Shown here: piece by piece, positions 1 to 64,000 of the stretch
Layout: every line of letters starts with the position of its first letter
Numbering within the stretch: position 1 is the first letter of the stretch
Origin: Escherichia phage teqskov
Sequence record: NC_054934.1
Reading direction: 5' to 3' (one strand)
Length of the DNA: 64,000 nucleotides
Notes under the pieces: model-generated
Told to the model about the DNA's origin: nothing
Databases searched by the model: none
The model's input: the letters and a program-made list of their open reading frames with translations, nothing else
Position numbers and translations under genes: made by a program

Positions 1-2542
1 GCAAATCCTTTCCTTTAACCCCACGAATAATTTCGCCTTCAAAACTAGGAAGTCTTTCTGCTTTAACTTCTTGGCCAGCAATTAATCGTCCCAAAAGATT
101 ATGAATAGTTACGGTCCATTGCAATTTACCATTAGAATAGCTTCTTTCTATATAAGTAACATTACATCTTCCTGTAGCTGTATAAATCGTTTGTCCTACT
201 AAGTCTTCAGTCAAAGAATCAGATTGAACGATTATATCATATTCAGTACCAGCCCCAGATTCAATTTCAATTTCAACCTCTTCATTATAAAGAACTTTAA
301 AAAGAAATTTGTATGATGCTTCAATTCCTTTAGTAGAATAAAAATCATAGCTACGTGATTCGAAAAATCTTGCAACAGCATCACGTTTGTCAGCATTTAA
401 ATAAATGTTTCTTTTATATATCTCTGACCACAAATATTCCCATGCATGCTCTTCTCGTGGATATTTGTTACGAATTAAATTTCGTAAATTGTTATACTGA
501 GTTCCATATCCATCAGAAAGATACTGAATATATGCTTCGCAAAATGCCTCAAAATTCGAATCCTGCAACAAATAAGAATCAGGCATCATTGTGCCAATCA
601 ATGGTCTTAAATCAGGGTCAGCCAATCCACGCTCTTCTTCAGGCGACCAAGGAGTTTCATGCTCTTGGTTTTGTAAAAATGCTTTTAAAAATACTTCAGT
701 TGGCTTCCAAATAATTTCTACTGTATCTCTCACGCGATAGTTAAAATCATAGTAAGAAATTATTTCACCAGAGGCTTTATAGAAAAGCATCCCAGATGCA
801 TATTTTTTAAATCCAGTGAATTTAACATTTGGCATTACTATAGTGCAATCGCCATCATCCCAGTATTCATGAACTAATCTATCTGGTGATGTTTCCGGAA
901 TATTTTCTATAACTTTAGTGTATTTTAAATCAGCATAAACTACTACAACCCTATCAGAGTTGTTTATCCAACAACGTGTGTTAGATTTTTTAGACCAGTT
1001 AAAGAATGGTTCTGCATAGTATTTCATCGGCTGAGGAGTAAAAGTTTCCCAATCAGACTTTTCATCTGCTATAAATGCCATCATATGATAATGCTTATCA
1101 GCTAACCATTCACGAGGAAATTCATATTTAACAGCACCGATTAACTGATATTTTGCTGCAGTTTCAGGGTCATTAACAACATTATCACTTAAAAATTTAA
1201 AATTACTCGAAGACAGAGAAACTAATTTACCGTCAGTTGACATATTCGCATATCCGGGTTGAATACGTCTTCTTTCTTCTTCGGTATTACCAAAAACTCT
1301 TTTCCATGTTTTTTCGTCATGATTTAAAACATATATTCCTTTATCAGCGGAATCAATTATTTTTGATGTTCTAGGATTAGCATTTAATGTTTCAACTTCA
1401 CCAATAATAAGAGCAAAAACTTTATCACCGATAGAATCCATTTTATAGCATACTGCTTTAGGATTTCCGGTTATAGTCATTGTATCAGGCTCAAAAAGCC
1501 TTTCCGAATATGTTGGAGATAATGGATCAGAATCTATAGGTGCATTACTCGTTTTTATGTATCTAACTTTGTCTCTGGCGACAACGTAAATGTAATCATC
1601 GGTGCAAGTAATAGCTTCTGCAATGCGATATACATTCGCTGGCAAAGTTGCGTAAGTTGCAAAAATTTCTACATCAAATCCTAAATGTAATTGGTCGCCA
1701 AGTTTAGCGAATGTTATATCCTGAGAACTAAATCTGACATCGTCAGCTGACCATCTAACATCAGTCGATTTGCGGCCATAGAAAATCTTGTCGTATCCTA
1801 GAACGTATGTTGTGTTCGCAGATTGGTAATATACTGTCTTAGATAAAGGATATCCTACGCGGTCATTGAAGAGCTTTACAGCTTTCCAAGTTTGTCCTTT
1901 ATCATTGGATACTTTAACTACAGGTTGATAACGCTCAAAAAGATATAGAATTCCTTCTGATTCCATCAAATAAACTCGGTTAATATCCTTACATACTTGC
2001 TGAATAGAACCTTGTATTTCATGATACTCATTTTCACCAATAATAAAATTACTTATTGATGAAACATCAACATATGATGGGCTGAATTGAAATGATTCAT
2101 TCATCAATGCAGCCATTATAGTGTCATTATTAAAATTAACATAATCAGAATTATTAAGAGTAAATTTTTCCTGAATGAATTTATTGGCTAATTGCATTTC
2201 AATCATGTTTTGAAATGTATAAGCATTTGTAGCAAAAGTTTCAAACTCTTCGGTATAAATCCAATCAGACTGCTCAAAATCTTGTGCAGCTGTAGCTACT
2301 CTAATAACGTATGATGTCAATGGGTCAGCATCATCAAAAAAGAAGCTGTTATTTGCAGTATATCCTAAGTTAATCCATCTGTATTGATTACTCGGGAGAT
2401 TTTCCCCCGAGTTTGTTTTTGTCTCAGCGATTTCTACAAAATAGTAGAAATTAGCACCAACGTCATCCCAGCGTACTTGCACCTGATTTGCGGATAACTT
2501 GGAAATTCTGAGACTAGTGACTGAAGGTGCTTTTACTGTCAT
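1..2542 (-). CDS. 7: Baseplate wedge protein gp7, N-terminal ~847 codons; gene continues past window start
   Basis: Minus-strand ATG at 2542 gives MTVKAPSVTSLRISKLSANQVQVRWDD, matching remembered T4 gp7; ATGA overlap with gene 6 stop; frame stays open to position 1. Confidence 0.9.
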   Translation of the reverse strand, partial: MTVKAPSVTSLRISKLSANQVQVRWDDVGANFYYFVEIAETKTNSGENLPSNQYRWINLGYTANNSFFFDDADPLTSYVIRVATAAQDFEQSDWIYTEEFETFATNAYTFQNMIEMQLANKFIQEKFTLNNSDYVNFNNDTIMAALMNESFQFSPSYVDVSSISNFIIGENEYHEIQGSIQQVCKDINRVYLMESEGILYLFERYQPVVKVSNDKGQTWKAVKLFNDRVGYPLSKTVYYQSANTTYVLGYDKIFYGRKSTDVRWSADDVRFSSQDITFAKLGDQLHLGFDVEIFATYATLPANVYRIAEAITCTDDYIYVVARDKVRYIKTSNAPIDSDPLSPTYSERLFEPDTMTITGNPKAVCYKMDSIGDKVFALIIGEVETLNANPRTSKIIDSADKGIYVLNHDEKTWKRVFGNTEEERRRIQPGYANMSTDGKLVSLSSSNFKFLSDNVVNDPETAAKYQLIGAVKYEFPREWLADKHYHMMAFIADEKSDWETFTPQPMKYYAEPFFNWSKKSNTRCWINNSDRVVVVYADLKYTKVIENIPETSPDRLVHEYWDDGDCTIVMPNVKFTGFKKYASGMLFYKASGEIISYYDFNYRVRDTVEIIWKPTEVFLKAFLQNQEHETPWSPEEERGLADPDLRPLIGTMMPDSYLLQDSNFEAFCEAYIQYLSDGYGTQYNNLRNLIRNKYPREEHAWEYLWSEIYKRNIYLNADKRDAVARFFESRSYDFYSTKGIEASYKFLFKVLYNEEVEIEIESGAGTEYDIIVQSDSLTEDLVGQTIYTATGRCNVTYIERSYSNGKLQWTVTIHNLLGRLIAGQEVKAERLPSFEGEIIRGVKGKDL

Positions 2543-4521
2543 TGTGATATAGGCTCCAAATCGATAGTTAAGTATTGTGGACGTAAGTCATTTTCAAATA
2601 CAATCAGTGAACCGTCGCGAGTAAAGATAACATCATCGGTTGGGTCAGAATATAATTCGATGGTCTGAACTTCAAATTTTTCAGATGTTAAATTAATTTT
2701 AGCGATATTCCAATAAATCACATCAGCTGGATAATTTATTTCACCGATAACATAGTATTTGTCGCGTCCATCAGAATTTGCTAATTTGTTAAAATCGTTG
2801 CCTGTATACGGCTGAATGTTTTCATTTTCTGTAACATCGCCAGAAGCAAATGGACCAATAATAACTTTACCAATTCCTTTAGAATCTCGGTCTGTTGATA
2901 CTATACGAACGTCATATAATACATCTTCTTCTAAACCAGTATCAGGATTTACAACCTTTCGTCCAGAATTAAATGAAAACGTATTAGATTCCATAGAACG
3001 ATCTTTTATTTGATTATTGTATTTAATACCTGCTTCAGGTGTTTTATAGAAGTTTTGTACTTCACGAACAATTTGAATTGTCGCTGATGAACCAATGATA
3101 GAATGATCTGCATCATCTACATATGTCAACATCTTAGACTTGGCAAAAGACGAGTTAAAAATTTCTACATCTTCGGTATAATAACGATCAATTTTATCAA
3201 TTATTTGACCTTCGAGCCACTGTTCGGATTCTTGCAGCTTATTTAAAGCATATGTGACTTTTAAATTAGTCTTAATAAAAAGATAATTAGGAGAAATAAT
3301 TGATGGCGTAATAGGAGCTAAATTATAGTCTTTGAGATAATTTTTAATATCTTCACGTTGCACAGTAGTTAAATACAATCCTGATTTAGGTTTAGCAGCA
3401 ATAAATGCATACCCAGGTTTAGTAGAATCAGTGAAAGTCTGAACAGCTTGAATAATAGAACCAAATCTCTCTGAAACGAATGTATCGTAGTCAGTCGCAG
3501 TTACGCAGCGTTGCTGGGTTTCGCGTTTAATAGTACCCAATTCGCGAATACGCTCAATATCTTCTGGATCACCGCCGCCATCTGCTCCGACAAAATCTGG
3601 GTCGTCGTTTGGATTTTCATTAATATTGATGACAGTTATATTTGTTAATGTATCTGCATATGAAAATCCGACTGCGCCATTCGCATCTGCACCGTTAGTA
3701 CTGATGTACTCAATAACAATCGTAGAGTTCTGGGTAGGTTTAAGACCTCCGATATAATTAGCGGTCAAAGCTCCTTCAGAAGCATTAACAGAAATTTCAC
3801 CTTCGCCAAAATAGAATTCAGTGTTTCCATCAATAGTTTCACGCATATAGTAAATCGTTGATGTTGAACCAGCATGAACCATTGACTTTCTTGTCCAGTT
3901 AATCCATTCCGCTCCATCAACATATAATTTAACCTGGTTTCTATCAATATTTTTATCATAAATGATAATAGGTGTTAATTTATCATAAATGATTTCAGTT
4001 CTTACTATACGTCCCTGGGCCAATTTTAAACGTGGAAAATATTGGTTATTTTTATCACGAATAGCAATAACGTCTTCGGTAGAAACGAAGTTATATGGAT
4101 TAACAGAAGTATCTTTTGCATATGCTAAAAAGCGAGTTCCGCGAGGAATTGTAATGTAATTCCTATTCAATGCGTCGGTGCATGTTAACATAATTTCGGT
4201 CTGCGCAGCGGATTTTGAAGTAGGTAAATATCCGTTATCTTGTGCAGCTTGAACAACTGAACTTCGTAAGTTAGCAGTACGCATAAAGCTTTCATACACA
4301 GCAGCATTACCAAACTGTTGAATGTACAACGTATTATAAGCCAAAAGGTCACACAGAACGTTTAATCTTGAGCCTTCAAAATCATAATCCAAAAATTCAT
4401 TTTGGCCATTAAGCCATTCAATGAGGTTTTGTTTTATTTCAGCAAACGTACCCCCGACGAATATCTCGGGAATAGCATTTGCTGTTCTTGTTAATTGATA
4501 ATTTACAGGGGTATTTGCCAT
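2539..4521 (-). CDS. 6: Baseplate wedge protein gp6
   Basis: 660 aa ORF, same length as T4 gp6; sits between 5.4 and 7 as in T4. Confidence 0.92.
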   Translation of the reverse strand: MANTPVNYQLTRTANAIPEIFVGGTFAEIKQNLIEWLNGQNEFLDYDFEGSRLNVLCDLLAYNTLYIQQFGNAAVYESFMRTANLRSSVVQAAQDNGYLPTSKSAAQTEIMLTCTDALNRNYITIPRGTRFLAYAKDTSVNPYNFVSTEDVIAIRDKNNQYFPRLKLAQGRIVRTEIIYDKLTPIIIYDKNIDRNQVKLYVDGAEWINWTRKSMVHAGSTSTIYYMRETIDGNTEFYFGEGEISVNASEGALTANYIGGLKPTQNSTIVIEYISTNGADANGAVGFSYADTLTNITVININENPNDDPDFVGADGGGDPEDIERIRELGTIKRETQQRCVTATDYDTFVSERFGSIIQAVQTFTDSTKPGYAFIAAKPKSGLYLTTVQREDIKNYLKDYNLAPITPSIISPNYLFIKTNLKVTYALNKLQESEQWLEGQIIDKIDRYYTEDVEIFNSSFAKSKMLTYVDDADHSIIGSSATIQIVREVQNFYKTPEAGIKYNNQIKDRSMESNTFSFNSGRKVVNPDTGLEEDVLYDVRIVSTDRDSKGIGKVIIGPFASGDVTENENIQPYTGNDFNKLANSDGRDKYYVIGEINYPADVIYWNIAKINLTSEKFEVQTIELYSDPTDDVIFTRDGSLIVFENDLRPQYLTIDLEPISQ

Positions 4522-4529
4522 TTTAAATC

Positions 4530-4823
4530 CTATTTAATGAATACTTTAGATGATGCCTGAGCCACAGTATCACCGCATGATATTGGATCAGCCATTTGAA
4601 CAGCTTTCTTTCCAGTGACATATACCTTAGAAGTTCTGGGTTGTGTCACTCCGCCATGTGTTTCATATGGCTTTTTAATTTCTGTATGTTCTGTAATTGG
4701 ATCGCCTGCTACTAGAACAGCAATTCCTCCAGTGAATACTTTGCTTTGTGTAGCATTCACAACTGTTGGAGGCCACGCTTCATGGCCAGCAGTAACACAC
4801 TTATCATAACTTAATCCTGACAT
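4530..4823 (-). CDS. 5.4: PAAR-repeat baseplate spike tip protein gp5.4
   Basis: 97 aa, same size and position as T4 gp5.4, directly downstream of gene 5/5.1. Confidence 0.8.
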
Positions 4824-5381
4824 TTATGGCCTCTCATACACATAGCTTCTCAATTTATTAGCCCAACGACTCCAATTTCCAACTATAGTTTTAGTATAAT
4901 TTTTAACGAGAGTTTTTCTTACTGGAGCAGGAGGATCCGTCGGTTCAGTAGTATCAGAAGATGACCTAGAATTACTGCCAGAACCTCCAGATTCACTTTG
5001 TTCTTGGTAGTCATATATTAATGTTACTTCGTAAGTGAATGTCTTCTGGAGATTTTGAGGAGCTTTCCACAAATACAACTGAGTATCAGAATCAGTAGGA
5101 AGTTCTTCCCATGAAGCAGCAGTTTTAAATTCATCGCCTAAACGATATTTCAACGCGTCATTTCCGAAACCAAATACAGATTCATATGTTCCATATAAGC
5201 GATTTTCTTCTACTAAAACCCCAGGAGTTTCTTCGTAACTAGTTATATTTATAGATACTAACGTTTCACCTGTTTCTAATTGAGCGGTAAAGGTGACGTC
5301 GATAGAAGAACCTTCCATGGATTCTCCTAAATCAGCGCTCATTGGAAGTATATTAGCCAATGTCAATCCTCGATCCATCAA
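4824..5381 (-). CDS. 5.1: Conserved hypothetical protein at the gene 5.1 position; exact start uncertain
   Basis: 185 aa ORF between gene 5 and 5.4; overlaps gene 5 end by 29 nt. Confidence 0.55.
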
Positions 5382-7080
5382 TTGTGTATTGACCAGATGA
5401 AATAGAACTCATAGATGCAATTTTTTCTGTCCAATCACCACCAACGTCCCAATCAACTGTCCCAGCAACTTTCCAAGAAAGATTTCCATTTACTGTATTA
5501 GTCTGATTTCCTTCAACTAAAGTGGTAGCATCTCCTTTAACTGTAATGTCAGCATTACCTTCAACTACAATAGTAACATTACCTTTAACTAGGATAGTTC
5601 CATTACCTTCAACCGTCTTAGTTTCATCGCCTCGAACAAATATCGTATTGCTTCCATCTATTTGGTGAAGACGATTATCCATGTTGTAATAAATTTCTGA
5701 TCCACCGACGTTAGTCTTTTTATCACCGGCTACCAAAAAATTACCATCAGCGTTGGTTATATCATACAAATTATCAACAGTTTTTCTTGTTCTTCTCCCT
5801 GACGGTGATACTTCTTCATAAGTTCCAGTTGGATGAACTAATCTATATCGTTCTTGCCCAGGGGTATCATCAAATTCCTGAATATGTCCACTTTCAGTTT
5901 CCATTGTATGCACATAAGGATATTCGCCTTTATATGAAGAAACTGGTTCTTTGAATAAAATTCTCGAGTCATTTGGAATAGGAGGGTCAGCAGGGTCAGA
6001 AGATTTAGTTACAGTCGCAGCCATTGCCGATAAAGACCTAGCTGGAGTTTTCACTTCAACACCATATGATTCCAAATTCCCCGTAAGAATAATCATGGTA
6101 ACACGGGATGCACGGCCTTTTGTTTGTTGATACCACAATGAATCACGACCGGCTTTATATGCTTTTTCCCAATCTCCTGCTAACATAGCAGTTAACATTG
6201 TGTTAAATTTAGCTACACCGCCAACCCCCATCTGAAATGCCATATTTTCTAATGCCATTTGACGAGAACGGTTGACAGCTTGCCAGACTGGTCCTACTTT
6301 AGAATGCGATTTAATGTCACGTTGCATATCAGCCAAATCACGCTCAAATAAAGTCGTCGCCTCTTCCATTGTAATAGAACCTGGATTTCCTGTAATTTCA
6401 CGACCAACTTGTTTTGATAAAACTTTATTAATTTGAGCCATATCACGAACTGGCTGCTTCATGATAAGATGACCAATACCAATTGTCGGATATCCTTCGG
6501 TATCCCAATAAACTTTTAATCTTAATCCTTCATCACGGCGAAGCATTTCAGCCATTGACATATTTGGATTATCATCAGTTGGAATCTCTGATAGTGGTCT
6601 ATCATCGGGATTTATTGCGGTGTCTAAGTTACTATCTTGAATAACATTAGAAGAGGAATCATATCCTACTTCTCCGCCTTGGTTTAATACGTTAGTATCA
6701 TTTCCTAAACGTCTAGGATACTGCCCAGTTGGGTCAGAAAATCCTTCAAGTCTATTCGGTTTTTCGCGAACTATTCCACCATACGTGCCAAGGACAATTC
6801 CGTTAGTTTTCCATTTGTCTAAAAAATGACCGTAAACTCTAGTTCCTTCTACCGGTCCAGTAACAGAACCTCCAATTCCTGACATTGCTGCAGAAGTTAT
6901 AGGTTGAATAACTGACATCCATGGTAATTTTTCAGTTGGAATACCCATTACATCACCTTGTGCTCTTTGAGGTGGATGCAGACCAACAACACGAACACGA
7001 ACACGACCTAATTTTAATGGGTCCATTCTATCTTCAACAACACCAACAAACCAATTAAGGTTATTACTTATCATTTCCAT
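5353..7080 (-). CDS. 5: Baseplate hub subunit and tail lysozyme gp5
   Basis: 575 aa as T4 gp5; internal lysozyme domain (LRLKVYWDTEGYPTIGIGHLI) paralogous to gene e; C-terminal VxGxxxxx beta-helix repeats. Confidence 0.95.
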   Translation of the reverse strand: MEMISNNLNWFVGVVEDRMDPLKLGRVRVRVVGLHPPQRAQGDVMGIPTEKLPWMSVIQPITSAAMSGIGGSVTGPVEGTRVYGHFLDKWKTNGIVLGTYGGIVREKPNRLEGFSDPTGQYPRRLGNDTNVLNQGGEVGYDSSSNVIQDSNLDTAINPDDRPLSEIPTDDNPNMSMAEMLRRDEGLRLKVYWDTEGYPTIGIGHLIMKQPVRDMAQINKVLSKQVGREITGNPGSITMEEATTLFERDLADMQRDIKSHSKVGPVWQAVNRSRQMALENMAFQMGVGGVAKFNTMLTAMLAGDWEKAYKAGRDSLWYQQTKGRASRVTMIILTGNLESYGVEVKTPARSLSAMAATVTKSSDPADPPIPNDSRILFKEPVSSYKGEYPYVHTMETESGHIQEFDDTPGQERYRLVHPTGTYEEVSPSGRRTRKTVDNLYDITNADGNFLVAGDKKTNVGGSEIYYNMDNRLHQIDGSNTIFVRGDETKTVEGNGTILVKGNVTIVVEGNADITVKGDATTLVEGNQTNTVNGNLSWKVAGTVDWDVGGDWTEKIASMSSISSGQYTIDGSRIDIG

Positions 7081-7654
7081 AAGATTTCTCCATTATACGT
7101 ATAAGGTCGTTCATAAATGAATTAATGTCTGATTTTGCTATTATTTTTATTTGACGAAGTTTTTCATTTTCAAGAACAGCCGCTTCATACGTATCGACCG
7201 CAGCAAGTGCTCCTTCATATTGAGGATATTTTCTAGCTTTATCGCCTTTGTCATACCAAACATATGGATTATCATCGTATGATATTAAATTATAAAATTT
7301 TTCACCGTTCTCATTCACATGATATACTATCTGGTCTCCACCCACATTTTTGTATTTTTGTATAGATGCTTGATAAGCAGCTTCTTGTGAAGTAATCCAT
7401 CCATAATACGGATCATAATTATCATTACACATCAATAAAACCCAATACAACTGTGGATTTCCGTATATAGTATTTGCTAATTCTTCCGGGCGTGGTGAAC
7501 CTTTAATATAATAAGTACGTAAGCGGTATCCCGCAAGAGCACGTTTGAAATAGTCTTTATAGTTTCTAAAAATATCTGTCATAGGAATAGTCGGCGCGTT
7601 TTTATTCACCGTTTTGGCCGCATATTCAATCGGATCAAAAAATGTAAAGAGCAT
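7064..7654 (-). CDS. 53: Baseplate wedge subunit gp53
   Basis: 196 aa as T4 gp53; upstream of gene 5 on the same strand; late promoter upstream. Confidence 0.88.
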   Translation of the reverse strand: MLFTFFDPIEYAAKTVNKNAPTIPMTDIFRNYKDYFKRALAGYRLRTYYIKGSPRPEELANTIYGNPQLYWVLLMCNDNYDPYYGWITSQEAAYQASIQKYKNVGGDQIVYHVNENGEKFYNLISYDDNPYVWYDKGDKARKYPQYEGALAAVDTYEAAVLENEKLRQIKIIAKSDINSFMNDLIRIMEKSYGNDK

Positions 7655-7667
7655 GGGCCCTCCTGTT

Positions 7668-7675
7668 TATAAATA
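7668..7675 (+). promoter_or_regulatory. T4 late promoter core TATAAATA for gene 4
   Basis: Exact TATAAATA about 27 nt upstream of the gene 4 ATG. Confidence 0.6.
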
Positions 7676-7682
7676 TATTATC

Positions 7683-7690
7683 TATTTATA
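7683..7690 (-). promoter_or_regulatory. T4 late promoter core TATAAATA (minus strand) for gene 53
   Basis: Plus-strand tatttata is TATAAATA on the minus strand, about 30 nt upstream of the gene 53 start. Confidence 0.6.
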
Positions 7691-7701
7691 AGGAGAATCC
7701 A

Positions 7702-8154
7702 ATGGCATATTCTGGAAAATGGGTTCCTAAAAATATATCAAAATATAGAGGTGACCCTAAAAAAATTACGTATAGATCAAATTGGGAAAAATTCTTTTTT
7801 GAATGGTTAGATAAAAATCCAGAAATTATTGCATGGGGTAGTGAAACAGCAGTAATTCCTTATTTTTGTAATGCAGAAGGGAAAAAACGTAGATACTTCA
7901 TGGATATTTGGATGAAAGATTCTTCTGGACAAGAATTTTTTATTGAAATAAAACCTAAAAAAGAAACACAACCACCAGTTAAACCAGCACATCTAACAAC
8001 TGCAGCGAAGAAAAGATTTATGAATGAAATTTATACATATTCCGTTAATACCGACAAATGGAAAGCAGCGCAAGCTTTAGCTGAAAAGCGTGGAATAAAA
8101 TTTAGAATTCTAACAGAAGATGGATTACGAGCTCTTGGCTTTAAGGGGGCATAA
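7702..8154 (+). CDS. 4: Head completion protein gp4
   Basis: 150 aa as T4 gp4; AGGAG SD; divergent from gene 53. Confidence 0.88.
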
Positions 8155-8978
8155 TGGCTATTTTTCAAATAATTAATGAAAGCACTCCCCAAGTTCCAAA
8201 GGTTAAGCAATCATTAAACGAAAAGAAATGGATTCAAATAGGTCTTGAATATAAAAAGGCCAAAGCAAAAGGAATGACAGGAAAGCAATTTGCTGAAGAA
8301 AGAGGAATCAAATACTCTACGTTTACTTCAGCAATGTCAAAATATGCTTCAGGAATTAAAACAGCTGAAAAGATTCAAAAGCTTGAATCAAAACCAATGA
8401 ATAAACTCAATAAGCAAGAAAGACAACTGCTTATGATAAATTCATTCAGACAAACATTGCGCGATAAAATTCGTAATGAAGGTGCAGCAATTAATAATAA
8501 AACCAGAAAATGGTTTGCTGAAACTATTAAGCAAGTAAAAGGACATAAAGTTGTTCGCCCGCAGCCGGGACGAATATATGCTTTTGCTTATGACGCTAAA
8601 CACAAGGAAACTCTTCCTTACTGGGATAAATTTCCTTTGATAATTTATCTTGGTTTAGGTAAGCATAACTTAATGTACGGATTAAACTTGCACTATATTC
8701 CACCTAAAGCTCGTCAGCAATTCCTAGAAGAGCTTTTAAAGCAATATGCAAATACACCTACTATTACTAATAAAACGAAATTAAAAATTGATTGGAGTCA
8801 AGTGAAAGGATTTAGGGGTGCAGACCAAATGATTAAGGCATATATACCTGGTAATATTATGGGTAGCCTTGTTGAAATCGCCCCGAAAGACTGGGCGAAC
8901 GTTGTGTTGATGCCACTTCAGCAGTTCGTTTCAAAAGGAAAACGTTTCTCTGCAAACAAAGTCTGGTCAAATATCTAA
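8154..8978 (+). CDS. 2: DNA end protector protein gp2
   Basis: 274 aa as T4 gp2; start overlaps gene 4 stop. Confidence 0.88.
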
Positions 8979-9084
8979 TTCTATTATCTTCCATTCTTTT
9001 CTGTTGTTTGTTCTAAATGGAATTGAATGGAAGGAACTTAGACCCATTATACCACCAACAGTTATAAAGCATTATGAGGAATAT

Positions 9085-9615
9085 ATGTCGCAAGCTCTGC
9101 AGCAAATTTTTAACCAAGCAAATACAACTAATTTTGTAGTATCAATACCACATAGTAATACTACATCTGCTTTTACTTTAAATGCTCAGTCAGTTCCTAT
9201 TCCAGGAATTAGAATACCTGTTACTGATACCGTGACTGGGCCGTTTGGACTAGGCCGAGCACAACGTCCAGGTGTTACATTTGAGTACGACCCACTCATC
9301 GTGAGATTTATAGTTGATGAAGAGCTTAAGTCATGGATAGGAATGTATGAATGGATGCTAGGAACTAGTAACTATCTTACAGGCGAAAATACTGCCCAAA
9401 AAACAGGTCCTGAGTACATTACGCTTTACATTTTAGATAATAGCAAAACTGAAATCGTGATGTCAATAAATTTTTATAAGCCTTGGGTTTCTGACCTGTC
9501 TGAAGTAGAATTTAGCTACACAGAAGATTCAGACCCAGCCTTAGTATGCACAGCAACGATTCCTTATACGTATTTTCAAGTAGAAAAAGATGGAAAAATT
9601 ATAGCAGAAGTTTAA
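9085..9615 (+). CDS. 3: Tail completion and sheath stabilizer protein gp3
   Basis: 176 aa from ATG 9085 (MSQALQQIF) with GAGGA SD; the longer ORF-track version (9004) is an upstream extension. Confidence 0.85.
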   Translation: MSQALQQIFNQANTTNFVVSIPHSNTTSAFTLNAQSVPIPGIRIPVTDTVTGPFGLGRAQRPGVTFEYDPLIVRFIVDEELKSWIGMYEWMLGTSNYLTGENTAQKTGPEYITLYILDNSKTEIVMSINFYKPWVSDLSEVEFSYTEDSDPALVCTATIPYTYFQVEKDGKIIAEV

Positions 9616-9664
9616 TGCTTCAGTTTCATGTGTTATAATCTTAACTAAATTTGAGGAGAAACAT

Positions 9665-10389
9665 ATGAAACTAATCTTTTTAAGTGGTGTAAAGCGTAGT
9701 GGAAAAGATACTACTGCAGATTTTATTATGAATAATTATTCTGCAGTTAAATATCAACTTGCTGGTCCTATTAAGGATGCATTGGCTTATGCATGGGGTG
9801 TATTTGCAGCAAACACTGACTATCCTTGTTTAACTCGTAAAGAGTTTGAAGGAATTGACTATGATCGTGAAACTAATTTAAATCTGACTAAATTAGAAGT
9901 AATTACGATTATGGAACAAGCATTTTGCTATCTTAATAGTAAAAGCCCAATTAAAGGTGTGTTTGTTTTTGATGACGAAGGAAAAGAATCAGTTACTTTC
10001 GTAGCATTTAATAAGATTGCTGACGTTATAAATAATATTGAAGATCAATGGTCAGTCCGTCGTCTGATGCAAGCCCTAGGTACGGATTTGATTGTTAATA
10101 ACTTCGACCGCATGTATTGGGTAAAATTATTTGCTTTAGATTATCTTGATAAATTTAACTCAGGTTATGATTATTATATCGTTCCTGATACTCGTCAAGA
10201 TCATGAAATGGATGCGGCTAGGGCGATGGGTGCTACAGTAATTCATGTAGTTCGTCCTGGTCAAAAATCCAATGATACACATATTACAGAAGCTGGATTG
10301 CCAATTCGTGATGGCGATTTAGTAATTACAAACGATGGTTCTCTTGAAGAACTTTTTTCTAAAATTAAAAATACACTAAAGGTACTATA

Positions 10390-10390
<1 letters not shown>
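9665..10390 (+). CDS. 1: Deoxynucleoside monophosphate kinase gp1
   Basis: 241 aa as T4 gp1; P-loop GVKRSGKDT. Confidence 0.92.
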
Positions 10391-11087
<697 letters not shown>

Positions 11088-11099
11088 CTTCATAAAGTT

Positions 11100-11129
11100 G
11101 TTTACACGCTGATGAGGTAGTGATACTAT
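11100..11129 (+). promoter_or_regulatory. T4 early (sigma70) promoter; -10 lies inside an inverted repeat (PeSL-like cassette)
   Basis: GTTTAC, 18 nt spacer, TGaTACTAT; inverted repeat gatgaggta/tacctcatc at 11111-11138. Confidence 0.6.
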
Positions 11130-11159
11130 TACCTCATCAAAATTAATTAGGAAAATAAA

Positions 11160-11417
11160 ATGAAAACTTATAAAGAGTTTGCTACAGAAACTATTATCAC
11201 TGAATCTTCTCATGGTATGGAAGTAAAGCTTGGAATGGCTTTAGCTGAAGCTGAGCGTCTTTTTTCTCGTATTAAAGAACTTGCTGCTGCAGTCGATCCT
11301 TCATCTTTTAAAGGAGACCAAACTAAAGTTAAAGCACTTTTAGCATTATGCTCTGATGCAGGAGAAATCGCTAAGAACGGTTCTAAGATGAAGAAACGAT
11401 TAGAAGATTTAAAATAA
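11160..11417 (+). CDS. Internal-protein-like ORF with capsid-targeting N-terminus (MKTYKEFATE)
   Basis: 85 aa; N-terminus resembles T4 IP capsid targeting sequence with I/L-x-E cleavage motifs. Confidence 0.55.
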   Translation: MKTYKEFATETIITESSHGMEVKLGMALAEAERLFSRIKELAAAVDPSSFKGDQTKVKALLALCSDAGEIAKNGSKMKKRLEDLK

Positions 11418-11429
11418 TTTCACAAAGTT

Positions 11430-11459
11430 GTTTACACGGGGTTTTAGTAGTGATACTAT
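11430..11459 (+). promoter_or_regulatory. T4 early promoter (PeSL-like cassette copy 2)
   Basis: Same GTTTACAC...GTAGTGATACTATTACC module as at 11100; preceded by duplicated junction gatttaaaataa. Confidence 0.6.
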
Positions 11460-11495
11460 TACCCTATCAAAACAAATGTGAAATTGGAGAATAAA

Positions 11496-11729
11496 ATGAA
11501 AACGTATCAAGAATTTATTGCTGAAGCTGCTGATGTAAAAGTTGAGTTTATTTACATTGGCAAGAAAGATAAAATGGGCGAAATGCCTCATGGAGTTCTT
11601 CGTGATGCATTAGATAATTTCGGTCAACTCGGTGGTGAAGAGTTTGGTGATTATTTTGTTATCTATGGACCAGAAAAAGTCATCGAGAAATGGGCTGATA
11701 AATATAAATCAATTTTTCGTAAAAAATAA
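11496..11729 (+). CDS. Internal-protein-like ORF with canonical capsid-targeting N-terminus MKTYQEFIAEA
   Basis: 77 aa from ATG 11496; GGAGA SD; N-terminus matches the T4 IP targeting sequence as remembered. Confidence 0.6.
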   Translation: MKTYQEFIAEAADVKVEFIYIGKKDKMGEMPHGVLRDALDNFGQLGGEEFGDYFVIYGPEKVIEKWADKYKSIFRKK

Positions 11730-11759
11730 GTTTACTTTTAGATAGGGTAGTGATACTAT
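11730..11759 (+). promoter_or_regulatory. T4 early promoter (PeSL-like cassette copy 3)
   Basis: GTTTAC then TGATACTAT; perfect inverted repeat gatagggta/taccctatc at 11741-11768 flanks the -10. Confidence 0.6.
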
Positions 11760-11787
11760 TACCCTATCTACTACTGAGGAGAATAAA

Positions 11788-11973
11788 ATGAAACGTTGTG
11801 AATTAATTCGAAATGTTGCTATTGCAATTTCTGCTTCCGCTTTTAGTTTTTCAATGTTTGTTGGATTTATATGCGGATTATTAACTACAGCAGAAAATGT
11901 GTTTTCACTTGTAGTAGCATTTTTAATTGGTTTAATCGCTATCGTTATGGATAAAATTTCTAAAGGTGAATAG
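11788..11973 (+). CDS. Small hydrophobic (membrane) protein
   Basis: 61 aa, mostly hydrophobic; GAGGAG SD. Confidence 0.45.
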   Translation: MKRCELIRNVAIAISASAFSFSMFVGFICGLLTTAENVFSLVVAFLIGLIAIVMDKISKGE

Positions 11974-12384
11974 ATGAGTATTAACGAATATTATGTTTAT
12001 GCCGGGGATTATGCAAATCCTTCTCATTTTGAAGGTAATTTAATACCTGATAAAGTTTTTAATACTCCTTTTGAAGCGTGGAGTTGGATTGAAAGTAAAA
12101 ATGGATTTTCTTACCGTTATGTTGAAGTAACTGATTGGAGAGGAACTAAATATCCTAAAGACCATTATTACGTAAATCCATCTAAGGTAAATTTTCTTTT
12201 ATTCGCAGGTGATAATTATTATCCTTGTGGCGGATATGATGATTTAATTGCGTATGCTGAAACAGAAGATAAACTGCGTGATATCATTAAAGAAAATGAA
12301 AATAAACCAGATTATGGTTCCAATCGTTTCGACTGGTGGCAAATCGTAAATGCCCATACTCATGCTATCGTTGATAGAGGCTGA
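11974..12384 (+). CDS. Hypothetical protein
   Basis: 136 aa ORF packed with neighbours; phage-like AT-rich codon usage. Confidence 0.5.
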   Translation: MSINEYYVYAGDYANPSHFEGNLIPDKVFNTPFEAWSWIESKNGFSYRYVEVTDWRGTKYPKDHYYVNPSKVNFLLFAGDNYYPCGGYDDLIAYAETEDKLRDIIKENENKPDYGSNRFDWWQIVNAHTHAIVDRG

Positions 12385-12386
12385 TA

Positions 12387-12680
12387 ATGATTCTTTATGC
12401 TAAAGTATCATCCATTGAAAATGGATATAAATATGATCAAGAAGCAGCTAAAGCCTTGATTGATGATTATGGCATTTTAACATGTTTTGAAGTTGAAAAG
12501 GTTTACATTGACCGTTCATCTTCTCAGGTTAAATTAGTGAAGGAAGACCGTAAATTTAATACAGTAAATTTTGATTTCTTTATTGAAACGGAAAAAGGTC
12601 CTCTTGAATATGATATTTTCAAGAATCCTTTGGGTCTTGAATGTATTGAATATACTTACATTAATATGGTGAGCAAATGA
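12387..12680 (+). CDS. Hypothetical protein
   Basis: 97 aa ORF, tightly packed. Confidence 0.45.
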   Translation: MILYAKVSSIENGYKYDQEAAKALIDDYGILTCFEVEKVYIDRSSSQVKLVKEDRKFNTVNFDFFIETEKGPLEYDIFKNPLGLECIEYTYINMVSK

Positions 12681-13192
12681 ATATTTGTTTAGGTACTACA
12701 ATTCCACAGGGTTACGTAATTGATGTCACTACCTGGGAAAATGATGGTGACAACTATAAAACTAAAACACTGTTTGGCGTAGAAGAGCATGAAATCTTAC
12801 AATTCCAATATCTTTTAAAGAAGTTTAAAAGCAGACATTCTAGTACTAAAGCTGAACGTTATTGTGGTAATGGCTTGTTCAGCGAGCAATCGCTTTTTAT
12901 TTATGAATACTTGGTTGAAGGACTGTTCTCAGAACAACTTTATCCAGAATTCATTAAAAAGGTCTTTGATATAGAAGTTGACCTTGGTAATAAATCCGAA
13001 GAAGACGAAGAACGCATATTTGACTTATTCTTTGTGAATGGTAATAAAGTGCTTGAAGGACTTATTAATATTTTAGGTAATGCTTCTGAGTATTATGATT
13101 ATGATTTTTTGCGTGTAGTTGAGAGTGTTAAATACTCTTATATAGAAGAAGAAATTGTTTTGCCGACCGTTAAAATGTTTAATTTGCTTTAA
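12677..13192 (+). CDS. Hypothetical protein
   Basis: 171 aa ORF, overlaps upstream stop. Confidence 0.5.
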   Translation: MNICLGTTIPQGYVIDVTTWENDGDNYKTKTLFGVEEHEILQFQYLLKKFKSRHSSTKAERYCGNGLFSEQSLFIYEYLVEGLFSEQLYPEFIKKVFDIEVDLGNKSEEDEERIFDLFFVNGNKVLEGLINILGNASEYYDYDFLRVVESVKYSYIEEEIVLPTVKMFNLL

Positions 13193-13278
13193 GAATTATT
13201 TGTTATTATTAACTCATACCGCACTGATTAATACCCTCTATCATCAAGGGTTCTTGTTTGAGAGCCTTTGTTAATAAT

Positions 13279-13351
13279 TGGGAATTAGCCAAGTTGGTAA
13301 GGCATAGCACTTTGACTGCTAGATGCAAAGGTTCGAGTCCTTTATTCCCAG
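13279..13351 (+). tRNA. tRNA-Gln (anticodon UUG)
   Basis: Cloverleaf folded by hand: acceptor tgggaat/attccca, anticodon loop ctTTGac, T-loop ttcgagt. Confidence 0.85.
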
Positions 13352-13352
13352 C

Positions 13353-13439
13353 GCGAGAATGGTCAAATTGGTAAAGGCACAGCACTTAAAATGCTGCGGA
13401 ATGATTTCCTTGTGGGTTCGAGTCCCACTTCTCGCACCA
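13353..13439 (+). tRNA. tRNA-Leu (anticodon UAA), long variable arm, CCA encoded
   Basis: Acceptor gcgagaa/ttctcgc, anticodon loop ctTAAaa, T-loop ttcgagt, ends ACCA. Confidence 0.85.
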
Positions 13440-13444
13440 AATTT

Positions 13445-13518
<74 letters not shown>

Positions 13519-13528
13519 ATTTAATTTA

Positions 13529-13602
13529 CTCCGTGTAGCTCAGTTTGGTAGAGCGTCTGCTTTGGGAGCAGAATGTCGTAGGTTCAAATCCTGCCGCGGA
13601 GA
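13529..13602 (+). tRNA. tRNA-Pro (anticodon UGG)
   Basis: Acceptor ctccgtg/cgcggag with one G-U, anticodon loop ttTGGga, T-loop ttcaaat. Confidence 0.8.
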
Positions 13603-13604
13603 CT

Positions 13605-13694
13605 GGAGGCGTGGCAGAGTGGTTTAATGCACCGGTCTTGAAAACCGGCAGTCGCTCCGGCGACTCATAGGTTCAAATCCTATCGCCTCCGCCA
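13605..13694 (+). tRNA. tRNA-Ser (anticodon UGA), long variable arm, CCA encoded
   Basis: Acceptor ggaggcg/cgcctcc, anticodon loop ctTGAaa, T-loop ttcaaat. Confidence 0.85.
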
Positions 13695-13699
13695 GTTTT

Positions 13700-13775
13700 G
13701 CTGATTTAGCTCAGTAGGTAGAGCAGTTGACTGTTAATCAATTGGTCCATGGTTCGAATCCATGCATGTCCGCCA
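13700..13775 (+). tRNA. tRNA-like element with intact D, anticodon (loop cuGUUaa) and T arms but an acceptor stem that cannot pair; possible hybrid or pseudo-tRNA
   Basis: 5' gctgatt against 3' catgtcc gives only 3 of 7 pairs; first ~26 nt match the remembered T4 tRNA-Thr 5' half; ends GCCA. Confidence 0.5.
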
Positions 13776-13901
13776 AACTTGTGACAGTTGTCACATTAAT
13801 ATCTACTTGACGCGATTATAGGGGTTGAACTGATCACACTTCTCTTAATTTCGTGTGAAGACATCTTGATTGTTGGAGTAGGTATTGCTGTGAACTAATT
13901 A
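13776..13901 (+). other. Non-coding spacer with hairpins (gtgacagttgtcac; cacac...gtgtg); possible small stable RNA
   Basis: No ORF; T4 encodes small stable RNAs in its tRNA region; assignment speculative. Confidence 0.2.
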
Positions 13902-13978
13902 CGGGGTGTAACTCAATTGTATAGAGTAGCGGTCCTCTAAACCGCAGGTTAAAGGTTAGAATCCTTTCACCCTGACCA
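13902..13978 (+). tRNA. tRNA-Arg (anticodon UCU), CCA encoded
   Basis: Acceptor cggggtg/caccctg with one G-U, anticodon loop ccTCTaa, T-loop ttagaat, ends ACCA. Confidence 0.8.
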
Positions 13979-13999
13979 AATTATTGAGAGAATAATATT

Positions 14000-14554
14000 A
14001 TGAGAAGTGATGTAGACTGGGACCAAATTAATTTGGCTATAAAAGCTGGATTAATATACCATGGTAATTTTGAAATAACACAAGAACTAATTGAAAATGT
14101 TGCTTTTCTTAAAATAACAGATAAGAAAAAATTCTTTTCTATGACTGAAGCCAAACGCTTGTCAAAATGGAAAGTATTTTGTAGGACTGCCGCCCTAAAT
14201 CTTTTGAAATTTAAAGATGAATTTGATATAGAAAAAAGCTATCGACAGGCTTTCGTATACATAATGGTAGATACTACAAATCCTAATTATTATAAAATAG
14301 GAAGAAGTATAGAACCTGATGTTAGAGTTATAACAGCAAATACATTTTCACCGTTTAAAAGTTTTAAAATAGTATCATTTAGATATTCCCAGGATGCAGT
14401 AGAACTTGAAAAATATATGCACAGCATTTATAATCAGGACCATATAAATGGTGAATGGTTTTTCTTTCATGACATAAGTTCCATAGTTAAAAAATTAGAT
14501 ACTAAATCTACACAATTTGAAATACCAAATGAGAAACCGGGTCGCTACCGGTAA
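14000..14554 (+). CDS. GIY-YIG superfamily / T5orf172-like domain protein (possible homing-endonuclease relative) in the tRNA region
   Basis: 184 aa; C-terminal half has FVYIMVD...YYKIGRS and GEWFFF motifs typical of T5orf172/GIY-YIG-like domains; sits where T4 carries segB. Confidence 0.5.
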   Translation: MRSDVDWDQINLAIKAGLIYHGNFEITQELIENVAFLKITDKKKFFSMTEAKRLSKWKVFCRTAALNLLKFKDEFDIEKSYRQAFVYIMVDTTNPNYYKIGRSIEPDVRVITANTFSPFKSFKIVSFRYSQDAVELEKYMHSIYNQDHINGEWFFFHDISSIVKKLDTKSTQFEIPNEKPGRYR

Positions 14555-14559
14555 GTCGT

Positions 14560-14837
14560 CGGACTGATGTTCCCTGAGTAAGGAATTGCGTTAATAATCT
14601 TTGCGTTTATTGATGCCCTCTTACATCACAGCAGAAACGGCGCACCGAATTATCGATTCGAGGAAATATCTTTGCCGTAAGCCGAGTAGCGTTTTTGACG
14701 GAACGTTCGGATATGGTCGAGATATGGCCTTTTAAAAATATTGAGTAGCGTCAACTACTTAATAACCGGGTTCAAGTCCCGGCGTTTCGTACAAACACTT
14801 GCCTTAGCAGGTGGAACCCCGACAAGGTTGCCGCAAG
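14560..14837 (+). ncRNA. Structured non-coding region with tRNA-like T-arm motif (ccgGGTTCAAGTCCcgg); candidate small stable RNA
   Basis: ~280 nt without ORF, GC-richer than surroundings, ends at a strong terminator; no full cloverleaf could be folded. Confidence 0.25.
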
Positions 14838-14841
14838 GCTT

Positions 14842-14870
14842 AGCCCCGACCGAAAGGTTGGGGCTTTTTA
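14842..14870 (+). terminator. Rho-independent terminator
   Basis: agccccgacc-gaaa-ggttggggct then TTTTT. Confidence 0.7.
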
Positions 14871-14915
14871 GTATAAATAAGTATATTAAAACCACGAATT
14901 AAAACAGGAAATAAG

Positions 14916-15389
14916 ATGAAATCATATGCTCAATTTTTAAATGAAGCGGTGTTAAATGAAGCATCTAGCACTGAAATTCAAGCTGTTGCAAAAGCTGCCA
15001 TTGCCGCGGGTAAATATTCCTATAAAGATGCTTCCGATGAATCACGATTCCAATTTGCTCGTGATATGAAAGCCGAAGGATTTACAGGGAATGCAGTTAG
15101 TATGGCTTGGAAAAGTTTAGTTGCTACTGGAGCTGCTTTTGCAAAGGCTTCAGGTAAACCTGCTCCTAAGGCTGATCCTAAAGCAGCACAAGAAAAAAAT
15201 ATTGCTAAAGGAATTATCTCTAGGTATGAAGCAATTCTTAAAGAACTTTTGATAATCAAAACTGAAGGCCAAAAGCTAGCTCGTGCTTATAGTTTCAAAG
15301 ATAACCCACATGTTCACTCTCTTGAATATGTTGAAGACATCCAAAAAATTATTAAAGACCGCATTTGGTCTGCTAAACAAATCAAATAA
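14916..15389 (+). CDS. Internal-protein-like ORF with capsid-targeting-like N-terminus (MKSYAQFLNEAVLNEA), Ala/Lys-rich
   Basis: 157 aa; N-terminus resembles the IP targeting sequence with two L-x-E sites; flanked by near-identical terminators. Confidence 0.5.
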   Translation: MKSYAQFLNEAVLNEASSTEIQAVAKAAIAAGKYSYKDASDESRFQFARDMKAEGFTGNAVSMAWKSLVATGAAFAKASGKPAPKADPKAAQEKNIAKGIISRYEAILKELLIIKTEGQKLARAYSFKDNPHVHSLEYVEDIQKIIKDRIWSAKQIK

Positions 15390-15396
15390 CATTCTT

Positions 15397-15425
15397 AGCC
15401 CCAGCCGAAAGGTTGGGGCTTTTTG
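15397..15425 (+). terminator. Rho-independent terminator, near-identical copy of the one at 14842
   Basis: agccccagcc-gaaa-ggttggggct then TTTTT. Confidence 0.7.
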
Positions 15426-15558
15426 GTATCTAGGCCTTTCCGGGCCTCTCTGGGCATCATTTAGTTTATACCCTTTATAATATATTATCCTACCTTTTAA
15501 TTGTCCCTCCTGACCCTAGAATTCCCTAAAACTTTTTAAAAAATTTTTTCACAAAACT

Positions 15559-15589
15559 GTTTACATCCCTGTTCTTCCATGGTACTATA
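15559..15589 (+). promoter_or_regulatory. T4 early promoter with conserved upstream and leader module
   Basis: tttttcacaaaactGTTTACa...TGgTACTATacaactatcaactactgatacag. Confidence 0.65.
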
Positions 15590-15631
15590 CAACTATCAAC
15601 TACTGATACAGAAAACAATTTGGAGAATGAA

Positions 15632-15895
15632 ATGGATAATTACGGCGAACTGTTCAACTTCTTTATGAAATGTGTTTCAGAAGATTTCGGTCGTACAGTG
15701 AATGATATTAAAGTTATCGGTCCTGATCATCCGATGTTTGAAACTTACGCAGTAATGGGTAATGAAGACGGTCAGTGGTATACTGTAAAGGTTGTGATTA
15801 ACATGTTCACGGCAGAAGGTTATGTTAAACTGTCTTCTAAAGTTTACCATGATAACGACGAAATCGCAGAAGAATATTTCAATAATATGAAATAA
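15632..15895 (+). CDS. Hypothetical protein
   Basis: 87 aa from ATG 15632 with GGAGA SD in the conserved leader. Confidence 0.5.
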   Translation: MDNYGELFNFFMKCVSEDFGRTVNDIKVIGPDHPMFETYAVMGNEDGQWYTVKVVINMFTAEGYVKLSSKVYHDNDEIAEEYFNNMK

Positions 15896-15964
15896 TTGTG
15901 TACAAACACCAAGGACGGTGTTATTATAGACTTATCAAAAACAAATACAGAAACGGAGAAATAA

Positions 15965-16177
15965 ATGACTACTTTAATTATTTGGTTCGACGAAAATGAA
16001 GAAACATACTGCGTGAACATTGGCGAAAGCCCAATGCCAGAATTTGAATCTTCAGATAAAAACTCGGTTGTATCTTGGGCTGAAGGTTATAAAGCAGCAA
16101 AAGGCGATGTTGAAATAGTTTACAAACTCTTGGGAGTAGAGTATAATACTCCCACGGATTATAAAACCCTTAATTAA
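15965..16177 (+). CDS. Hypothetical protein
   Basis: 70 aa ORF with GGAGA SD. Confidence 0.45.
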
Positions 16178-16191
16178 CTAAAGGAAATGCT

Positions 16192-16785
16192 ATGAACATG
16201 CTGAAGAAAATTGTTGAGTTTATTCGCACTAAACTTGGTTCTGCTATGGCTAAAAATTTATCTGTTGAAGAACAGTATACTGCTGCGGCAGCAAAACTAC
16301 TTGATAAGATTAAAGATCTAAAAACTGCTTCTGTTAAATCTATTAATGAAGAAAAACGTATTCGTGAACTTATTGTCGAAAAGAATCGACAGGCCGAATC
16401 AAAAGAGCGTGAAATTCGCAAGCTTCTTTCTGAAGGTCAAGATGTAACAATGCATGCTAAACTCGGCTTGCTATATCGTCGAACAGCTGAACAGTTGACT
16501 ACTAAAGCTGATGGTTATGCTGAAATGCGAATTGAAATCGCCAAGAAAGTAGTTGAATTGGATGATGCTCGCCAAGAACTTGCAGTTAAATTGGAATATA
16601 TCCGTGAAACTCGTGCAGCAAATGCCCTTGGAATTAGTACTGCTGATGATGTAGTTGAAATTGCAGCGCTAACTAAAGTTGATATTGAAGATACTCTCGC
16701 CCGAGTTGAAACCTTTAATGGTAATATTTCTGGGGTTGAAACTACCTCTGCCGATGTTCAGGAATATATTAATTCTCTGAAATAA
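16192..16785 (+). CDS. Coiled-coil protein (possible PspA/IM30-like architecture)
   Basis: 197 aa, heptad-rich charged helices; similarity to PspA is by eye only. Confidence 0.45.
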
Positions 16786-16791
16786 TGATAA

Positions 16792-16805
16792 GGGGCTTCG
16801 GCCCC
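16792..16805 (+). terminator. GC stem with UUCG tetraloop (ggggc-ttcg-gcccc); stabilising hairpin or weak terminator
   Basis: Perfect 5 bp GC stem immediately after the stop codon; no clear T-run. Confidence 0.4.
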
Positions 16806-16826
16806 TATTACTTGGAGTAAGTAGGA

Positions 16827-17432
16827 ATGAAAATGCAAAGTGATTTCAATTCAATGTTTGAAGAGTTCCAAAGACAGGTTGATGTTCCAGACCAATTACT
16901 AAATGCTCTTAAACGCATGGCAGAAGGACGTAATTACTATTGGGGGTCTTCATATGAAACTGATGAAAGTCTTTCTGGATTTTATAAAGGTAAAAAGTCT
17001 TTAATACGTCCTGGAATACTTATTAACAGTATTGAATCAATTCATTTATTAACATGCGATTTTGACGTTGAATTTACTGATTTTGTTTCTCCTGAATGGA
17101 CGGTCTGTTATTTAAACGACGATTATGATTATCTTGGCGTTTATAGTTTAAGTGATGCATGGTTTAAACGTAATTTACAAAAGTCAAATTTATTCTATAT
17201 TGATACTACTGTAAAATTTCAGGGCAAGAAATATTTCTTTACTCTTATAGTTGATTCTGAAACGAAGCATGAAAATAAACGTATTCTTAGTAAAAAGAAT
17301 ATCTTAACTATTGTCGATGTTCTTTTTGATAAATTCGTAGAAAATCCTAATTTTGAAAGCGATTTATTATTAGAAAAATTTGTTAAGGAATGTAGAGAAT
17401 ATGTCAAAGCCATCACTATACCTTCCAAGTAA
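16827..17432 (+). CDS. Hypothetical protein; first of four tandem genes sharing a C-terminal FVKECR motif
   Basis: 201 aa; C-terminus EKFVKECREY. Confidence 0.5.
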   Translation: MKMQSDFNSMFEEFQRQVDVPDQLLNALKRMAEGRNYYWGSSYETDESLSGFYKGKKSLIRPGILINSIESIHLLTCDFDVEFTDFVSPEWTVCYLNDDYDYLGVYSLSDAWFKRNLQKSNLFYIDTTVKFQGKKYFFTLIVDSETKHENKRILSKKNILTIVDVLFDKFVENPNFESDLLLEKFVKECREYVKAITIPSK

Positions 17433-17793
17433 ACCCTTAAAGTATGAATTAAAGCGTCAGATAATTTCTACTGATGTGTTAATAGGTCCTGTGGTAGCTG
17501 TATCATTTGTGATTCTGCTGATTGCTGGAATGGTTATAGACGTTATGACTGATATTGAATCTGGTGCAATATTTGGAGCAACACTAATTCTTCCATTGGT
17601 AGTTCCGCTTTTATTAGTACCTATAAATTGGATAGGATATTGGTATCAAGGAAGACACTATCGTAAACGTGTACGTGATTGGAAAGCTCAGTGTAAAAAG
17701 ATTAAAAAGGAACATCAGCTTAAACTTGCTGCGCATGAATTTGATGAAATTATGAAATTTGTTAAGGAATCACGATGCAAAAGCCAAAACTAA
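17401..17793 (+). CDS. Small membrane protein (two predicted TM helices), C-terminal FVKESRCK
   Basis: ATG 17401; hydrophobic core VVAVSFVILLIAGMVIDV and ILPLVVPLLLVPI. Confidence 0.5.
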   Translation: MSKPSLYLPSKPLKYELKRQIISTDVLIGPVVAVSFVILLIAGMVIDVMTDIESGAIFGATLILPLVVPLLLVPINWIGYWYQGRHYRKRVRDWKAQCKKIKKEHQLKLAAHEFDEIMKFVKESRCKSQN

Positions 17794-18137
17794 ATAAAGT
17801 CAAATATTCTCTTCCTGAGGCACTATTAATTCTTGCCGTATCAGCATTTGCAGCTCTTGCAGGTAGTCTTATTGGATTGTTAATTGACTGTTTTATTTTA
17901 AACATCGACGGCACAGTAATTATAACAGAGGTTTGGAGTGAACTTCGTTTTACTATAGCGATTTCATTATTTTCATTCTTTGGTACAATGTTATATTTTC
18001 ATTATGATAATTTTAAAATAAATTGGCAAAGAAAAAAGGATTACAAAATACAATTAAAGGAATATAATAGCTACATGTCTTATATTGAAAAAGAATCAAT
18101 GGAAGAGTTTGTGAGTGATTGTAGGAAAATTAAATGA
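17775..18137 (+). CDS. Small membrane protein, C-terminal FVSDCRKIK
   Basis: 120 aa; TM segments; stop overlaps next start. Confidence 0.5.
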   Translation: MQKPKLNKVKYSLPEALLILAVSAFAALAGSLIGLLIDCFILNIDGTVIITEVWSELRFTIAISLFSFFGTMLYFHYDNFKINWQRKKDYKIQLKEYNSYMSYIEKESMEEFVSDCRKIK

Positions 18138-18622
18138 TTTTAAAAACTCGCTGGTATGATTTAGATGATGGGGACGATGGCATTTCAGTTGATAGAGTTG
18201 ATTGGAGTGGCTGTTCTGAAGATACAAAGAAACGATTAATTAGGGAGTTTAGAATGGGATATCAAGCAGCTAAGCCATCTACTGTAACAGATGATAAATT
18301 CGTGTGTATTCAAAATGGTCGTGCTAAGTTAACGAACGCTGATTGGTTCACAGATAAGAAGGTTATTCTGTGGTATATTATTAGTTTTCCTGTGACATCA
18401 TTTGTATTTTGCTTCTTTGGAGAAAGTCCAGTAGGCAGAACGGAAGATTGGATTCTTTTAATTATACTTGTTAATATTTTTACAGCAACAGTACTATCAG
18501 GAATATGGTGCGTGTTCATTGAAATGCCATGGCGGTTACGTAGGCAGCAAAAGATTTTTGATGAAAAGAAATATACTCAAAATTTAAATAATTTTATCAC
18601 TGAATGCAGGAAATTAAAATGA
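18134..18622 (+). CDS. Membrane protein, C-terminal FITECRKLK
   Basis: 162 aa; TM segments; stop overlaps nudE start. Confidence 0.5.
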   Translation: MILKTRWYDLDDGDDGISVDRVDWSGCSEDTKKRLIREFRMGYQAAKPSTVTDDKFVCIQNGRAKLTNADWFTDKKVILWYIISFPVTSFVFCFFGESPVGRTEDWILLIILVNIFTATVLSGIWCVFIEMPWRLRRQQKIFDEKKYTQNLNNFITECRKLK

Positions 18623-19059
18623 AAACATTATCAGCTGGTATTATCTTTATGACAGAAGATAAAGATTTATTTATGGGACGAGTTACTGGTTCTCGTAAGC
18701 CTGGAATGATGGCACATCGCTGGGATATTCCAAAGGGGCGTGTAGAAAATTCTGATTTAAGCGCATTAGATGCAGCACGAAGAGAATGCTCAGAAGAGAC
18801 TGGTTTTAACAATTATAATCCAGACCTTCTAGAAGACCTAGGTGTATTTAAATATTCTAGTAATAAAGACTTACAGTTATTTTATTATACGATTCCAGTA
18901 GAGCATGAGATGTTCAGAAATTGCCATTGCGAGTCTTATTTTGAAAATAAAGATGGTGTTATGATTCCAGAGATGGATGCTTTTGCCCTTATTCCTCGTA
19001 CTCAGTGGCAATATGTGATGGGTCCTTCACTTTACCGAATAATGAACAGCCTCTTTTAA
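18619..19059 (+). CDS. nudE: Nudix hydrolase NudE (e.1)
   Basis: Nudix box GRVENSDLSALDAARRECSEETGF; ATG 18619 with AGGAAA SD; directly upstream of e as in T4. Confidence 0.8.
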   Translation: MKTLSAGIIFMTEDKDLFMGRVTGSRKPGMMAHRWDIPKGRVENSDLSALDAARRECSEETGFNNYNPDLLEDLGVFKYSSNKDLQLFYYTIPVEHEMFRNCHCESYFENKDGVMIPEMDAFALIPRTQWQYVMGPSLYRIMNSLF

Positions 19060-19590
<531 letters not shown>

Positions 19591-19594
19591 AGTT

Positions 19595-19624
19595 GTTTAC
19601 TTTCTCCTAGAATTGTGATAGTAT
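19595..19624 (+). promoter_or_regulatory. T4 early promoter upstream of denV
   Basis: GTTTAC ... TGaTAGTAT. Confidence 0.55.
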
Positions 19625-19649
19625 ATTCACAGTTACTTGGAGGGATAAA

Positions 19650-20066
19650 ATGACTCGTATTAATTTGACTTTAGTATCTGAACTTGCTGATCAACATTTA
19701 ATCGCAGAATACCGTGAATTGCCACGTGTTTTTGGTATAGTTCGTAAGCATGTGGCAAACGGTAAGCGCGTTAAAGATTTTAAAATATCTTCCGAGTTTA
19801 TTTTAGGTTCTGGTCATGTTACGTTCTTTTACGATAAGTTAGAATTTTTGCGAAAGCGTCAATTAGACATTATAACGGAATGCTTAAAACGAGGGTTCAG
19901 TATAAAAGATACTGAAGTTCCTGACATCAGCGATATTCCAGTAGAATGGAAAAATGATTATAATCCATGCAAATCAGCTATTAAATTGAGTCAACAACGA
20001 CTTGATGAAAAAATTTTAATGAAACCACATTGGTATAAGTATTACGGTAAAAATATTTACATTTAA
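19650..20066 (+). CDS. denV: Endonuclease V (pyrimidine dimer DNA glycosylase)
   Basis: 138 aa; [17 protein letters not shown]...WYKYYGK matches remembered T4 DenV. Confidence 0.93.
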
Positions 20067-20075
20067 AGGAAACAT

Positions 20076-20549
20076 ATGAAAACATATCAAGAATTTATCA
20101 CTGAAGCAGCTATTAATTCTCAAATTATTGCTGAATCTTTTACCGATCTTTTGAAATTTAAAAAAGGTCAAAAAATCACTGCTGTATTGGATGATGGTAC
20201 AGAAGTTGAGATGGATGTACAGGGATATAATTATGCAGTAGATGGAAAACTGTATAATAAATCTCATGCTAAATTTGATTCATTTGACGACTTTGTTAAT
20301 ACAGTTGAAGATGAAAAAACTCGTAGATCCATTGCAACTGGTGATGCTAAGGTTCTTATGGCACATGGTCATGAACGCATTCGCGCTAAACAGAATAAAA
20401 TGGGTGAAGATAATTTTGCATTAGTTGGTTATCAATCTGGTAAACAAACTTATGGCTATCAACGTACTGCTACCATGTATAATAAAAATGGTAAAATCGC
20501 TTTCGTGAATAGTAAAGGTTCTATTCAGTACGTTAAATCGTTCAAATAA
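20076..20549 (+). CDS. Internal-protein-like ORF with capsid-targeting N-terminus MKTYQEFITEA
   Basis: 157 aa; basic; ipII/ipIII locus next to denV, but size differs from T4 IPII (100 aa) and IPIII (194 aa). Confidence 0.6.
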   Translation: MKTYQEFITEAAINSQIIAESFTDLLKFKKGQKITAVLDDGTEVEMDVQGYNYAVDGKLYNKSHAKFDSFDDFVNTVEDEKTRRSIATGDAKVLMAHGHERIRAKQNKMGEDNFALVGYQSGKQTYGYQRTATMYNKNGKIAFVNSKGSIQYVKSFK

Positions 20550-20690
20550 TATGGGAACAACCTGGACCTCATGATTCTATGAGGGATTCCCGCCAACCTG
20601 TAATAAGGTCGAGCCTGAGTGCGGTAATGGGTAAATACAGAAATGGACAATTCATGCGCCACGGAATGGCCCAAATTTAGAGAGAATAAA

Positions 20691-21230
20691 ATGAGAACAT
20701 TTTTAACTGGTCCTTATCTATCCCTGATGAATGCTTTTACACACCATTCTGACGCTAGAGTAGAAGAAATTTGTAAAAACGAATATATCCCGCCATTTGA
20801 AGAATTACTTAAACAGTACTGCACACTTCGACTAGATGGTGGACGTCAATCTGGTAAATCAACTGCAGTAACTAATTTTGCCGCTAATTGGTTGTATGAC
20901 GGTGGAACAGTTATTGTTCTTTCTAATACTTCAGCTTACGCTAAAATTTCTGCAAATAACATTAAAAAGGAATTTTCGCGTTATTCTAATGATGATATAC
21001 GTTTTCGTTTATTTACTGATTCTGTACGCAGTTTTATTGGTAATAAAGGAAGTAAGTTCAGAGGTTTATCGCTTTCGCGAATTTTGTATATAATTGACGA
21101 GCCTGTCAAATCTCCTGATATGGATAAGATTTATAGTGTCCATATTGACACTGTACACTGCTGCTGTAATATTAAATGTTGTATTGGTGGTATTACTCGT
21201 CCACAGTTTTTCGTAATCGGAATGCAATGA
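20691..21230 (+). CDS. P-loop (Walker A) NTPase-like hypothetical protein
   Basis: ATG 20691 with gagaataaaATG context; GGRQSGKST motif. Confidence 0.45.
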   Translation: MRTFLTGPYLSLMNAFTHHSDARVEEICKNEYIPPFEELLKQYCTLRLDGGRQSGKSTAVTNFAANWLYDGGTVIVLSNTSAYAKISANNIKKEFSRYSNDDIRFRLFTDSVRSFIGNKGSKFRGLSLSRILYIIDEPVKSPDMDKIYSVHIDTVHCCCNIKCCIGGITRPQFFVIGMQ

Positions 21231-21556
21231 TGACAGACACTCAGCTTTTCGAATATCTTTATTTTTCGCCAAAAACTATTAAAAATAAATTGGTGAATCA
21301 TTTTGAAATTTTGGCAAATAATAACACTTTGAGCGAATTTTATCCCAAGCAATACAAATTACAAAAAGGTATATTCAAAGGATGCAGAGTTTTGTGCACT
21401 GCTCCTAATGCACGGCTAATGAATAAAATTCCATATTTTACCATGGAATTTATTGATGGACCTTTTAAAGGATTAATTACCCAAAGTTTAATGGCATATG
21501 ATTCTGAGCCATTTTTAATTAAAGAACAATCTTGGATAAATTTATTTTCTAATTGA
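21227..21556 (+). CDS. Hypothetical protein
   Basis: ~109 aa from ATG 21227 overlapping upstream stop. Confidence 0.4.
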
Positions 21557-21563
21557 GGTTTAT

Positions 21564-21926
21564 ATGAAAGCATATCAAATTCTTGAAGGCACACATAAAG
21601 GCACTATTTATTTTGAAGATGGTATTCAAGCACGAATTATTGTCTCTAAAACCTTTAAAGAGGACTCTTTTGTAGACCCAGAAATTTTCTACGGTTTGCA
21701 TGCCCGTGAAATTGAAATTGAGCCACAGCCTACAGTTAAAATTGAAGGTGGTCAACACCTGAACGTTAACGTTCTGCGTCGTGAAACTCTGGAAGATGCA
21801 GTTAAGCATCCGGAAAAATATCCGCAGCTGACCATCCGTGTATCCGGTTATGCAGTTCGCTTTAACTCTCTGACTCCGGAACAGCAGCGCGACGTTATCG
21901 CTCGTACCTTCACCGAGAGTTTGTAA
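21564..21926 (+). CDS. Autonomous glycyl radical cofactor (GrcA/YfiD-like; T4 Y06I-type)
   Basis: 120 aa; C-terminal ~60 aa ([61 protein letters not shown]) matches remembered E. coli GrcA, with RVSGY glycyl-radical motif. Confidence 0.85.
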
Positions 21927-22147
21927 TGGCAAAGATAATTATTGAAGGTTCTAAAGATGTGCTAAATGCTTTCGCCGAGTGGTTTAGTAATTCAGGCGAA
22001 CAGCAATTTAACGAAGCGTGGAATATGGGTGATATTGATGGAATTTATCCTACTACAGAAATTTCTGTTCAGGGATATGGCATTCATGAACCTATTCGTT
22101 TAGTTGAATACGATTTATGTACTGGTGAGGAAGTCAAATATGATTGA
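21926..22147 (+). CDS. Hypothetical protein
   Basis: 73 aa ORF, stop/start coupled to neighbours. Confidence 0.4.
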   Translation: MAKIIIEGSKDVLNAFAEWFSNSGEQQFNEAWNMGDIDGIYPTTEISVQGYGIHEPIRLVEYDLCTGEEVKYD

Positions 22148-22436
22148 AGATATTAAAGGTTATAAGCCACATACCGACGAAAAAATCGGTAAAGTAAATG
22201 CTATTAAAGACGCTGAAGTTCGTTTAGGACTTATCTTTGATGCTTTATACGATGAATTTTGGGAAGCATTTGATAGCTGTGAAGATGATGAACTCGCGAA
22301 GAATTACGCCGAAAGCCTCGATCAGTTAACTATTGCTAAACGAAACTCAAAGAAGCCAGTATGTGGGCTTGTCGTGCAGTGTTCCAACCAGAGGAAAAAT
22401 ACTAATGGCTCAATTAAGTGCAGGGTTTGGTTATGA
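22140..22436 (+). CDS. Hypothetical protein
   Basis: ~98 aa from ATG 22140 (ATGA overlap). Confidence 0.4.
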
Positions 22437-22683
22437 GTATTATACTGCCCCTCGTCGTGTATCTGTCGCTCCTAAGAAAATTCAAAGTCTTGATGACTTC
22501 CAGGAAGTAGTCCGTAAAGCTTTCCAGGACTATGCACGTTATCTTAAAGAAGATTCACAGGACTGTCTCGAAGAAGATGAAATTGCTTACTATGAGCAGC
22601 GTCTTGAACAGCTTAAAAACTTACATGAGGTTCGTGCAGAAGTTTCAAAGTCTATGAATAAATTGATTAGATTTAAAGAATAA
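22405..22683 (+). CDS. Hypothetical protein
   Basis: ~92 aa from ATG 22405 with GAGGAAA SD. Confidence 0.4.
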
Positions 22684-22685
22684 CT

Positions 22686-22715
22686 GTTTACTTTTCCTCT
22701 TGACTGTGGTATAAT
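22686..22715 (+). promoter_or_regulatory. T4 early promoter upstream of regB
   Basis: GTTTAC ... TGgTATAAT, then AGAGGAG SD. Confidence 0.65.
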
Positions 22716-22742
22716 TTTTCTATCAGTTAAGAGGAGAATAAC

Positions 22743-23204
22743 ATGACTATCAATACAGAAGTTTTTATCCGTCGAAATAAGCTTCGTCGTCACTTTGAGT
22801 CGGAGTTTCGTCAAATTAACAATGAGATTCGTGAGGCATCAAAAGCAGCAGGAGTCTCATCGTTTCATCTAAAATATTCTCAACATCTTCTTGATCGTGC
22901 AATTCAACGGGAGATTGATGAGACATATGTTTTTGAATTATTCCATAAAATAAAAGACCATGTTTTAGAAGTTAATGAATTCCTGAGTATGCCTCCGCGT
23001 CCTGACATTGACGAGGATTTTATTGATGGGGTTGAATATCGTCCTGGACGTTTAGAAATCACAGATGGAAATCTTTGGCTTGGATTTACGGTTTGTAAGC
23101 CTAATGAGAAGTTCAAAAACCCGTCACTTCAATGCAGGATGGCAATTATCAACAGTCGTCGTTTACCAGGAAAGGCTTCTAAAGCAGTAATTAAAACTCA
23201 ATGA
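22743..23204 (+). CDS. regB: Site-specific endoribonuclease RegB
   Basis: 153 aa; matches remembered T4 RegB in sequence and length. Confidence 0.88.
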   Translation: MTINTEVFIRRNKLRRHFESEFRQINNEIREASKAAGVSSFHLKYSQHLLDRAIQREIDETYVFELFHKIKDHVLEVNEFLSMPPRPDIDEDFIDGVEYRPGRLEITDGNLWLGFTVCKPNEKFKNPSLQCRMAIINSRRLPGKASKAVIKTQ

Positions 23205-23211
23205 GGTAAGC

Positions 23212-23757
23212 ATGAGAAAAGCACTACTCGCTGGTCTATTGGCCATTTCAATGATGGCACATAGCTCCGAGCATACTTTCAGTAATGTCCAACTCGATAA
23301 CATGCGTTACGCGTATCAATTCGGGGAACAATTTTCTAAGGATGGAAAATATAAAACACACAAAAATATCCACAAGAGCGGATTAGGTCATATAATGGCT
23401 GCTATTTTATGGCAAGAAAGCTCTGGCGGAGTTAATTTAAAATCTAAACCAAAGCATCACGCCTACGGAATGTTCCAAAATTATTTGCCTACTATGCGAG
23501 CAAGAGTTAAGGAACTTGGTTATAATATGACCGATGCTGAAATAAAAAGAATGTTGAATAAACGGTCCAATTCAGCTTCCTGGGCGTACATTGAACTTTC
23601 TTATTGGTTAAATATACATAAGGGCGATATAAGAAAAGCAATATCCTCTTATAATTCGGGATGGAATGTTAAAGCAGGTTCTAAATATGCTTCTGAAGTC
23701 CTAGAAAAGGCTAATTACCTTAAAAATAATAAACTTTTGGAAATAGTAAATGACTAA
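23212..23757 (+). CDS. Secreted lytic-transglycosylase-like protein (vs.1 position)
   Basis: 181 aa; signal peptide; WQESSGG and YGMFQ motifs resemble the SLT domain. Confidence 0.55.
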   Translation: MRKALLAGLLAISMMAHSSEHTFSNVQLDNMRYAYQFGEQFSKDGKYKTHKNIHKSGLGHIMAAILWQESSGGVNLKSKPKHHAYGMFQNYLPTMRARVKELGYNMTDAEIKRMLNKRSNSASWAYIELSYWLNIHKGDIRKAISSYNSGWNVKAGSKYASEVLEKANYLKNNKLLEIVND

Positions 23758-24091
23758 AATTTTGGTTTTATGTATAGGATTAATTTCATTTTCTGCGTTA
23801 GCAGATACATCATATACTGAAATTAGAGAGTATGTAAACCGTACTGCCGCGGATTATTGTGGGAAAAATAAAGCATGCCAAGCTGAATTTGCGCAGAAAT
23901 TAATATATGCATATAAAGACGGAGAAAGAGATAAATCAAGCAGATACAAAAATGATACATTGTTAAAACGATATGCTAAAAAGTGGAATACCTTAGAATG
24001 TTCAGTTGCGGAGGAGAAAGATAAAGCCGCTTGTCATTCAATGGTTGACCGTTTAGTAGATTCTTATAATCGAGGATTGAGTACTAGATGA
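23750..24091 (+). CDS. Small secreted protein at the vs locus (possible vs homolog)
   Basis: 113 aa; N-terminal signal peptide; assignment by position only. Confidence 0.4.
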   Translation: MTKILVLCIGLISFSALADTSYTEIREYVNRTAADYCGKNKACQAEFAQKLIYAYKDGERDKSSRYKNDTLLKRYAKKWNTLECSVAEEKDKAACHSMVDRLVDSYNRGLSTR

Positions 24092-24567
24092 TTGTAAAAT
24101 ATATCAAGGGCGATATTGTCGCCCTATTTCTTCAAGGTAATATTATTGCGCATGGGTGCAATTGCTTCCACACAATGGACTCTGGCGTAGCAGGTCAATT
24201 AGCAAGAGCCTATCCTAAAATTTTGGAAATAGATAAAACCACTACCGAGTACGGTTCTCGTGATAAATTAGGCGATATGTCTATTGTTTTTAAACATAAT
24301 CCTACAGGATTTGGTATATGCTATAACCTGTATACGCAATATGAACCGGGTCCTAATCTTGATTATGGTGCTTTAGTAAACTGCATGATAGAATTAAATC
24401 TACAGGCAGAAACCCTTTTGTTTAAACCAGTAATTTACATTCCACGCATAGGTTGCGGTATTGCTGGCGGCGATTGGGATAAGGTTTCTAAATTAATCGA
24501 CATGTTTACTCCTGATATTGATTTAATAGTGGTGGATTATGAAAGTACATTACCCGCATCCGTTTGA
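24088..24567 (+). CDS. Macro-domain protein (putative ADP-ribose binding/hydrolase)
   Basis: 159 aa; GDIV...IAHGCNCF..MDSGVAGQL and IPRIGCGIAGG motifs resemble macro domains (by eye). Confidence 0.55.
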   Translation: MIVKYIKGDIVALFLQGNIIAHGCNCFHTMDSGVAGQLARAYPKILEIDKTTTEYGSRDKLGDMSIVFKHNPTGFGICYNLYTQYEPGPNLDYGALVNCMIELNLQAETLLFKPVIYIPRIGCGIAGGDWDKVSKLIDMFTPDIDLIVVDYESTLPASV

Positions 24568-24751
24568 TCCTAAAAACAAAGTGGAAATTATTCGTCAATG
24601 GGAACGCATTTGCCGTACTAAATGTCCAATTAATAGTCCGCATGATGTAGATAAAGACTATATTGGAACATTCGTTGAATATACCTTTATTGATAAGAAA
24701 GGTCGTAAACAGCACGTAGAAGAATATTGCTTAAAGGTTACATGGTTATGA
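24539..24751 (+). CDS. Hypothetical protein
   Basis: 70 aa ORF. Confidence 0.4.
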   Translation: MKVHYPHPFDPKNKVEIIRQWERICRTKCPINSPHDVDKDYIGTFVEYTFIDKKGRKQHVEEYCLKVTWL

Positions 24752-24954
24752 GCCAAACAAGTATTCTTAAAAATGCCCACTGCGAAAAGTGTGAATGGCC
24801 GGTTGTTTTTGCTTTATGTAATGATGAAATGGCTTGTGATTTCGATTATTGGTGCTATTGTTCTAATAAAGGATGCATCAATCATAAAGGTGAAGGATTT
24901 TATTCAGGATTTTATCCTTATCCTGATTTCGTTAAAGAAGGTAAACCAAAATGA
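24727..24954 (+). CDS. Cys-rich small protein (putative zinc-binding)
   Basis: 75 aa with CxxC pairs (CEKCEW, CYCSNKGC). Confidence 0.4.
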   Translation: MLKGYMVMSQTSILKNAHCEKCEWPVVFALCNDEMACDFDYWCYCSNKGCINHKGEGFYSGFYPYPDFVKEGKPK

Positions 24955-25124
24955 ATAGTTTTGAGTTACAATATGAAGTGTTACGTGAGCTTGATAATTT
25001 AATTGAACTCGCTGTCAATAAAGGTTTTGCCATTGGAATCGGTCAAAAAGATACTGGTCATTTAACCATGGAAATATTTAAGCAAAAGCGAATTATTTTA
25101 AAACTCCTGGAAATTAATATATGA
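24951..25124 (+). CDS. Small hypothetical protein (57 aa)
   Basis: ATG overlaps upstream stop and stop overlaps downstream ATG; below the ORF-track size cutoff. Confidence 0.35.
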   Translation: MNSFELQYEVLRELDNLIELAVNKGFAIGIGQKDTGHLTMEIFKQKRIILKLLEINI

Positions 25125-25306
25125 GTCTGAGTAAAGAACAAAAAGATAAATTGTTTGAGCTTATCCATGAACTTCTAGATGAGCATACAGAAGCAAACAC
25201 CTTTTATGATGAATACGGCCCGCTATCTCCCGAACAACAGGAAGAATTTGCTGATCGGTTTGATAAGAAAGAAAACGAATTAATAGCTTATGTGAATACG
25301 CTTTAA
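25121..25306 (+). CDS. Hypothetical protein
   Basis: 61 aa acidic ORF upstream of tk. Confidence 0.4.
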   Translation: MSLSKEQKDKLFELIHELLDEHTEANTFYDEYGPLSPEQQEEFADRFDKKENELIAYVNTL

Positions 25307-25315
25307 GAAGGTGAT

Positions 25316-25897
25316 ATGGCGAGTTTAATTTTTACTTATGCAGCAATGAATGCTGGAAAATCTGCTTCTCTTTTGACTGCTGCGCATAATTATAAAGAAC
25401 GCGGAATGGGTGTATTAGTTCTTAAGCCTGCTATTGATACTCGCGATTCTGTCTGTGAAGTCGTTTCTCGCATTGGAATTAAACAGGAAGCGAATATTAT
25501 TACGGATGATATGGATATTTTTGAGTTCTATAAATGGGCTGAAGCACAAAAAGATATTCATTGCGTATTTGTAGATGAAGCCCAATTTTTAAAAACTGAA
25601 CAAGTGCATCAATTGAGCCGAATTGTTGATACATATAATGTTCCTGTTATGGCTTATGGATTAAGGACTGATTTCGCTGGAAAATTGTTTGAAGGTTCTA
25701 AAGAACTTTTAGCGATTGCAGATAAACTTATTGAACTAAAAGCAGTTTGTCATTGTGGTAAAAAAGCGATTATGACAGCTCGATTAATGGAAGATGGAAC
25801 ACCAGTTAAAGAAGGTAATCAAATCTGTATTGGTGATGAAATTTATGTTTCTTTGTGTAGAAAACACTGGAATGAATTAACTAAAAAGCTCGGTTAG
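25316..25897 (+). CDS. tk: Thymidine kinase
   Basis: 193 aa; P-loop AMNAGKS; C-terminal zinc-ribbon cysteines; matches T4 Tk. Confidence 0.93.
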   Translation: MASLIFTYAAMNAGKSASLLTAAHNYKERGMGVLVLKPAIDTRDSVCEVVSRIGIKQEANIITDDMDIFEFYKWAEAQKDIHCVFVDEAQFLKTEQVHQLSRIVDTYNVPVMAYGLRTDFAGKLFEGSKELLAIADKLIELKAVCHCGKKAIMTARLMEDGTPVKEGNQICIGDEIYVSLCRKHWNELTKKLG

Positions 25898-25939
25898 TGC
25901 AAAAGTTATAAATAGGTTTATCTAACTAAAGGGGTATAT

Positions 25940-26152
25940 ATGCTACAATTAACTGAAAAGCAACTTCGCAATCTTACTGTTCTTCAATTAGATGAAATTC
26001 GTAGGGAAGTTGGAAATGTTATTTCAGCTTTGCGTCGAGAAGTATCACTCAACCAATCTCCGGCAGACTATACTAGATTGCGAAATTTTGAAAAATACCT
26101 TGATAAAGTTAAGGCCGTGCATCGGCATAAAGTAAATACAGGACAAAAATGA
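25940..26152 (+). CDS. Hypothetical protein
   Basis: 70 aa ORF. Confidence 0.4.
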
Positions 26153-26164
26153 TAGGAGGCCTTT

Positions 26165-26458
26165 ATGGCCTTAAAAGCAACGGCACTATTTGCCATGCTA
26201 GGATTGTCATTTGTTTTATCTCCATCGATTGAAGCGAATGTCGATCCTCATTTTGATAAATTTATGGAATCTGGTATTAGGCACGTTTATATGCTTTTTG
26301 AAAATAAAAGCGTAGAATCGTCTGAACAATTCTATAGTTTTATGAGAACGACCTATAAAAATGACCCGTGCTCTTCTGATTTTGAATGTATAGAACGAGG
26401 CGCGGAGATGGCACAATCATACGCTAGAATTATGAACATTAAATTGGAGACTGAATGA
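26165..26458 (+). CDS. rI: Lysis inhibition regulator (antiholin) RI
   Basis: 97 aa with N-terminal signal-anchor; sequence matches remembered T4 RI. Confidence 0.85.
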   Translation: MALKATALFAMLGLSFVLSPSIEANVDPHFDKFMESGIRHVYMLFENKSVESSEQFYSFMRTTYKNDPCSSDFECIERGAEMAQSYARIMNIKLETE

Positions 26459-26841
26459 AATTCAGCGACTTTTCACAAAGTGGAAAACCTTCAAAGGCAG
26501 ATGAATACTTAGGTTTATTAATGGCTGCACAAGCTTATTTTCATTCTGCACATTTTGAAACTAAAAGTTATGCTAGACACAAAGCATACGATTTTATTTT
26601 CTCCGAGTTGCCAGATTTGATTGATAAATTTGGTGAGCAATATTTGGGGTATTCTGGTAGAAAATACACACCTTCAATTCCAGATGCCAGTAAACTTCCT
26701 ACCGACACAATTAAAATGATTGATCGCATACTAGACCAATCTAACAGCATTTATAAAGAAATGCCTCCAGCCATTCAAAGCACGATAGATGATATTACTG
26801 GAATGTTTTACCAGAGTAAGTATCTTCTTTCCCTCGAATAA
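26455..26841 (+). CDS. Hypothetical protein (rI.-1 position)
   Basis: 128 aa ORF overlapping rI stop. Confidence 0.55.
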
Positions 26842-26845
26842 CATT

Positions 26846-26869
26846 AGTCTCCTTCGGGAGACTTTTTTC
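26846..26869 (+). terminator. Rho-independent terminator
   Basis: agtctcc-ttcg-ggagact then TTTTTT. Confidence 0.7.
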
Positions 26870-26878
26870 ATTTTACCG

Positions 26879-26909
26879 GTTTACTTTCCGTTTGAGCTGT
26901 GGTACTATA
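26879..26909 (+). promoter_or_regulatory. T4 early promoter
   Basis: GTTTAC ... TGgTACTATacaac, shared with other copies. Confidence 0.6.
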
Positions 26910-26936
26910 CAACCATCGGATAAAGAGGAGAACATC

Positions 26937-27125
26937 ATGAAAATTGAAGCACTCAATCAAGAAGGAAATATCTACGTCATCATTAATGGTGATTTTTTCG
27001 TCGACATGGATGAAGTTACTAGTGAAGAACTTGTAGAATTTCTTAAGAAACGTTATAATATGTGTGATGAAGTTGCAACTCACATGGCGTGTGCAATATT
27101 CTCTCTTTCATATGTGGTGGAATAA
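26937..27125 (+). CDS. Hypothetical protein
   Basis: 62 aa from ATG 26937 with AGAGGAG SD. Confidence 0.45.
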
Positions 27126-27328
27126 TGATTAGTATCGAACAAGCGGATAAAATTAAGGAATTGGTAGCTTTAATTCGTAAAGCAGACGAGGAACGCATTA
27201 ACTTTGCTTGGTATTCATCGGGTATTTCGAATAAAGGCATTAAAGACTTTGAAGCTAAAGTTGATAATGCTTTAGAAGCGTTAGATATGTTTCTTGATGA
27301 AATTATCGATCATAATACGAGAGTTTAA
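27125..27328 (+). CDS. Hypothetical protein
   Basis: 67 aa from ATG 27125 (TAATG overlap). Confidence 0.4.
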   Translation: MISIEQADKIKELVALIRKADEERINFAWYSSGISNKGIKDFEAKVDNALEALDMFLDEIIDHNTRV

Positions 27329-27330
27329 GT

Positions 27331-27525
27331 ATGCTAACACGCGAACAGTTTGAAAAAATCATTAAATTAGCACGTGATATTGAAATAGATTCATATCAAT
27401 TAGCAGTTGAGCATTGTGAAGGATATTCATACGACGGTATAGAAGCAGCTAAAAAGGATTTGGATAAATCCAAAGCTAAGTTAGTTCAATATCTTGAAAT
27501 GATTAGGTGGAATAATGAAAACTGA
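27331..27525 (+). CDS. Hypothetical protein
   Basis: 64 aa ORF. Confidence 0.4.
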   Translation: MLTREQFEKIIKLARDIEIDSYQLAVEHCEGYSYDGIEAAKKDLDKSKAKLVQYLEMIRWNNEN

Positions 27526-27688
27526 AAAGCAGATGTTTTTAATGAAGCTAATTGAAGAATATGCTAATGCAGTTTCTGACTATGAGTATTCTGCTCGGGA
27601 AAGAGGTACAGCTTTCGCAAAGGAAGAAATGAAAATCATGGTTGATGCTCATACAAAGCTTCAGAATTTTATCGAAAACGTCATTTAA
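27515..27688 (+). CDS. Small hypothetical protein (57 aa)
   Basis: ATG 27515 overlapping upstream gene; below the ORF-track cutoff. Confidence 0.3.
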   Translation: MKTEKQMFLMKLIEEYANAVSDYEYSARERGTAFAKEEMKIMVDAHTKLQNFIENVI

Positions 27689-27690
27689 TG

Positions 27691-27720
27691 GTTTACAAGT
27701 TGGCAAGGTTATGGTATAGT
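27691..27720 (+). promoter_or_regulatory. T4 early promoter
   Basis: GTTTAC ... TGgTATAGT, same module as at 62544. Confidence 0.55.
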
Positions 27721-27852
27721 AATCTTGTCAACTGCCAAGGAGAAGAGAATGAAAGTTTTGTTTGTTGTGTATGTGATGATTCAATATAATTACCCAATGT
27801 TTACTTATAATCTGGTGAACAACATTATTGATATGATTCAGAGGAGTATGTA

Positions 27853-28398
27853 ATGATGGGCGAGGCGAAACGATTAGTATTAGAAGTTAGTTCACTTTTT
27901 GGTGAATTGGCTATAGAAAAAGTAAATAATATGTATCGTTTGACACAAGAAGACGATATGCTATATTTTACTCCTAACGAAATTATTCATTTAACCCAAA
28001 TTGAAAATTCTTATACTGATAAAATTGTAAGCATTAATGATGAGCATAAAATTCATTTTTATTCTTTATGCCCAGGATTTAACATTGAAAGCGAGTCAAT
28101 ATGCTTATCAATTAATAATTGGGATAATTTTATAACTAAGATTAAATATTTTTATTATTCTAATGAAAGAAAACACAGTTTAAAATGGCTTAAAAATTGC
28201 AATGCTATTATTACTAACGCTTGCGATCAGAATGATGAAACTGTTTTAAATGTATCAAAATGTTATGAAGATGGAGATGTCTTAACTATTCGTCAAATTG
28301 ATGATTTTCGAGCGCATATTGTCACATTTACCAAAGACGAAGCTATTGCACTAAAGACTTATCTTGATTCTGTTATTCCAACTATGATTTCAAAGTGA
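27853..28398 (+). CDS. Hypothetical protein, paralog A of a tandem pair
   Basis: 181 aa; shares GFNIE(S/D)E and C-terminal EAxAxxxYLxxVxPxM motifs with the next gene. Confidence 0.5.
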   Translation: MMGEAKRLVLEVSSLFGELAIEKVNNMYRLTQEDDMLYFTPNEIIHLTQIENSYTDKIVSINDEHKIHFYSLCPGFNIESESICLSINNWDNFITKIKYFYYSNERKHSLKWLKNCNAIITNACDQNDETVLNVSKCYEDGDVLTIRQIDDFRAHIVTFTKDEAIALKTYLDSVIPTMISK

Positions 28399-28404
28399 GG
28401 AAAT

Positions 28405-28926
28405 ATGTTTATTTCAAGTGGAAGCGGTTTAATTCGTGTTGAATTTAAAAATGACATCTTCCTTAGTCAAGGAGATGATATTATTAAAATGAGTTATGAC
28501 GAAATCAAGAAAATTTGTCATGCTCTTGAAAGTCATGGAAAAGTGAACGCTGTTATTGATATTGGCGATTTATGGGTGACACTTTATGAAGTATCCGAAG
28601 GATTTAACATTGAAGATGAAAATAACATTTTAGCTATTGATAAAAGAAGTGATTTGTTTGATGTATTAAAAGTTTATGAACAGTCAAATGGCGGAAGAAA
28701 AGCTGCATTGATTTATCAAAAACCGCATTCATGTGGAACTGCTTCAATCATTTCAAATATTGAAGATGAAGTTGATACTTATATGTGTGTTTTAAAAGCT
28801 GGTGGTGACCGTCATCCGGATTTTATTTCTATTCGTCAAAACAATGGAGAAATTTCATTATCAAAATCAGAAGCTGAAGCTATGATTAAGTATTTAACAA
28901 CTGTTACGCCTTCAATGAAAGGATAA
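28405..28926 (+). CDS. Hypothetical protein, paralog B of a tandem pair
   Basis: 173 aa; same motifs as 27853. Confidence 0.5.
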   Translation: MFISSGSGLIRVEFKNDIFLSQGDDIIKMSYDEIKKICHALESHGKVNAVIDIGDLWVTLYEVSEGFNIEDENNILAIDKRSDLFDVLKVYEQSNGGRKAALIYQKPHSCGTASIISNIEDEVDTYMCVLKAGGDRHPDFISIRQNNGEISLSKSEAEAMIKYLTTVTPSMKG

Positions 28927-28928
28927 TT

Positions 28929-29390
28929 ATGATTATTAATGAAAACTCTTGGCACTATAAATTATTCAAATTGTTTAACGATGAATGGCAACGACCTAAG
29001 ACACTATGCGCATATTTTTGGTCTATTGCCATTCCTACATTTTTCGTTTCTATTTTTGGATGTGCTATACTCGTAGGGCTAACAATTATTTGTGCAGAAA
29101 GCCTACAACGTTGGCTTATTTTTGGTAGTTTATGGACTTTGCTTCCATCAGCATTTATACTTGCGCTTTTGGTTGTTTTACTTATTATCGGTTCATTTGT
29201 TATTCCTGCACATTTGCGTGAAAAATATAAAGATTATAAATGGAAAAAGGATTATGCTTTACACGTAGAAAATATTGATAGGGCGTATAAAGGTTTACCT
29301 CCTATTCAACCTAAGAAATCGATTATCGTCGAATTTTTAAAAGCTCGTAAAGCTAAAGTATGTCCTGTTATTGAATATAAGGCTGAATGA
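28929..29390 (+). CDS. Membrane protein (two TM helices)
   Basis: 153 aa; hydrophobic stretches. Confidence 0.5.
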   Translation: MIINENSWHYKLFKLFNDEWQRPKTLCAYFWSIAIPTFFVSIFGCAILVGLTIICAESLQRWLIFGSLWTLLPSAFILALLVVLLIIGSFVIPAHLREKYKDYKWKKDYALHVENIDRAYKGLPPIQPKKSIIVEFLKARKAKVCPVIEYKAE

Positions 29391-30400
29391 TGAAAACAGT
29401 AATGAAAAGCTATTTTGGTAGTCATCTTTATGGAACTTCTACCCCAGAATCTGATGTAGATTTTAAAGAAATCTTTGTTCCTCCTGCTCGCGATATTCTT
29501 ATCGGAAATGTCAAAGAGCACATGAGTAAAAACACTAACAATACATCATCTAAAAACACTAAAGATGATATTGACCATGAACTATACAGTCTTAAATATT
29601 TCTTTAAATTAGCAGCAGATGGTGAAACTGTAGCATTGGATATGCTTCACACTCCACCTGAACTAGTGGTTAAATCTGATTTGCCTGATGTGTGGAAGTT
29701 TATTCAAGACAACCGTTCTCGTTTTTATACGACTAACATGAAATCCTATTTAGGATATGTCCGCAAGCAAGCTTCTAAATACGGTGTCAAGGGTTCTCGT
29801 TTGGCTGCATTACGCGATGTATTGAAAGTAGTTAATCAAATCCCTGAGCAATGGGTTGATTACCAAGAAGACGGTTCCATTAAGCAGCGTCGTACTAAAG
29901 TTGAAGATATTAAGCATCGTCTTCCAGAAAACGAATTCTGTGAATGGGTGTTCCATAATCATGAGAAAACAGGCCCACAGACGTTTTACACAGTGTTGGG
30001 TCGTAAATATCAGACAACGCTTTCTCTTATTGAGCTTAAGCAGTCACTGAACAAATTAGATGCTGAATACGGTGAACGTGCTCGTAAGGCTGAAGCCAAT
30101 GAAGGTATTGATTGGAAAGCACTAAGTCATGCTTGTCGTGGTGGACTTCAACTATTGGAAATTTACAAAACTGGCGACTTGATTTATCCACTCCAAGATG
30201 CTCCATTTATTCTCGACGTGAAGTTGGGTAAACATCCATTTAAAACAGTTCAAGAGTTTTTGGAAGATGTGGTCGATCAAGTAGAAGCAGCATCTACTGA
30301 AGCTTCTAAGAACGGTATGCAGCAAAAAGTAGACATGAGTTTCTGGGATGACTTCCTTGAGAAGGTCTATCTTGAAAACCACCGAAGTTATTATAAATGA
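29387..30400 (+). CDS. Nucleotidyltransferase-fold protein (Pol-beta superfamily motif GS-x9-SDVD)
   Basis: 337 aa; N-terminal GSHLYGTSTPESDVDFKEIF matches the NTase signature. Confidence 0.55.
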   Translation: MMKTVMKSYFGSHLYGTSTPESDVDFKEIFVPPARDILIGNVKEHMSKNTNNTSSKNTKDDIDHELYSLKYFFKLAADGETVALDMLHTPPELVVKSDLPDVWKFIQDNRSRFYTTNMKSYLGYVRKQASKYGVKGSRLAALRDVLKVVNQIPEQWVDYQEDGSIKQRRTKVEDIKHRLPENEFCEWVFHNHEKTGPQTFYTVLGRKYQTTLSLIELKQSLNKLDAEYGERARKAEANEGIDWKALSHACRGGLQLLEIYKTGDLIYPLQDAPFILDVKLGKHPFKTVQEFLEDVVDQVEAASTEASKNGMQQKVDMSFWDDFLEKVYLENHRSYYK

Positions 30401-30402
30401 TA

Positions 30403-30426
30403 GGGAGCCTTCGGGCTCCCTTTTTT
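30403..30426 (+). terminator. Rho-independent terminator
   Basis: gggagcc-ttcg-ggctccc then TTTTTT. Confidence 0.75.
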
Positions 30427-30448
30427 ATTTAAATTTTTTCACAAAATG

Positions 30449-30479
30449 GTTTACAAGCATAAAGCTTTGTGGTACTATA
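30449..30479 (+). promoter_or_regulatory. T4 early promoter with conserved leader module
   Basis: tttttcacaaaatgGTTTACa...TGgTACTATacaactatcaact. Confidence 0.65.
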
Positions 30480-30512
30480 CAACTATCAACTGATACGGAT
30501 TTGGAGAATAAA

Positions 30513-31481
30513 ATGAAAACTGTAACTATCAATAAGGGTATCTACTTCGGTAAAGAAATCTCTGGAACTTTTGAGCTCTTAGGCGAATGGTTCCCAGATA
30601 ATGCTCCGGTAGATGCACAAGGAGATGGTAAAGTTTTTGTTGAAATTGACGGTAAGCGTCGCGGTGTTTGGGTTTACAAATCAGACATTTCATATGATGG
30701 TGTAAAAGTTGAAGAAGTTAAAGAATCGTATGAAGATATGAAAACCCGCATTAATAAAAGATTTAATGTTATGGGAATGATGACGAATGGTATTATTAAT
30801 GGAAATATTCGTTCATTAATTATCTCTGGCGCAGCAGGTATCGGTAAAACGTATTCTTTAGATAAAGCTTTAAATAAAGCAAATGATATTGGATACATTG
30901 AATATAAAAGCATTAACGGTAAAATCTCCGGTATCGGTCTTTATGAACAGCTTTGGAATAATCGTGAAGAGAATTCTGTCCTTTTGATTGATGATGTGGA
31001 TGTTTTCTCTGATATGGACATTCTTAATCTTCTGAAAGCTGCTCTGGACACTGGAGAGACCCGTAAAGTCTGCTGGAGCACTGCATCTTCTTACTTGGAA
31101 GAAAAAGGCATTGACCGTGAGTTTGAATTTAAAGGAACGATTGTTTTTATCACAAACGTTGACATTGACCGCGAATTAGACCGTGGTACTAAACTTGCTC
31201 CACATTTACAAGCATTAGTGTCCCGCTCGGTTTATTTGGATTTGGGTGTTCACACTAATGAAGAAATTATGGTCAGGGTTGAAGATGTTATTCTTTCAAC
31301 TGACATGATGCAAAAGCGCGGTCTTTCTGATGAAGAAACTTATAAAGCATTATCATGGATGAAAGTCAATGTTAATCGTTTACGCAATGTTTCACTGCGT
31401 ACTGCTCTTTATCTTGCTGACTTTATTATGACCGACAAAAATGGTTGGGAAGAAATTGCTGAGGTTACTCTTCTGAAATAA
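30513..31481 (+). CDS. AAA+/P-loop ATPase
   Basis: 322 aa from ATG 30513; Walker A GAAGIGKT, Walker B LLIDDVD. Confidence 0.65.
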   Translation: MKTVTINKGIYFGKEISGTFELLGEWFPDNAPVDAQGDGKVFVEIDGKRRGVWVYKSDISYDGVKVEEVKESYEDMKTRINKRFNVMGMMTNGIINGNIRSLIISGAAGIGKTYSLDKALNKANDIGYIEYKSINGKISGIGLYEQLWNNREENSVLLIDDVDVFSDMDILNLLKAALDTGETRKVCWSTASSYLEEKGIDREFEFKGTIVFITNVDIDRELDRGTKLAPHLQALVSRSVYLDLGVHTNEEIMVRVEDVILSTDMMQKRGLSDEETYKALSWMKVNVNRLRNVSLRTALYLADFIMTDKNGWEEIAEVTLLK

Positions 31482-31570
31482 TTCATAAGAGGCCTTCTAT
31501 GACAAAAAGGCAGTTCAGAAATAGATTATATGGACTGCCATCAAAAAGATGACTAGAATTAAACTGGTAA

Positions 31571-31885
31571 ATGGAGGTAATGATGTTATACTCAAAGGCT
31601 CGTGAAATTTACGAAACTAAAATTAAAGAAGCAGTATTTCAGTTCGCAACGACAATGCGTTGGACAAATGACTGGGAGTATTCAAAAAATCATAAGAAGC
31701 CCATGGTGACAAGAAAGGCTCATATGTTAGTGTTAATAGACCGTGAGCAGATTAAAGCCCGAGAAGCCCTCCAGAATCATAAAAAGGCTGCCTTTGAATG
31801 GTTTATGGATAACACTGCTCCTGAGACTAAGAAAGCGGTAAGTGCATGGTTCAGTGGAAAAAATTGTGAAAGAAGTTTCTTTTAG
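31571..31885 (+). CDS. Hypothetical protein; start ambiguous (31571/31580/31583)
   Basis: ~100 aa ORF; GGAGG just before the ATG cluster. Confidence 0.45.
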   Translation: MEVMMLYSKAREIYETKIKEAVFQFATTMRWTNDWEYSKNHKKPMVTRKAHMLVLIDREQIKAREALQNHKKAAFEWFMDNTAPETKKAVSAWFSGKNCERSFF

Positions 31886-31887
31886 TG

Positions 31888-31918
31888 GTTTACAAGACTG
31901 TTCCTCTGTGGTACTATA
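31888..31918 (+). promoter_or_regulatory. T4 early promoter, near-identical to the copy at 56825
   Basis: GTTTACaagactgttcctctgTGgTACTATacaactatcaactac. Confidence 0.65.
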
Positions 31919-31945
31919 CAACTATCAACTACGGAGGAACACAAA

Positions 31946-32473
31946 ATGAACGCTAAAGATATTTTCAACCTGGTAAATTACAACGATGGTAAATTTAAAT
32001 CAGAAGCACAAAGAAAGTTCTTTAATGACATCTCAATCGGAGGTGAAATCACTGTTGATGGAGGACAAATTTACAAATCTCGTTGGAATTGGATCGTTAT
32101 TATCGATGAGATTGGTATTGTAGAAATTTACAAGAATACGAATAAAAATCGTACATTACACTGGTCTCGTGATACTAACGAACAGTACAAAAAGGATAAA
32201 GCATCTAAATTATCTCGTGTAACTCAAGAAGATATTGAGTTCATCAAGAAAGATATTTTGATGTATGATAACTTAATTGCTGAAGAGCAAGCTGTTATTG
32301 ATAAATTTGACGAGATTAAAGCTTCTCGTGAAATTCCTGATTTTATGAAAGAATCAGTAAATGAACGATACACTCTCATTTCAGAGCGTATTGAAACTTA
32401 CAAAAAGCAAAGAGCTGAACGCCAAAATACTCTTCGGAAGTTTGAAGAACGGTTAAAGACGGTACTCGCATAA
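31946..32473 (+). CDS. Hypothetical protein
   Basis: 175 aa ORF with GGAGG SD. Confidence 0.5.
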   Translation: MNAKDIFNLVNYNDGKFKSEAQRKFFNDISIGGEITVDGGQIYKSRWNWIVIIDEIGIVEIYKNTNKNRTLHWSRDTNEQYKKDKASKLSRVTQEDIEFIKKDILMYDNLIAEEQAVIDKFDEIKASREIPDFMKESVNERYTLISERIETYKKQRAERQNTLRKFEERLKTVLA

Positions 32474-32528
32474 CCGCTTTATACCAAGGATGGTATAATG
32501 GTTCTAAGCCCTTTTAATTGAGATTATT

Positions 32529-32936
32529 ATGAAACAGTTGATAATTAAAAGATTGAATTTATTGATATGTTGTTTATGTATAGTAATTGCATATGGTTAT
32601 TACGCAATTAATGATTATATGCATTATAAAGATTATGATGTTACTGTAGTTAATACCCTTACAGGAACTCAAGGAAAGGGGTCTAGTTTATCGTTTATTG
32701 CTGTATATGAACTCAAAGACGGTTATAGATTTAGTGAATATATTTCCCCAGAGATGTATTCATCAATAGAAAAAGGCGATAATATTACTGTAAGTTTACG
32801 TCCTTTCGACGTAAAACAGACATTGTTTGATAATATTGTTTGGTTCTTTGGAATGGTATTAGTTCAATCTGTGTGTGGTGCTTATATAGTCTGTTCTATC
32901 TTATTCTGTATATTTAGTAAAATTGAAATTGAGTGA
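32529..32936 (+). CDS. Membrane protein
   Basis: 135 aa; N- and C-terminal hydrophobic helices. Confidence 0.5.
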   Translation: MKQLIIKRLNLLICCLCIVIAYGYYAINDYMHYKDYDVTVVNTLTGTQGKGSSLSFIAVYELKDGYRFSEYISPEMYSSIEKGDNITVSLRPFDVKQTLFDNIVWFFGMVLVQSVCGAYIVCSILFCIFSKIEIE

Positions 32937-32943
32937 GGAAAAT

Positions 32944-33834
32944 ATGTCAGTAGTAATTAATAATGTCAATGCAGTAATTAAATCTTTAGTTAATAAGAAA
33001 ATGATGAATGAATGGACTGTACTTCGTCGTGGAGAGCCAGATAAATTTTTTCATAGATTTAACCCAACTTTGGATTTGAATGTTATTGATAAAGATGTTC
33101 ATGCAGAAATTTTAGATAAGTTTAAAGTTGATATTGGATTTGGATTAGAAAAACATTTACAGCGAACAAACGGATCTGGAATGAGTTTATCTAATCGCAT
33201 TATGAAAGCACTTAATAAAATTGGAGCATTGTCTCGTATTAACGCGAGTGAAATCCTTCGCAATTATAATAAAGGATACGACCTTTATGGTCGACTAATG
33301 CCGAAATTATCATTTGACCAAATGATTGCGGATTTGTGGGAAAATCAACGACGATTATTAGCATTAGGCGCTCGATTAGCTAAAGGTCTAGATAAACAAA
33401 TGATTTTTAAGACCAATAATACAGAAGACCTTAAATGCTTTAAATTTAGTATTCGCGGAGATGATTATTACATCAGAGCTCGCTCTACAGATTATGTTAA
33501 TATGGGGCATCATCTCTGTTTAGCTTTTGAAGTTTTAAAAGAAGTCGGAACATTAGAATATTCATCTGGTGCAAAATGTCCAATTGGTTCAAGTTGTATT
33601 TTAATTTATCGCCCGGATGAATCCAGTTCAACTAAATTGCCTACAAAACCTGTACCAGTTCGTAGTAACGAAAAACATTCTGAACAAATTGATTATTTTA
33701 ATAAGCAAATTGAAGAGCTGAATATTTCTATTCAACAGTATGACGATGAAATTTTCAGACTATCTGGATTGAGTAGTAAAGCTAAATCTGAGCGTGAAAA
33801 ATTAATTAAAATTGTTGATTTACTTAAATCTTAA
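32944..33834 (+). CDS. Hypothetical protein, member 1 of four tandem ~300 aa genes with C-terminal coiled coil
   Basis: 296 aa from ATG 32944 with GAGGAAA SD. Confidence 0.5.
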   Translation: MSVVINNVNAVIKSLVNKKMMNEWTVLRRGEPDKFFHRFNPTLDLNVIDKDVHAEILDKFKVDIGFGLEKHLQRTNGSGMSLSNRIMKALNKIGALSRINASEILRNYNKGYDLYGRLMPKLSFDQMIADLWENQRRLLALGARLAKGLDKQMIFKTNNTEDLKCFKFSIRGDDYYIRARSTDYVNMGHHLCLAFEVLKEVGTLEYSSGAKCPIGSSCILIYRPDESSSTKLPTKPVPVRSNEKHSEQIDYFNKQIEELNISIQQYDDEIFRLSGLSSKAKSEREKLIKIVDLLKS

Positions 33835-33842
33835 GGAACACT

Positions 33843-34868
33843 ATGAAAACTCGTTCTCAAATTGAAGATATGGTTCGTAATGCCAGCTATACTCGTGATG
33901 TTATGACATTTTTGTGCCAAAATAATTTAGACCCTGATAAAGTTAATCGTGATATTCACTTTAAGTATATGAATAGCAGTGAATGGTTACGTCATTTTGA
34001 TAAAGCTGGATATATTACACAAATGACTGCTCGTGAGCAGCTCACCGATTTCTGTAAAACTATTGATTATAAAAATCCTCTATTTGTTCAAGGCGTCGGT
34101 CAGAGTAAGGTTGATTTATCAACAGGATTTTTTAATCCAAATCATTATCGTCTTGAATGGAGATTTATTGCTCTATTCCGTAAACAATTAAAGCAAATTT
34201 TGTCTACTGCTAGTCGATTAAAAGGCTCTGATATTAACTTAAAGAATTTGAAATTTGATGGTTATACTCTTCAGATGGAAGTAAGACCGTTAAAAGAAAA
34301 TAATAGAACTGCACGAATTAGCTTTAAACCTAATACAAAAAATTCTCTTTCAATTTGTGAATGTCTTAAATCACAGTTGACAGAAGCATTTAAGTATATG
34401 GATGTTGTTGCTGCTGTTCAATCTAAGATTTTACCTCGTTTTGAACGATTTAAATTAGACACAACAACATATGAACTTGATATGGTTGTTTCATTTAAAT
34501 ATGATTTTTTGAGAAAGGACGAAGTCCCGCAAGAGAAAAAGCAGGAAGTACAAGATAACTTAAATTTAAATTTATCCAATTACTTATCAAACGATCCTAA
34601 ATTTTGGATGTATAGTTCAGGTAATAAAGATGCATGGAAATTTAATAAAGTGAATTTTCTTCCTATTGAAAATCCGAGTCTTAAACCTGTTGAAAAATGG
34701 CACGCGGATGCGATTGAGAAGTCTATCAAGGCAGTAGATGATGAACTCGTTAAAGCTACCAATGAAGTGTTAGAAGCTGAAAAGATGCTAGAAAAAGCAC
34801 AAGAAAAAGTCAAAAATCTGACAAAGCAACGTTCTAAACTGAACAATGCACTAAATGCACTAAACTAG
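33843..34868 (+). CDS. Hypothetical protein, member 2 of the tandem family
   Basis: 341 aa; C-terminal heptad coiled coil. Confidence 0.5.
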   Translation: MKTRSQIEDMVRNASYTRDVMTFLCQNNLDPDKVNRDIHFKYMNSSEWLRHFDKAGYITQMTAREQLTDFCKTIDYKNPLFVQGVGQSKVDLSTGFFNPNHYRLEWRFIALFRKQLKQILSTASRLKGSDINLKNLKFDGYTLQMEVRPLKENNRTARISFKPNTKNSLSICECLKSQLTEAFKYMDVVAAVQSKILPRFERFKLDTTTYELDMVVSFKYDFLRKDEVPQEKKQEVQDNLNLNLSNYLSNDPKFWMYSSGNKDAWKFNKVNFLPIENPSLKPVEKWHADAIEKSIKAVDDELVKATNEVLEAEKMLEKAQEKVKNLTKQRSKLNNALNALN

Positions 34869-34897
34869 TTTACTTTGCCACAAGGATGTGGTATAAT
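34868..34897 (+). promoter_or_regulatory. T4 early promoter
   Basis: GTTTAC ... TGgTATAAT. Confidence 0.6.
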
Positions 34898-34925
34898 GTT
34901 CTTACTTTCTACTGAGGAGATTATT

Positions 34926-35927
34926 ATGACTCGTAACGAATATATCAAATCATTCAATAGCGTTATTGATGATAAAGCTATACCGATGTTTGGTCAAAAT
35001 ATCATTCTTTCTATTATCAATCAATGGCTCAATAGTGTTGATGCAAGTATTGTTTCTTCTACTAAATTTATTCATGAAATTCGTAAAATTTCTAGCCGTG
35101 TAGATAAAGATGTTATCAAGAAAACTTTTAAAGAGTCTCGTCTTCTTTCATATTTGGTTAATCGGGATATTCTTGGTAATTTTGGGAAAGAAATTAAACG
35201 AACCAAAGATGTAGTAGGATATAATTGGTTCGGTGATGTTAATTCTTATCATCTTAATAATAAAGAAGACCCTGAGAATATTTTTACTCGTCGTTGGATT
35301 AGTAATTTCAGACTTTTCAAAGGACAAATTCTAAAATCAGCTTCTAAATTATGTTATGGCGATTATCGTCAAATTCATCCTTTGGCTTCTGATATGATTA
35401 TCGTAAAAGAATATGAGCTTGATGAAAATAAAGTAGCTATTTTTGTGAATTATGGATTTTTTACACCAAACGCTAACCAAAAGAATATTAATAAATTTTT
35501 CTCAATTGCTAGCACTATAACTCGTCAGTTAGAGACTGCATTACTTTGTATGGAAACAGTAGAAAATATTCATACATATCCTTTTAAGAATATATGCGGA
35601 TGGGAAGGATATAAAATTGTAATTAGTCTTCGTGAAGTGAAATGTGCTTATTCACCTACTGATAAAGAAATTTATCAACAAAAATGTGAGGAAATTGTGA
35701 ATACTCCTAAAGAAGAAACTACTCTTGAGGAACTAATGGATAATCTTGATGATTCGCCTGAACCGGTAGAAATTCGTCCAGAAGTTATTGCATTAGAAAA
35801 AGCTTATAAAGAAGTTCTAGAAATTTCTAATAAAGCGCAGAAAGAATATGAGCAGGCTAAAAAGATTTGGGAAGAATCCGTTAATCGTCTTGATCGTCTT
35901 GAACAAGCTTTACAGTTAATTAAGTAA
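34926..35927 (+). CDS. Hypothetical protein, member 3 of the tandem family
   Basis: 333 aa from ATG 34926 with GAGGAG SD; C-terminal coiled coil. Confidence 0.5.
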   Translation: MTRNEYIKSFNSVIDDKAIPMFGQNIILSIINQWLNSVDASIVSSTKFIHEIRKISSRVDKDVIKKTFKESRLLSYLVNRDILGNFGKEIKRTKDVVGYNWFGDVNSYHLNNKEDPENIFTRRWISNFRLFKGQILKSASKLCYGDYRQIHPLASDMIIVKEYELDENKVAIFVNYGFFTPNANQKNINKFFSIASTITRQLETALLCMETVENIHTYPFKNICGWEGYKIVISLREVKCAYSPTDKEIYQQKCEEIVNTPKEETTLEELMDNLDDSPEPVEIRPEVIALEKAYKEVLEISNKAQKEYEQAKKIWEESVNRLDRLEQALQLIK

Positions 35928-35979
35928 TTTAAAGCCAAGGATGGCTCGGAGTATAAATCATTAACCAAGTGAGAAGAAC

Positions 35980-36906
35980 ATGAAAACTCGTAAACATTAT
36001 ATTGATTATTTTGACAGTCTTATTACTAAACATCGTGATTATCAGAAAGGACATAGAGAAGTAATCAATAATATTCTTCGTGATTTTTTAGACTATATTG
36101 GATGGGAAAACCATATTTGTAAAGATACACAAAATGCGTATTCACATTCTCTTGGTTCTTTGCTCGAGTGGTTCAAACGTTCCCGATTACTATCTTCTGT
36201 GATAGCTGTTAATAATGTTAAAAAATTTATGTATCCAAGCTACATTGAGACTAATGTATCAAATGCTAGTGTTGTTACATTTAATATTATTAACGACGTG
36301 AAAAGAACTTATTTAGAAGAATGGTTTTCTAAAGATAGTAAAGAAAAATTTGCTAGTGAATTTTCACACGAATTCAATAATAACGTGAATATGCTTTTTA
36401 AGCATTCTCGTAGACTGTTTTGTCATGGTGATAACCGTACTATTAATGTGAATGTAAAAGACTGGGTTACGGCTAAATTCACTCCATCGTCCCAGAATGG
36501 ACAATTTGAATTGTCAATTATCGTTTGCGCTCCGCACGAGATATATAAAAATCTTCCGTATATGAAACCACGCGAAGCTAATAAACACAATGAAACTATT
36601 AGTTCTTTGGCTTATAATTTGCGCGTGTTATTATCTGATATGGATGTAGTCAAATCCTTTGATGATAATACGAATTATGGTCTTTCACTGTTTGAAACTA
36701 AATTTGTTATTAAATTAAAGGACCCTAGTGAATTTAAACCTACGCCAAAATTCAATCATGGGAATGATACTATGAAAGAAGAACGCGAATATCTCAATGC
36801 TCGTTTGATTGAAGTTGAAAAACAAATTGAAGAGCATACTAAAGTTCTTAAGGTTTTAACCGCCAAAGCAAATGGTTTACGTAATGCTATTGAGGTATTG
36901 AAATGA
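35980..36906 (+). CDS. Hypothetical protein, member 4 of the tandem family
   Basis: 308 aa; N-terminal MKTRKHY like member 2 (MKTRSQI); C-terminal coiled coil. Confidence 0.5.
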   Translation: MKTRKHYIDYFDSLITKHRDYQKGHREVINNILRDFLDYIGWENHICKDTQNAYSHSLGSLLEWFKRSRLLSSVIAVNNVKKFMYPSYIETNVSNASVVTFNIINDVKRTYLEEWFSKDSKEKFASEFSHEFNNNVNMLFKHSRRLFCHGDNRTINVNVKDWVTAKFTPSSQNGQFELSIIVCAPHEIYKNLPYMKPREANKHNETISSLAYNLRVLLSDMDVVKSFDDNTNYGLSLFETKFVIKLKDPSEFKPTPKFNHGNDTMKEEREYLNARLIEVEKQIEEHTKVLKVLTAKANGLRNAIEVLK

Positions 36907-37199
36907 AAAAGCGTCTATTAGAAGACATTGCAGAAGCTTCAGATTTTCCTGAATGGACTCCATGCGCCGGGTTTGATAAAGGACTGCTAGTTACTGACGA
37001 TTTAGATTTTAAACCTCCAGCATGGGATGCCATTATGGCTATGGTTAAACGTCGCGAAAGGGCTTCTAAAAACGTTCCTAATTGCCCTGAATGTGGAACT
37101 GAACAGGTGCAATTGGTCCATTGGCAGACTAGTAATCTTCGTTATAAATGCCGCCATTGTAAACACCGATTTGACCGAGAAGAAAATGACAAAGCGTAA
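36903..37199 (+). CDS. Zinc-ribbon protein
   Basis: 98 aa with CPECG...CRHCKH four-Cys motif. Confidence 0.45.
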
Positions 37200-37428
37200 A
37201 GAATATATGGAGACTGCTGAAAAGGCAGTCCGTGAATTAGCAATAGCGTATTATAATGAACATGGTAAATTTCCTGATAGATACAGCGTGCTTAAATCTG
37301 CTTTAACTCGTTCATATAAAAATATGCTATCAGAAGTAAGTGATATTATATACAAACATAAAGAACAAACGGGCCAAAGTCTTGATTACGATGAGACTTT
37401 TAAACAAGTACTAGGAATTAAGGAATAA
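37186..37428 (+). CDS. Hypothetical protein
   Basis: 80 aa from ATG 37186; the longer ORF-track version is an upstream extension. Confidence 0.4.
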
Positions 37429-37429
37429 T

Positions 37430-37693
37430 ATGTTTAAAGTATATGGTTATGATAGCAACATCCATAAATGCGTGTATTGCGATAATGCAAAACGTCTTTT
37501 GACTGTAAAGAAACAGCCATTTGAATTTATCAACATTATGCCGGAAAAAGGTGTTTTTGATGATGAGAAAATCGCTGAGCTTCTAACGAAACTAGGTCGT
37601 GATACTCAAATTGGTTTGACGATGCCACAAGTATTTGCTCCTGATGGAAGTCATATTGGTGGATTTGACCAATTGCGGGAATACTTTAAATGA
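37430..37693 (+). CDS. nrdC: Thioredoxin (glutaredoxin-like) NrdC
   Basis: 87 aa; CVYC active site; sequence matches remembered T4 thioredoxin. Confidence 0.9.
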   Translation: MFKVYGYDSNIHKCVYCDNAKRLLTVKKQPFEFINIMPEKGVFDDEKIAELLTKLGRDTQIGLTMPQVFAPDGSHIGGFDQLREYFK

Positions 37694-37905
37694 TTCTCGA
37701 AGGAACTGATTATATCCATGATTATCGCGGAAGCGCGGTATATGTAGGTGATGAAGTTGCAGTTTACTATGGGTATGGAACTTTGATGACAGCCAAGGTT
37801 ATTCAAATTAAAAATAATCGTGCTAAACTCGAAGTTTATTATTCTAACGGCGAAAAGTCTATTTCTAAATGGAAATACGGCGATTGCATGGTCAAACTGG
37901 GGTAA
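37690..37905 (+). CDS. Hypothetical protein
   Basis: 71 aa ORF overlapping nrdC stop. Confidence 0.4.
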   Translation: MILEGTDYIHDYRGSAVYVGDEVAVYYGYGTLMTAKVIQIKNNRAKLEVYYSNGEKSISKWKYGDCMVKLG

Positions 37906-37907
37906 AT

Positions 37908-38078
37908 ATGATTTACGATATTAGTGCAGCAAGAGCTCCATCAATGGTTACTATTCCAGCTGAAGAATTAGATCGTCTTCATAAAATTGAAGAACTTCTT
38001 TGGGAAATTGAATCTGATTTGCCATCAGGATTAGAATCCTGGATTGATTATGAAGAACTTAATAAATTGCGAAATTAA
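37908..38078 (+). CDS. Small hypothetical protein
   Basis: 56 aa from ATG 37908. Confidence 0.35.
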   Translation: MIYDISAARAPSMVTIPAEELDRLHKIEELLWEIESDLPSGLESWIDYEELNKLRN

Positions 38079-38089
38079 TTGGTGAAAAA

Positions 38090-38410
38090 ATGAATACTGA
38101 AAATAAATTAGATGTTGATGCAGTTCTGAGCGAAATCATTGAAGACCATGATGCATTTTCGGAAAACTATGATTTCGATTTTTCCGATTATCTTAAACCT
38201 GTCGAAATAGAAGACTGGGTGCAAGATGGTAAATGTCAATATCGTCAGTGTGTTTACTTTAGTCCAAAACATAATGTACATGTGGCTGTAAATGAATCTC
38301 GTTCAGGTTCTTACCATTCTGACTGGTATTATGCAGTTCCTACCGTTGAACTGGTTGAGCTTCGAGAACGCGTAGTAACTCAGACAGTAAGAGAATGGAT
38401 TACGTTATAA
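38090..38410 (+). CDS. Hypothetical protein
   Basis: 106 aa acidic ORF. Confidence 0.45.
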   Translation: MNTENKLDVDAVLSEIIEDHDAFSENYDFDFSDYLKPVEIEDWVQDGKCQYRQCVYFSPKHNVHVAVNESRSGSYHSDWYYAVPTVELVELRERVVTQTVREWITL

Positions 38411-38533
38411 AACCTTGGTGGGCGGCTAGATGGGAAACTGTAGAGCCAGAGCCGGAAGAACCGGTTTACACTGATGAAGAAACAGTATATAATGAACCAA
38501 CGATAAATGACTTAATTGATATGGAGATGGGAC

Positions 38534-39019
38534 ATGATTACAGTAGATAAGTGGTTTAGAATTAATCGTGTTGATACAGGGCTATGTAATTACTGGCCGG
38601 AACTTAGTGCAGGTACTGTCTTTAAAGTTCGTGAACTTGCAAAAGAATGTGAAGATGATATAGAACCTGATACTGGAATTATTGAAATTGAACTTTCTGA
38701 TGGAAAGATTATTAACATCTACGATAAGCCAATTACGTATTGGTGTTTGTGGAATACTGAATCAGTAGAAAATGGCGAAATTGAAGAAGTTGTAGAGCGA
38801 ACTAATCAAGTTGTTCAGAAGCCTAAAGCCGATTTTCAAGGTGAACGTATTTCATACGCATTAGCTAAATTAGCTGCACAAGAAAATAACGATGGCTATG
38901 AAGGAAATTTGATGCAAGCTGCGGCAGAATATATTGAATGGCTTGAAACCCAAATTTCTTTTTCTGACCAAAAGATTCGGCAATATAAGCGATTGAATCA
39001 AATGTTTTACAATACTTGA
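38534..39019 (+). CDS. pin: Putative protease inhibitor Pin (by position and size)
   Basis: 161 aa from ATG 38534; directly upstream of gene 49 as T4 pin; sequence not independently recognised. Confidence 0.5.
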   Translation: MITVDKWFRINRVDTGLCNYWPELSAGTVFKVRELAKECEDDIEPDTGIIEIELSDGKIINIYDKPITYWCLWNTESVENGEIEEVVERTNQVVQKPKADFQGERISYALAKLAAQENNDGYEGNLMQAAAEYIEWLETQISFSDQKIRQYKRLNQMFYNT

Positions 39020-39031
39020 AAAATAATAAAT

Positions 39032-39056
39032 ACCCTTATCTATTTAAGGTAAGGGT
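39032..39056 (+). promoter_or_regulatory. Hairpin immediately upstream of the gene 49 start; possible translational control
   Basis: accctta ... taagggt inverted repeat ending 5 nt before the ATG. Confidence 0.35.
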
Positions 39057-39061
39057 TTATT

Positions 39062-39535
39062 ATGTTATTGACTGGCAAATTATATAAAGAAGAAAAACAA
39101 AAATTTTATAATGCACAAAACGGTAAATGCTTAATTTGCCAACGAGAACTAAATCCTGATGTTCAAGCTAATCACCTCGATCATGACCATGAATTAAATG
39201 GACCAAAAGCAGGAAAGGTACGTGGATTGCTTTGTAATCTCTGCAATGCTGCAGAAGGTCAAATGAAGCACAAATTTAATCGTTCTGGCTTAAAGGGACA
39301 AGGTGTTGATTATCTTGAATGGTTAGAAAATTTACTTACTTATTTAAAATCCGATTACACCCAAAATAATATTCACCCTAACTTTGTTGGAGATAAATCA
39401 AAGGAATTTTCTCGTTTAGGAAAAGAGGAAATGATGGCCGAGATGCTTCAAAGAGGATTTGAATATAATGAATCTGACACCAAAACACAATTAATAGCTT
39501 CATTCAAGAAGCAGCTTAGAAAGAGTTTAAAATGA
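39062..39535 (+). CDS. 49: Recombination endonuclease VII (Holliday junction resolvase)
   Basis: 157 aa; matches remembered T4 endo VII. Confidence 0.92.
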   Translation: MLLTGKLYKEEKQKFYNAQNGKCLICQRELNPDVQANHLDHDHELNGPKAGKVRGLLCNLCNAAEGQMKHKFNRSGLKGQGVDYLEWLENLLTYLKSDYTQNNIHPNFVGDKSKEFSRLGKEEMMAEMLQRGFEYNESDTKTQLIASFKKQLRKSLK

Positions 39536-41349
39536 CAATTGAAAAAGAAATTGAAGGATTGATTCATAAAACTAATAAAGACCTTTTAAACGAGAATGCT
39601 AATAAAGATTCTCGTGTTTTTCCAACTCAACGGGACCTTATGGCTGGTATTGTGTCTAAACACATTGCCAAAAATATGGTCCCGTCTTTTATTATGAAAG
39701 CGCATGAAAGCGGAATTATTCATTTCCATGATATTGATTATTCCCCTGCTCTTCCATTTACTAATTGTTGTTTAGTAGATTTAAAAGGAATGCTTGAAAA
39801 CGGATTTAAGCTAGGTAATGCGCAGATTGAAACTCCTAAATCAATTGGAGTTGCTACTGCAATTATGGCACAAATTACTGCGCAAGTTGCTTCTCACCAA
39901 TACGGCGGAACGACTTTTGCGAATGTAGATAAAGTACTTTCTCCTTATGTTAAACGCACCTATGCAAAACATATTGAGGATGCAGAAAAATGGCAAATCG
40001 CTGATGCGTTGAATTATGCTCAATCTAAAACAGAAAAAGACGTATACGATGCATTTCAAGCTTATGAATATGAAGTAAATACTCTCTTTAGTTCAAACGG
40101 ACAAACGCCTTTTGTAACAATTACATTTGGTACAGGAACTGACTGGACTGAACGAATGATTCAGAAAGCAATTCTGAAAAATCGTATTAAAGGTCTTGGT
40201 CGTGATGGGATAACTCCTATTTTCCCTAAGCTTGTTATGTTTGTTGAAGAAGGTGTTAATCTTTATAAAGACGATCCGAACTATGATATTAAACAGCTTG
40301 CTCTAGAGTGCGCAAGCAAAAGAATGTATCCTGATATTATTTCAGCTAAGAACAATAAAGCTATCACTGGTTCATCTATTCCTGTTTCTCCGATGGGATG
40401 CCGTAGTTTCTTGAGCGTATGGAAAGATTCGACTGGTAATGAAATTCTTGATGGACGTAATAATCTTGGTGTTGTAACACTGAATCTTCCTCGCATCGCG
40501 TTAGATTCTTATATTGGAACACAATTCAATGAACAGAAATTTATCGAATTGTTCAATGAACGAATGGATTTATGTTTTGAAGCATTGATGTGTAGAATTA
40601 GTTCCTTAAAAGGAGTTAAAGCGACTGTTGCTCCTATTCTTTACCAAGAAGGTGCATTCGGGGTTCGTCTTAAACCTGATGACGATATAATTGAGTTATT
40701 TAAAAACGGCAGAAGTTCAGTGTCTCTAGGATACATTGGTATTCACGAATTAAATATTCTTGTCGGTCGTGATATTGGACAAGAAATTTTAACTAAAATG
40801 AATGCTCATCTTAAGCAGTGGACTGAAAGAACCGGATTTGCTTTTAGTTTGTATTCTACTCCTGCTGAAAACCTTTGTTATCGCTTCTGTAAACTTGATA
40901 CAGAAAAATATGGAAGTGTAAAGGATGTTACTGATAAAGGCTGGTACACTAACAGTTTTCATGTTTCAGTAGAAGAAAATATTACTCCGTTTGAAAAGAT
41001 TTCTCGTGAAGCGCCATATCATTTCATTGCGACAGGTGGTCACATTTCTTATGTTGAACTTCCTGATATGAAAAATAACTTAAAAGGTCTTGAGGCCGTG
41101 TGGGATTATGCTGCACAGCATTTAGATTATTTTGGTGTTAATATGCCAGTAGATAAGTGTTTTACATGCGGAAGCACCCATGAAATGACTCCTACTGAAA
41201 ACGGATTTGTTTGTTCTATTTGTGGAGAAACTGATCCTAAAAAGATGAACACAATAAGAAGAACATGTGGTTATTTGGGAAATCCGAACGAACGCGGATT
41301 TAATCTCGGTAAAAATAAAGAAATCATGCATAGGGTTAAACACCAATGA
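39532..41349 (+). CDS. nrdD: Anaerobic ribonucleoside-triphosphate reductase NrdD, uninterrupted
   Basis: 605 aa continuous ORF; MTIEKEIEGLIHKTNKDL N-terminus; C-terminal Cys cluster and glycyl-radical region. Confidence 0.92.
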   Translation: MTIEKEIEGLIHKTNKDLLNENANKDSRVFPTQRDLMAGIVSKHIAKNMVPSFIMKAHESGIIHFHDIDYSPALPFTNCCLVDLKGMLENGFKLGNAQIETPKSIGVATAIMAQITAQVASHQYGGTTFANVDKVLSPYVKRTYAKHIEDAEKWQIADALNYAQSKTEKDVYDAFQAYEYEVNTLFSSNGQTPFVTITFGTGTDWTERMIQKAILKNRIKGLGRDGITPIFPKLVMFVEEGVNLYKDDPNYDIKQLALECASKRMYPDIISAKNNKAITGSSIPVSPMGCRSFLSVWKDSTGNEILDGRNNLGVVTLNLPRIALDSYIGTQFNEQKFIELFNERMDLCFEALMCRISSLKGVKATVAPILYQEGAFGVRLKPDDDIIELFKNGRSSVSLGYIGIHELNILVGRDIGQEILTKMNAHLKQWTERTGFAFSLYSTPAENLCYRFCKLDTEKYGSVKDVTDKGWYTNSFHVSVEENITPFEKISREAPYHFIATGGHISYVELPDMKNNLKGLEAVWDYAAQHLDYFGVNMPVDKCFTCGSTHEMTPTENGFVCSICGETDPKKMNTIRRTCGYLGNPNERGFNLGKNKEIMHRVKHQ

Positions 41350-41816
41350 ATTATGATAGATTTTATCCCTGTGATTTTGTGAACGGCCCTGGATGCAGGG
41401 CCGTTCTTTTCGTTACAGGTTGTTTGCATAAATGCGAAGGGTGTTATAATAAATCAACATGGAATGCTAGAAATGGTATTCCATTTACTGGTGAAACACT
41501 AGAACAATTGATTGAATGTTTGAATAATGATTATATAGAAGGATTGACTATAACTGGAGGTGACCCTCTCTATCCTGATAACCGAGATGTTATTCATTGC
41601 ATTGTTCAAACTATTAAAAATCTTTATCCCAATAAAAGCATTTGGTTGTGGACAGGATATAAGTTTGAAGATATTAAACAACTAGAAATGCTTAAATATG
41701 TTGATGTTATTATTGATGGGAAGTATGAGAAAAATCTTCCGACCAAAAAGCTGTGGCGAGGATCAGATAATCAGCGACTTTGGTCAAATACCGATGGGGT
41801 GTGGACACATGATTAA
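41346..41816 (+). CDS. nrdG: Anaerobic RNR activating protein (radical SAM) NrdG
   Basis: 156 aa; CxxxCxxC cluster (CLHKCEGC). Confidence 0.88.
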   Translation: MNYDRFYPCDFVNGPGCRAVLFVTGCLHKCEGCYNKSTWNARNGIPFTGETLEQLIECLNNDYIEGLTITGGDPLYPDNRDVIHCIVQTIKNLYPNKSIWLWTGYKFEDIKQLEMLKYVDVIIDGKYEKNLPTKKLWRGSDNQRLWSNTDGVWTHD

Positions 41817-41931
41817 ATTGAATTACATTATGGATACTATAAATGATATGATTTTTCATTTTGGTCCAGAATTTTATTCGCAATATAGTTTAGTGCTTAT
41901 CAATGCTTGGTTAATCAATTAAGGGTAAAAT

Positions 41932-42144
41932 ATGTATAAATTTCGTAAAGGTTTAGCTGATTTTCTTACAACTGTAACATTCTTTCTGTTTATGGCAGTT
42001 GGAGCTATTTTCCTTATTCCTTTTATTGCTATATTTTTCGTGATTAGTTTAATTTCTCCAGAAAAGGGCTTATCTTCTAGTGAGTTCAATGAGCGTCTGG
42101 ATAAAATTACTAACAAGCTGAATGCTGCTCTTAGTAAGGAATAG
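41932..42144 (+). CDS. Small membrane protein
   Basis: 70 aa, one long hydrophobic segment. Confidence 0.45.
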   Translation: MYKFRKGLADFLTTVTFFLFMAVGAIFLIPFIAIFFVISLISPEKGLSSSEFNERLDKITNKLNAALSKE

Positions 42145-42146
42145 TT

Positions 42147-42455
42147 GTGAAACAAAATAAGATTGAAGTCTATGGAATTCCAGATGAAGTAGGTCGTTGT
42201 CCTGGATGTCAATCAGTTACAAAACTTCTAAAGGAGCTCAATGCTCCTTTTACTTTCTATAAAGTTCTTACTAATAATGGTAAGATTGAGTATGATCGTC
42301 CACTGATTGTATCTCTTGCCAAACGCGCCGGATTCACATCTCTTAATATTCGGTATCCGGTCATTTTCATTAATGATTCTAGGCAAAAGAACATTAAACA
42401 CTTCAAAGAAACTCTCATTTCACTTGGATATGATAGAGATATCATAGAAGATTAA
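42147..42455 (+). CDS. nrdH: Glutaredoxin-like protein NrdH
   Basis: 102 aa, GTG start with AAGGA SD; CPGC active site. Confidence 0.7.
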   Translation: MKQNKIEVYGIPDEVGRCPGCQSVTKLLKELNAPFTFYKVLTNNGKIEYDRPLIVSLAKRAGFTSLNIRYPVIFINDSRQKNIKHFKETLISLGYDRDIIED

Positions 42456-42458
42456 GAC

Positions 42459-42480
42459 GGGCCCTCTGGGCCTTTCTTTC
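42459..42480 (+). terminator. Rho-independent terminator
   Basis: ggccc-tct-gggcc then T-rich tract. Confidence 0.55.
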
Positions 42481-42552
42481 TCGCATTCTGTATATTACCA
42501 TTCTAAGCTATCGTTCCCTTCTTGTCATTCCCTAAAATATTTTCACAAAGTT

Positions 42553-42582
42553 GTTTACAAGAAGTTCAAACCGTGGTATTAT
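42553..42582 (+). promoter_or_regulatory. T4 early promoter with conserved upstream module
   Basis: ccctaaaatattttcacaaagttGTTTACa...TGgTATTAT. Confidence 0.6.
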
Positions 42583-42612
42583 TAACATATGAATTACCTT
42601 TGAGGAATTGAT

Positions 42613-42789
42613 ATGGTTGATAAAGAGATTAAAATTGACCAGTACTATCGTGTTAACGGACATATCGTTATTGTTACAGCAGTCGATGATTTAGATGTTC
42701 ATTATACTGTGATTAAATGGAACAAACGTATGATTTGTGATCGTGCTGTATTTAGTTCAGTTGCTAAGGAAATTAAACTCCATGGGTAA
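42613..42789 (+). CDS. Small hypothetical protein (58 aa)
   Basis: ATG 42613 with GAGGAA SD. Confidence 0.4.
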   Translation: MVDKEIKIDQYYRVNGHIVIVTAVDDLDVHYTVIKWNKRMICDRAVFSSVAKEIKLHG

Positions 42790-43075
42790 AACGTATCGTC
42801 GTAAAGACTTAAAAGTGCGTGATTATGACTATTTCGGAAAGCGTAAAGCTCCTGATGGGGTAAGTCATAAAGATATGGTTGAAAACATTTTTCGCTCAGA
42901 TAAATGGCGTAGAATGAAAGGTATTGATTCAGAAGTTAAAGATGAGTTAAATCGTCAATTACGTGGTGAAGTAAGAAAGTTGAAAAAATCAGTTTACATT
43001 GACGATGATTTTGATTATAATACTTCTCAACGAGTTGCTAAGCGCAAATCAAACGAATGTTATCGTTACAGCTGA
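42782..43075 (+). CDS. Basic hypothetical protein
   Basis: 97 aa, Lys/Arg-rich, from ATG 42782. Confidence 0.45.
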   Translation: MGKTYRRKDLKVRDYDYFGKRKAPDGVSHKDMVENIFRSDKWRRMKGIDSEVKDELNRQLRGEVRKLKKSVYIDDDFDYNTSQRVAKRKSNECYRYS

Positions 43076-43214
43076 GGAAAATATGAATATCAAACGAATG
43101 CTTTTTAAGCAGGGGTTATACACTTTAAATGTTACTCCAAAAGGTGATACAACTAAGTGGTCAGTAAATGACTGGATTAAATTTATTGATGAAAACGGTA
43201 ACTGGAAAATTTAA

Positions 43215-43415
43215 ATGAATCCTGAATCTATGTTATCGCAAAAGCTTCGTGAAGAACGCGCCAAATTTTTCCAGAACATGAAACACAATGGTATTGAGGA
43301 TGAAGTTTTTCTAAATTGGTTCTGGAATAATAAGTACACAGCATGTGAAGGAGCTTTGTTATTGTCAGTCGCAATGATGTACGAAGGCTGGAAGGGTGCC
43401 AAACAGTTTAGCTAA
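43215..43415 (+). CDS. Hypothetical protein
   Basis: 66 aa ORF followed by a terminator. Confidence 0.4.
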   Translation: MNPESMLSQKLREERAKFFQNMKHNGIEDEVFLNWFWNNKYTACEGALLLSVAMMYEGWKGAKQFS

Positions 43416-43433
43416 GGGCTTCGGCCCTTTTTT
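43416..43433 (+). terminator. Rho-independent terminator (gggc-ttcg-gccc, then TTTTTT)
   Basis: Perfect GC stem, UUCG loop, T-run. Confidence 0.75.
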
Positions 43434-43468
43434 GGATAATAAAATTTTAATGCAATTGAGGATAATGT

Positions 43469-43795
43469 ATGACTATTCAAATTAAAAACGCCATCAATTC
43501 TTATGCATATGATAAAGTAGTTTCTTTGCTAGAAAAAGGCGATATTGTAACTCCTCAAAGTTTGGATAAATGGGAAAAAGAGCTTCATCAGACGATGAAA
43601 CAGAATGATCAGAAGATTGGACGCAATACTGTCCGTGAATTGTTGGTTCAATATATCTTGTCAGAATTTGATGTTAAAGCTTTTGGCGTAGAATCTAAAG
43701 CTTATCAAAAGCATGAAATTTCCGATAAAACTATTCGTCGTATGAAAAATCAACGCAAGAAAAAATTTGCAGACCTGAAAATTACTAAGGTATAA
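43469..43795 (+). CDS. Hypothetical protein
   Basis: 108 aa ORF. Confidence 0.45.
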   Translation: MTIQIKNAINSYAYDKVVSLLEKGDIVTPQSLDKWEKELHQTMKQNDQKIGRNTVRELLVQYILSEFDVKAFGVESKAYQKHEISDKTIRRMKNQRKKKFADLKITKV

Positions 43796-43797
43796 TT

Positions 43798-44013
43798 ATG
43801 AACGAAGCTCTTATTAACGATTTACGTCTTGCTGGGTATGAAGTAAATACAAACGGCAATGGTTTAACTCAAATTGAAGGAAATGGATTCATCCTTGAGT
43901 ATGAATTTAGCCAATGGTGGTTATATGCCAATTACGGCGAATTGATTGAATATGTTGACCAATTTGATTCACTAGATGCAGCTCTTGGAGCGGCTAAGTT
44001 GATGAATGTATGA
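43798..44013 (+). CDS. Hypothetical protein
   Basis: 71 aa ORF. Confidence 0.4.
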   Translation: MNEALINDLRLAGYEVNTNGNGLTQIEGNGFILEYEFSQWWLYANYGELIEYVDQFDSLDAALGAAKLMNV

Positions 44014-44279
44014 AATTTATTAATATTTCTATTACTATTGAAAATTATGGCATTTTCTATGTTGACCAATACATGAAAATTTCATTTTTCCCAAATAAGA
44101 CTGGTGTTGGATATTGGGAAAGCCATGTTTCTGAATTAAATGAAAGCGAATATGTTAGCACACATGAAAAGTTTTTAGACTTTTTATATCATGCTGATCT
44201 AACTAGTCATTATATAGATATTCATGAATTTAAAAAGATGATGGAGAAAGTATTCCAAGCATACTGCTTACTTAGATAA
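44010..44279 (+). CDS. Hypothetical protein
   Basis: 89 aa ORF. Confidence 0.4.
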   Translation: MKFINISITIENYGIFYVDQYMKISFFPNKTGVGYWESHVSELNESEYVSTHEKFLDFLYHADLTSHYIDIHEFKKMMEKVFQAYCLLR

Positions 44280-44292
44280 CTGATATCCTCTA

Positions 44293-44321
44293 TGCTTTAA
44301 GATAGATCTTCAAATATTATG
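44293..44321 (+). promoter_or_regulatory. Candidate T4 middle promoter (MotA box TGCTTTA) upstream of gene 55; -10 region inside an 8 bp inverted repeat
   Basis: atGCTTtA then A/T-rich -10 candidates; atagatct/agatctat inverted repeat at 44302-44337. Confidence 0.35.
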
Positions 44322-44357
44322 ATATAATAGATCTATGAATTGAGCTAAGAGGTGAAA

Positions 44358-44915
44358 ATGTCAGAAACTAAGCCTAAATATAATTACGTAAACAATAAAG
44401 AGCTTTTACAAGCTATTATTGATTGGAAAACAGAATTAGCAAATAATAAAGACCCAAATAAAGTAGTTCGTCAGAATGATACTATCGGATTAGCCATTAT
44501 GCTTATTGCAGAAGGCTTATCTAAGCGTTTCAACTTTTCAGGATACACCCAGTCTTGGAAACAAGAAATGATTGCAGATGGTATAGAAGCTTCTATTAAG
44601 GGGCTTCACAATTTTGATGAAACGAAATATAAAAACCCACATGCATATATAACTCAAGCTTGTTTTAATGCATTCGTCCAACGTATTAAAAAAGAACGTA
44701 AGGAAGTTGCAAAGAAATATAGTTACTTCGTTCACAATGTCTATGACAGTCGTGACGACGATATGGTTGCGTTAGTAGATGAAACTTTTATTCAAGACAT
44801 CTACGATAAAATGACGCATTACGAAGAATCAACCTATAGAACACCGGGGGCTGAAAAGAAAAGTGTTGTAGACGATTCTCCTAGTTTGGATTTTTTATAT
44901 GAGGCTAACGATTAA
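44358..44915 (+). CDS. 55: Late-transcription sigma factor gp55
   Basis: 185 aa from ATG 44358 ([20 protein letters not shown]); matches remembered T4 gp55. Confidence 0.92.
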
Positions 44916-45117
44916 CCTCTCCGGATTCTTGGAAGAAATACCTGAAGTTGAAGCTATTCCCTATTTACTTAAAATGTATCTCAGGGAAGTTTTAGCTCTT
45001 GACATTGATATTGATCCAGAAAATCCGTATGATACCGCTTTTAAATCTAATGGTGTAGAATTAAATTACAGGTATCATTTAACAGATGATGATTTTTATT
45101 TTATATTAGAGAAATAA
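44899..45117 (+). CDS. Hypothetical protein
   Basis: 72 aa ORF overlapping gene 55 end. Confidence 0.35.
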
Positions 45118-45118
45118 T

Positions 45119-45436
45119 ATGACTGATAAACCCGAAATTAATGATGAAGTGGAAAAGCTTATTTCTTCTATTGAAGAAAAGAACCGTCTTGAAGCAGAAA
45201 GAAAAGCAAATAAGTTATTGTCTAAAAACAAACGCGAACTGAATCGTCTTTATAAGCACGCTCAGACTGCAGCTGAAAACAATAATTTTGCTCAATACGA
45301 ATATGCTATCAAGAAAAGTCGGGATATTCTAAAACAGCCATATAACGATGAACTCATCAGTATTCTTTGGAAGACTACTAGATCGCAAATTGAGGATATG
45401 ATTGATGCTTACACACGTAAAATTCAAGCGTCTTAA
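45119..45436 (+). CDS. Hypothetical protein
   Basis: 105 aa ORF. Confidence 0.4.
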   Translation: MTDKPEINDEVEKLISSIEEKNRLEAERKANKLLSKNKRELNRLYKHAQTAAENNNFAQYEYAIKKSRDILKQPYNDELISILWKTTRSQIEDMIDAYTRKIQAS

Positions 45437-45608
45437 AATTAATGCAGGATTTACTGAATCTTTGAATGGTCATCTTTGTGTGAAAATTTCTGAAAAAGAA
45501 TACCATGATAGTTCAATTAAAGAAGTTAATCCTCCTATTGTAAGAGCAGACCCTAATATGAAAGTGTGGGTTGATTCTTATCAAGTCAAAAAATGGTGGC
45601 AGTTATGA
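45402..45608 (+). CDS. Hypothetical protein
   Basis: 68 aa ORF. Confidence 0.35.
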   Translation: MMLTHVKFKRLKINAGFTESLNGHLCVKISEKEYHDSSIKEVNPPIVRADPNMKVWVDSYQVKKWWQL

Positions 45609-45784
45609 AAGATGAACACCCAGACTTCTGAAATAGATTATAATAAAATTCGTTCCTCTAAAGAGGAAATGATGAGACTCTTTAAAGCGTCTCATGATAA
45701 AGCTAAAGCAGAAGGAACTATAAAATATAAGCGCATAAAATTTAAAAGTTCTAACGAGCCTCTGTATGGCGTATTATGTGGATA

Positions 45785-45798
45785 GGAGCTTCGGCTCC
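45785..45798 (+). terminator. GC stem with UUCG tetraloop (ggagc-ttcg-gctcc)
   Basis: Hairpin after a 38-codon ORF; no strong T-run. Confidence 0.35.
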
Positions 45799-45851
45799 TA
45801 TATTGCTTTATAAATTTTTGGTAAAATAAACCAAAACAAAGAGGATATTAA

Positions 45852-47054
45852 ATGAAAGTATGTATTTTTATGGCTCGAGGTCTTGAAGGTTGTGGTGTAA
45901 CTAAATTTTCTCTTGAGCAACGTGATTGGTTTATTAAGAATGGTCATGAAGTAACTTTGGTTTATGCTAAAGATAAATCATTTACTCGTAATTGCGCGCA
46001 TGATTATAAATCATTTTCAATTCCGGTTTTATTGGCAAAAGAATATGATAAAACACTTAAGCTGGTAAATGATTGTGATATTCTAATTATCAATTCAGTT
46101 CCTGCTACTTCGGTTGAAGAAGACACTATTAATAACTATAAAAAAATTATTGATAACATTAAACCTTCTGTTCGTGTTGTAGTTTATCAACATGACCATT
46201 CTTCTCTTTCTTTGCGCCGAAATTTGGGATTAGAAGAAACTGTTCGTCGAGCTGATGTTATTTTTAGCCATTCTGATAATGGTGATTTTAATAAAGTTCT
46301 GATGAAAGAATGGTATCCTGAAACAGTTTCTCTGTTTGATGATATTGAAGAAGCACCGACAGTATATAACTTTCAGCCTCCTATGGATATTGCGAAGGTT
46401 CGGTCAACCTACTGGAAAGATGTTTCTGAAATTAACATGAATATCAACCGTTGGATTGGTCGTACGACTACATGGAAAGGTTTTTATCAGATGTTTGATT
46501 TTCATGAAAAACATCTTAAACCTGCAGGACTAAGTACTATTATGGAAGGTCTGGAACGTTCTCCAGCGTTCATTCCTATTAAAGAAAAAGGAATTCCATA
46601 CGAGTATTATCGTCTTCATCAAGTAGACCAAATTAAAATTGCTCCTAATTTGCCAACGCAAATTCTTGACCGTTATGTAAATAGCGAAATGCTTGAACGT
46701 ATGAGTAAATCCGGTTTTGGTTATCAGCTGAGTAAGTTGGATAAAAAATATCTACAGCGCTCTTTAGAATATACTCATCTCGAGCTTGGTGCATGTGGAA
46801 CAATTCCGGTATTTTGGAAATCTACTGGCGAAAATTTAAAATTCCGTGTTGATAATACTCCTTTGACCTCGCATGATAGCGGTATCATTTGGTTTGATGA
46901 AAATGACATGGAATCAACATTTGAACGTATTAAAGAACTGTCATCTGATCGAACTCTTTATGACCGCGAACGCGAAAAAGCTTATGAATTTTTGTATCAG
47001 CATCAAGATTCAAGCTTCTGCTTTAAAGAACAGTTTGACATTATTACAAAATAA
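45852..47054 (+). CDS. agt: DNA alpha-glucosyltransferase
   Basis: 400 aa; close match to remembered T4 alpha-gt across its length. Confidence 0.9.
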   Translation: MKVCIFMARGLEGCGVTKFSLEQRDWFIKNGHEVTLVYAKDKSFTRNCAHDYKSFSIPVLLAKEYDKTLKLVNDCDILIINSVPATSVEEDTINNYKKIIDNIKPSVRVVVYQHDHSSLSLRRNLGLEETVRRADVIFSHSDNGDFNKVLMKEWYPETVSLFDDIEEAPTVYNFQPPMDIAKVRSTYWKDVSEINMNINRWIGRTTTWKGFYQMFDFHEKHLKPAGLSTIMEGLERSPAFIPIKEKGIPYEYYRLHQVDQIKIAPNLPTQILDRYVNSEMLERMSKSGFGYQLSKLDKKYLQRSLEYTHLELGACGTIPVFWKSTGENLKFRVDNTPLTSHDSGIIWFDENDMESTFERIKELSSDRTLYDREREKAYEFLYQHQDSSFCFKEQFDIITK

Positions 47055-47055
47055 A

Positions 47056-47070
47056 GGGCTTCGGCCCTTT
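47056..47070 (+). terminator. Rho-independent terminator (gggc-ttcg-gccc-ttt)
   Basis: Immediately after the agt stop. Confidence 0.6.
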
Positions 47071-47093
47071 AGCTTTATACGGAGTTTGATATA

Positions 47094-47234
47094 ATGATAT
47101 TTCTTGGATATGTGATACTTTTTCTCGCATTTTATCTATTCACTAGAGCATGTTGGATTGGATTCTTTAGCACTCCAGATGGATTTATTTCAATAATTTT
47201 ATTTTGCATTTCAATGACGGTTCTTGATATATGA
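47094..47234 (+). CDS. Small hydrophobic membrane peptide (46 aa)
   Basis: ATG 47094; stop overlaps gene 47 ATG (ATGA); below the ORF-track cutoff. Confidence 0.35.
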   Translation: MIFLGYVILFLAFYLFTRACWIGFFSTPDGFISIILFCISMTVLDI

Positions 47235-48250
47235 AAATTTTAAATTTAGGTGATTGGCATTTAGGCGTTAAAGCCGATGATGAGTGGGTTCAATCTATTC
47301 AGTTGGATGGAATTAAACAAGCAATAGAATATTCTAAGAAAAATGGAATTACTACATGGATTCAATATGGTGATATTTTTGATGTGCGAAAAGCAATCAC
47401 ACATAAAACTATGGAGTTCGCTCGTGAAATAGTTCAAATGCTTGATGATGTTGGTATTACCCTGCATACTGTTGTAGGAAACCATGATATGCACTTTAAA
47501 AATACTTTAACTCCAAATGCCTCTACTGAGCTTTTGGCTAAATATCCTAATGTTAAAGTATATGATAAGCCTACTACAGTAGATTTTGACGGATGTTTAA
47601 TTGATTTAATTCCTTGGATGTGTGAAGAAAATACTGGTGAAATTCTCGAGCACATAAAAACTTCTTCTGCTTCTTTTTGTGTTGGTCACTGGGAACTGAA
47701 TGGATTTTATTTTTATAAAGGAATGAAATCTCACGGTCTTGAACCTGATTTCCTTAAGACTTATAAAGAGGTGTGGTCTGGTCACTTCCATACTATTTCT
47801 GAGGCTGCAAACGTCAGATATATTGGGACACCATGGACACTAACTGCAGGTGACGAGAATGACCCTCGCGGGTTCTGGATGTTTGATACAGAAACAGAAC
47901 GAATGGAATTTATTCCAAACAACACTACCTGGCATCGTAGAATTCATTATCCATTTAAAGGAAAAATTGACTATAAAGATTTTACAAATCTATCAGTACG
48001 TGTTATAGTAACTGAAGTAGACAAAAATCTAACGAAGTTCGAATCTGAACTAGAAAAAGTTGTGCATTCGTTACGAGTTGTGTCAAAGATTGATAACTCT
48101 GTCGAGTCAGATGACAGCGAAGAGGTTGAAGTTCAATCGCTTCAGACATTGATGGAAGAATACATTAATGCAATTCCAGACATCACTGATTCTGACCGTG
48201 AAGCACTTATTCAATATGCAAATCAGCTATATGTAGAGGCAACACAATGA
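47231..48250 (+). CDS. 47: Recombination endonuclease subunit gp47 (Mre11-like)
   Basis: 339 aa; phosphoesterase motifs (GDWHLG, GNHD). Confidence 0.92.
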   Translation: MKILNLGDWHLGVKADDEWVQSIQLDGIKQAIEYSKKNGITTWIQYGDIFDVRKAITHKTMEFAREIVQMLDDVGITLHTVVGNHDMHFKNTLTPNASTELLAKYPNVKVYDKPTTVDFDGCLIDLIPWMCEENTGEILEHIKTSSASFCVGHWELNGFYFYKGMKSHGLEPDFLKTYKEVWSGHFHTISEAANVRYIGTPWTLTAGDENDPRGFWMFDTETERMEFIPNNTTWHRRIHYPFKGKIDYKDFTNLSVRVIVTEVDKNLTKFESELEKVVHSLRVVSKIDNSVESDDSEEVEVQSLQTLMEEYINAIPDITDSDREALIQYANQLYVEATQ

Positions 48251-48510
48251 CTTTTGATGAATTTAAAAATGTTATGATGAGTCAGCATTTTGAATGCGAA
48301 GTAAAAGATGATATTGGTCATAAAGAAATTATTGAATATTGGTTTGAACCGCTAGAGGTTGAAGATAATTGTATTAAAAAGGTTACAGTCTGCACTGACT
48401 GGGCTGTATCTTTTAACTTCAACATTTTAGATAATGACACACCTAAATCATTACGAGATATGGCTGTATCTTGTATTAAGGATGCATACTGTGAAGTTTT
48501 CGACATTTGA
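48247..48510 (+). CDS. Hypothetical protein
   Basis: 87 aa ORF between genes 47 and 46. Confidence 0.45.
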   Translation: MTFDEFKNVMMSQHFECEVKDDIGHKEIIEYWFEPLEVEDNCIKKVTVCTDWAVSFNFNILDNDTPKSLRDMAVSCIKDAYCEVFDI

Positions 48511-48697
48511 CATTAATGATGAATTCATAGCAAACATTGATTATACCGAAGAAGATTCTAGATATGTTGGAATAATTTATATTACATCAAAAACAGCACA
48601 AGGTGTTGTTTGCATGGCTGAATTTGATGAATACTTTTTAGATTATGATGATATGATAGAATGGTCTAAAAGATACATTAAAAGGAATCTTTTGTGA
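48434..48697 (+). CDS. Hypothetical protein; start uncertain (possibly GTG near 48491)
   Basis: ORF overlapping the previous one in another frame; ends at gene 46 start. Confidence 0.3.
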   Translation: MTHLNHYEIWLYLVLRMHTVKFSTFDINDEFIANIDYTEEDSRYVGIIYITSKTAQGVVCMAEFDEYFLDYDDMIEWSKRYIKRNLL

Positions 48698-50376
48698 AGA
48701 ATTTTAAACTAAACCGAGTTAGGTATCAAAATATAATGTCAGTAGGTGGAAATCCTATTGACATTCAATTAGATAAGGTTCAAAAAACTCTTATTACTGG
48801 CCGAAATGGCGGTGGTAAGTCTACTATGTTAGAAGCCATCACATTTGGGCTTTTTGGCAAGCCATTTCGTGATGTAAAGAAAGGTCAATTAATAAACAGC
48901 ACAAATAAGAAAGAACTTTTAGTTGAATTGTGGATGGAATATGATGAGAAAAAGTACTATATCAAAAGAGGACAAAAACCAAACGTTTTCGAAATCACCG
49001 TTAACGGTACACGTCTTAATGAATCTGCCAGCAGTAAAGATTTCCAAGCAGAATTTGAACAGCTTATCGGAATGTCATATGCCAGTTTCAAGCAGATTGT
49101 TGTTCTTGGTACAGCAGGGTATACCCCTTTCATGGGTTTGTCTACCCCTGCGCGAAGAAAGCTTGTGGAAGACCTGCTTGAGGTAGGAACATTAGCTGAA
49201 ATGGATAAGCTTAATAAAGCACTAATACGTGAATTAAATTCACAAAACCAAGTGCTTGATGTTAAAAAAGATAGTATTATCCAACAGATTAAAATATATA
49301 ATGATAACGTTGAACGCCAGAAAAAATTAACTGGTGACAATCTTACTCGTCTGCAAAATATGTATGATGATTTGGCAAAAGAAGCTAGAACGCTAAAATC
49401 GGAAATAGAAGAAGCTAATGAAAGATTAGTTAATATTGTTTTAGACGAAGACCCGACTGATGCATTTAATAAAATCGGTCAAGAAGCAGTTTTAATTAAA
49501 TCAAAAATTGACTCGTACAATAAAGTCATTAATATGTATCACGAAGGTGGATTATGTCCAACCTGTTTGTCACAATTAAGTTCCGGTGATAAAGTTGTTT
49601 CTAAAATTAAAGATAAAGTTTCTGAATGTACGCATTCGTTTGAACAGCTTTCAACACATCGTGATAATTTAAAAGTTCTTGTTGATGAATACCGAGATAA
49701 TATTAAAACCCAACAGTCGTTGGCAAATGATATTCGCAATAAAAAGCAATCTCTAATCACGACGGTAGATAAAGCCAAAAAAGTTAAAGCAGCTATAGAA
49801 AAAGCATCTTCTGAGTTTATTGACCATGCTGATGAAATAGCACTGCTTCAAGAAGAACTTGATAAAATTGTTAAGACAAAAACTAATTTAGTAATGGAAA
49901 AATACCACCGAGGAATTTTGACTGATATGCTCAAAGATTCTGGTATTAAAGGTGCTATTATTAAAAAGTACATTCCATTATTTAATAAGCAGATTAACCA
50001 TTATCTTAAAATAATGGAAGCGGATTATGTGTTTACATTAGATGAAGAATTTAATGAGACAATTAAATCCCGTGGTCGTGAAGATTTTAGTTATGCTTCA
50101 TTCAGTCAAGGTGAAAAAGCACGAATTGATATTGCTCTTTTATTTACTTGGCGTGATATTGCTGAAAAAGTTTCAGGTGTTAAAATAAACACGTTAATTC
50201 TTGACGAAGTTTTTGATTCAGCGACCGATGTTGAAGGTGTAAAAGCTATTTCAACTATTTTAGATAGTTTAAAAAATACTAATGTTTTTGTTATTTCGCA
50301 TAGAGACCATGACCCACAAGCATATGGTCAGCACCTTCAAATGAAGAAAGTTGGTCGATTTACTGTAATGGTTTAA
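48694..50376 (+). CDS. 46: Recombination endonuclease subunit gp46 (Rad50-like)
   Basis: 560 aa; Walker A GRNGGGKST; coiled-coil middle with CPTC zinc hook; C-terminal signature and Walker B. Confidence 0.92.
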   Translation: MKNFKLNRVRYQNIMSVGGNPIDIQLDKVQKTLITGRNGGGKSTMLEAITFGLFGKPFRDVKKGQLINSTNKKELLVELWMEYDEKKYYIKRGQKPNVFEITVNGTRLNESASSKDFQAEFEQLIGMSYASFKQIVVLGTAGYTPFMGLSTPARRKLVEDLLEVGTLAEMDKLNKALIRELNSQNQVLDVKKDSIIQQIKIYNDNVERQKKLTGDNLTRLQNMYDDLAKEARTLKSEIEEANERLVNIVLDEDPTDAFNKIGQEAVLIKSKIDSYNKVINMYHEGGLCPTCLSQLSSGDKVVSKIKDKVSECTHSFEQLSTHRDNLKVLVDEYRDNIKTQQSLANDIRNKKQSLITTVDKAKKVKAAIEKASSEFIDHADEIALLQEELDKIVKTKTNLVMEKYHRGILTDMLKDSGIKGAIIKKYIPLFNKQINHYLKIMEADYVFTLDEEFNETIKSRGREDFSYASFSQGEKARIDIALLFTWRDIAEKVSGVKINTLILDEVFDSATDVEGVKAISTILDSLKNTNVFVISHRDHDPQAYGQHLQMKKVGRFTVMV

Positions 50377-50387
50377 TTTATAAGAGA

Positions 50388-50415
50388 TTATGCTTTAATT
50401 TATTAGAGTATAATC
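50388..50415 (+). promoter_or_regulatory. Candidate T4 middle promoter (MotA box aTGCTTtA, then TATAAT) inside a 9 bp inverted repeat
   Basis: agagattat-gctttaatttattagagt-ataatctct. Confidence 0.4.
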
Positions 50416-50431
50416 TCTATGGAGGAAAAAC

Positions 50432-50620
50432 ATGGAATATTCAACTGGACAGCATCTATTAACTATTCCTGAAATAAAACGATATATTCTGAGAAATAAT
50501 TTTTCTAATGAAGAGCATATAGTTACTGAATCTATGCTTAGGAATGCATTTAAAGCAGAATATACAAAAATAATGTCCAATAGAAATGAAGCTTGGACTG
50601 TTACTGATTATTATGACTAA
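50432..50620 (+). CDS. Hypothetical protein
   Basis: 62 aa ORF with GGAGG SD. Confidence 0.45.
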   Translation: MEYSTGQHLLTIPEIKRYILRNNFSNEEHIVTESMLRNAFKAEYTKIMSNRNEAWTVTDYYD

Positions 50621-50629
50621 AGGTGTATT

Positions 50630-51019
50630 ATGACTAAAATTACTGTGAATTATACTGTTGATGTAAAAGATATTCAGCCAAAACACGTGCGTTCTGAATC
50701 AAATCCACAAAACCAAAATAAAATCCGTCGAGCATGGGTTTTGTCTCTTTCTGATAACGCAATGGAAGTTATTCAGAACAAAATTAAATCTGCACCTGCT
50801 CGTCATGCGTATTATGAAGCTATCGATCGTGAAGTAAGTAATAAATGGATTGAACTAATGCGCAAACATACTACAGAATCCCTAAACGCCGGTGCTAAAT
50901 TTATTATGACTTCATGCGGTGAACGTCTTGAAGATGATTATTGCGGTAATGCAGATGAACGTCTAATTGTTGCTGCTCAAATTGTTGCGGAAACAATTGC
51001 GGCTGATTTTAATCGTTAA
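50630..51019 (+). CDS. rpbA: RNA polymerase binding protein RpbA
   Basis: 129 aa; position between 46 and 45 as T4 rpbA. Confidence 0.75.
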
Positions 51020-51074
51020 TTGCTTTATTAAATTAGTTATAAAATTAAATCTCATTTGAATTGAAGGAAATTAC

Positions 51075-51761
51075 ATGAAACTGTCTAAAGATACTACTGC
51101 TCTGCTTAAAAATTTCGCTACTATTAACTCCGGTATTATGCTTAAATCCGGTCAATTTATTATGACTCGCGCAGTTAATGGTACAACTTATGCGGAAGCA
51201 AATATTTCTGACGTTATTGATTTTGATGTAGCAATTTACGATTTGAACGGTTTTCTCGGTATTCTGTCTCTAGTTAATGATGATGCAGAAATTTCCCAGT
51301 CAGAAGATGGAAATATTAAAATTGCTGATGCTCGTTCAACAATTTTTTGGCCAGCAGCCGATCCGAGTACAGTAGTTGCTCCTAATAAACCAATTCCATT
51401 CCCGGTAGCATCTGTTGTTACTGAAATTAAAGCTGAAGACCTTCAACAACTGTTGCGTGTATCTCGTGGTCTGCAAATTGATACAATTGCTATCACGGTA
51501 AAAGAAGGTAAAATCGTAATTAACGGTTTTAATAAAGTAGAAGATTCTGCTCTGACCCGTGTTAAATATTCTTTGACTCTTGGTGATTATGATGGTGAAA
51601 ATACATTTAATTTCATTATCAATATGGCAAATATGAAAATGCAACCAGGAAATTATAAACTTCTGCTTTGGGCAAAAGGTAAACAAGGCGCTGCTAAATT
51701 TGAAGGTGAACATGCGAATTATGTAGTAGCTCTTGAAGCTGATTCTACCCACGATTTTTAA
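51075..51761 (+). CDS. 45: Sliding clamp gp45
   Basis: 228 aa; matches remembered T4 gp45. Confidence 0.95.
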   Translation: MKLSKDTTALLKNFATINSGIMLKSGQFIMTRAVNGTTYAEANISDVIDFDVAIYDLNGFLGILSLVNDDAEISQSEDGNIKIADARSTIFWPAADPSTVVAPNKPIPFPVASVVTEIKAEDLQQLLRVSRGLQIDTIAITVKEGKIVINGFNKVEDSALTRVKYSLTLGDYDGENTFNFIINMANMKMQPGNYKLLLWAKGKQGAAKFEGEHANYVVALEADSTHDF

Positions 51762-51765
51762 TAAA

Positions 51766-51780
51766 GGGCTTCGGCCCTTT
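51766..51780 (+). terminator. Hairpin/terminator gggc-ttcg-gccc-ttt
   Basis: Immediately after the gene 45 stop. Confidence 0.55.
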
Positions 51781-51812
51781 ATAATTTACACTAAAACTTG
51801 AATGAGGAAATT

Positions 51813-52772
51813 ATGATTACCGTAAATGAAAAAGAACACATTCTTGAACAGAAATATCGTCCATCTACTATCGATGAATGTATTCTTCCCGCCTTTGATA
51901 AAGAAACCTTTAAATCTATTACAAGTAAAGGTAAGATTCCACATATTATTCTTCATTCTCCTTCTCCAGGAACAGGTAAAACAACTGTAGCGAAAGCATT
52001 GTGTCATGATGTAAATGCTGATATGATGTTTGTGAATGGGTCAGATTGTAAAATTGATTTCGTTCGTGGTCCTTTGACTAATTTTGCCAGTGCAGCTTCA
52101 TTTGATGGTCGTCAAAAAGTAATCGTTATTGATGAATTTGACCGCTCAGGGTTAGCAGAGTCTCAGCGACATCTTCGTTCCTTTATGGAAGCTTATAGTT
52201 CAAACTGTAGTATTATTATTACTGCTAACAATATTGATGGTATTATTAAACCGCTTCAGTCACGCTGCCGAGTTATTACATTCGGTCAACCGACCGATGA
52301 AGATAAAATTGAAATGATGAAGCAGATGATTCGTCGATTGACTGAAATCTGCAAGCATGAAGGAATTGCTATAGCTGATATGAAAGTTGTAGCAGCTTTA
52401 GTTAAAAAGAATTTTCCTGATTTTCGTAAAACTATTGGCGAGCTCGATAGTTATTCATCTAAAGGTGTTTTGGATGCTGGTATTTTATCATTGGTTACTA
52501 ACGATCGTGGTGCTATTGATGATGTTCTTGAGTCTCTCAAAAATAAAGATGTTAAACAACTCAGAGCTTTAGCACCAAAATATGCAGCTGATTATTCGTG
52601 GTTCGTGGGTAAACTTGCCGAAGAAATCTATTCACGTGTAACTCCACAAAGTATTATTCGTATGTACGAAATTGTTGGTGAAAATAATCAGTATCATGGT
52701 ATTGCAGCTAATACTGAATTGCATTTAGCTTATCTTTTCATTCAATTAGCATGTGAAATGCAGTGGAAGTGA
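51813..52772 (+). CDS. 44: Clamp loader large subunit gp44
   Basis: 319 aa from ATG 51813 with GAGGAA SD; Walker [11 protein letters not shown]. Confidence 0.95.
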
Positions 52773-52773
52773 T

Positions 52774-53337
52774 ATGAGCTTATTTCAAGATGATATTCAA
52801 TTAAACGAGCATCAAGTTGCTTGGTATTCTAAAGATTGGACAGCTGTCCAATCTGCTGCTGATACTTTTAAAGAAAAAGCTGAAAATGAATTTTTTGAAA
52901 TAATTGGAGCTATTAATAATAAAACTAAATGCTCTATTGCTCAAAAAGATTATTCAAAATTCATGGTTGAAAATGCATTATCACAATTTCCAGAGTGCAT
53001 GTCAGCTGTATATGCTATGAATTTAATTGGATCAGGCTTAAGTGATGAAGCTCATTTTAATTATCTAATGGCTGCAGTTCCTCGTGGTAAAAGATATGGT
53101 AAATGGGCAAAACTAGTTGAAGATTCCACCGAAGTATTGATTATTAAGTTACTTGCTAAGCGGTATCAAGTTAATACAAATGATGCAATTAACTATAAAT
53201 CAATTCTTACTAAAAATGGAAAACTACCTTTAGTATTAAAAGAACTTAAAGGATTAGTCACGGATGATTTTTTGAAAGAAGTGACTAAGAACGTAAAAGA
53301 ACAGAAACAACTCAAAAAACTAGCATTGGAATGGTAA
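52774..53337 (+). CDS. 62: Clamp loader small subunit gp62
   Basis: 187 aa from ATG 52774, directly after gene 44 stop. Confidence 0.92.
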
Positions 53338-53338
53338 A

Positions 53339-53707
53339 ATGATTGAAATTACTCTTAAAAAACCTGAAGATTTTCTGAAAGTAAAAGAAACTTTGACTCG
53401 TATGGGAATTGCTAATAATAAAGATAAAGTTCTGTATCAGTCCTGTCATATTCTTCAGAAAAAAGGACTATACTATATCGTTCATTTTAAAGAAATGCTT
53501 CGTATGGATGGTCGCCAGGTTGAAATGACAGAAGAAGATGAAGTTCGTCGTGATTCGATTGCATGGCTATTAGAAGATTGGGGACTGATTGAAATCGTCC
53601 CTGGTCAAAGAACTTTTATGAAAGATTTAACTAATAACTTCCGAGTTATTTCTTTTAAACAAAAACATGAATGGAAACTCGTTCCTAAATATACGATTGG
53701 TAATTAA
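53339..53707 (+). CDS. regA: Translational repressor RegA
   Basis: 122 aa; matches remembered T4 RegA. Confidence 0.92.
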   Translation: MIEITLKKPEDFLKVKETLTRMGIANNKDKVLYQSCHILQKKGLYYIVHFKEMLRMDGRQVEMTEEDEVRRDSIAWLLEDWGLIEIVPGQRTFMKDLTNNFRVISFKQKHEWKLVPKYTIGN

Positions 53708-53708
53708 T

Positions 53709-53930
53709 ATGACTGCTATAACTCCACAAGAATACATGGCGTCTCTTAAAGAAAAATATAATCTTTCTGCAACAGAAACACTTTTTGATTTACCAGAAAA
53801 CCTCCAACTAAAATTTCAGGTAGAATTTCAAAAATTAATTCATCCAGAACAAAAACACTTTACCGCAGTCGTTAAGTCAATTAATGCAGATGGAATGACA
53901 ATTTTTCACCGACAAATAGTACTAATTTAA
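53709..53930 (+). CDS. Hypothetical protein between regA and 43
   Basis: 73 aa from ATG 53709; followed by a GC hairpin. Confidence 0.45.
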   Translation: MTAITPQEYMASLKEKYNLSATETLFDLPENLQLKFQVEFQKLIHPEQKHFTAVVKSINADGMTIFHRQIVLI

Positions 53931-53934
53931 GCAA

Positions 53935-53953
53935 GGGGCTTCGGCCCCTTATT
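53935..53953 (+). terminator. Hairpin/terminator ggggc-ttcg-gcccc
   Basis: Perfect GC stem with UUCG loop, then T-rich tract. Confidence 0.55.
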
Positions 53954-53971
53954 TGGAGTATAATATATATC

Positions 53972-54010
53972 AAGAGCCTAATAACTCGGGCTATAAACTA
54001 AGGAATATCT
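53972..54010 (+). promoter_or_regulatory. gp43 translational operator (hairpin with AAUAACUC loop next to the SD)
   Basis: gagccu-AAUAACUC-gggcu then AAGGAA SD; this loop is the known T4 gene 43 operator. Confidence 0.7.
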
Positions 54011-56707
54011 ATGAAAGAATTTTATATCTCTATTGAAACAGTCGGAAATAACATTGTTGAACGTTATATTGATGAAAACGGAAAGGAACGTACCCGTGAA
54101 GTAGAATATCTTCCGACTATGTTTAGGCATTGTAAGGAAGAGTCAAAATACAAAGACATCTATGGTAAAAACTGCGCTCCTCAAAAATTTCCATCAATGA
54201 AAGATGCTCGAGATTGGATGAAGCGAATGGAAGACATCGGTCTCGAAGCTCTCGGTATGAACGATTTTAAACTCGCTTATATCAGTGATACATATGGTTC
54301 AGAAATTGTTTATGACCGAAAATTTGTTCGTGTAGCTAACTGTGACATTGAGGTTACTGGTGATAAATTTCCTGACCCAATGAAAGCTGAATATGAAATT
54401 GATGCTATCACTCATTACGATTCAATTGATGACCGTTTTTATGTTTTCGACCTTTTGAATTCAATGTACGGTTCAGTATCAAAATGGGATGCAAAGTTAG
54501 CTGCTAAGCTTGACTGTGAAGGTGGTGATGAAGTTCCTCAAGAAATTCTTGACCGAGTAATTTATATGCCATTCGATAATGAGCGTGATATGCTCATGGA
54601 ATATATCAATCTCTGGGAACAGAAACGACCTGCTATTTTTACTGGTTGGAATATTGAGGGATTTGACGTTCCGTATATCATGAATCGCGTTAAAATGGTT
54701 CTCGGTGAACGTAGTATGAAACGCTTCTCTCCAATCGGTCGAGTAAAATCTAAACTAATTCAAAATATGTACGGTAGCAAAGAAATTTATTCTATTGATG
54801 GCGTATCTATTCTTGATTATTTAGATTTGTACAAGAAATTCGCTTTTACTAATTTGCCGTCATTCTCTTTGGAATCAGTTGCTCAACATGAAACCAAAAA
54901 AGGTAAATTACCATACGACGGTCCTATTAATAAACTTCGTGAGACTAATCATCAACGATACATTAGTTATAACATCATTGACGTAGAATCAGTTCAAGCA
55001 ATTGATAAAATTCGCGGGTTTATCGATCTAGTTTTAAGTATGTCTTATTACGCTAAAATGCCTTTTTCCGGTGTAATGAGTCCTATTAAAACCTGGGATG
55101 CCATTATTTTTAACTCATTGAAAGGTGAACATAAGGTTATTCCTCAACAAGGTTCGCACGTTAAACAGAGTTTTCCGGGTGCATTCGTATTTGAACCTAA
55201 ACCAATTGCTCGTCGATATATTATGAGTTTTGACTTGACGTCTCTGTATCCGAGCATTATTCGTCAGGTTAACATTAGTCCTGAGACTATTCGTGGTCAG
55301 TTTAAAGTTCATCCAATTCATGAATATATCGCAGGAACAGCTCCTAAACCGAGTGATGAATATTCTTGTTCTCCGAATGGATGGATGTACGATAAGCATC
55401 AAGAAGGTATCATTCCAAAGGAAATCGCTAAAGTATTTTTCCAGCGTAAAGATTGGAAAAAGAAAATGTTCGCTGAAGAAATGAATGCCGAAGCTATTAA
55501 AAAGATTATTATGAAAGGCGCAGGGTCTTGTTCAACTAAACCTGAAGTTGAACGATATGTTAAGTTCAGTGATGATTTCTTAAATGAACTATCGAATTAT
55601 ACTGAATCTGTTCTCAATAGTTTGATTGAAGAATGTGAAAAAGCGGCTACACTTGCTAACACAAATCAGCTGAACCGTAAAATTCTTATTAACAGCCTTT
55701 ACGGTGCTCTTGGTAATATTCATTTCCGTTACTATGATTTGCGAAATGCTACTGCTATCACAATTTTCGGCCAAGTTGGTATTCAGTGGATTGCTCGTAA
55801 AATTAATGAGTATCTGAATAAAGTATGTGGAACTAATGGCGAAGATTTCATCGCAGCAGGTGATACTGATTCGGTATATGTTTGTGTAGATAAAGTTATT
55901 GAAAAAGTTGGTCTTGACCGATTCAAAGAGCAGAACGATTTAGTTGAATTCATGAATCAGTTCGGTAAGAAAAAGATGGAACCTATGATTGATGTTGCAT
56001 ATCGTGAGTTATGTGATTATATGAATAACCGCGAGCATCTGATGCATATGGACCGTGAAGCTATTTCTTGCCCTCCACTTGGTTCAAAGGGCGTTGGTGG
56101 ATTTTGGAAAGCGAAAAAGCGTTATGCTCTGAACGTATATGATATGGAAGATAAGCGATTTGCTGAACCGCATTTAAAAATCATGGGTATGGAAACTCAG
56201 CAGAGTTCAACGCCTAAAGCGGTCCAAGAAGCTCTCGAAGAAAGTATTCGTCGTATTCTTCAGGAAGGTGAAGAGTCTGTCCAAGAATATTACAAGAACT
56301 TCGAGAAAGAATATCGTCAACTTGACTATAAAGTTATTGCTGAAGTAAAAACTGCGAACGATATAGCGAAATATGATGATAAAGGTTGGCCAGGATTTAA
56401 ATGTCCGTTCCATATTCGTGGTGTGCTAACTTATCGTCGAGCTGTTAGCGGTTTAGGTGTAGCTCCAATTTTGGATGGAAATAAAGTAATGGTTCTTCCA
56501 TTGCGTGAAGGAAATCCATTTGGTGACAAATGCATTGCTTGGCCGTCGGGTACAGAACTTCCAAAAGAAATTCGTTCTGACGTACTGTCTTGGATTGACT
56601 ACTCAACTTTGTTCCAAAAATCGTTTGTTAAACCGCTTGCAGGCATGTGTGAATCGGCTGGTATGGACTATGAAGAAAAAGCTTCGTTAGACTTCCTGTT
56701 TGGCTGA
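54011..56707 (+). CDS. 43: DNA polymerase gp43
   Basis: 898 aa; exonuclease and polymerase motifs (GDTDS); extensive match to remembered T4 gp43. Confidence 0.97.
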   Translation: MKEFYISIETVGNNIVERYIDENGKERTREVEYLPTMFRHCKEESKYKDIYGKNCAPQKFPSMKDARDWMKRMEDIGLEALGMNDFKLAYISDTYGSEIVYDRKFVRVANCDIEVTGDKFPDPMKAEYEIDAITHYDSIDDRFYVFDLLNSMYGSVSKWDAKLAAKLDCEGGDEVPQEILDRVIYMPFDNERDMLMEYINLWEQKRPAIFTGWNIEGFDVPYIMNRVKMVLGERSMKRFSPIGRVKSKLIQNMYGSKEIYSIDGVSILDYLDLYKKFAFTNLPSFSLESVAQHETKKGKLPYDGPINKLRETNHQRYISYNIIDVESVQAIDKIRGFIDLVLSMSYYAKMPFSGVMSPIKTWDAIIFNSLKGEHKVIPQQGSHVKQSFPGAFVFEPKPIARRYIMSFDLTSLYPSIIRQVNISPETIRGQFKVHPIHEYIAGTAPKPSDEYSCSPNGWMYDKHQEGIIPKEIAKVFFQRKDWKKKMFAEEMNAEAIKKIIMKGAGSCSTKPEVERYVKFSDDFLNELSNYTESVLNSLIEECEKAATLANTNQLNRKILINSLYGALGNIHFRYYDLRNATAITIFGQVGIQWIARKINEYLNKVCGTNGEDFIAAGDTDSVYVCVDKVIEKVGLDRFKEQNDLVEFMNQFGKKKMEPMIDVAYRELCDYMNNREHLMHMDREAISCPPLGSKGVGGFWKAKKRYALNVYDMEDKRFAEPHLKIMGMETQQSSTPKAVQEALEESIRRILQEGEESVQEYYKNFEKEYRQLDYKVIAEVKTANDIAKYDDKGWPGFKCPFHIRGVLTYRRAVSGLGVAPILDGNKVMVLPLREGNPFGDKCIAWPSGTELPKEIRSDVLSWIDYSTLFQKSFVKPLAGMCESAGMDYEEKASLDFLFG

Positions 56708-56720
56708 TAGAATAAATCTA

Positions 56721-56741
56721 GGGACCTCCGGGTCCCTTTTT
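56721..56741 (+). terminator. Rho-independent terminator
   Basis: gggacc-tccg-ggtccc then TTTTT. Confidence 0.75.
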
Positions 56742-56824
56742 CATACAAGTAATATAAATCTATACTTATGAAAAACAGATGATTCTGGACCTTTAGAATT
56801 CCCTAAAAAATTTTTCACAAAACT

Positions 56825-56855
56825 GTTTACAAGACTGTTCCTCTGTGGTATTATA
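56825..56855 (+). promoter_or_regulatory. T4 early promoter, near-identical to the copy at 31888
   Basis: tttttcacaaaactGTTTACaagactgttcctctgTGgTATTATacaactatcaactactgatacag. Confidence 0.65.
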
Positions 56856-56891
56856 CAACTATCAACTACTGATACAGATTTGGAGAATAAA

Positions 56892-57128
56892 ATGAAAATT
56901 GTTATGGGATGCTTAGCAGTTTGTTTAGTTGCATTAGCAGCAGTTCCATTTGTTAGTGTTGAAAATGATACTCAACCTGTGATTGAATCTAGCACCGTTA
57001 TTCACACTAATGGTAAAATATCAGTTAAAATTGATGATAATCTTCATGTGAATACAAATGGATCTTTAGGTGTGCAAATGGGTAATACCTGCATAAGCAC
57101 TACTGGAGTAATTACTACTTGCATTTGA
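56892..57128 (+). CDS. Small membrane or secreted protein
   Basis: 78 aa from ATG 56892; hydrophobic N-terminus; GGAGA SD in the conserved leader. Confidence 0.45.
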   Translation: MKIVMGCLAVCLVALAAVPFVSVENDTQPVIESSTVIHTNGKISVKIDDNLHVNTNGSLGVQMGNTCISTTGVITTCI

Positions 57129-57138
57129 GGAAATTATT

Positions 57139-57519
57139 ATGAAAATCGCTATTTTGGTTATTGCATTAGGTCTTACTGGTTGTGTAGCTCAAGGACCGGT
57201 AGTAAATCAGTCTGATGTAGGAAAAATTGTAAACTGTTCAAGCAAATTTTATAATCCTAATGTCAAGTGTTATAAAGAAGCTCCAAAGCAAACAGTCGAA
57301 CAAATGCAGGCGAATTTTGACGAAGCTATTCGTCCAGATGAATCTGCTCAAGCATATCGTAATTCTGATGTAATTACACGCGAAGAAAAAATTGAAAACT
57401 ACTGCGCCGAAATTTGGGCTAATTGGGCTAATAATTACCAATGGCGTACTGGTAAAAATGCTCCGATGGAGTATGTAGTGAATTCTTATAATTCATGTGT
57501 AAAAAATTTGACTAAGTGA
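57139..57519 (+). CDS. Putative lipoprotein
   Basis: 126 aa; signal peptide with lipobox LTGC; GAGGAAA SD. Confidence 0.55.
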   Translation: MKIAILVIALGLTGCVAQGPVVNQSDVGKIVNCSSKFYNPNVKCYKEAPKQTVEQMQANFDEAIRPDESAQAYRNSDVITREEKIENYCAEIWANWANNYQWRTGKNAPMEYVVNSYNSCVKNLTK

Positions 57520-57526
57520 GGAAAAC

Positions 57527-57778
57527 ATGGAAACTTTAGTAGCAGGTTCAATTTTTATGGTTTTAGTTTCAGGCGTGTTGGCTATTATTATATACATGCT
57601 TCCATGGTTTATCGCCTTGATGCGTGGGTCAAAATCGACAGTAGGAATCTTTTTCACATCTTTACTGTTTAACTGGTCAATTATTGGTTGGTTTATTACA
57701 TTTATTTGGTCAATTGCGGGTGAAACTAAAAAATCTGTACAGCAAAATCAAGTAATTATCATCAGAGAGAAGGAATGA
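57527..57778 (+). CDS. imm: Superinfection immunity membrane protein Imm
   Basis: 83 aa, two TM helices; size and position as T4 imm. Confidence 0.75.
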   Translation: METLVAGSIFMVLVSGVLAIIIYMLPWFIALMRGSKSTVGIFFTSLLFNWSIIGWFITFIWSIAGETKKSVQQNQVIIIREKE

Positions 57779-57924
57779 AAAGCAAAATTTTAGCAGTATT
57801 GCTTTTAATCTTGATGATTATAATAAGTATATACTATAGCGTAACAGTTCCTCTTATGATTCCGCCACTTATTATAGGTTGGAGTTTATTACTGTTACAA
57901 GTTAAATATGAATGCATCAATTGA
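57775..57924 (+). CDS. Small hydrophobic membrane peptide (49 aa)
   Basis: ATG overlaps imm stop (ATGA); below the ORF-track cutoff. Confidence 0.35.
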   Translation: MKSKILAVLLLILMIIISIYYSVTVPLMIPPLIIGWSLLLLQVKYECIN

Positions 57925-57931
57925 GGTTTAA

Positions 57932-58672
57932 ATGATTAACGATTATATGACAGTTGAAGAAATCCGTCTTGATTTGGGTCTTGCATTAAAGGAAAAAGAT
58001 TTCGTAATTGATAAAACCGGTGTTAAAACTATTGAAATTATTGGTGCATCATTTGTAGCAGATGAACCTTTTATTTTTGGCGCTCTTAATGATGAATACA
58101 TTCAGCGTGAACTTGAATGGTATAAATCTAAGAGCTTGTTTGTTAAAGATATTCCAGGTGAAACACCAAAGATTTGGCAGCAGGTAGCATCTTCTAAAGG
58201 CGAAATTAATTCGAATTATGGTTGGGCCATCTGGTCAGAAGATAACTATGCCCAATATGATATGTGTTTAGCTGAACTTGGTCAAAATCCTGATTCTCGA
58301 CGTGGTATCATGATTTATACTCGTCCATCTATGCAGTTTGACTACAACAAAGACGGCATGTCAGATTTCATGTGTACGAATACAGTACAGTACCTGATTC
58401 GTGATAAGAAAGTTAATGCAGTAGTAAGCATGCGTTCAAATGACGTGGTCTTCGGATTCCGTAATGATTATGCATGGCAAAAATACGTATTAGATAAATT
58501 AGTATCTGATTTGAATGCAGGCGATTCAACTCGTCAGTATAAAGCAGGTTCTATTATATGGAATGTTGGAAGTCTTCATGTATATTCTCGTCATTTTTAC
58601 TTGGTTGATCATTGGTGGAATACTGGCGAAACTCATATTGTGAAAAAAGATTATAACGGTGAGTGGAAATGA
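57932..58672 (+). CDS. 42: dCMP hydroxymethylase gp42
   Basis: 246 aa; thymidylate-synthase-like fold motifs; matches remembered T4 gp42. Confidence 0.9.
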   Translation: MINDYMTVEEIRLDLGLALKEKDFVIDKTGVKTIEIIGASFVADEPFIFGALNDEYIQRELEWYKSKSLFVKDIPGETPKIWQQVASSKGEINSNYGWAIWSEDNYAQYDMCLAELGQNPDSRRGIMIYTRPSMQFDYNKDGMSDFMCTNTVQYLIRDKKVNAVVSMRSNDVVFGFRNDYAWQKYVLDKLVSDLNAGDSTRQYKAGSIIWNVGSLHVYSRHFYLVDHWWNTGETHIVKKDYNGEWK

Positions 58673-59511
58673 TTCAATTCGTAATTCCGAGCTATCAACG
58701 TGTAGGGGCAGTTTCTGCCCTTGATATGTTTCCGACTGATTATGAACCTCATATCGTAGTACGTGAACATGAAGAAAAAGCTTATTATGACGCCTATGGG
58801 TCTAGAGCTAAAATTATAACTATTCCTGATGATGTAAACGGAATTGCCGGTACTCGTAAAGCAATTACTGATATGTATGCAGGTCAACGAATCTGGATGA
58901 TTGACGATGATACTACTATTCGTATGAGTTCAATGCGAAAAAGAGATGATCGTCGTTGCGTAGATAAAGTCAATCAATTGACTCGTGAACAGTTCTATGA
59001 ATTGATTCAATATGTTGAGGATGCCATGGATTGTGGGTATTATCATGGCCATGCTCGTCTACCTATTTTTAAAATTACTTCATCTTGGGGTAATTATCGT
59101 GAAAATTCATATGGATTCACGAATACATGGTATGACCTTGGAAAACTTACTACAGAACAAATTGGGTATGGAAAAATTGATTTATGCGAAGATATGTATG
59201 CATTTCTCAATTTAATTAATCAAGGTTATCCGCATTTGGCCTTGTTCAAATATCTAGTTGTATCTGGAAAAGCACAAGCTCCTGGCGGGTGCAGTTCAAT
59301 TCGCAGTAATTCTAAACATAATAGAGCGCTTGAGCAAATCAATATAGAGTTTCCAGAGCAAGCTCGTTGGAAAACTTCTAATATTGAAAAACGAAAATCG
59401 TTGGGTGAAGAAGACGAGCCATTAAAGGTTCTTCGCATGTGTGTTTCGCGCAAAGAAAAATCAGAAGCATTTCATAAGTTTAATGCTATTCATCCAATAG
59501 CAGTTGATTAA
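58669..59511 (+). CDS. Putative GT-A glycosyltransferase (DxD motif) at the beta-gt locus; not T4 beta-gt-like
   Basis: 280 aa from ATG 58669 (ATGA overlap with 42); IWMIDDDTTI DxD motif; T4 has the 351 aa beta-gt here. Confidence 0.5.
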   Translation: MIQFVIPSYQRVGAVSALDMFPTDYEPHIVVREHEEKAYYDAYGSRAKIITIPDDVNGIAGTRKAITDMYAGQRIWMIDDDTTIRMSSMRKRDDRRCVDKVNQLTREQFYELIQYVEDAMDCGYYHGHARLPIFKITSSWGNYRENSYGFTNTWYDLGKLTTEQIGYGKIDLCEDMYAFLNLINQGYPHLALFKYLVVSGKAQAPGGCSSIRSNSKHNRALEQINIEFPEQARWKTSNIEKRKSLGEEDEPLKVLRMCVSRKEKSEAFHKFNAIHPIAVD

Positions 59512-59566
59512 TGCCTAAATTTATTGTGTTATAATTACTCTATCTTTAACCAGTGAGGAAAATATA

Positions 59567-59623
59567 ATGATGCCTATGGAAAAAATGAATGTCTATTGCA
59601 GATTTAAAATCCCGTTTGATTAA
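59567..59623 (+). CDS. Candidate 18-codon upstream ORF overlapping the uvsX start
   Basis: GAGGAA SD at 59555-59560, 6 nt before ATG 59567; the uvsX ATG at 59589 lies inside this ORF. Confidence 0.25.
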   Translation: MMPMEKMNVYCRFKIPFD

Positions 59624-60770
59624 AGCTTCCACTTCTAAAATGACTGCTGAACTGACTACATCTAAATTCTTTAATGAAAAGGATGTAATCCGTACAAAAA
59701 TCCCAATGCTTAATATTGCTATTTCTGGTGCGATTGATGGCGGCATGCAGTCTGGTTTAACTATTTTCGCAGGGCCTTCTAAACACTTTAAATCAAATAT
59801 GTCTTTGACTATGGTTGCGGCATATTTGAACAAATATCCTGACGCGGTTTGTCTATTCTATGATAGCGAATTTGGTATTACTCCAGCTTATTTGCGATCC
59901 ATGGGAGTTGACCCGGAACGTGTAATTCATACGCCAATCCAGTCAGTTGAACAGCTGAAAATTGATATGGTGAACCAGCTTGAAGCTATTGAGCGTGGTG
60001 AAAAGGTTATTGTATTCATCGATTCAATCGGTAATATGGCTTCCAAGAAAGAAACTGAAGATGCTTTGAATGAAAAATCTGTAGCAGATATGACTCGTGC
60101 TAAATCACTGAAGTCATTATTCCGTATTGTTACTCCTTATTTTAGCATTAAAAATATTCCGTGCGTTGCGGTTAACCATACAATTGAAACAATTGAAATG
60201 TTTAGTAAAACCGTGATGACAGGTGGTACAGGCGTAATGTATTCGGCTGATACCGTATTCATTATCGGTAAACGCCAGATTAAAGATGGTTCTGATCTTC
60301 AGGGGTATCAATTTGTTCTAAATGTAGAAAAATCTCGTACCGTTAAAGAAAAAAGTAAATTCTTTATTGATGTTAAATTTGATGGTGGTATCGATCCTTA
60401 TTCTGGATTGTTAGATATGGCTCTAGAATTAGGATTCGTGGTAAAACCCAAAAATGGTTGGTATGCTCGTGAATTTCTTGATGAAGAAACCGGCGAGATG
60501 ATTCGCGAAGAAAAATCTTGGCGTGCAAAAGATACCAACTGCACTACATTCTGGGGTCCTTTATTTAAGCATCAACCATTCCGAGATGCTATTAAACGTG
60601 CTTATCAGTTAGGTGCTATTGATAGTAATGAAATTGTTGAAGCTGAAGTTGATGAATTGATTAACTCAAAGGTTGAAAAATTTAAATCTCCAGAAAGTAA
60701 AAGTAAATCAGCTGCTGATTTAGAAACTGACCTCGAGCAGTTAAGTGATATGGAAGAATTTAATGAGTAA
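59589..60770 (+). CDS. uvsX: RecA-like recombinase UvsX
   Basis: 393 aa; Walker A GPSKHFKS; close match to remembered T4 UvsX. Confidence 0.95.
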   Translation: MSIADLKSRLIKASTSKMTAELTTSKFFNEKDVIRTKIPMLNIAISGAIDGGMQSGLTIFAGPSKHFKSNMSLTMVAAYLNKYPDAVCLFYDSEFGITPAYLRSMGVDPERVIHTPIQSVEQLKIDMVNQLEAIERGEKVIVFIDSIGNMASKKETEDALNEKSVADMTRAKSLKSLFRIVTPYFSIKNIPCVAVNHTIETIEMFSKTVMTGGTGVMYSADTVFIIGKRQIKDGSDLQGYQFVLNVEKSRTVKEKSKFFIDVKFDGGIDPYSGLLDMALELGFVVKPKNGWYAREFLDEETGEMIREEKSWRAKDTNCTTFWGPLFKHQPFRDAIKRAYQLGAIDSNEIVEAEVDELINSKVEKFKSPESKSKSAADLETDLEQLSDMEEFNE

Positions 60771-61107
60771 AGATGATTTAGATTTAGATCTAGAAATTAT
60801 CGATGAATCCCCCTCTTCGGAGGGGGAAGAAGAAAGAAAAGAACGTCTTTTTAATGAGTCTCTTAAGATAATTAAATCTGCCATGGAAAATGTTATCCAG
60901 GAGATTGTCATTAAACTAGAAGATGGTTCTACACATATAGTGTATGTAACTAAACTGGATTGGGTTGATGGAAAGGTTGTAATGGACTTTGCTGTTCTTG
61001 ACCAAGAAAGAAAAGCTGAGTTAGCTCCTCATGTAGAAAAATGTATTACAATGCAACTACAAGATGCATTTAATAAAAGGTCAAAGAAAAAATTTAAATT
61101 CTTTTAA
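60763..61107 (+). CDS. 40: Head vertex assembly chaperone gp40 (by position)
   Basis: 114 aa from ATG 60763 overlapping uvsX stop; sits between uvsX and 41 as T4 gene 40. Confidence 0.6.
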   Translation: MSKDDLDLDLEIIDESPSSEGEEERKERLFNESLKIIKSAMENVIQEIVIKLEDGSTHIVYVTKLDWVDGKVVMDFAVLDQERKAELAPHVEKCITMQLQDAFNKRSKKKFKFF

Positions 61108-61116
61108 GGAGTAAGT

Positions 61117-62544
61117 GTGGTAGAAATTATTCTTTCTCATCTCATATTTGATCAAGCTTATTTTTCAAAAGTTTGGCCATATATGGATTCAGAATATTTT
61201 GAAAGTGGTCCAGCTAAAAATACATTCAAATTAATTAAATCTCATGTTAATGAGTATCATAGCGTTCCATCTATTAATGCGTTAAATGTTGCATTAGAAA
61301 ATAGTTCATTTACTGAAACAGAATATTCTGGTGTAAAAACACTTATTTCAAAACTGGCTGATTCTCCGGAAGACCACAGCTGGTTAATAAAAGAAACAGA
61401 AAAATATGTTCAGCAAAGGGCGATGTTTAATGCTACGTCTAAAATAATCGAAATTCAAACTAATGCTGAGCTTCCTCCGGAAAAACGAAATAAGAAAATG
61501 CCGGATGTTGGTGCTATTCCTGACATTATGCGTCAAGCATTATCAATTTCATTTGATAGTTACGTTGGTCATGATTGGATGGATGACTATGAAGCACGTT
61601 GGCTATCTTATATGAATAAAGCTCGTAAGGTTCCATTTAAACTCAGAATTCTAAACAAAATTACGAAAGGCGGAGCTGAAACTGGAACGCTGAACGTTTT
61701 AATGGCTGGCGTTAACGTTGGTAAGTCATTAGGATTGTGTTCATTGGCAGCAGATTATTTGCAGCTCGGACATAATGTTCTTTACATCTCCATGGAAATG
61801 GCAGAAGAAGTCTGTGCTAAGCGTATTGATGCTAATATGCTTGATGTTTCTCTTGATGACATTGATGATGGGCATATTTCTTACGCTGAGTATAAAGGAA
61901 AAATGGAAAAATGGCGTGAGAAATCTACCCTTGGTCGTTTAATCGTTAAGCAATATCCTACTGGTGGAGCAGACGCTAATACATTTCGATCACTTTTAAA
62001 TGAATTAAAGCTCAAGAAGAATTTTGTTCCAACAATCATTATTGTCGACTATCTAGGTATTTGTAAATCTTGCCGCATTAGAGTTTATTCAGAAAATAGT
62101 TACACAACTGTTAAAGCTATCGCAGAGGAATTGCGTGCTCTTGCTGTTGAAACCGAAACTGTTCTTTGGACCGCAGCACAAGTTGGTAAGCAAGCTTGGG
62201 ATTCTTCTGATGTTAACATGAGCGATATTGCAGAATCTGCCGGTCTTCCAGCAACAGCCGATTTTATGCTTGCGGTCATTGAAACCGAGGAGTTAGCAGC
62301 TGCTGAACAGCAACTCATTAAGCAAATCAAATCACGATATGGTGATAAGAATAAGTGGAATAAGTTTTTGATGGGTGTTCAAAAAGGAAATCAAAAATGG
62401 GTAGAAATTGAACAAGATTCTACTCCAACTGAAGTGAGTGAAGTAGCAGGTTCACAACAGATTCAGGCTGAGCAGAATCGCTATCAAAGAAATGAATCCA
62501 CTCGAGCTCAGTTAGATGCTTTGGCAAATGAATTAAAATTTTAG
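61117..62544 (+). CDS. 41: Replicative DNA helicase gp41
   Basis: 475 aa, GTG start; Walker A GVNVGKS; DnaB-like. Confidence 0.95.
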   Translation: MVEIILSHLIFDQAYFSKVWPYMDSEYFESGPAKNTFKLIKSHVNEYHSVPSINALNVALENSSFTETEYSGVKTLISKLADSPEDHSWLIKETEKYVQQRAMFNATSKIIEIQTNAELPPEKRNKKMPDVGAIPDIMRQALSISFDSYVGHDWMDDYEARWLSYMNKARKVPFKLRILNKITKGGAETGTLNVLMAGVNVGKSLGLCSLAADYLQLGHNVLYISMEMAEEVCAKRIDANMLDVSLDDIDDGHISYAEYKGKMEKWREKSTLGRLIVKQYPTGGADANTFRSLLNELKLKKNFVPTIIIVDYLGICKSCRIRVYSENSYTTVKAIAEELRALAVETETVLWTAAQVGKQAWDSSDVNMSDIAESAGLPATADFMLAVIETEELAAAEQQLIKQIKSRYGDKNKWNKFLMGVQKGNQKWVEIEQDSTPTEVSEVAGSQQIQAEQNRYQRNESTRAQLDALANELKF

Positions 62545-62573
62545 TTTACAAGCTGACAAGACTATGGTATAGT
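62544..62573 (+). promoter_or_regulatory. T4 early promoter with -10 inside an 8 bp inverted repeat
   Basis: GTTTACaag...TGgTATAGT; caagacta/tagtcttg inverted repeat at 62557-62580. Confidence 0.6.
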
Positions 62574-62602
62574 AGTCTTGTTGGTTAAATGAGGAGATTG
62601 TT

Positions 62603-62785
62603 ATGGAATTGGTAAAGGTAGTTTTTATGGGGTGGTTTAAGAATGAAAGCATGTTTACTAAAGAAATCACAATGATGAAAGATGACGTTCAATGGGCTAC
62701 TACTCAATATGCTGAAGTTAATAAAGCATTAGTTGAAGCTTTCATTGATGACAAGAAAGTATGTGAAGTAGATTGCCGAGGATAA
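62603..62785 (+). CDS. dmd: Dmd (61.5), antitoxin against RnlA/LsoA
   Basis: 60 aa directly downstream of gene 41; sequence consistent with remembered T4 Dmd. Confidence 0.75.
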   Translation: MELVKVVFMGWFKNESMFTKEITMMKDDVQWATTQYAEVNKALVEAFIDDKKVCEVDCRG

Positions 62786-62786
62786 T

Positions 62787-63044
62787 ATGCATATTGTTTT
62801 ATTTAAACCTACTCCGTATAACGTCAGGAAAAATACTCAATTCAAAGCACTTATTGCAGATACGTGGGAATTGGTGCTAGATATTCCAGCAGAAGAAAGT
62901 CCTCCATTTGGTCGAGTGGAATTTATTAAGTTTGCTGTACGTCCTACGAAGCGACAGATTCGTCAGTGTAAAAGGTATTTTCGTAAGATCGTTAAGCTAG
63001 AGAAACAGTTTGTAACATGTGATTACGCAGAAGTTTTAAAATAA
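62787..63044 (+). CDS. Hypothetical protein (61.4 position)
   Basis: 85 aa ORF. Confidence 0.5.
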   Translation: MHIVLFKPTPYNVRKNTQFKALIADTWELVLDIPAEESPPFGRVEFIKFAVRPTKRQIRQCKRYFRKIVKLEKQFVTCDYAEVLK

Positions 63045-63046
63045 CT

Positions 63047-63076
63047 GTTTACTTTTGTTGGAAATTGAGATACTAT
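63047..63076 (+). promoter_or_regulatory. T4 early promoter upstream of sp
   Basis: GTTTAC ... gaTACTAT, then GAGGAG SD. Confidence 0.55.
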
Positions 63077-63104
63077 ATAAACATAAATTACTGAGGAGAT
63101 TATC

Positions 63105-63398
63105 ATGAAAAAATTTATCTTTGCCACAATTTTTGCTTTAGCTTCTTGTGCTGCTCAGCCTGCTATGGCAGGTTATGATAAAGATTTGTGCGAATGGTCT
63201 ATGACTGCGGATCAGACTGAAGTTGAAACTCAAATTGAAGCAGATATTATGAATATCGTTGAGCGCGATCGCCCTGAAATGAAAGCTGAAGTGCAAAAAC
63301 AACTTAAGTCTGGTGGTGTAATGCAGTATAATTATGTTCTGTATTGCGATAAAAACTTTAATAACAAAAATATCATCGCTGAAGTGGTAGGTGAATAA
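63105..63398 (+). CDS. sp: Spackle (61.3), periplasmic inhibitor of the gp5 lysozyme
   Basis: 97 aa with signal peptide; size and position as T4 sp. Confidence 0.75.
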   Translation: MKKFIFATIFALASCAAQPAMAGYDKDLCEWSMTADQTEVETQIEADIMNIVERDRPEMKAEVQKQLKSGGVMQYNYVLYCDKNFNNKNIIAEVVGE

Positions 63399-64000
63399 TG
63401 CTCTATCAAATGCACAAGTGCAAAGATACATACAAATATAAAGGTGCCCAGTGTTATATCATTAATCGTGAAAACGCGGGTCCAGGTCATTCGCATCAAT
63501 CACGGTTTGTATTCGTTAAAAACAATGAAATTATAGCAGTTGCTAATTACATGCTTGTGACTAATGATGTTAATCCGGTGCCTTTTACATATTATAATCT
63601 AATGGATTTGGCGTACGATTATAATTGGTTTAATCATGACACTTTGGCTCATATCGAAGGTGTAGGATTTGACATCTCTTATTCTAGTTACTCGTTGTGT
63701 CCTATGAGCCGAGCTCATAAAGAGCCTGAATATTTTTCATTTCGTCGGCGTGTAGACTTTAAACGCAGTACAGAGTATGTCGGTGGAATATTTGTTAAAG
63801 ATAATCGAATTACTCGCATTATTTATCCTTTGGGCTGTGGTCAAAAAGATATTGATGTCGATTTAGACTTCACTGAAAATATCATTAATCATATTGCTTC
63901 TGTGTATTTTGATATTGATCATAAAATTGTAATATGTGGATATGAATTGCCATCTGAAAAACAGTCTAAAGTAAATGTTTCTATTGATGACCAAATTTTT
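63398..64000 (+). CDS. Hypothetical protein (61.2 position), C-terminus beyond window end
   Basis: ATG 63398 overlaps sp stop; frame open to position 64000. Confidence 0.55.
   Translation, partial: MLYQMHKCKDTYKYKGAQCYIINRENAGPGHSHQSRFVFVKNNEIIAVANYMLVTNDVNPVPFTYYNLMDLAYDYNWFNHDTLAHIEGVGFDISYSSYSLCPMSRAHKEPEYFSFRRRVDFKRSTEYVGGIFVKDNRITRIIYPLGCGQKDIDVDLDFTENIINHIASVYFDIDHKIVICGYELPSEKQSKVNVSIDDQIF

What the first reader, a model, noticed from the sequence alone, without database searches (positions are those of the whole stretch)
58669..59511. A 280 aa DxD glycosyltransferase occupies the beta-glucosyltransferase locus
Between gene 42 and uvsX, where T4 encodes the 351 aa beta-gt, this phage has a 280 aa protein unlike T4 beta-gt but with a GT-A-type DxD motif (IWMIDDDTTI). 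agt (45852) is present and T4-like. This fits a T2/T6-type DNA modification in which a second transferase adds glucose onto alpha-glucosyl-HMC; the sugar pattern governs sensitivity to glucose-dependent restriction systems.
Basis: partly seen in the sequence, partly recalled or inferred. Interest (0 to 1): 0.5.

Follow-up and report, generated by a model that had tools for sequence, protein, structure and literature searches.

The report
Known T2/T6-type second DNA glucosyltransferase
This gene is the long-known T2/T6-type enzyme that adds a second glucose to already glucosylated phage DNA; it is the usual occupant of this locus in T4-like coliphages, so the finding is correct but ordinary.

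The parts
58669..59511 (+). ba-gt (ggt) coding sequence, 280 aa: beta-glucosyl-HMC-alpha-glucosyltransferase of the Pfam TAGT family
   Evidence: ORF. DNA 100% identical to Bas44 ba-gt. Protein 277/280 identical to T2. PHROG 842 at E 2e-88. PF20691 at 38.9 bits against a cut-off of 27.5.
58658..58672 (+). Translation start region: GGTGAG Shine-Dalgarno-like element, 5-nt spacer, and an ATGA overlap of the ba-gt start with the gene 42 stop, which suggests translational coupling
   Evidence: Read directly from the sequence. Coupling is inferred.
58699..58701 (+). Codon for R11 (CGT), invariant in the family. The T2 allele has CAT (His) here.
58903..58911 (+). Codons for D79-D80-D81, the DxD motif expected to bind the metal and the UDP-sugar diphosphate
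   Evidence: Invariant in the 9-sequence alignment. In the 73-sequence alignment D80 is invariant and D79 and D81 are at least 90% conserved. The role is inferred from GT-A enzymology.
59188..59193 (+). Codons for E174-D175, an 'ED' motif and candidate catalytic base of an inverting GT2-like enzyme
   Evidence: D175 is invariant across 73 family members and 'ED' appears in the consensus. The role is inferred by analogy to GT2 enzymes.
45852..47054 (+). alpha-gt, the DNA alpha-glucosyltransferase that makes the alpha-glucosyl-hmC acceptor
   Evidence: PF11440 at 786 bits. 91% identical to T4 alpha-gt. 99.8% nt identity to the TB37 a-gt.
57932..58672 (+). Gene 42, the dCMP hydroxymethylase that supplies hmC
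   Evidence: PF00303 at 58 bits. Annotated as dCMP hydroxymethylase in Bas44, T2 and T4.

Best explanation
The ORF encodes the T2/T6-type beta-alpha-glucosyltransferase (ba-gt, ggt, Pfam TAGT). The pathway runs in three steps. Gene 42 makes hm-dCMP, which is incorporated during replication. Alpha-gt puts an alpha-linked glucose on hmC in the DNA. This enzyme then transfers a second glucose from UDP-glucose in beta-1,6 linkage onto that first glucose, giving gentiobiosyl-hmC. It is a small GT-A-fold enzyme that presumably inverts the anomeric configuration. The DDD at 79-81 is expected to hold the divalent metal and the UDP diphosphate, D175 in the ED motif is the likely catalytic base, and R11 is a likely nucleotide-sugar contact. 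The identity of the gene, its family, its fold class, its motif conservation and the presence of the partner genes are shown here. The chemistry and its biological effect are taken from the literature on T2, T6 and near-identical phages. The residue roles are inferred. So is my prediction that this phage's DNA is mostly gentiobiosyl-hmC (T6-like) rather than mostly monoglucosylated (T2-like). Converting alpha-glucosyl-hmC to gentiobiosyl-hmC hides the base from defences specific for the monoglucosylated form.
Confidence: 0.95

Rival explanations
1. The gene is present but works at a low level, as in T2. The DNA would then be mostly alpha-monoglucosylated hmC with only a few percent gentiobiosyl-hmC.
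For: The nearest classical relative by sequence is T2, with 5 nt and 3 aa differences. T2 is reported to have about 70% alpha-glucosyl and about 5% gentiobiosyl hmC. Bas35-45, which includes the phage with an identical gene, are all restricted by the alpha-glucosyl-hmC glycosylase Brig1.
Against: The window lacks both T2-specific substitutions (R11H and P251S). R11 is invariant in 73 family members, and the H11 allele occurs only in the 8 T2/SV76 records. Apart from I226 at a variable position, the protein equals those of EH2, Solly and TB37, which have about two-thirds gentiobiosyl-hmC. Brig1 also restricts T6 in vivo, so Brig1 sensitivity does not discriminate between the two patterns.
Confidence: 0.15
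2. It is a diverged homologue or functional replacement of T4 beta-gt that puts a single beta-glucose directly on unmodified hmC.
For: It occupies the same genomic position as T4 b-gt. Some database records label it 'beta-glucosyltransferase' or 'b-gt'.
Against: It has no sequence similarity to T4 beta-gt (best BLASTP E 0.56) and no PF09198 hit, whereas T4 b-gt hits that family at 322 bits. Its predicted fold is GT-A, while the T4 enzymes are GT-B. No beta-glucosyl-hmC was detected in phages with this gene, and T6 lacking ba-gt retains alpha-glucosylation only.
Confidence: 0.02
3. It transfers a different sugar, or acts on a different acceptor, than the T2/T6 enzyme, as proposed for distant solitary TAGT homologues.
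For: TAGT homologues occur with alpha-GT, with beta-GT, or alone in other phages, which suggests varied specificities across the family.
Against: At 99% identity to the T2 enzyme, and one residue from enzymes of phages with measured gentiobiosyl-hmC, a change of specificity is very unlikely.
Confidence: 0.02

Closest known systems
Phage T2 beta-glucosyl-HMC-alpha-glucosyltransferase (ba-gt, ggt; cloned by Winkler and Rueger, Nucleic Acids Res 1993, 21:1500, cited through the reference list of PMC11946311)
   Same: Both are 280 aa, 277/280 identical, at the same locus between 42 and uvsX, with the same ATGA overlap with gene 42.
   Different: The window has R11, I226 and P251 where T2 has H11, R226 and S251. 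R11 is invariant in the family.
ba-gt of Escherichia phage AdolfPortmann (Bas44, MZ501046.1, BASEL collection)
   Same: Identical over all 843 nt, with identical neighbours.
   Different: The surrounding 24 kb of the window is at most about 97.5% identical to any record, so the window comes from a different, mosaic Tequatrovirus genome.
TAGT/ba-gt of phages EH2, Solly and TB37 (Durham collection), whose DNA was analysed by HPLC/MS (PMC13390438)
   Same: 279/280 aa identical with the same synteny, and the window's a-gt is 99.8% nt identical to that of TB37.
   Different: They have R226 where the window has I226. The DNA of the window phage has not been measured.
Phage T4 beta-glucosyltransferase (PF09198, GT-B fold)
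   Same: It occupies the same genomic slot downstream of gene 42 and also uses UDP-glucose to modify hmC DNA.
   Different: It is unrelated in sequence and fold and puts a single beta-glucose directly on hmC. It is found in only 29 phage records.
Cellular GT2-like GT-A glycosyltransferases
   Same: They share the predicted Rossmann-like GT-A core, the DxD motif and an ED motif. The literature places TAGTs as sister to GT2.
   Different: Identity is only 10-17%. This protein is a small soluble enzyme whose acceptor is a sugar already attached to DNA.

Membership tests
T2/T6 beta-alpha-glucosyltransferase (ba-gt/ggt, PHROG 842) | Full-length, high sequence identity to the cloned T2/T6 enzymes | tested here: met
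   277/280 identical to T2. 275/280 to the T6 MH550421 reading frame. PHROG 842 at E 2e-88 covering residues 1-275.
T2/T6 beta-alpha-glucosyltransferase (ba-gt/ggt, PHROG 842) | Location immediately downstream of gene 42 and upstream of uvsX | tested here: met
T2/T6 beta-alpha-glucosyltransferase (ba-gt/ggt, PHROG 842) | Co-occurrence with alpha-gt, which makes the acceptor, and with gene 42, which makes hmC | tested here: met
   alpha-gt at 45852-47054 and gene 42 at 57932-58672.
T2/T6 beta-alpha-glucosyltransferase (ba-gt/ggt, PHROG 842) | Transfers glucose from UDP-glucose in beta-1,6 linkage to alpha-glucosyl-hmC in DNA, so that gentiobiosyl-hmC appears in virion DNA | not testable with these tools
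   Known for T2 and T6, and for EH2, Solly and TB37 from the literature. Not measured for this phage.
Pfam PF20691 TAGT (TET-associated glycosyltransferase) | Score above the curated gathering threshold over the full model | tested here: met
   38.9 bits against a cut-off of 27.5, covering model positions 2-205 of 205.
Pfam PF20691 TAGT (TET-associated glycosyltransferase) | Family-invariant residues present (R11, D79-D81, D175, G206-G207, R212) | tested here: met
   Alignments A1 and A2.
GT-A fold glycosyltransferase superfamily | Single Rossmann-like alpha/beta/alpha nucleotide-sugar-binding domain | tested here: met
GT-A fold glycosyltransferase superfamily | DxD motif at the end of a central beta-strand | tested here: met
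   DDD 79-81 directly follows predicted strand E74-77 and is conserved. Metal binding itself was not tested.
T4 beta-glucosyltransferase (PF09198) | Detectable sequence similarity to T4 beta-gt or a hit to PF09198 | tested here: not met
   Best BLASTP E 0.56 over 35 residues. No PF09198 hit even at E up to 1, whereas T4 b-gt scores 322 bits.

The most novel reading that the evidence does not exclude
The allele at this locus may predict the DNA sugar pattern from sequence alone. The window's enzyme carries the family-invariant R11 and is one variable-position residue from enzymes of phages with about two-thirds gentiobiosyl-hmC. It should therefore give a T6-like, mostly diglucosylated genome. 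The classic low level in T2 (about 5%) would then be explained by the T2-private R11H substitution making a weakened enzyme. I found no published statement of this explanation in the papers read here.
Probability: 0.35. Interest if true: 0.3.

Novelty: already known. Interest (0 to 1): 0.08.

Why it matters
The type of sugar on hmC decides which host defences can see T-even DNA. Brig1 and the deglucosylase BapA act on monoglucosylated hmC but not on gentiobiosyl-hmC, while GmrSD-type enzymes cut all forms. Knowing that this phage has alpha-gt plus ba-gt, and not T4's alpha-gt plus beta-gt, is useful for predicting its host range and defence sensitivity. It is routine annotation rather than a discovery, because the gene was cloned in 1993 and is annotated in hundreds of genomes.

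Tried and rejected
1. Direct BLASTP against T4 beta-gt found no similarity, so homology was rejected.
2. A sequence search of the PDB returned only chance hits at E above 1, so no member of this family turned up there.
3. NCBIfam gave no hit.
4. The promoter and terminator scan of 57700-59700 found nothing above shuffled expectation: 13 promoter-like sites against 9.8 expected, and 1 terminator-like site against 0.8. I make no claim about a dedicated promoter.
5. The source phage could not be identified from a 24 kb stretch. The best match is 97.4-97.5% (RB18, SholemSchwarzbard), so the window is not Bas44 even though the ba-gt genes are identical.
6. The original 1993 cloning paper (PMC309348) is not held in the library.
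7. The contingency-locus preprint does not mention ba-gt.

Full report
**Observation.** The + strand carries an ORF ending at 59511. The mechanical ORF list starts it at GTG 58663, but the ATG at 58669 gives the 280 aa product annotated in every related genome. That ATG overlaps the TGA of the upstream gene in an ATGA, and a GGTGAG Shine-Dalgarno-like element sits 5 nt upstream. This layout is typical of translationally coupled T-even early genes; the coupling itself is inferred. The upstream gene (57932-58672) is the thymidylate-synthase-family dCMP hydroxymethylase, gene 42. The downstream gene (59589-60770) is uvsX. The motif IWMIDDDTTI is present, with DDD at residues 79-81 (nt 58903-58911). 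A 400 aa alpha-glucosyltransferase lies at 45852-47054. It matches Pfam PF11440 at 786 bits and is 91% identical to T4 alpha-gt.

**Identity.** The 843 nt are 100% identical to the gene annotated 'hmC beta-alpha-glucosyltransferase ba-gt' in Escherichia phage AdolfPortmann (Bas44). They are 99.4% identical to the gene in all phage T2 records. The protein is 277/280 identical to T2 beta-glucosyl-HMC-alpha-glucosyltransferase. It matches PHROG 842, which bears the same name, at E 2e-88. It also matches Pfam PF20691 (TET-associated glycosyltransferase, TAGT) at 38.9 bits against a gathering score of 27.5. Comparison with T4 beta-gt gives nothing better than E 0.56 over 35 residues, and there is no hit to the T4 beta-gt Pfam family, which T4's own protein hits at 322 bits.

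**Distribution.** In the phage collection, 473 records carry this gene at 90% nucleotide identity or more. Only 29 records carry T4-type b-gt. A 2026 survey likewise reports that only 6 of 753 glucosyltransferase-encoding phage genomes combine alpha-GT with beta-GT, and that most Tequatrovirus pair one of them with a TAGT (PMC13216743). The arrangement in this window is thus the common one, and T4 is the outlier. T4 also has the homing endonuclease segA between b-gt and uvsX. The window has only a 77 nt spacer there.

**Mechanism.** Three things are shown here: the identity of the gene, its family and fold class with conserved motifs, and the presence of intact partner genes (42 and alpha-gt). 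The chemistry comes from the literature. The T2/T6 enzyme adds a second glucose in beta-1,6 linkage to alpha-glucosyl-hmC, producing gentiobiosyl-hmC. T6 lacking ba-gt carries only alpha-glucosyl-hmC and is more sensitive to the alpha-glucosyl-hmC DNA glycosylase Brig1 (PMC11078745). The deglucosylase BapA cannot act on gentiobiosyl-hmC. GmrSD-type enzymes attack all forms. Three points are inferred by analogy with GT2-like GT-A enzymes. Because UDP-alpha-glucose yields a beta linkage, the enzyme must invert the anomeric configuration. The DDD is expected to bind the metal and the UDP diphosphate. D175 of the conserved ED motif is the likely catalytic base.

**Expected extent of the second glucosylation.** T2 is reported to have about 5% gentiobiosyl-hmC and T6 about 72%, although their enzymes are homologous. 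The window protein differs from T2 at R11H, I226R and P251S, written window to T2. R11 is one of only four invariant positions in the family. A 40 nt probe centred on the H11 allele finds only 8 records, seven of them T2 and one SV76, while the R11 version is widespread. The enzymes of Durham phages EH2, Solly and TB37 differ from the window protein only at residue 226 (R instead of I), which is a variable column. HPLC/MS of those phages found about one-third hmC, about two-thirds gentiobiosyl-hmC, and only background monoglucosyl-hmC (PMC13390438). I therefore predict a T6-like pattern for this phage. I also suggest, as an untested hypothesis, that R11H underlies T2's low level. Brig1 sensitivity of Bas35-45 does not contradict this, because T6 is also restricted in vivo.

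**Novelty and verdict.** The gene was cloned in 1993 (Winkler and Rueger, cited in PMC11946311). It is annotated in hundreds of genomes and has been studied genetically and structurally in 2024-2026 papers. Interest is low.

Noticed in passing
L004:3138-3980 (-) (T6 MH550421) and L008:301-1140 (T6 AP018814 / NC_054907): Both independent phage T6 genome records carry a lesion in ba-gt. MH550421 has TAG at codon 10 (CAG to TAG) and is annotated as a 261 aa product starting at M20. AP018814 has an in-frame 3 nt deletion that turns the conserved DDD into DD. This is odd for the phage reputed to have 72% gentiobiosyl-hmC. It may reflect drift in laboratory stocks, or slippage in the GAT GAT repeat.
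   Followed up: partly
window 58699-58701; L002:3031-3033: The T2 ba-gt allele has His at residue 11, where all 73 aligned family members, including this window, have Arg. The H11 allele is found only in T2/SV76 records, 8 of 473. This is a possible cause of T2's low gentiobiosyl-hmC content.
   Followed up: partly
window 59512-59588: Only a 77 nt spacer separates ba-gt from uvsX. T4 has the GIY-YIG homing endonuclease gene segA in this interval, and the window, T2, T6 and Bas44 lack it.
   Followed up: partly
window 58703-58723: A 9-pair hairpin (TAGGGGCAG TTT CTGCCCTTG) lies within codons 12-19 of ba-gt and was flagged as terminator-like. One such site is no more than chance expectation (0.8).
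   Followed up: no
window 40000-64000: Over 24 kb the window is at most about 97.5% identical to any phage record (RB18, SholemSchwarzbard). Yet ba-gt is 100% identical to Bas44 and a-gt is 99.8% identical to TB37. This is the mosaic pattern typical of T-even phages, and the source genome is apparently not in the collection.
   Followed up: partly
window 56880-57128 and 57775-57924: Two small ORFs with hydrophobic N-terminal or membrane-like sequences (82 aa and 49 aa) lie between gene 43 and imm.1, and between imm and gene 42. Both are annotated as hypothetical proteins in Bas44. T4 has nothing annotated at either position, and T2 has nothing annotated at the 49 aa one.
   Followed up: no
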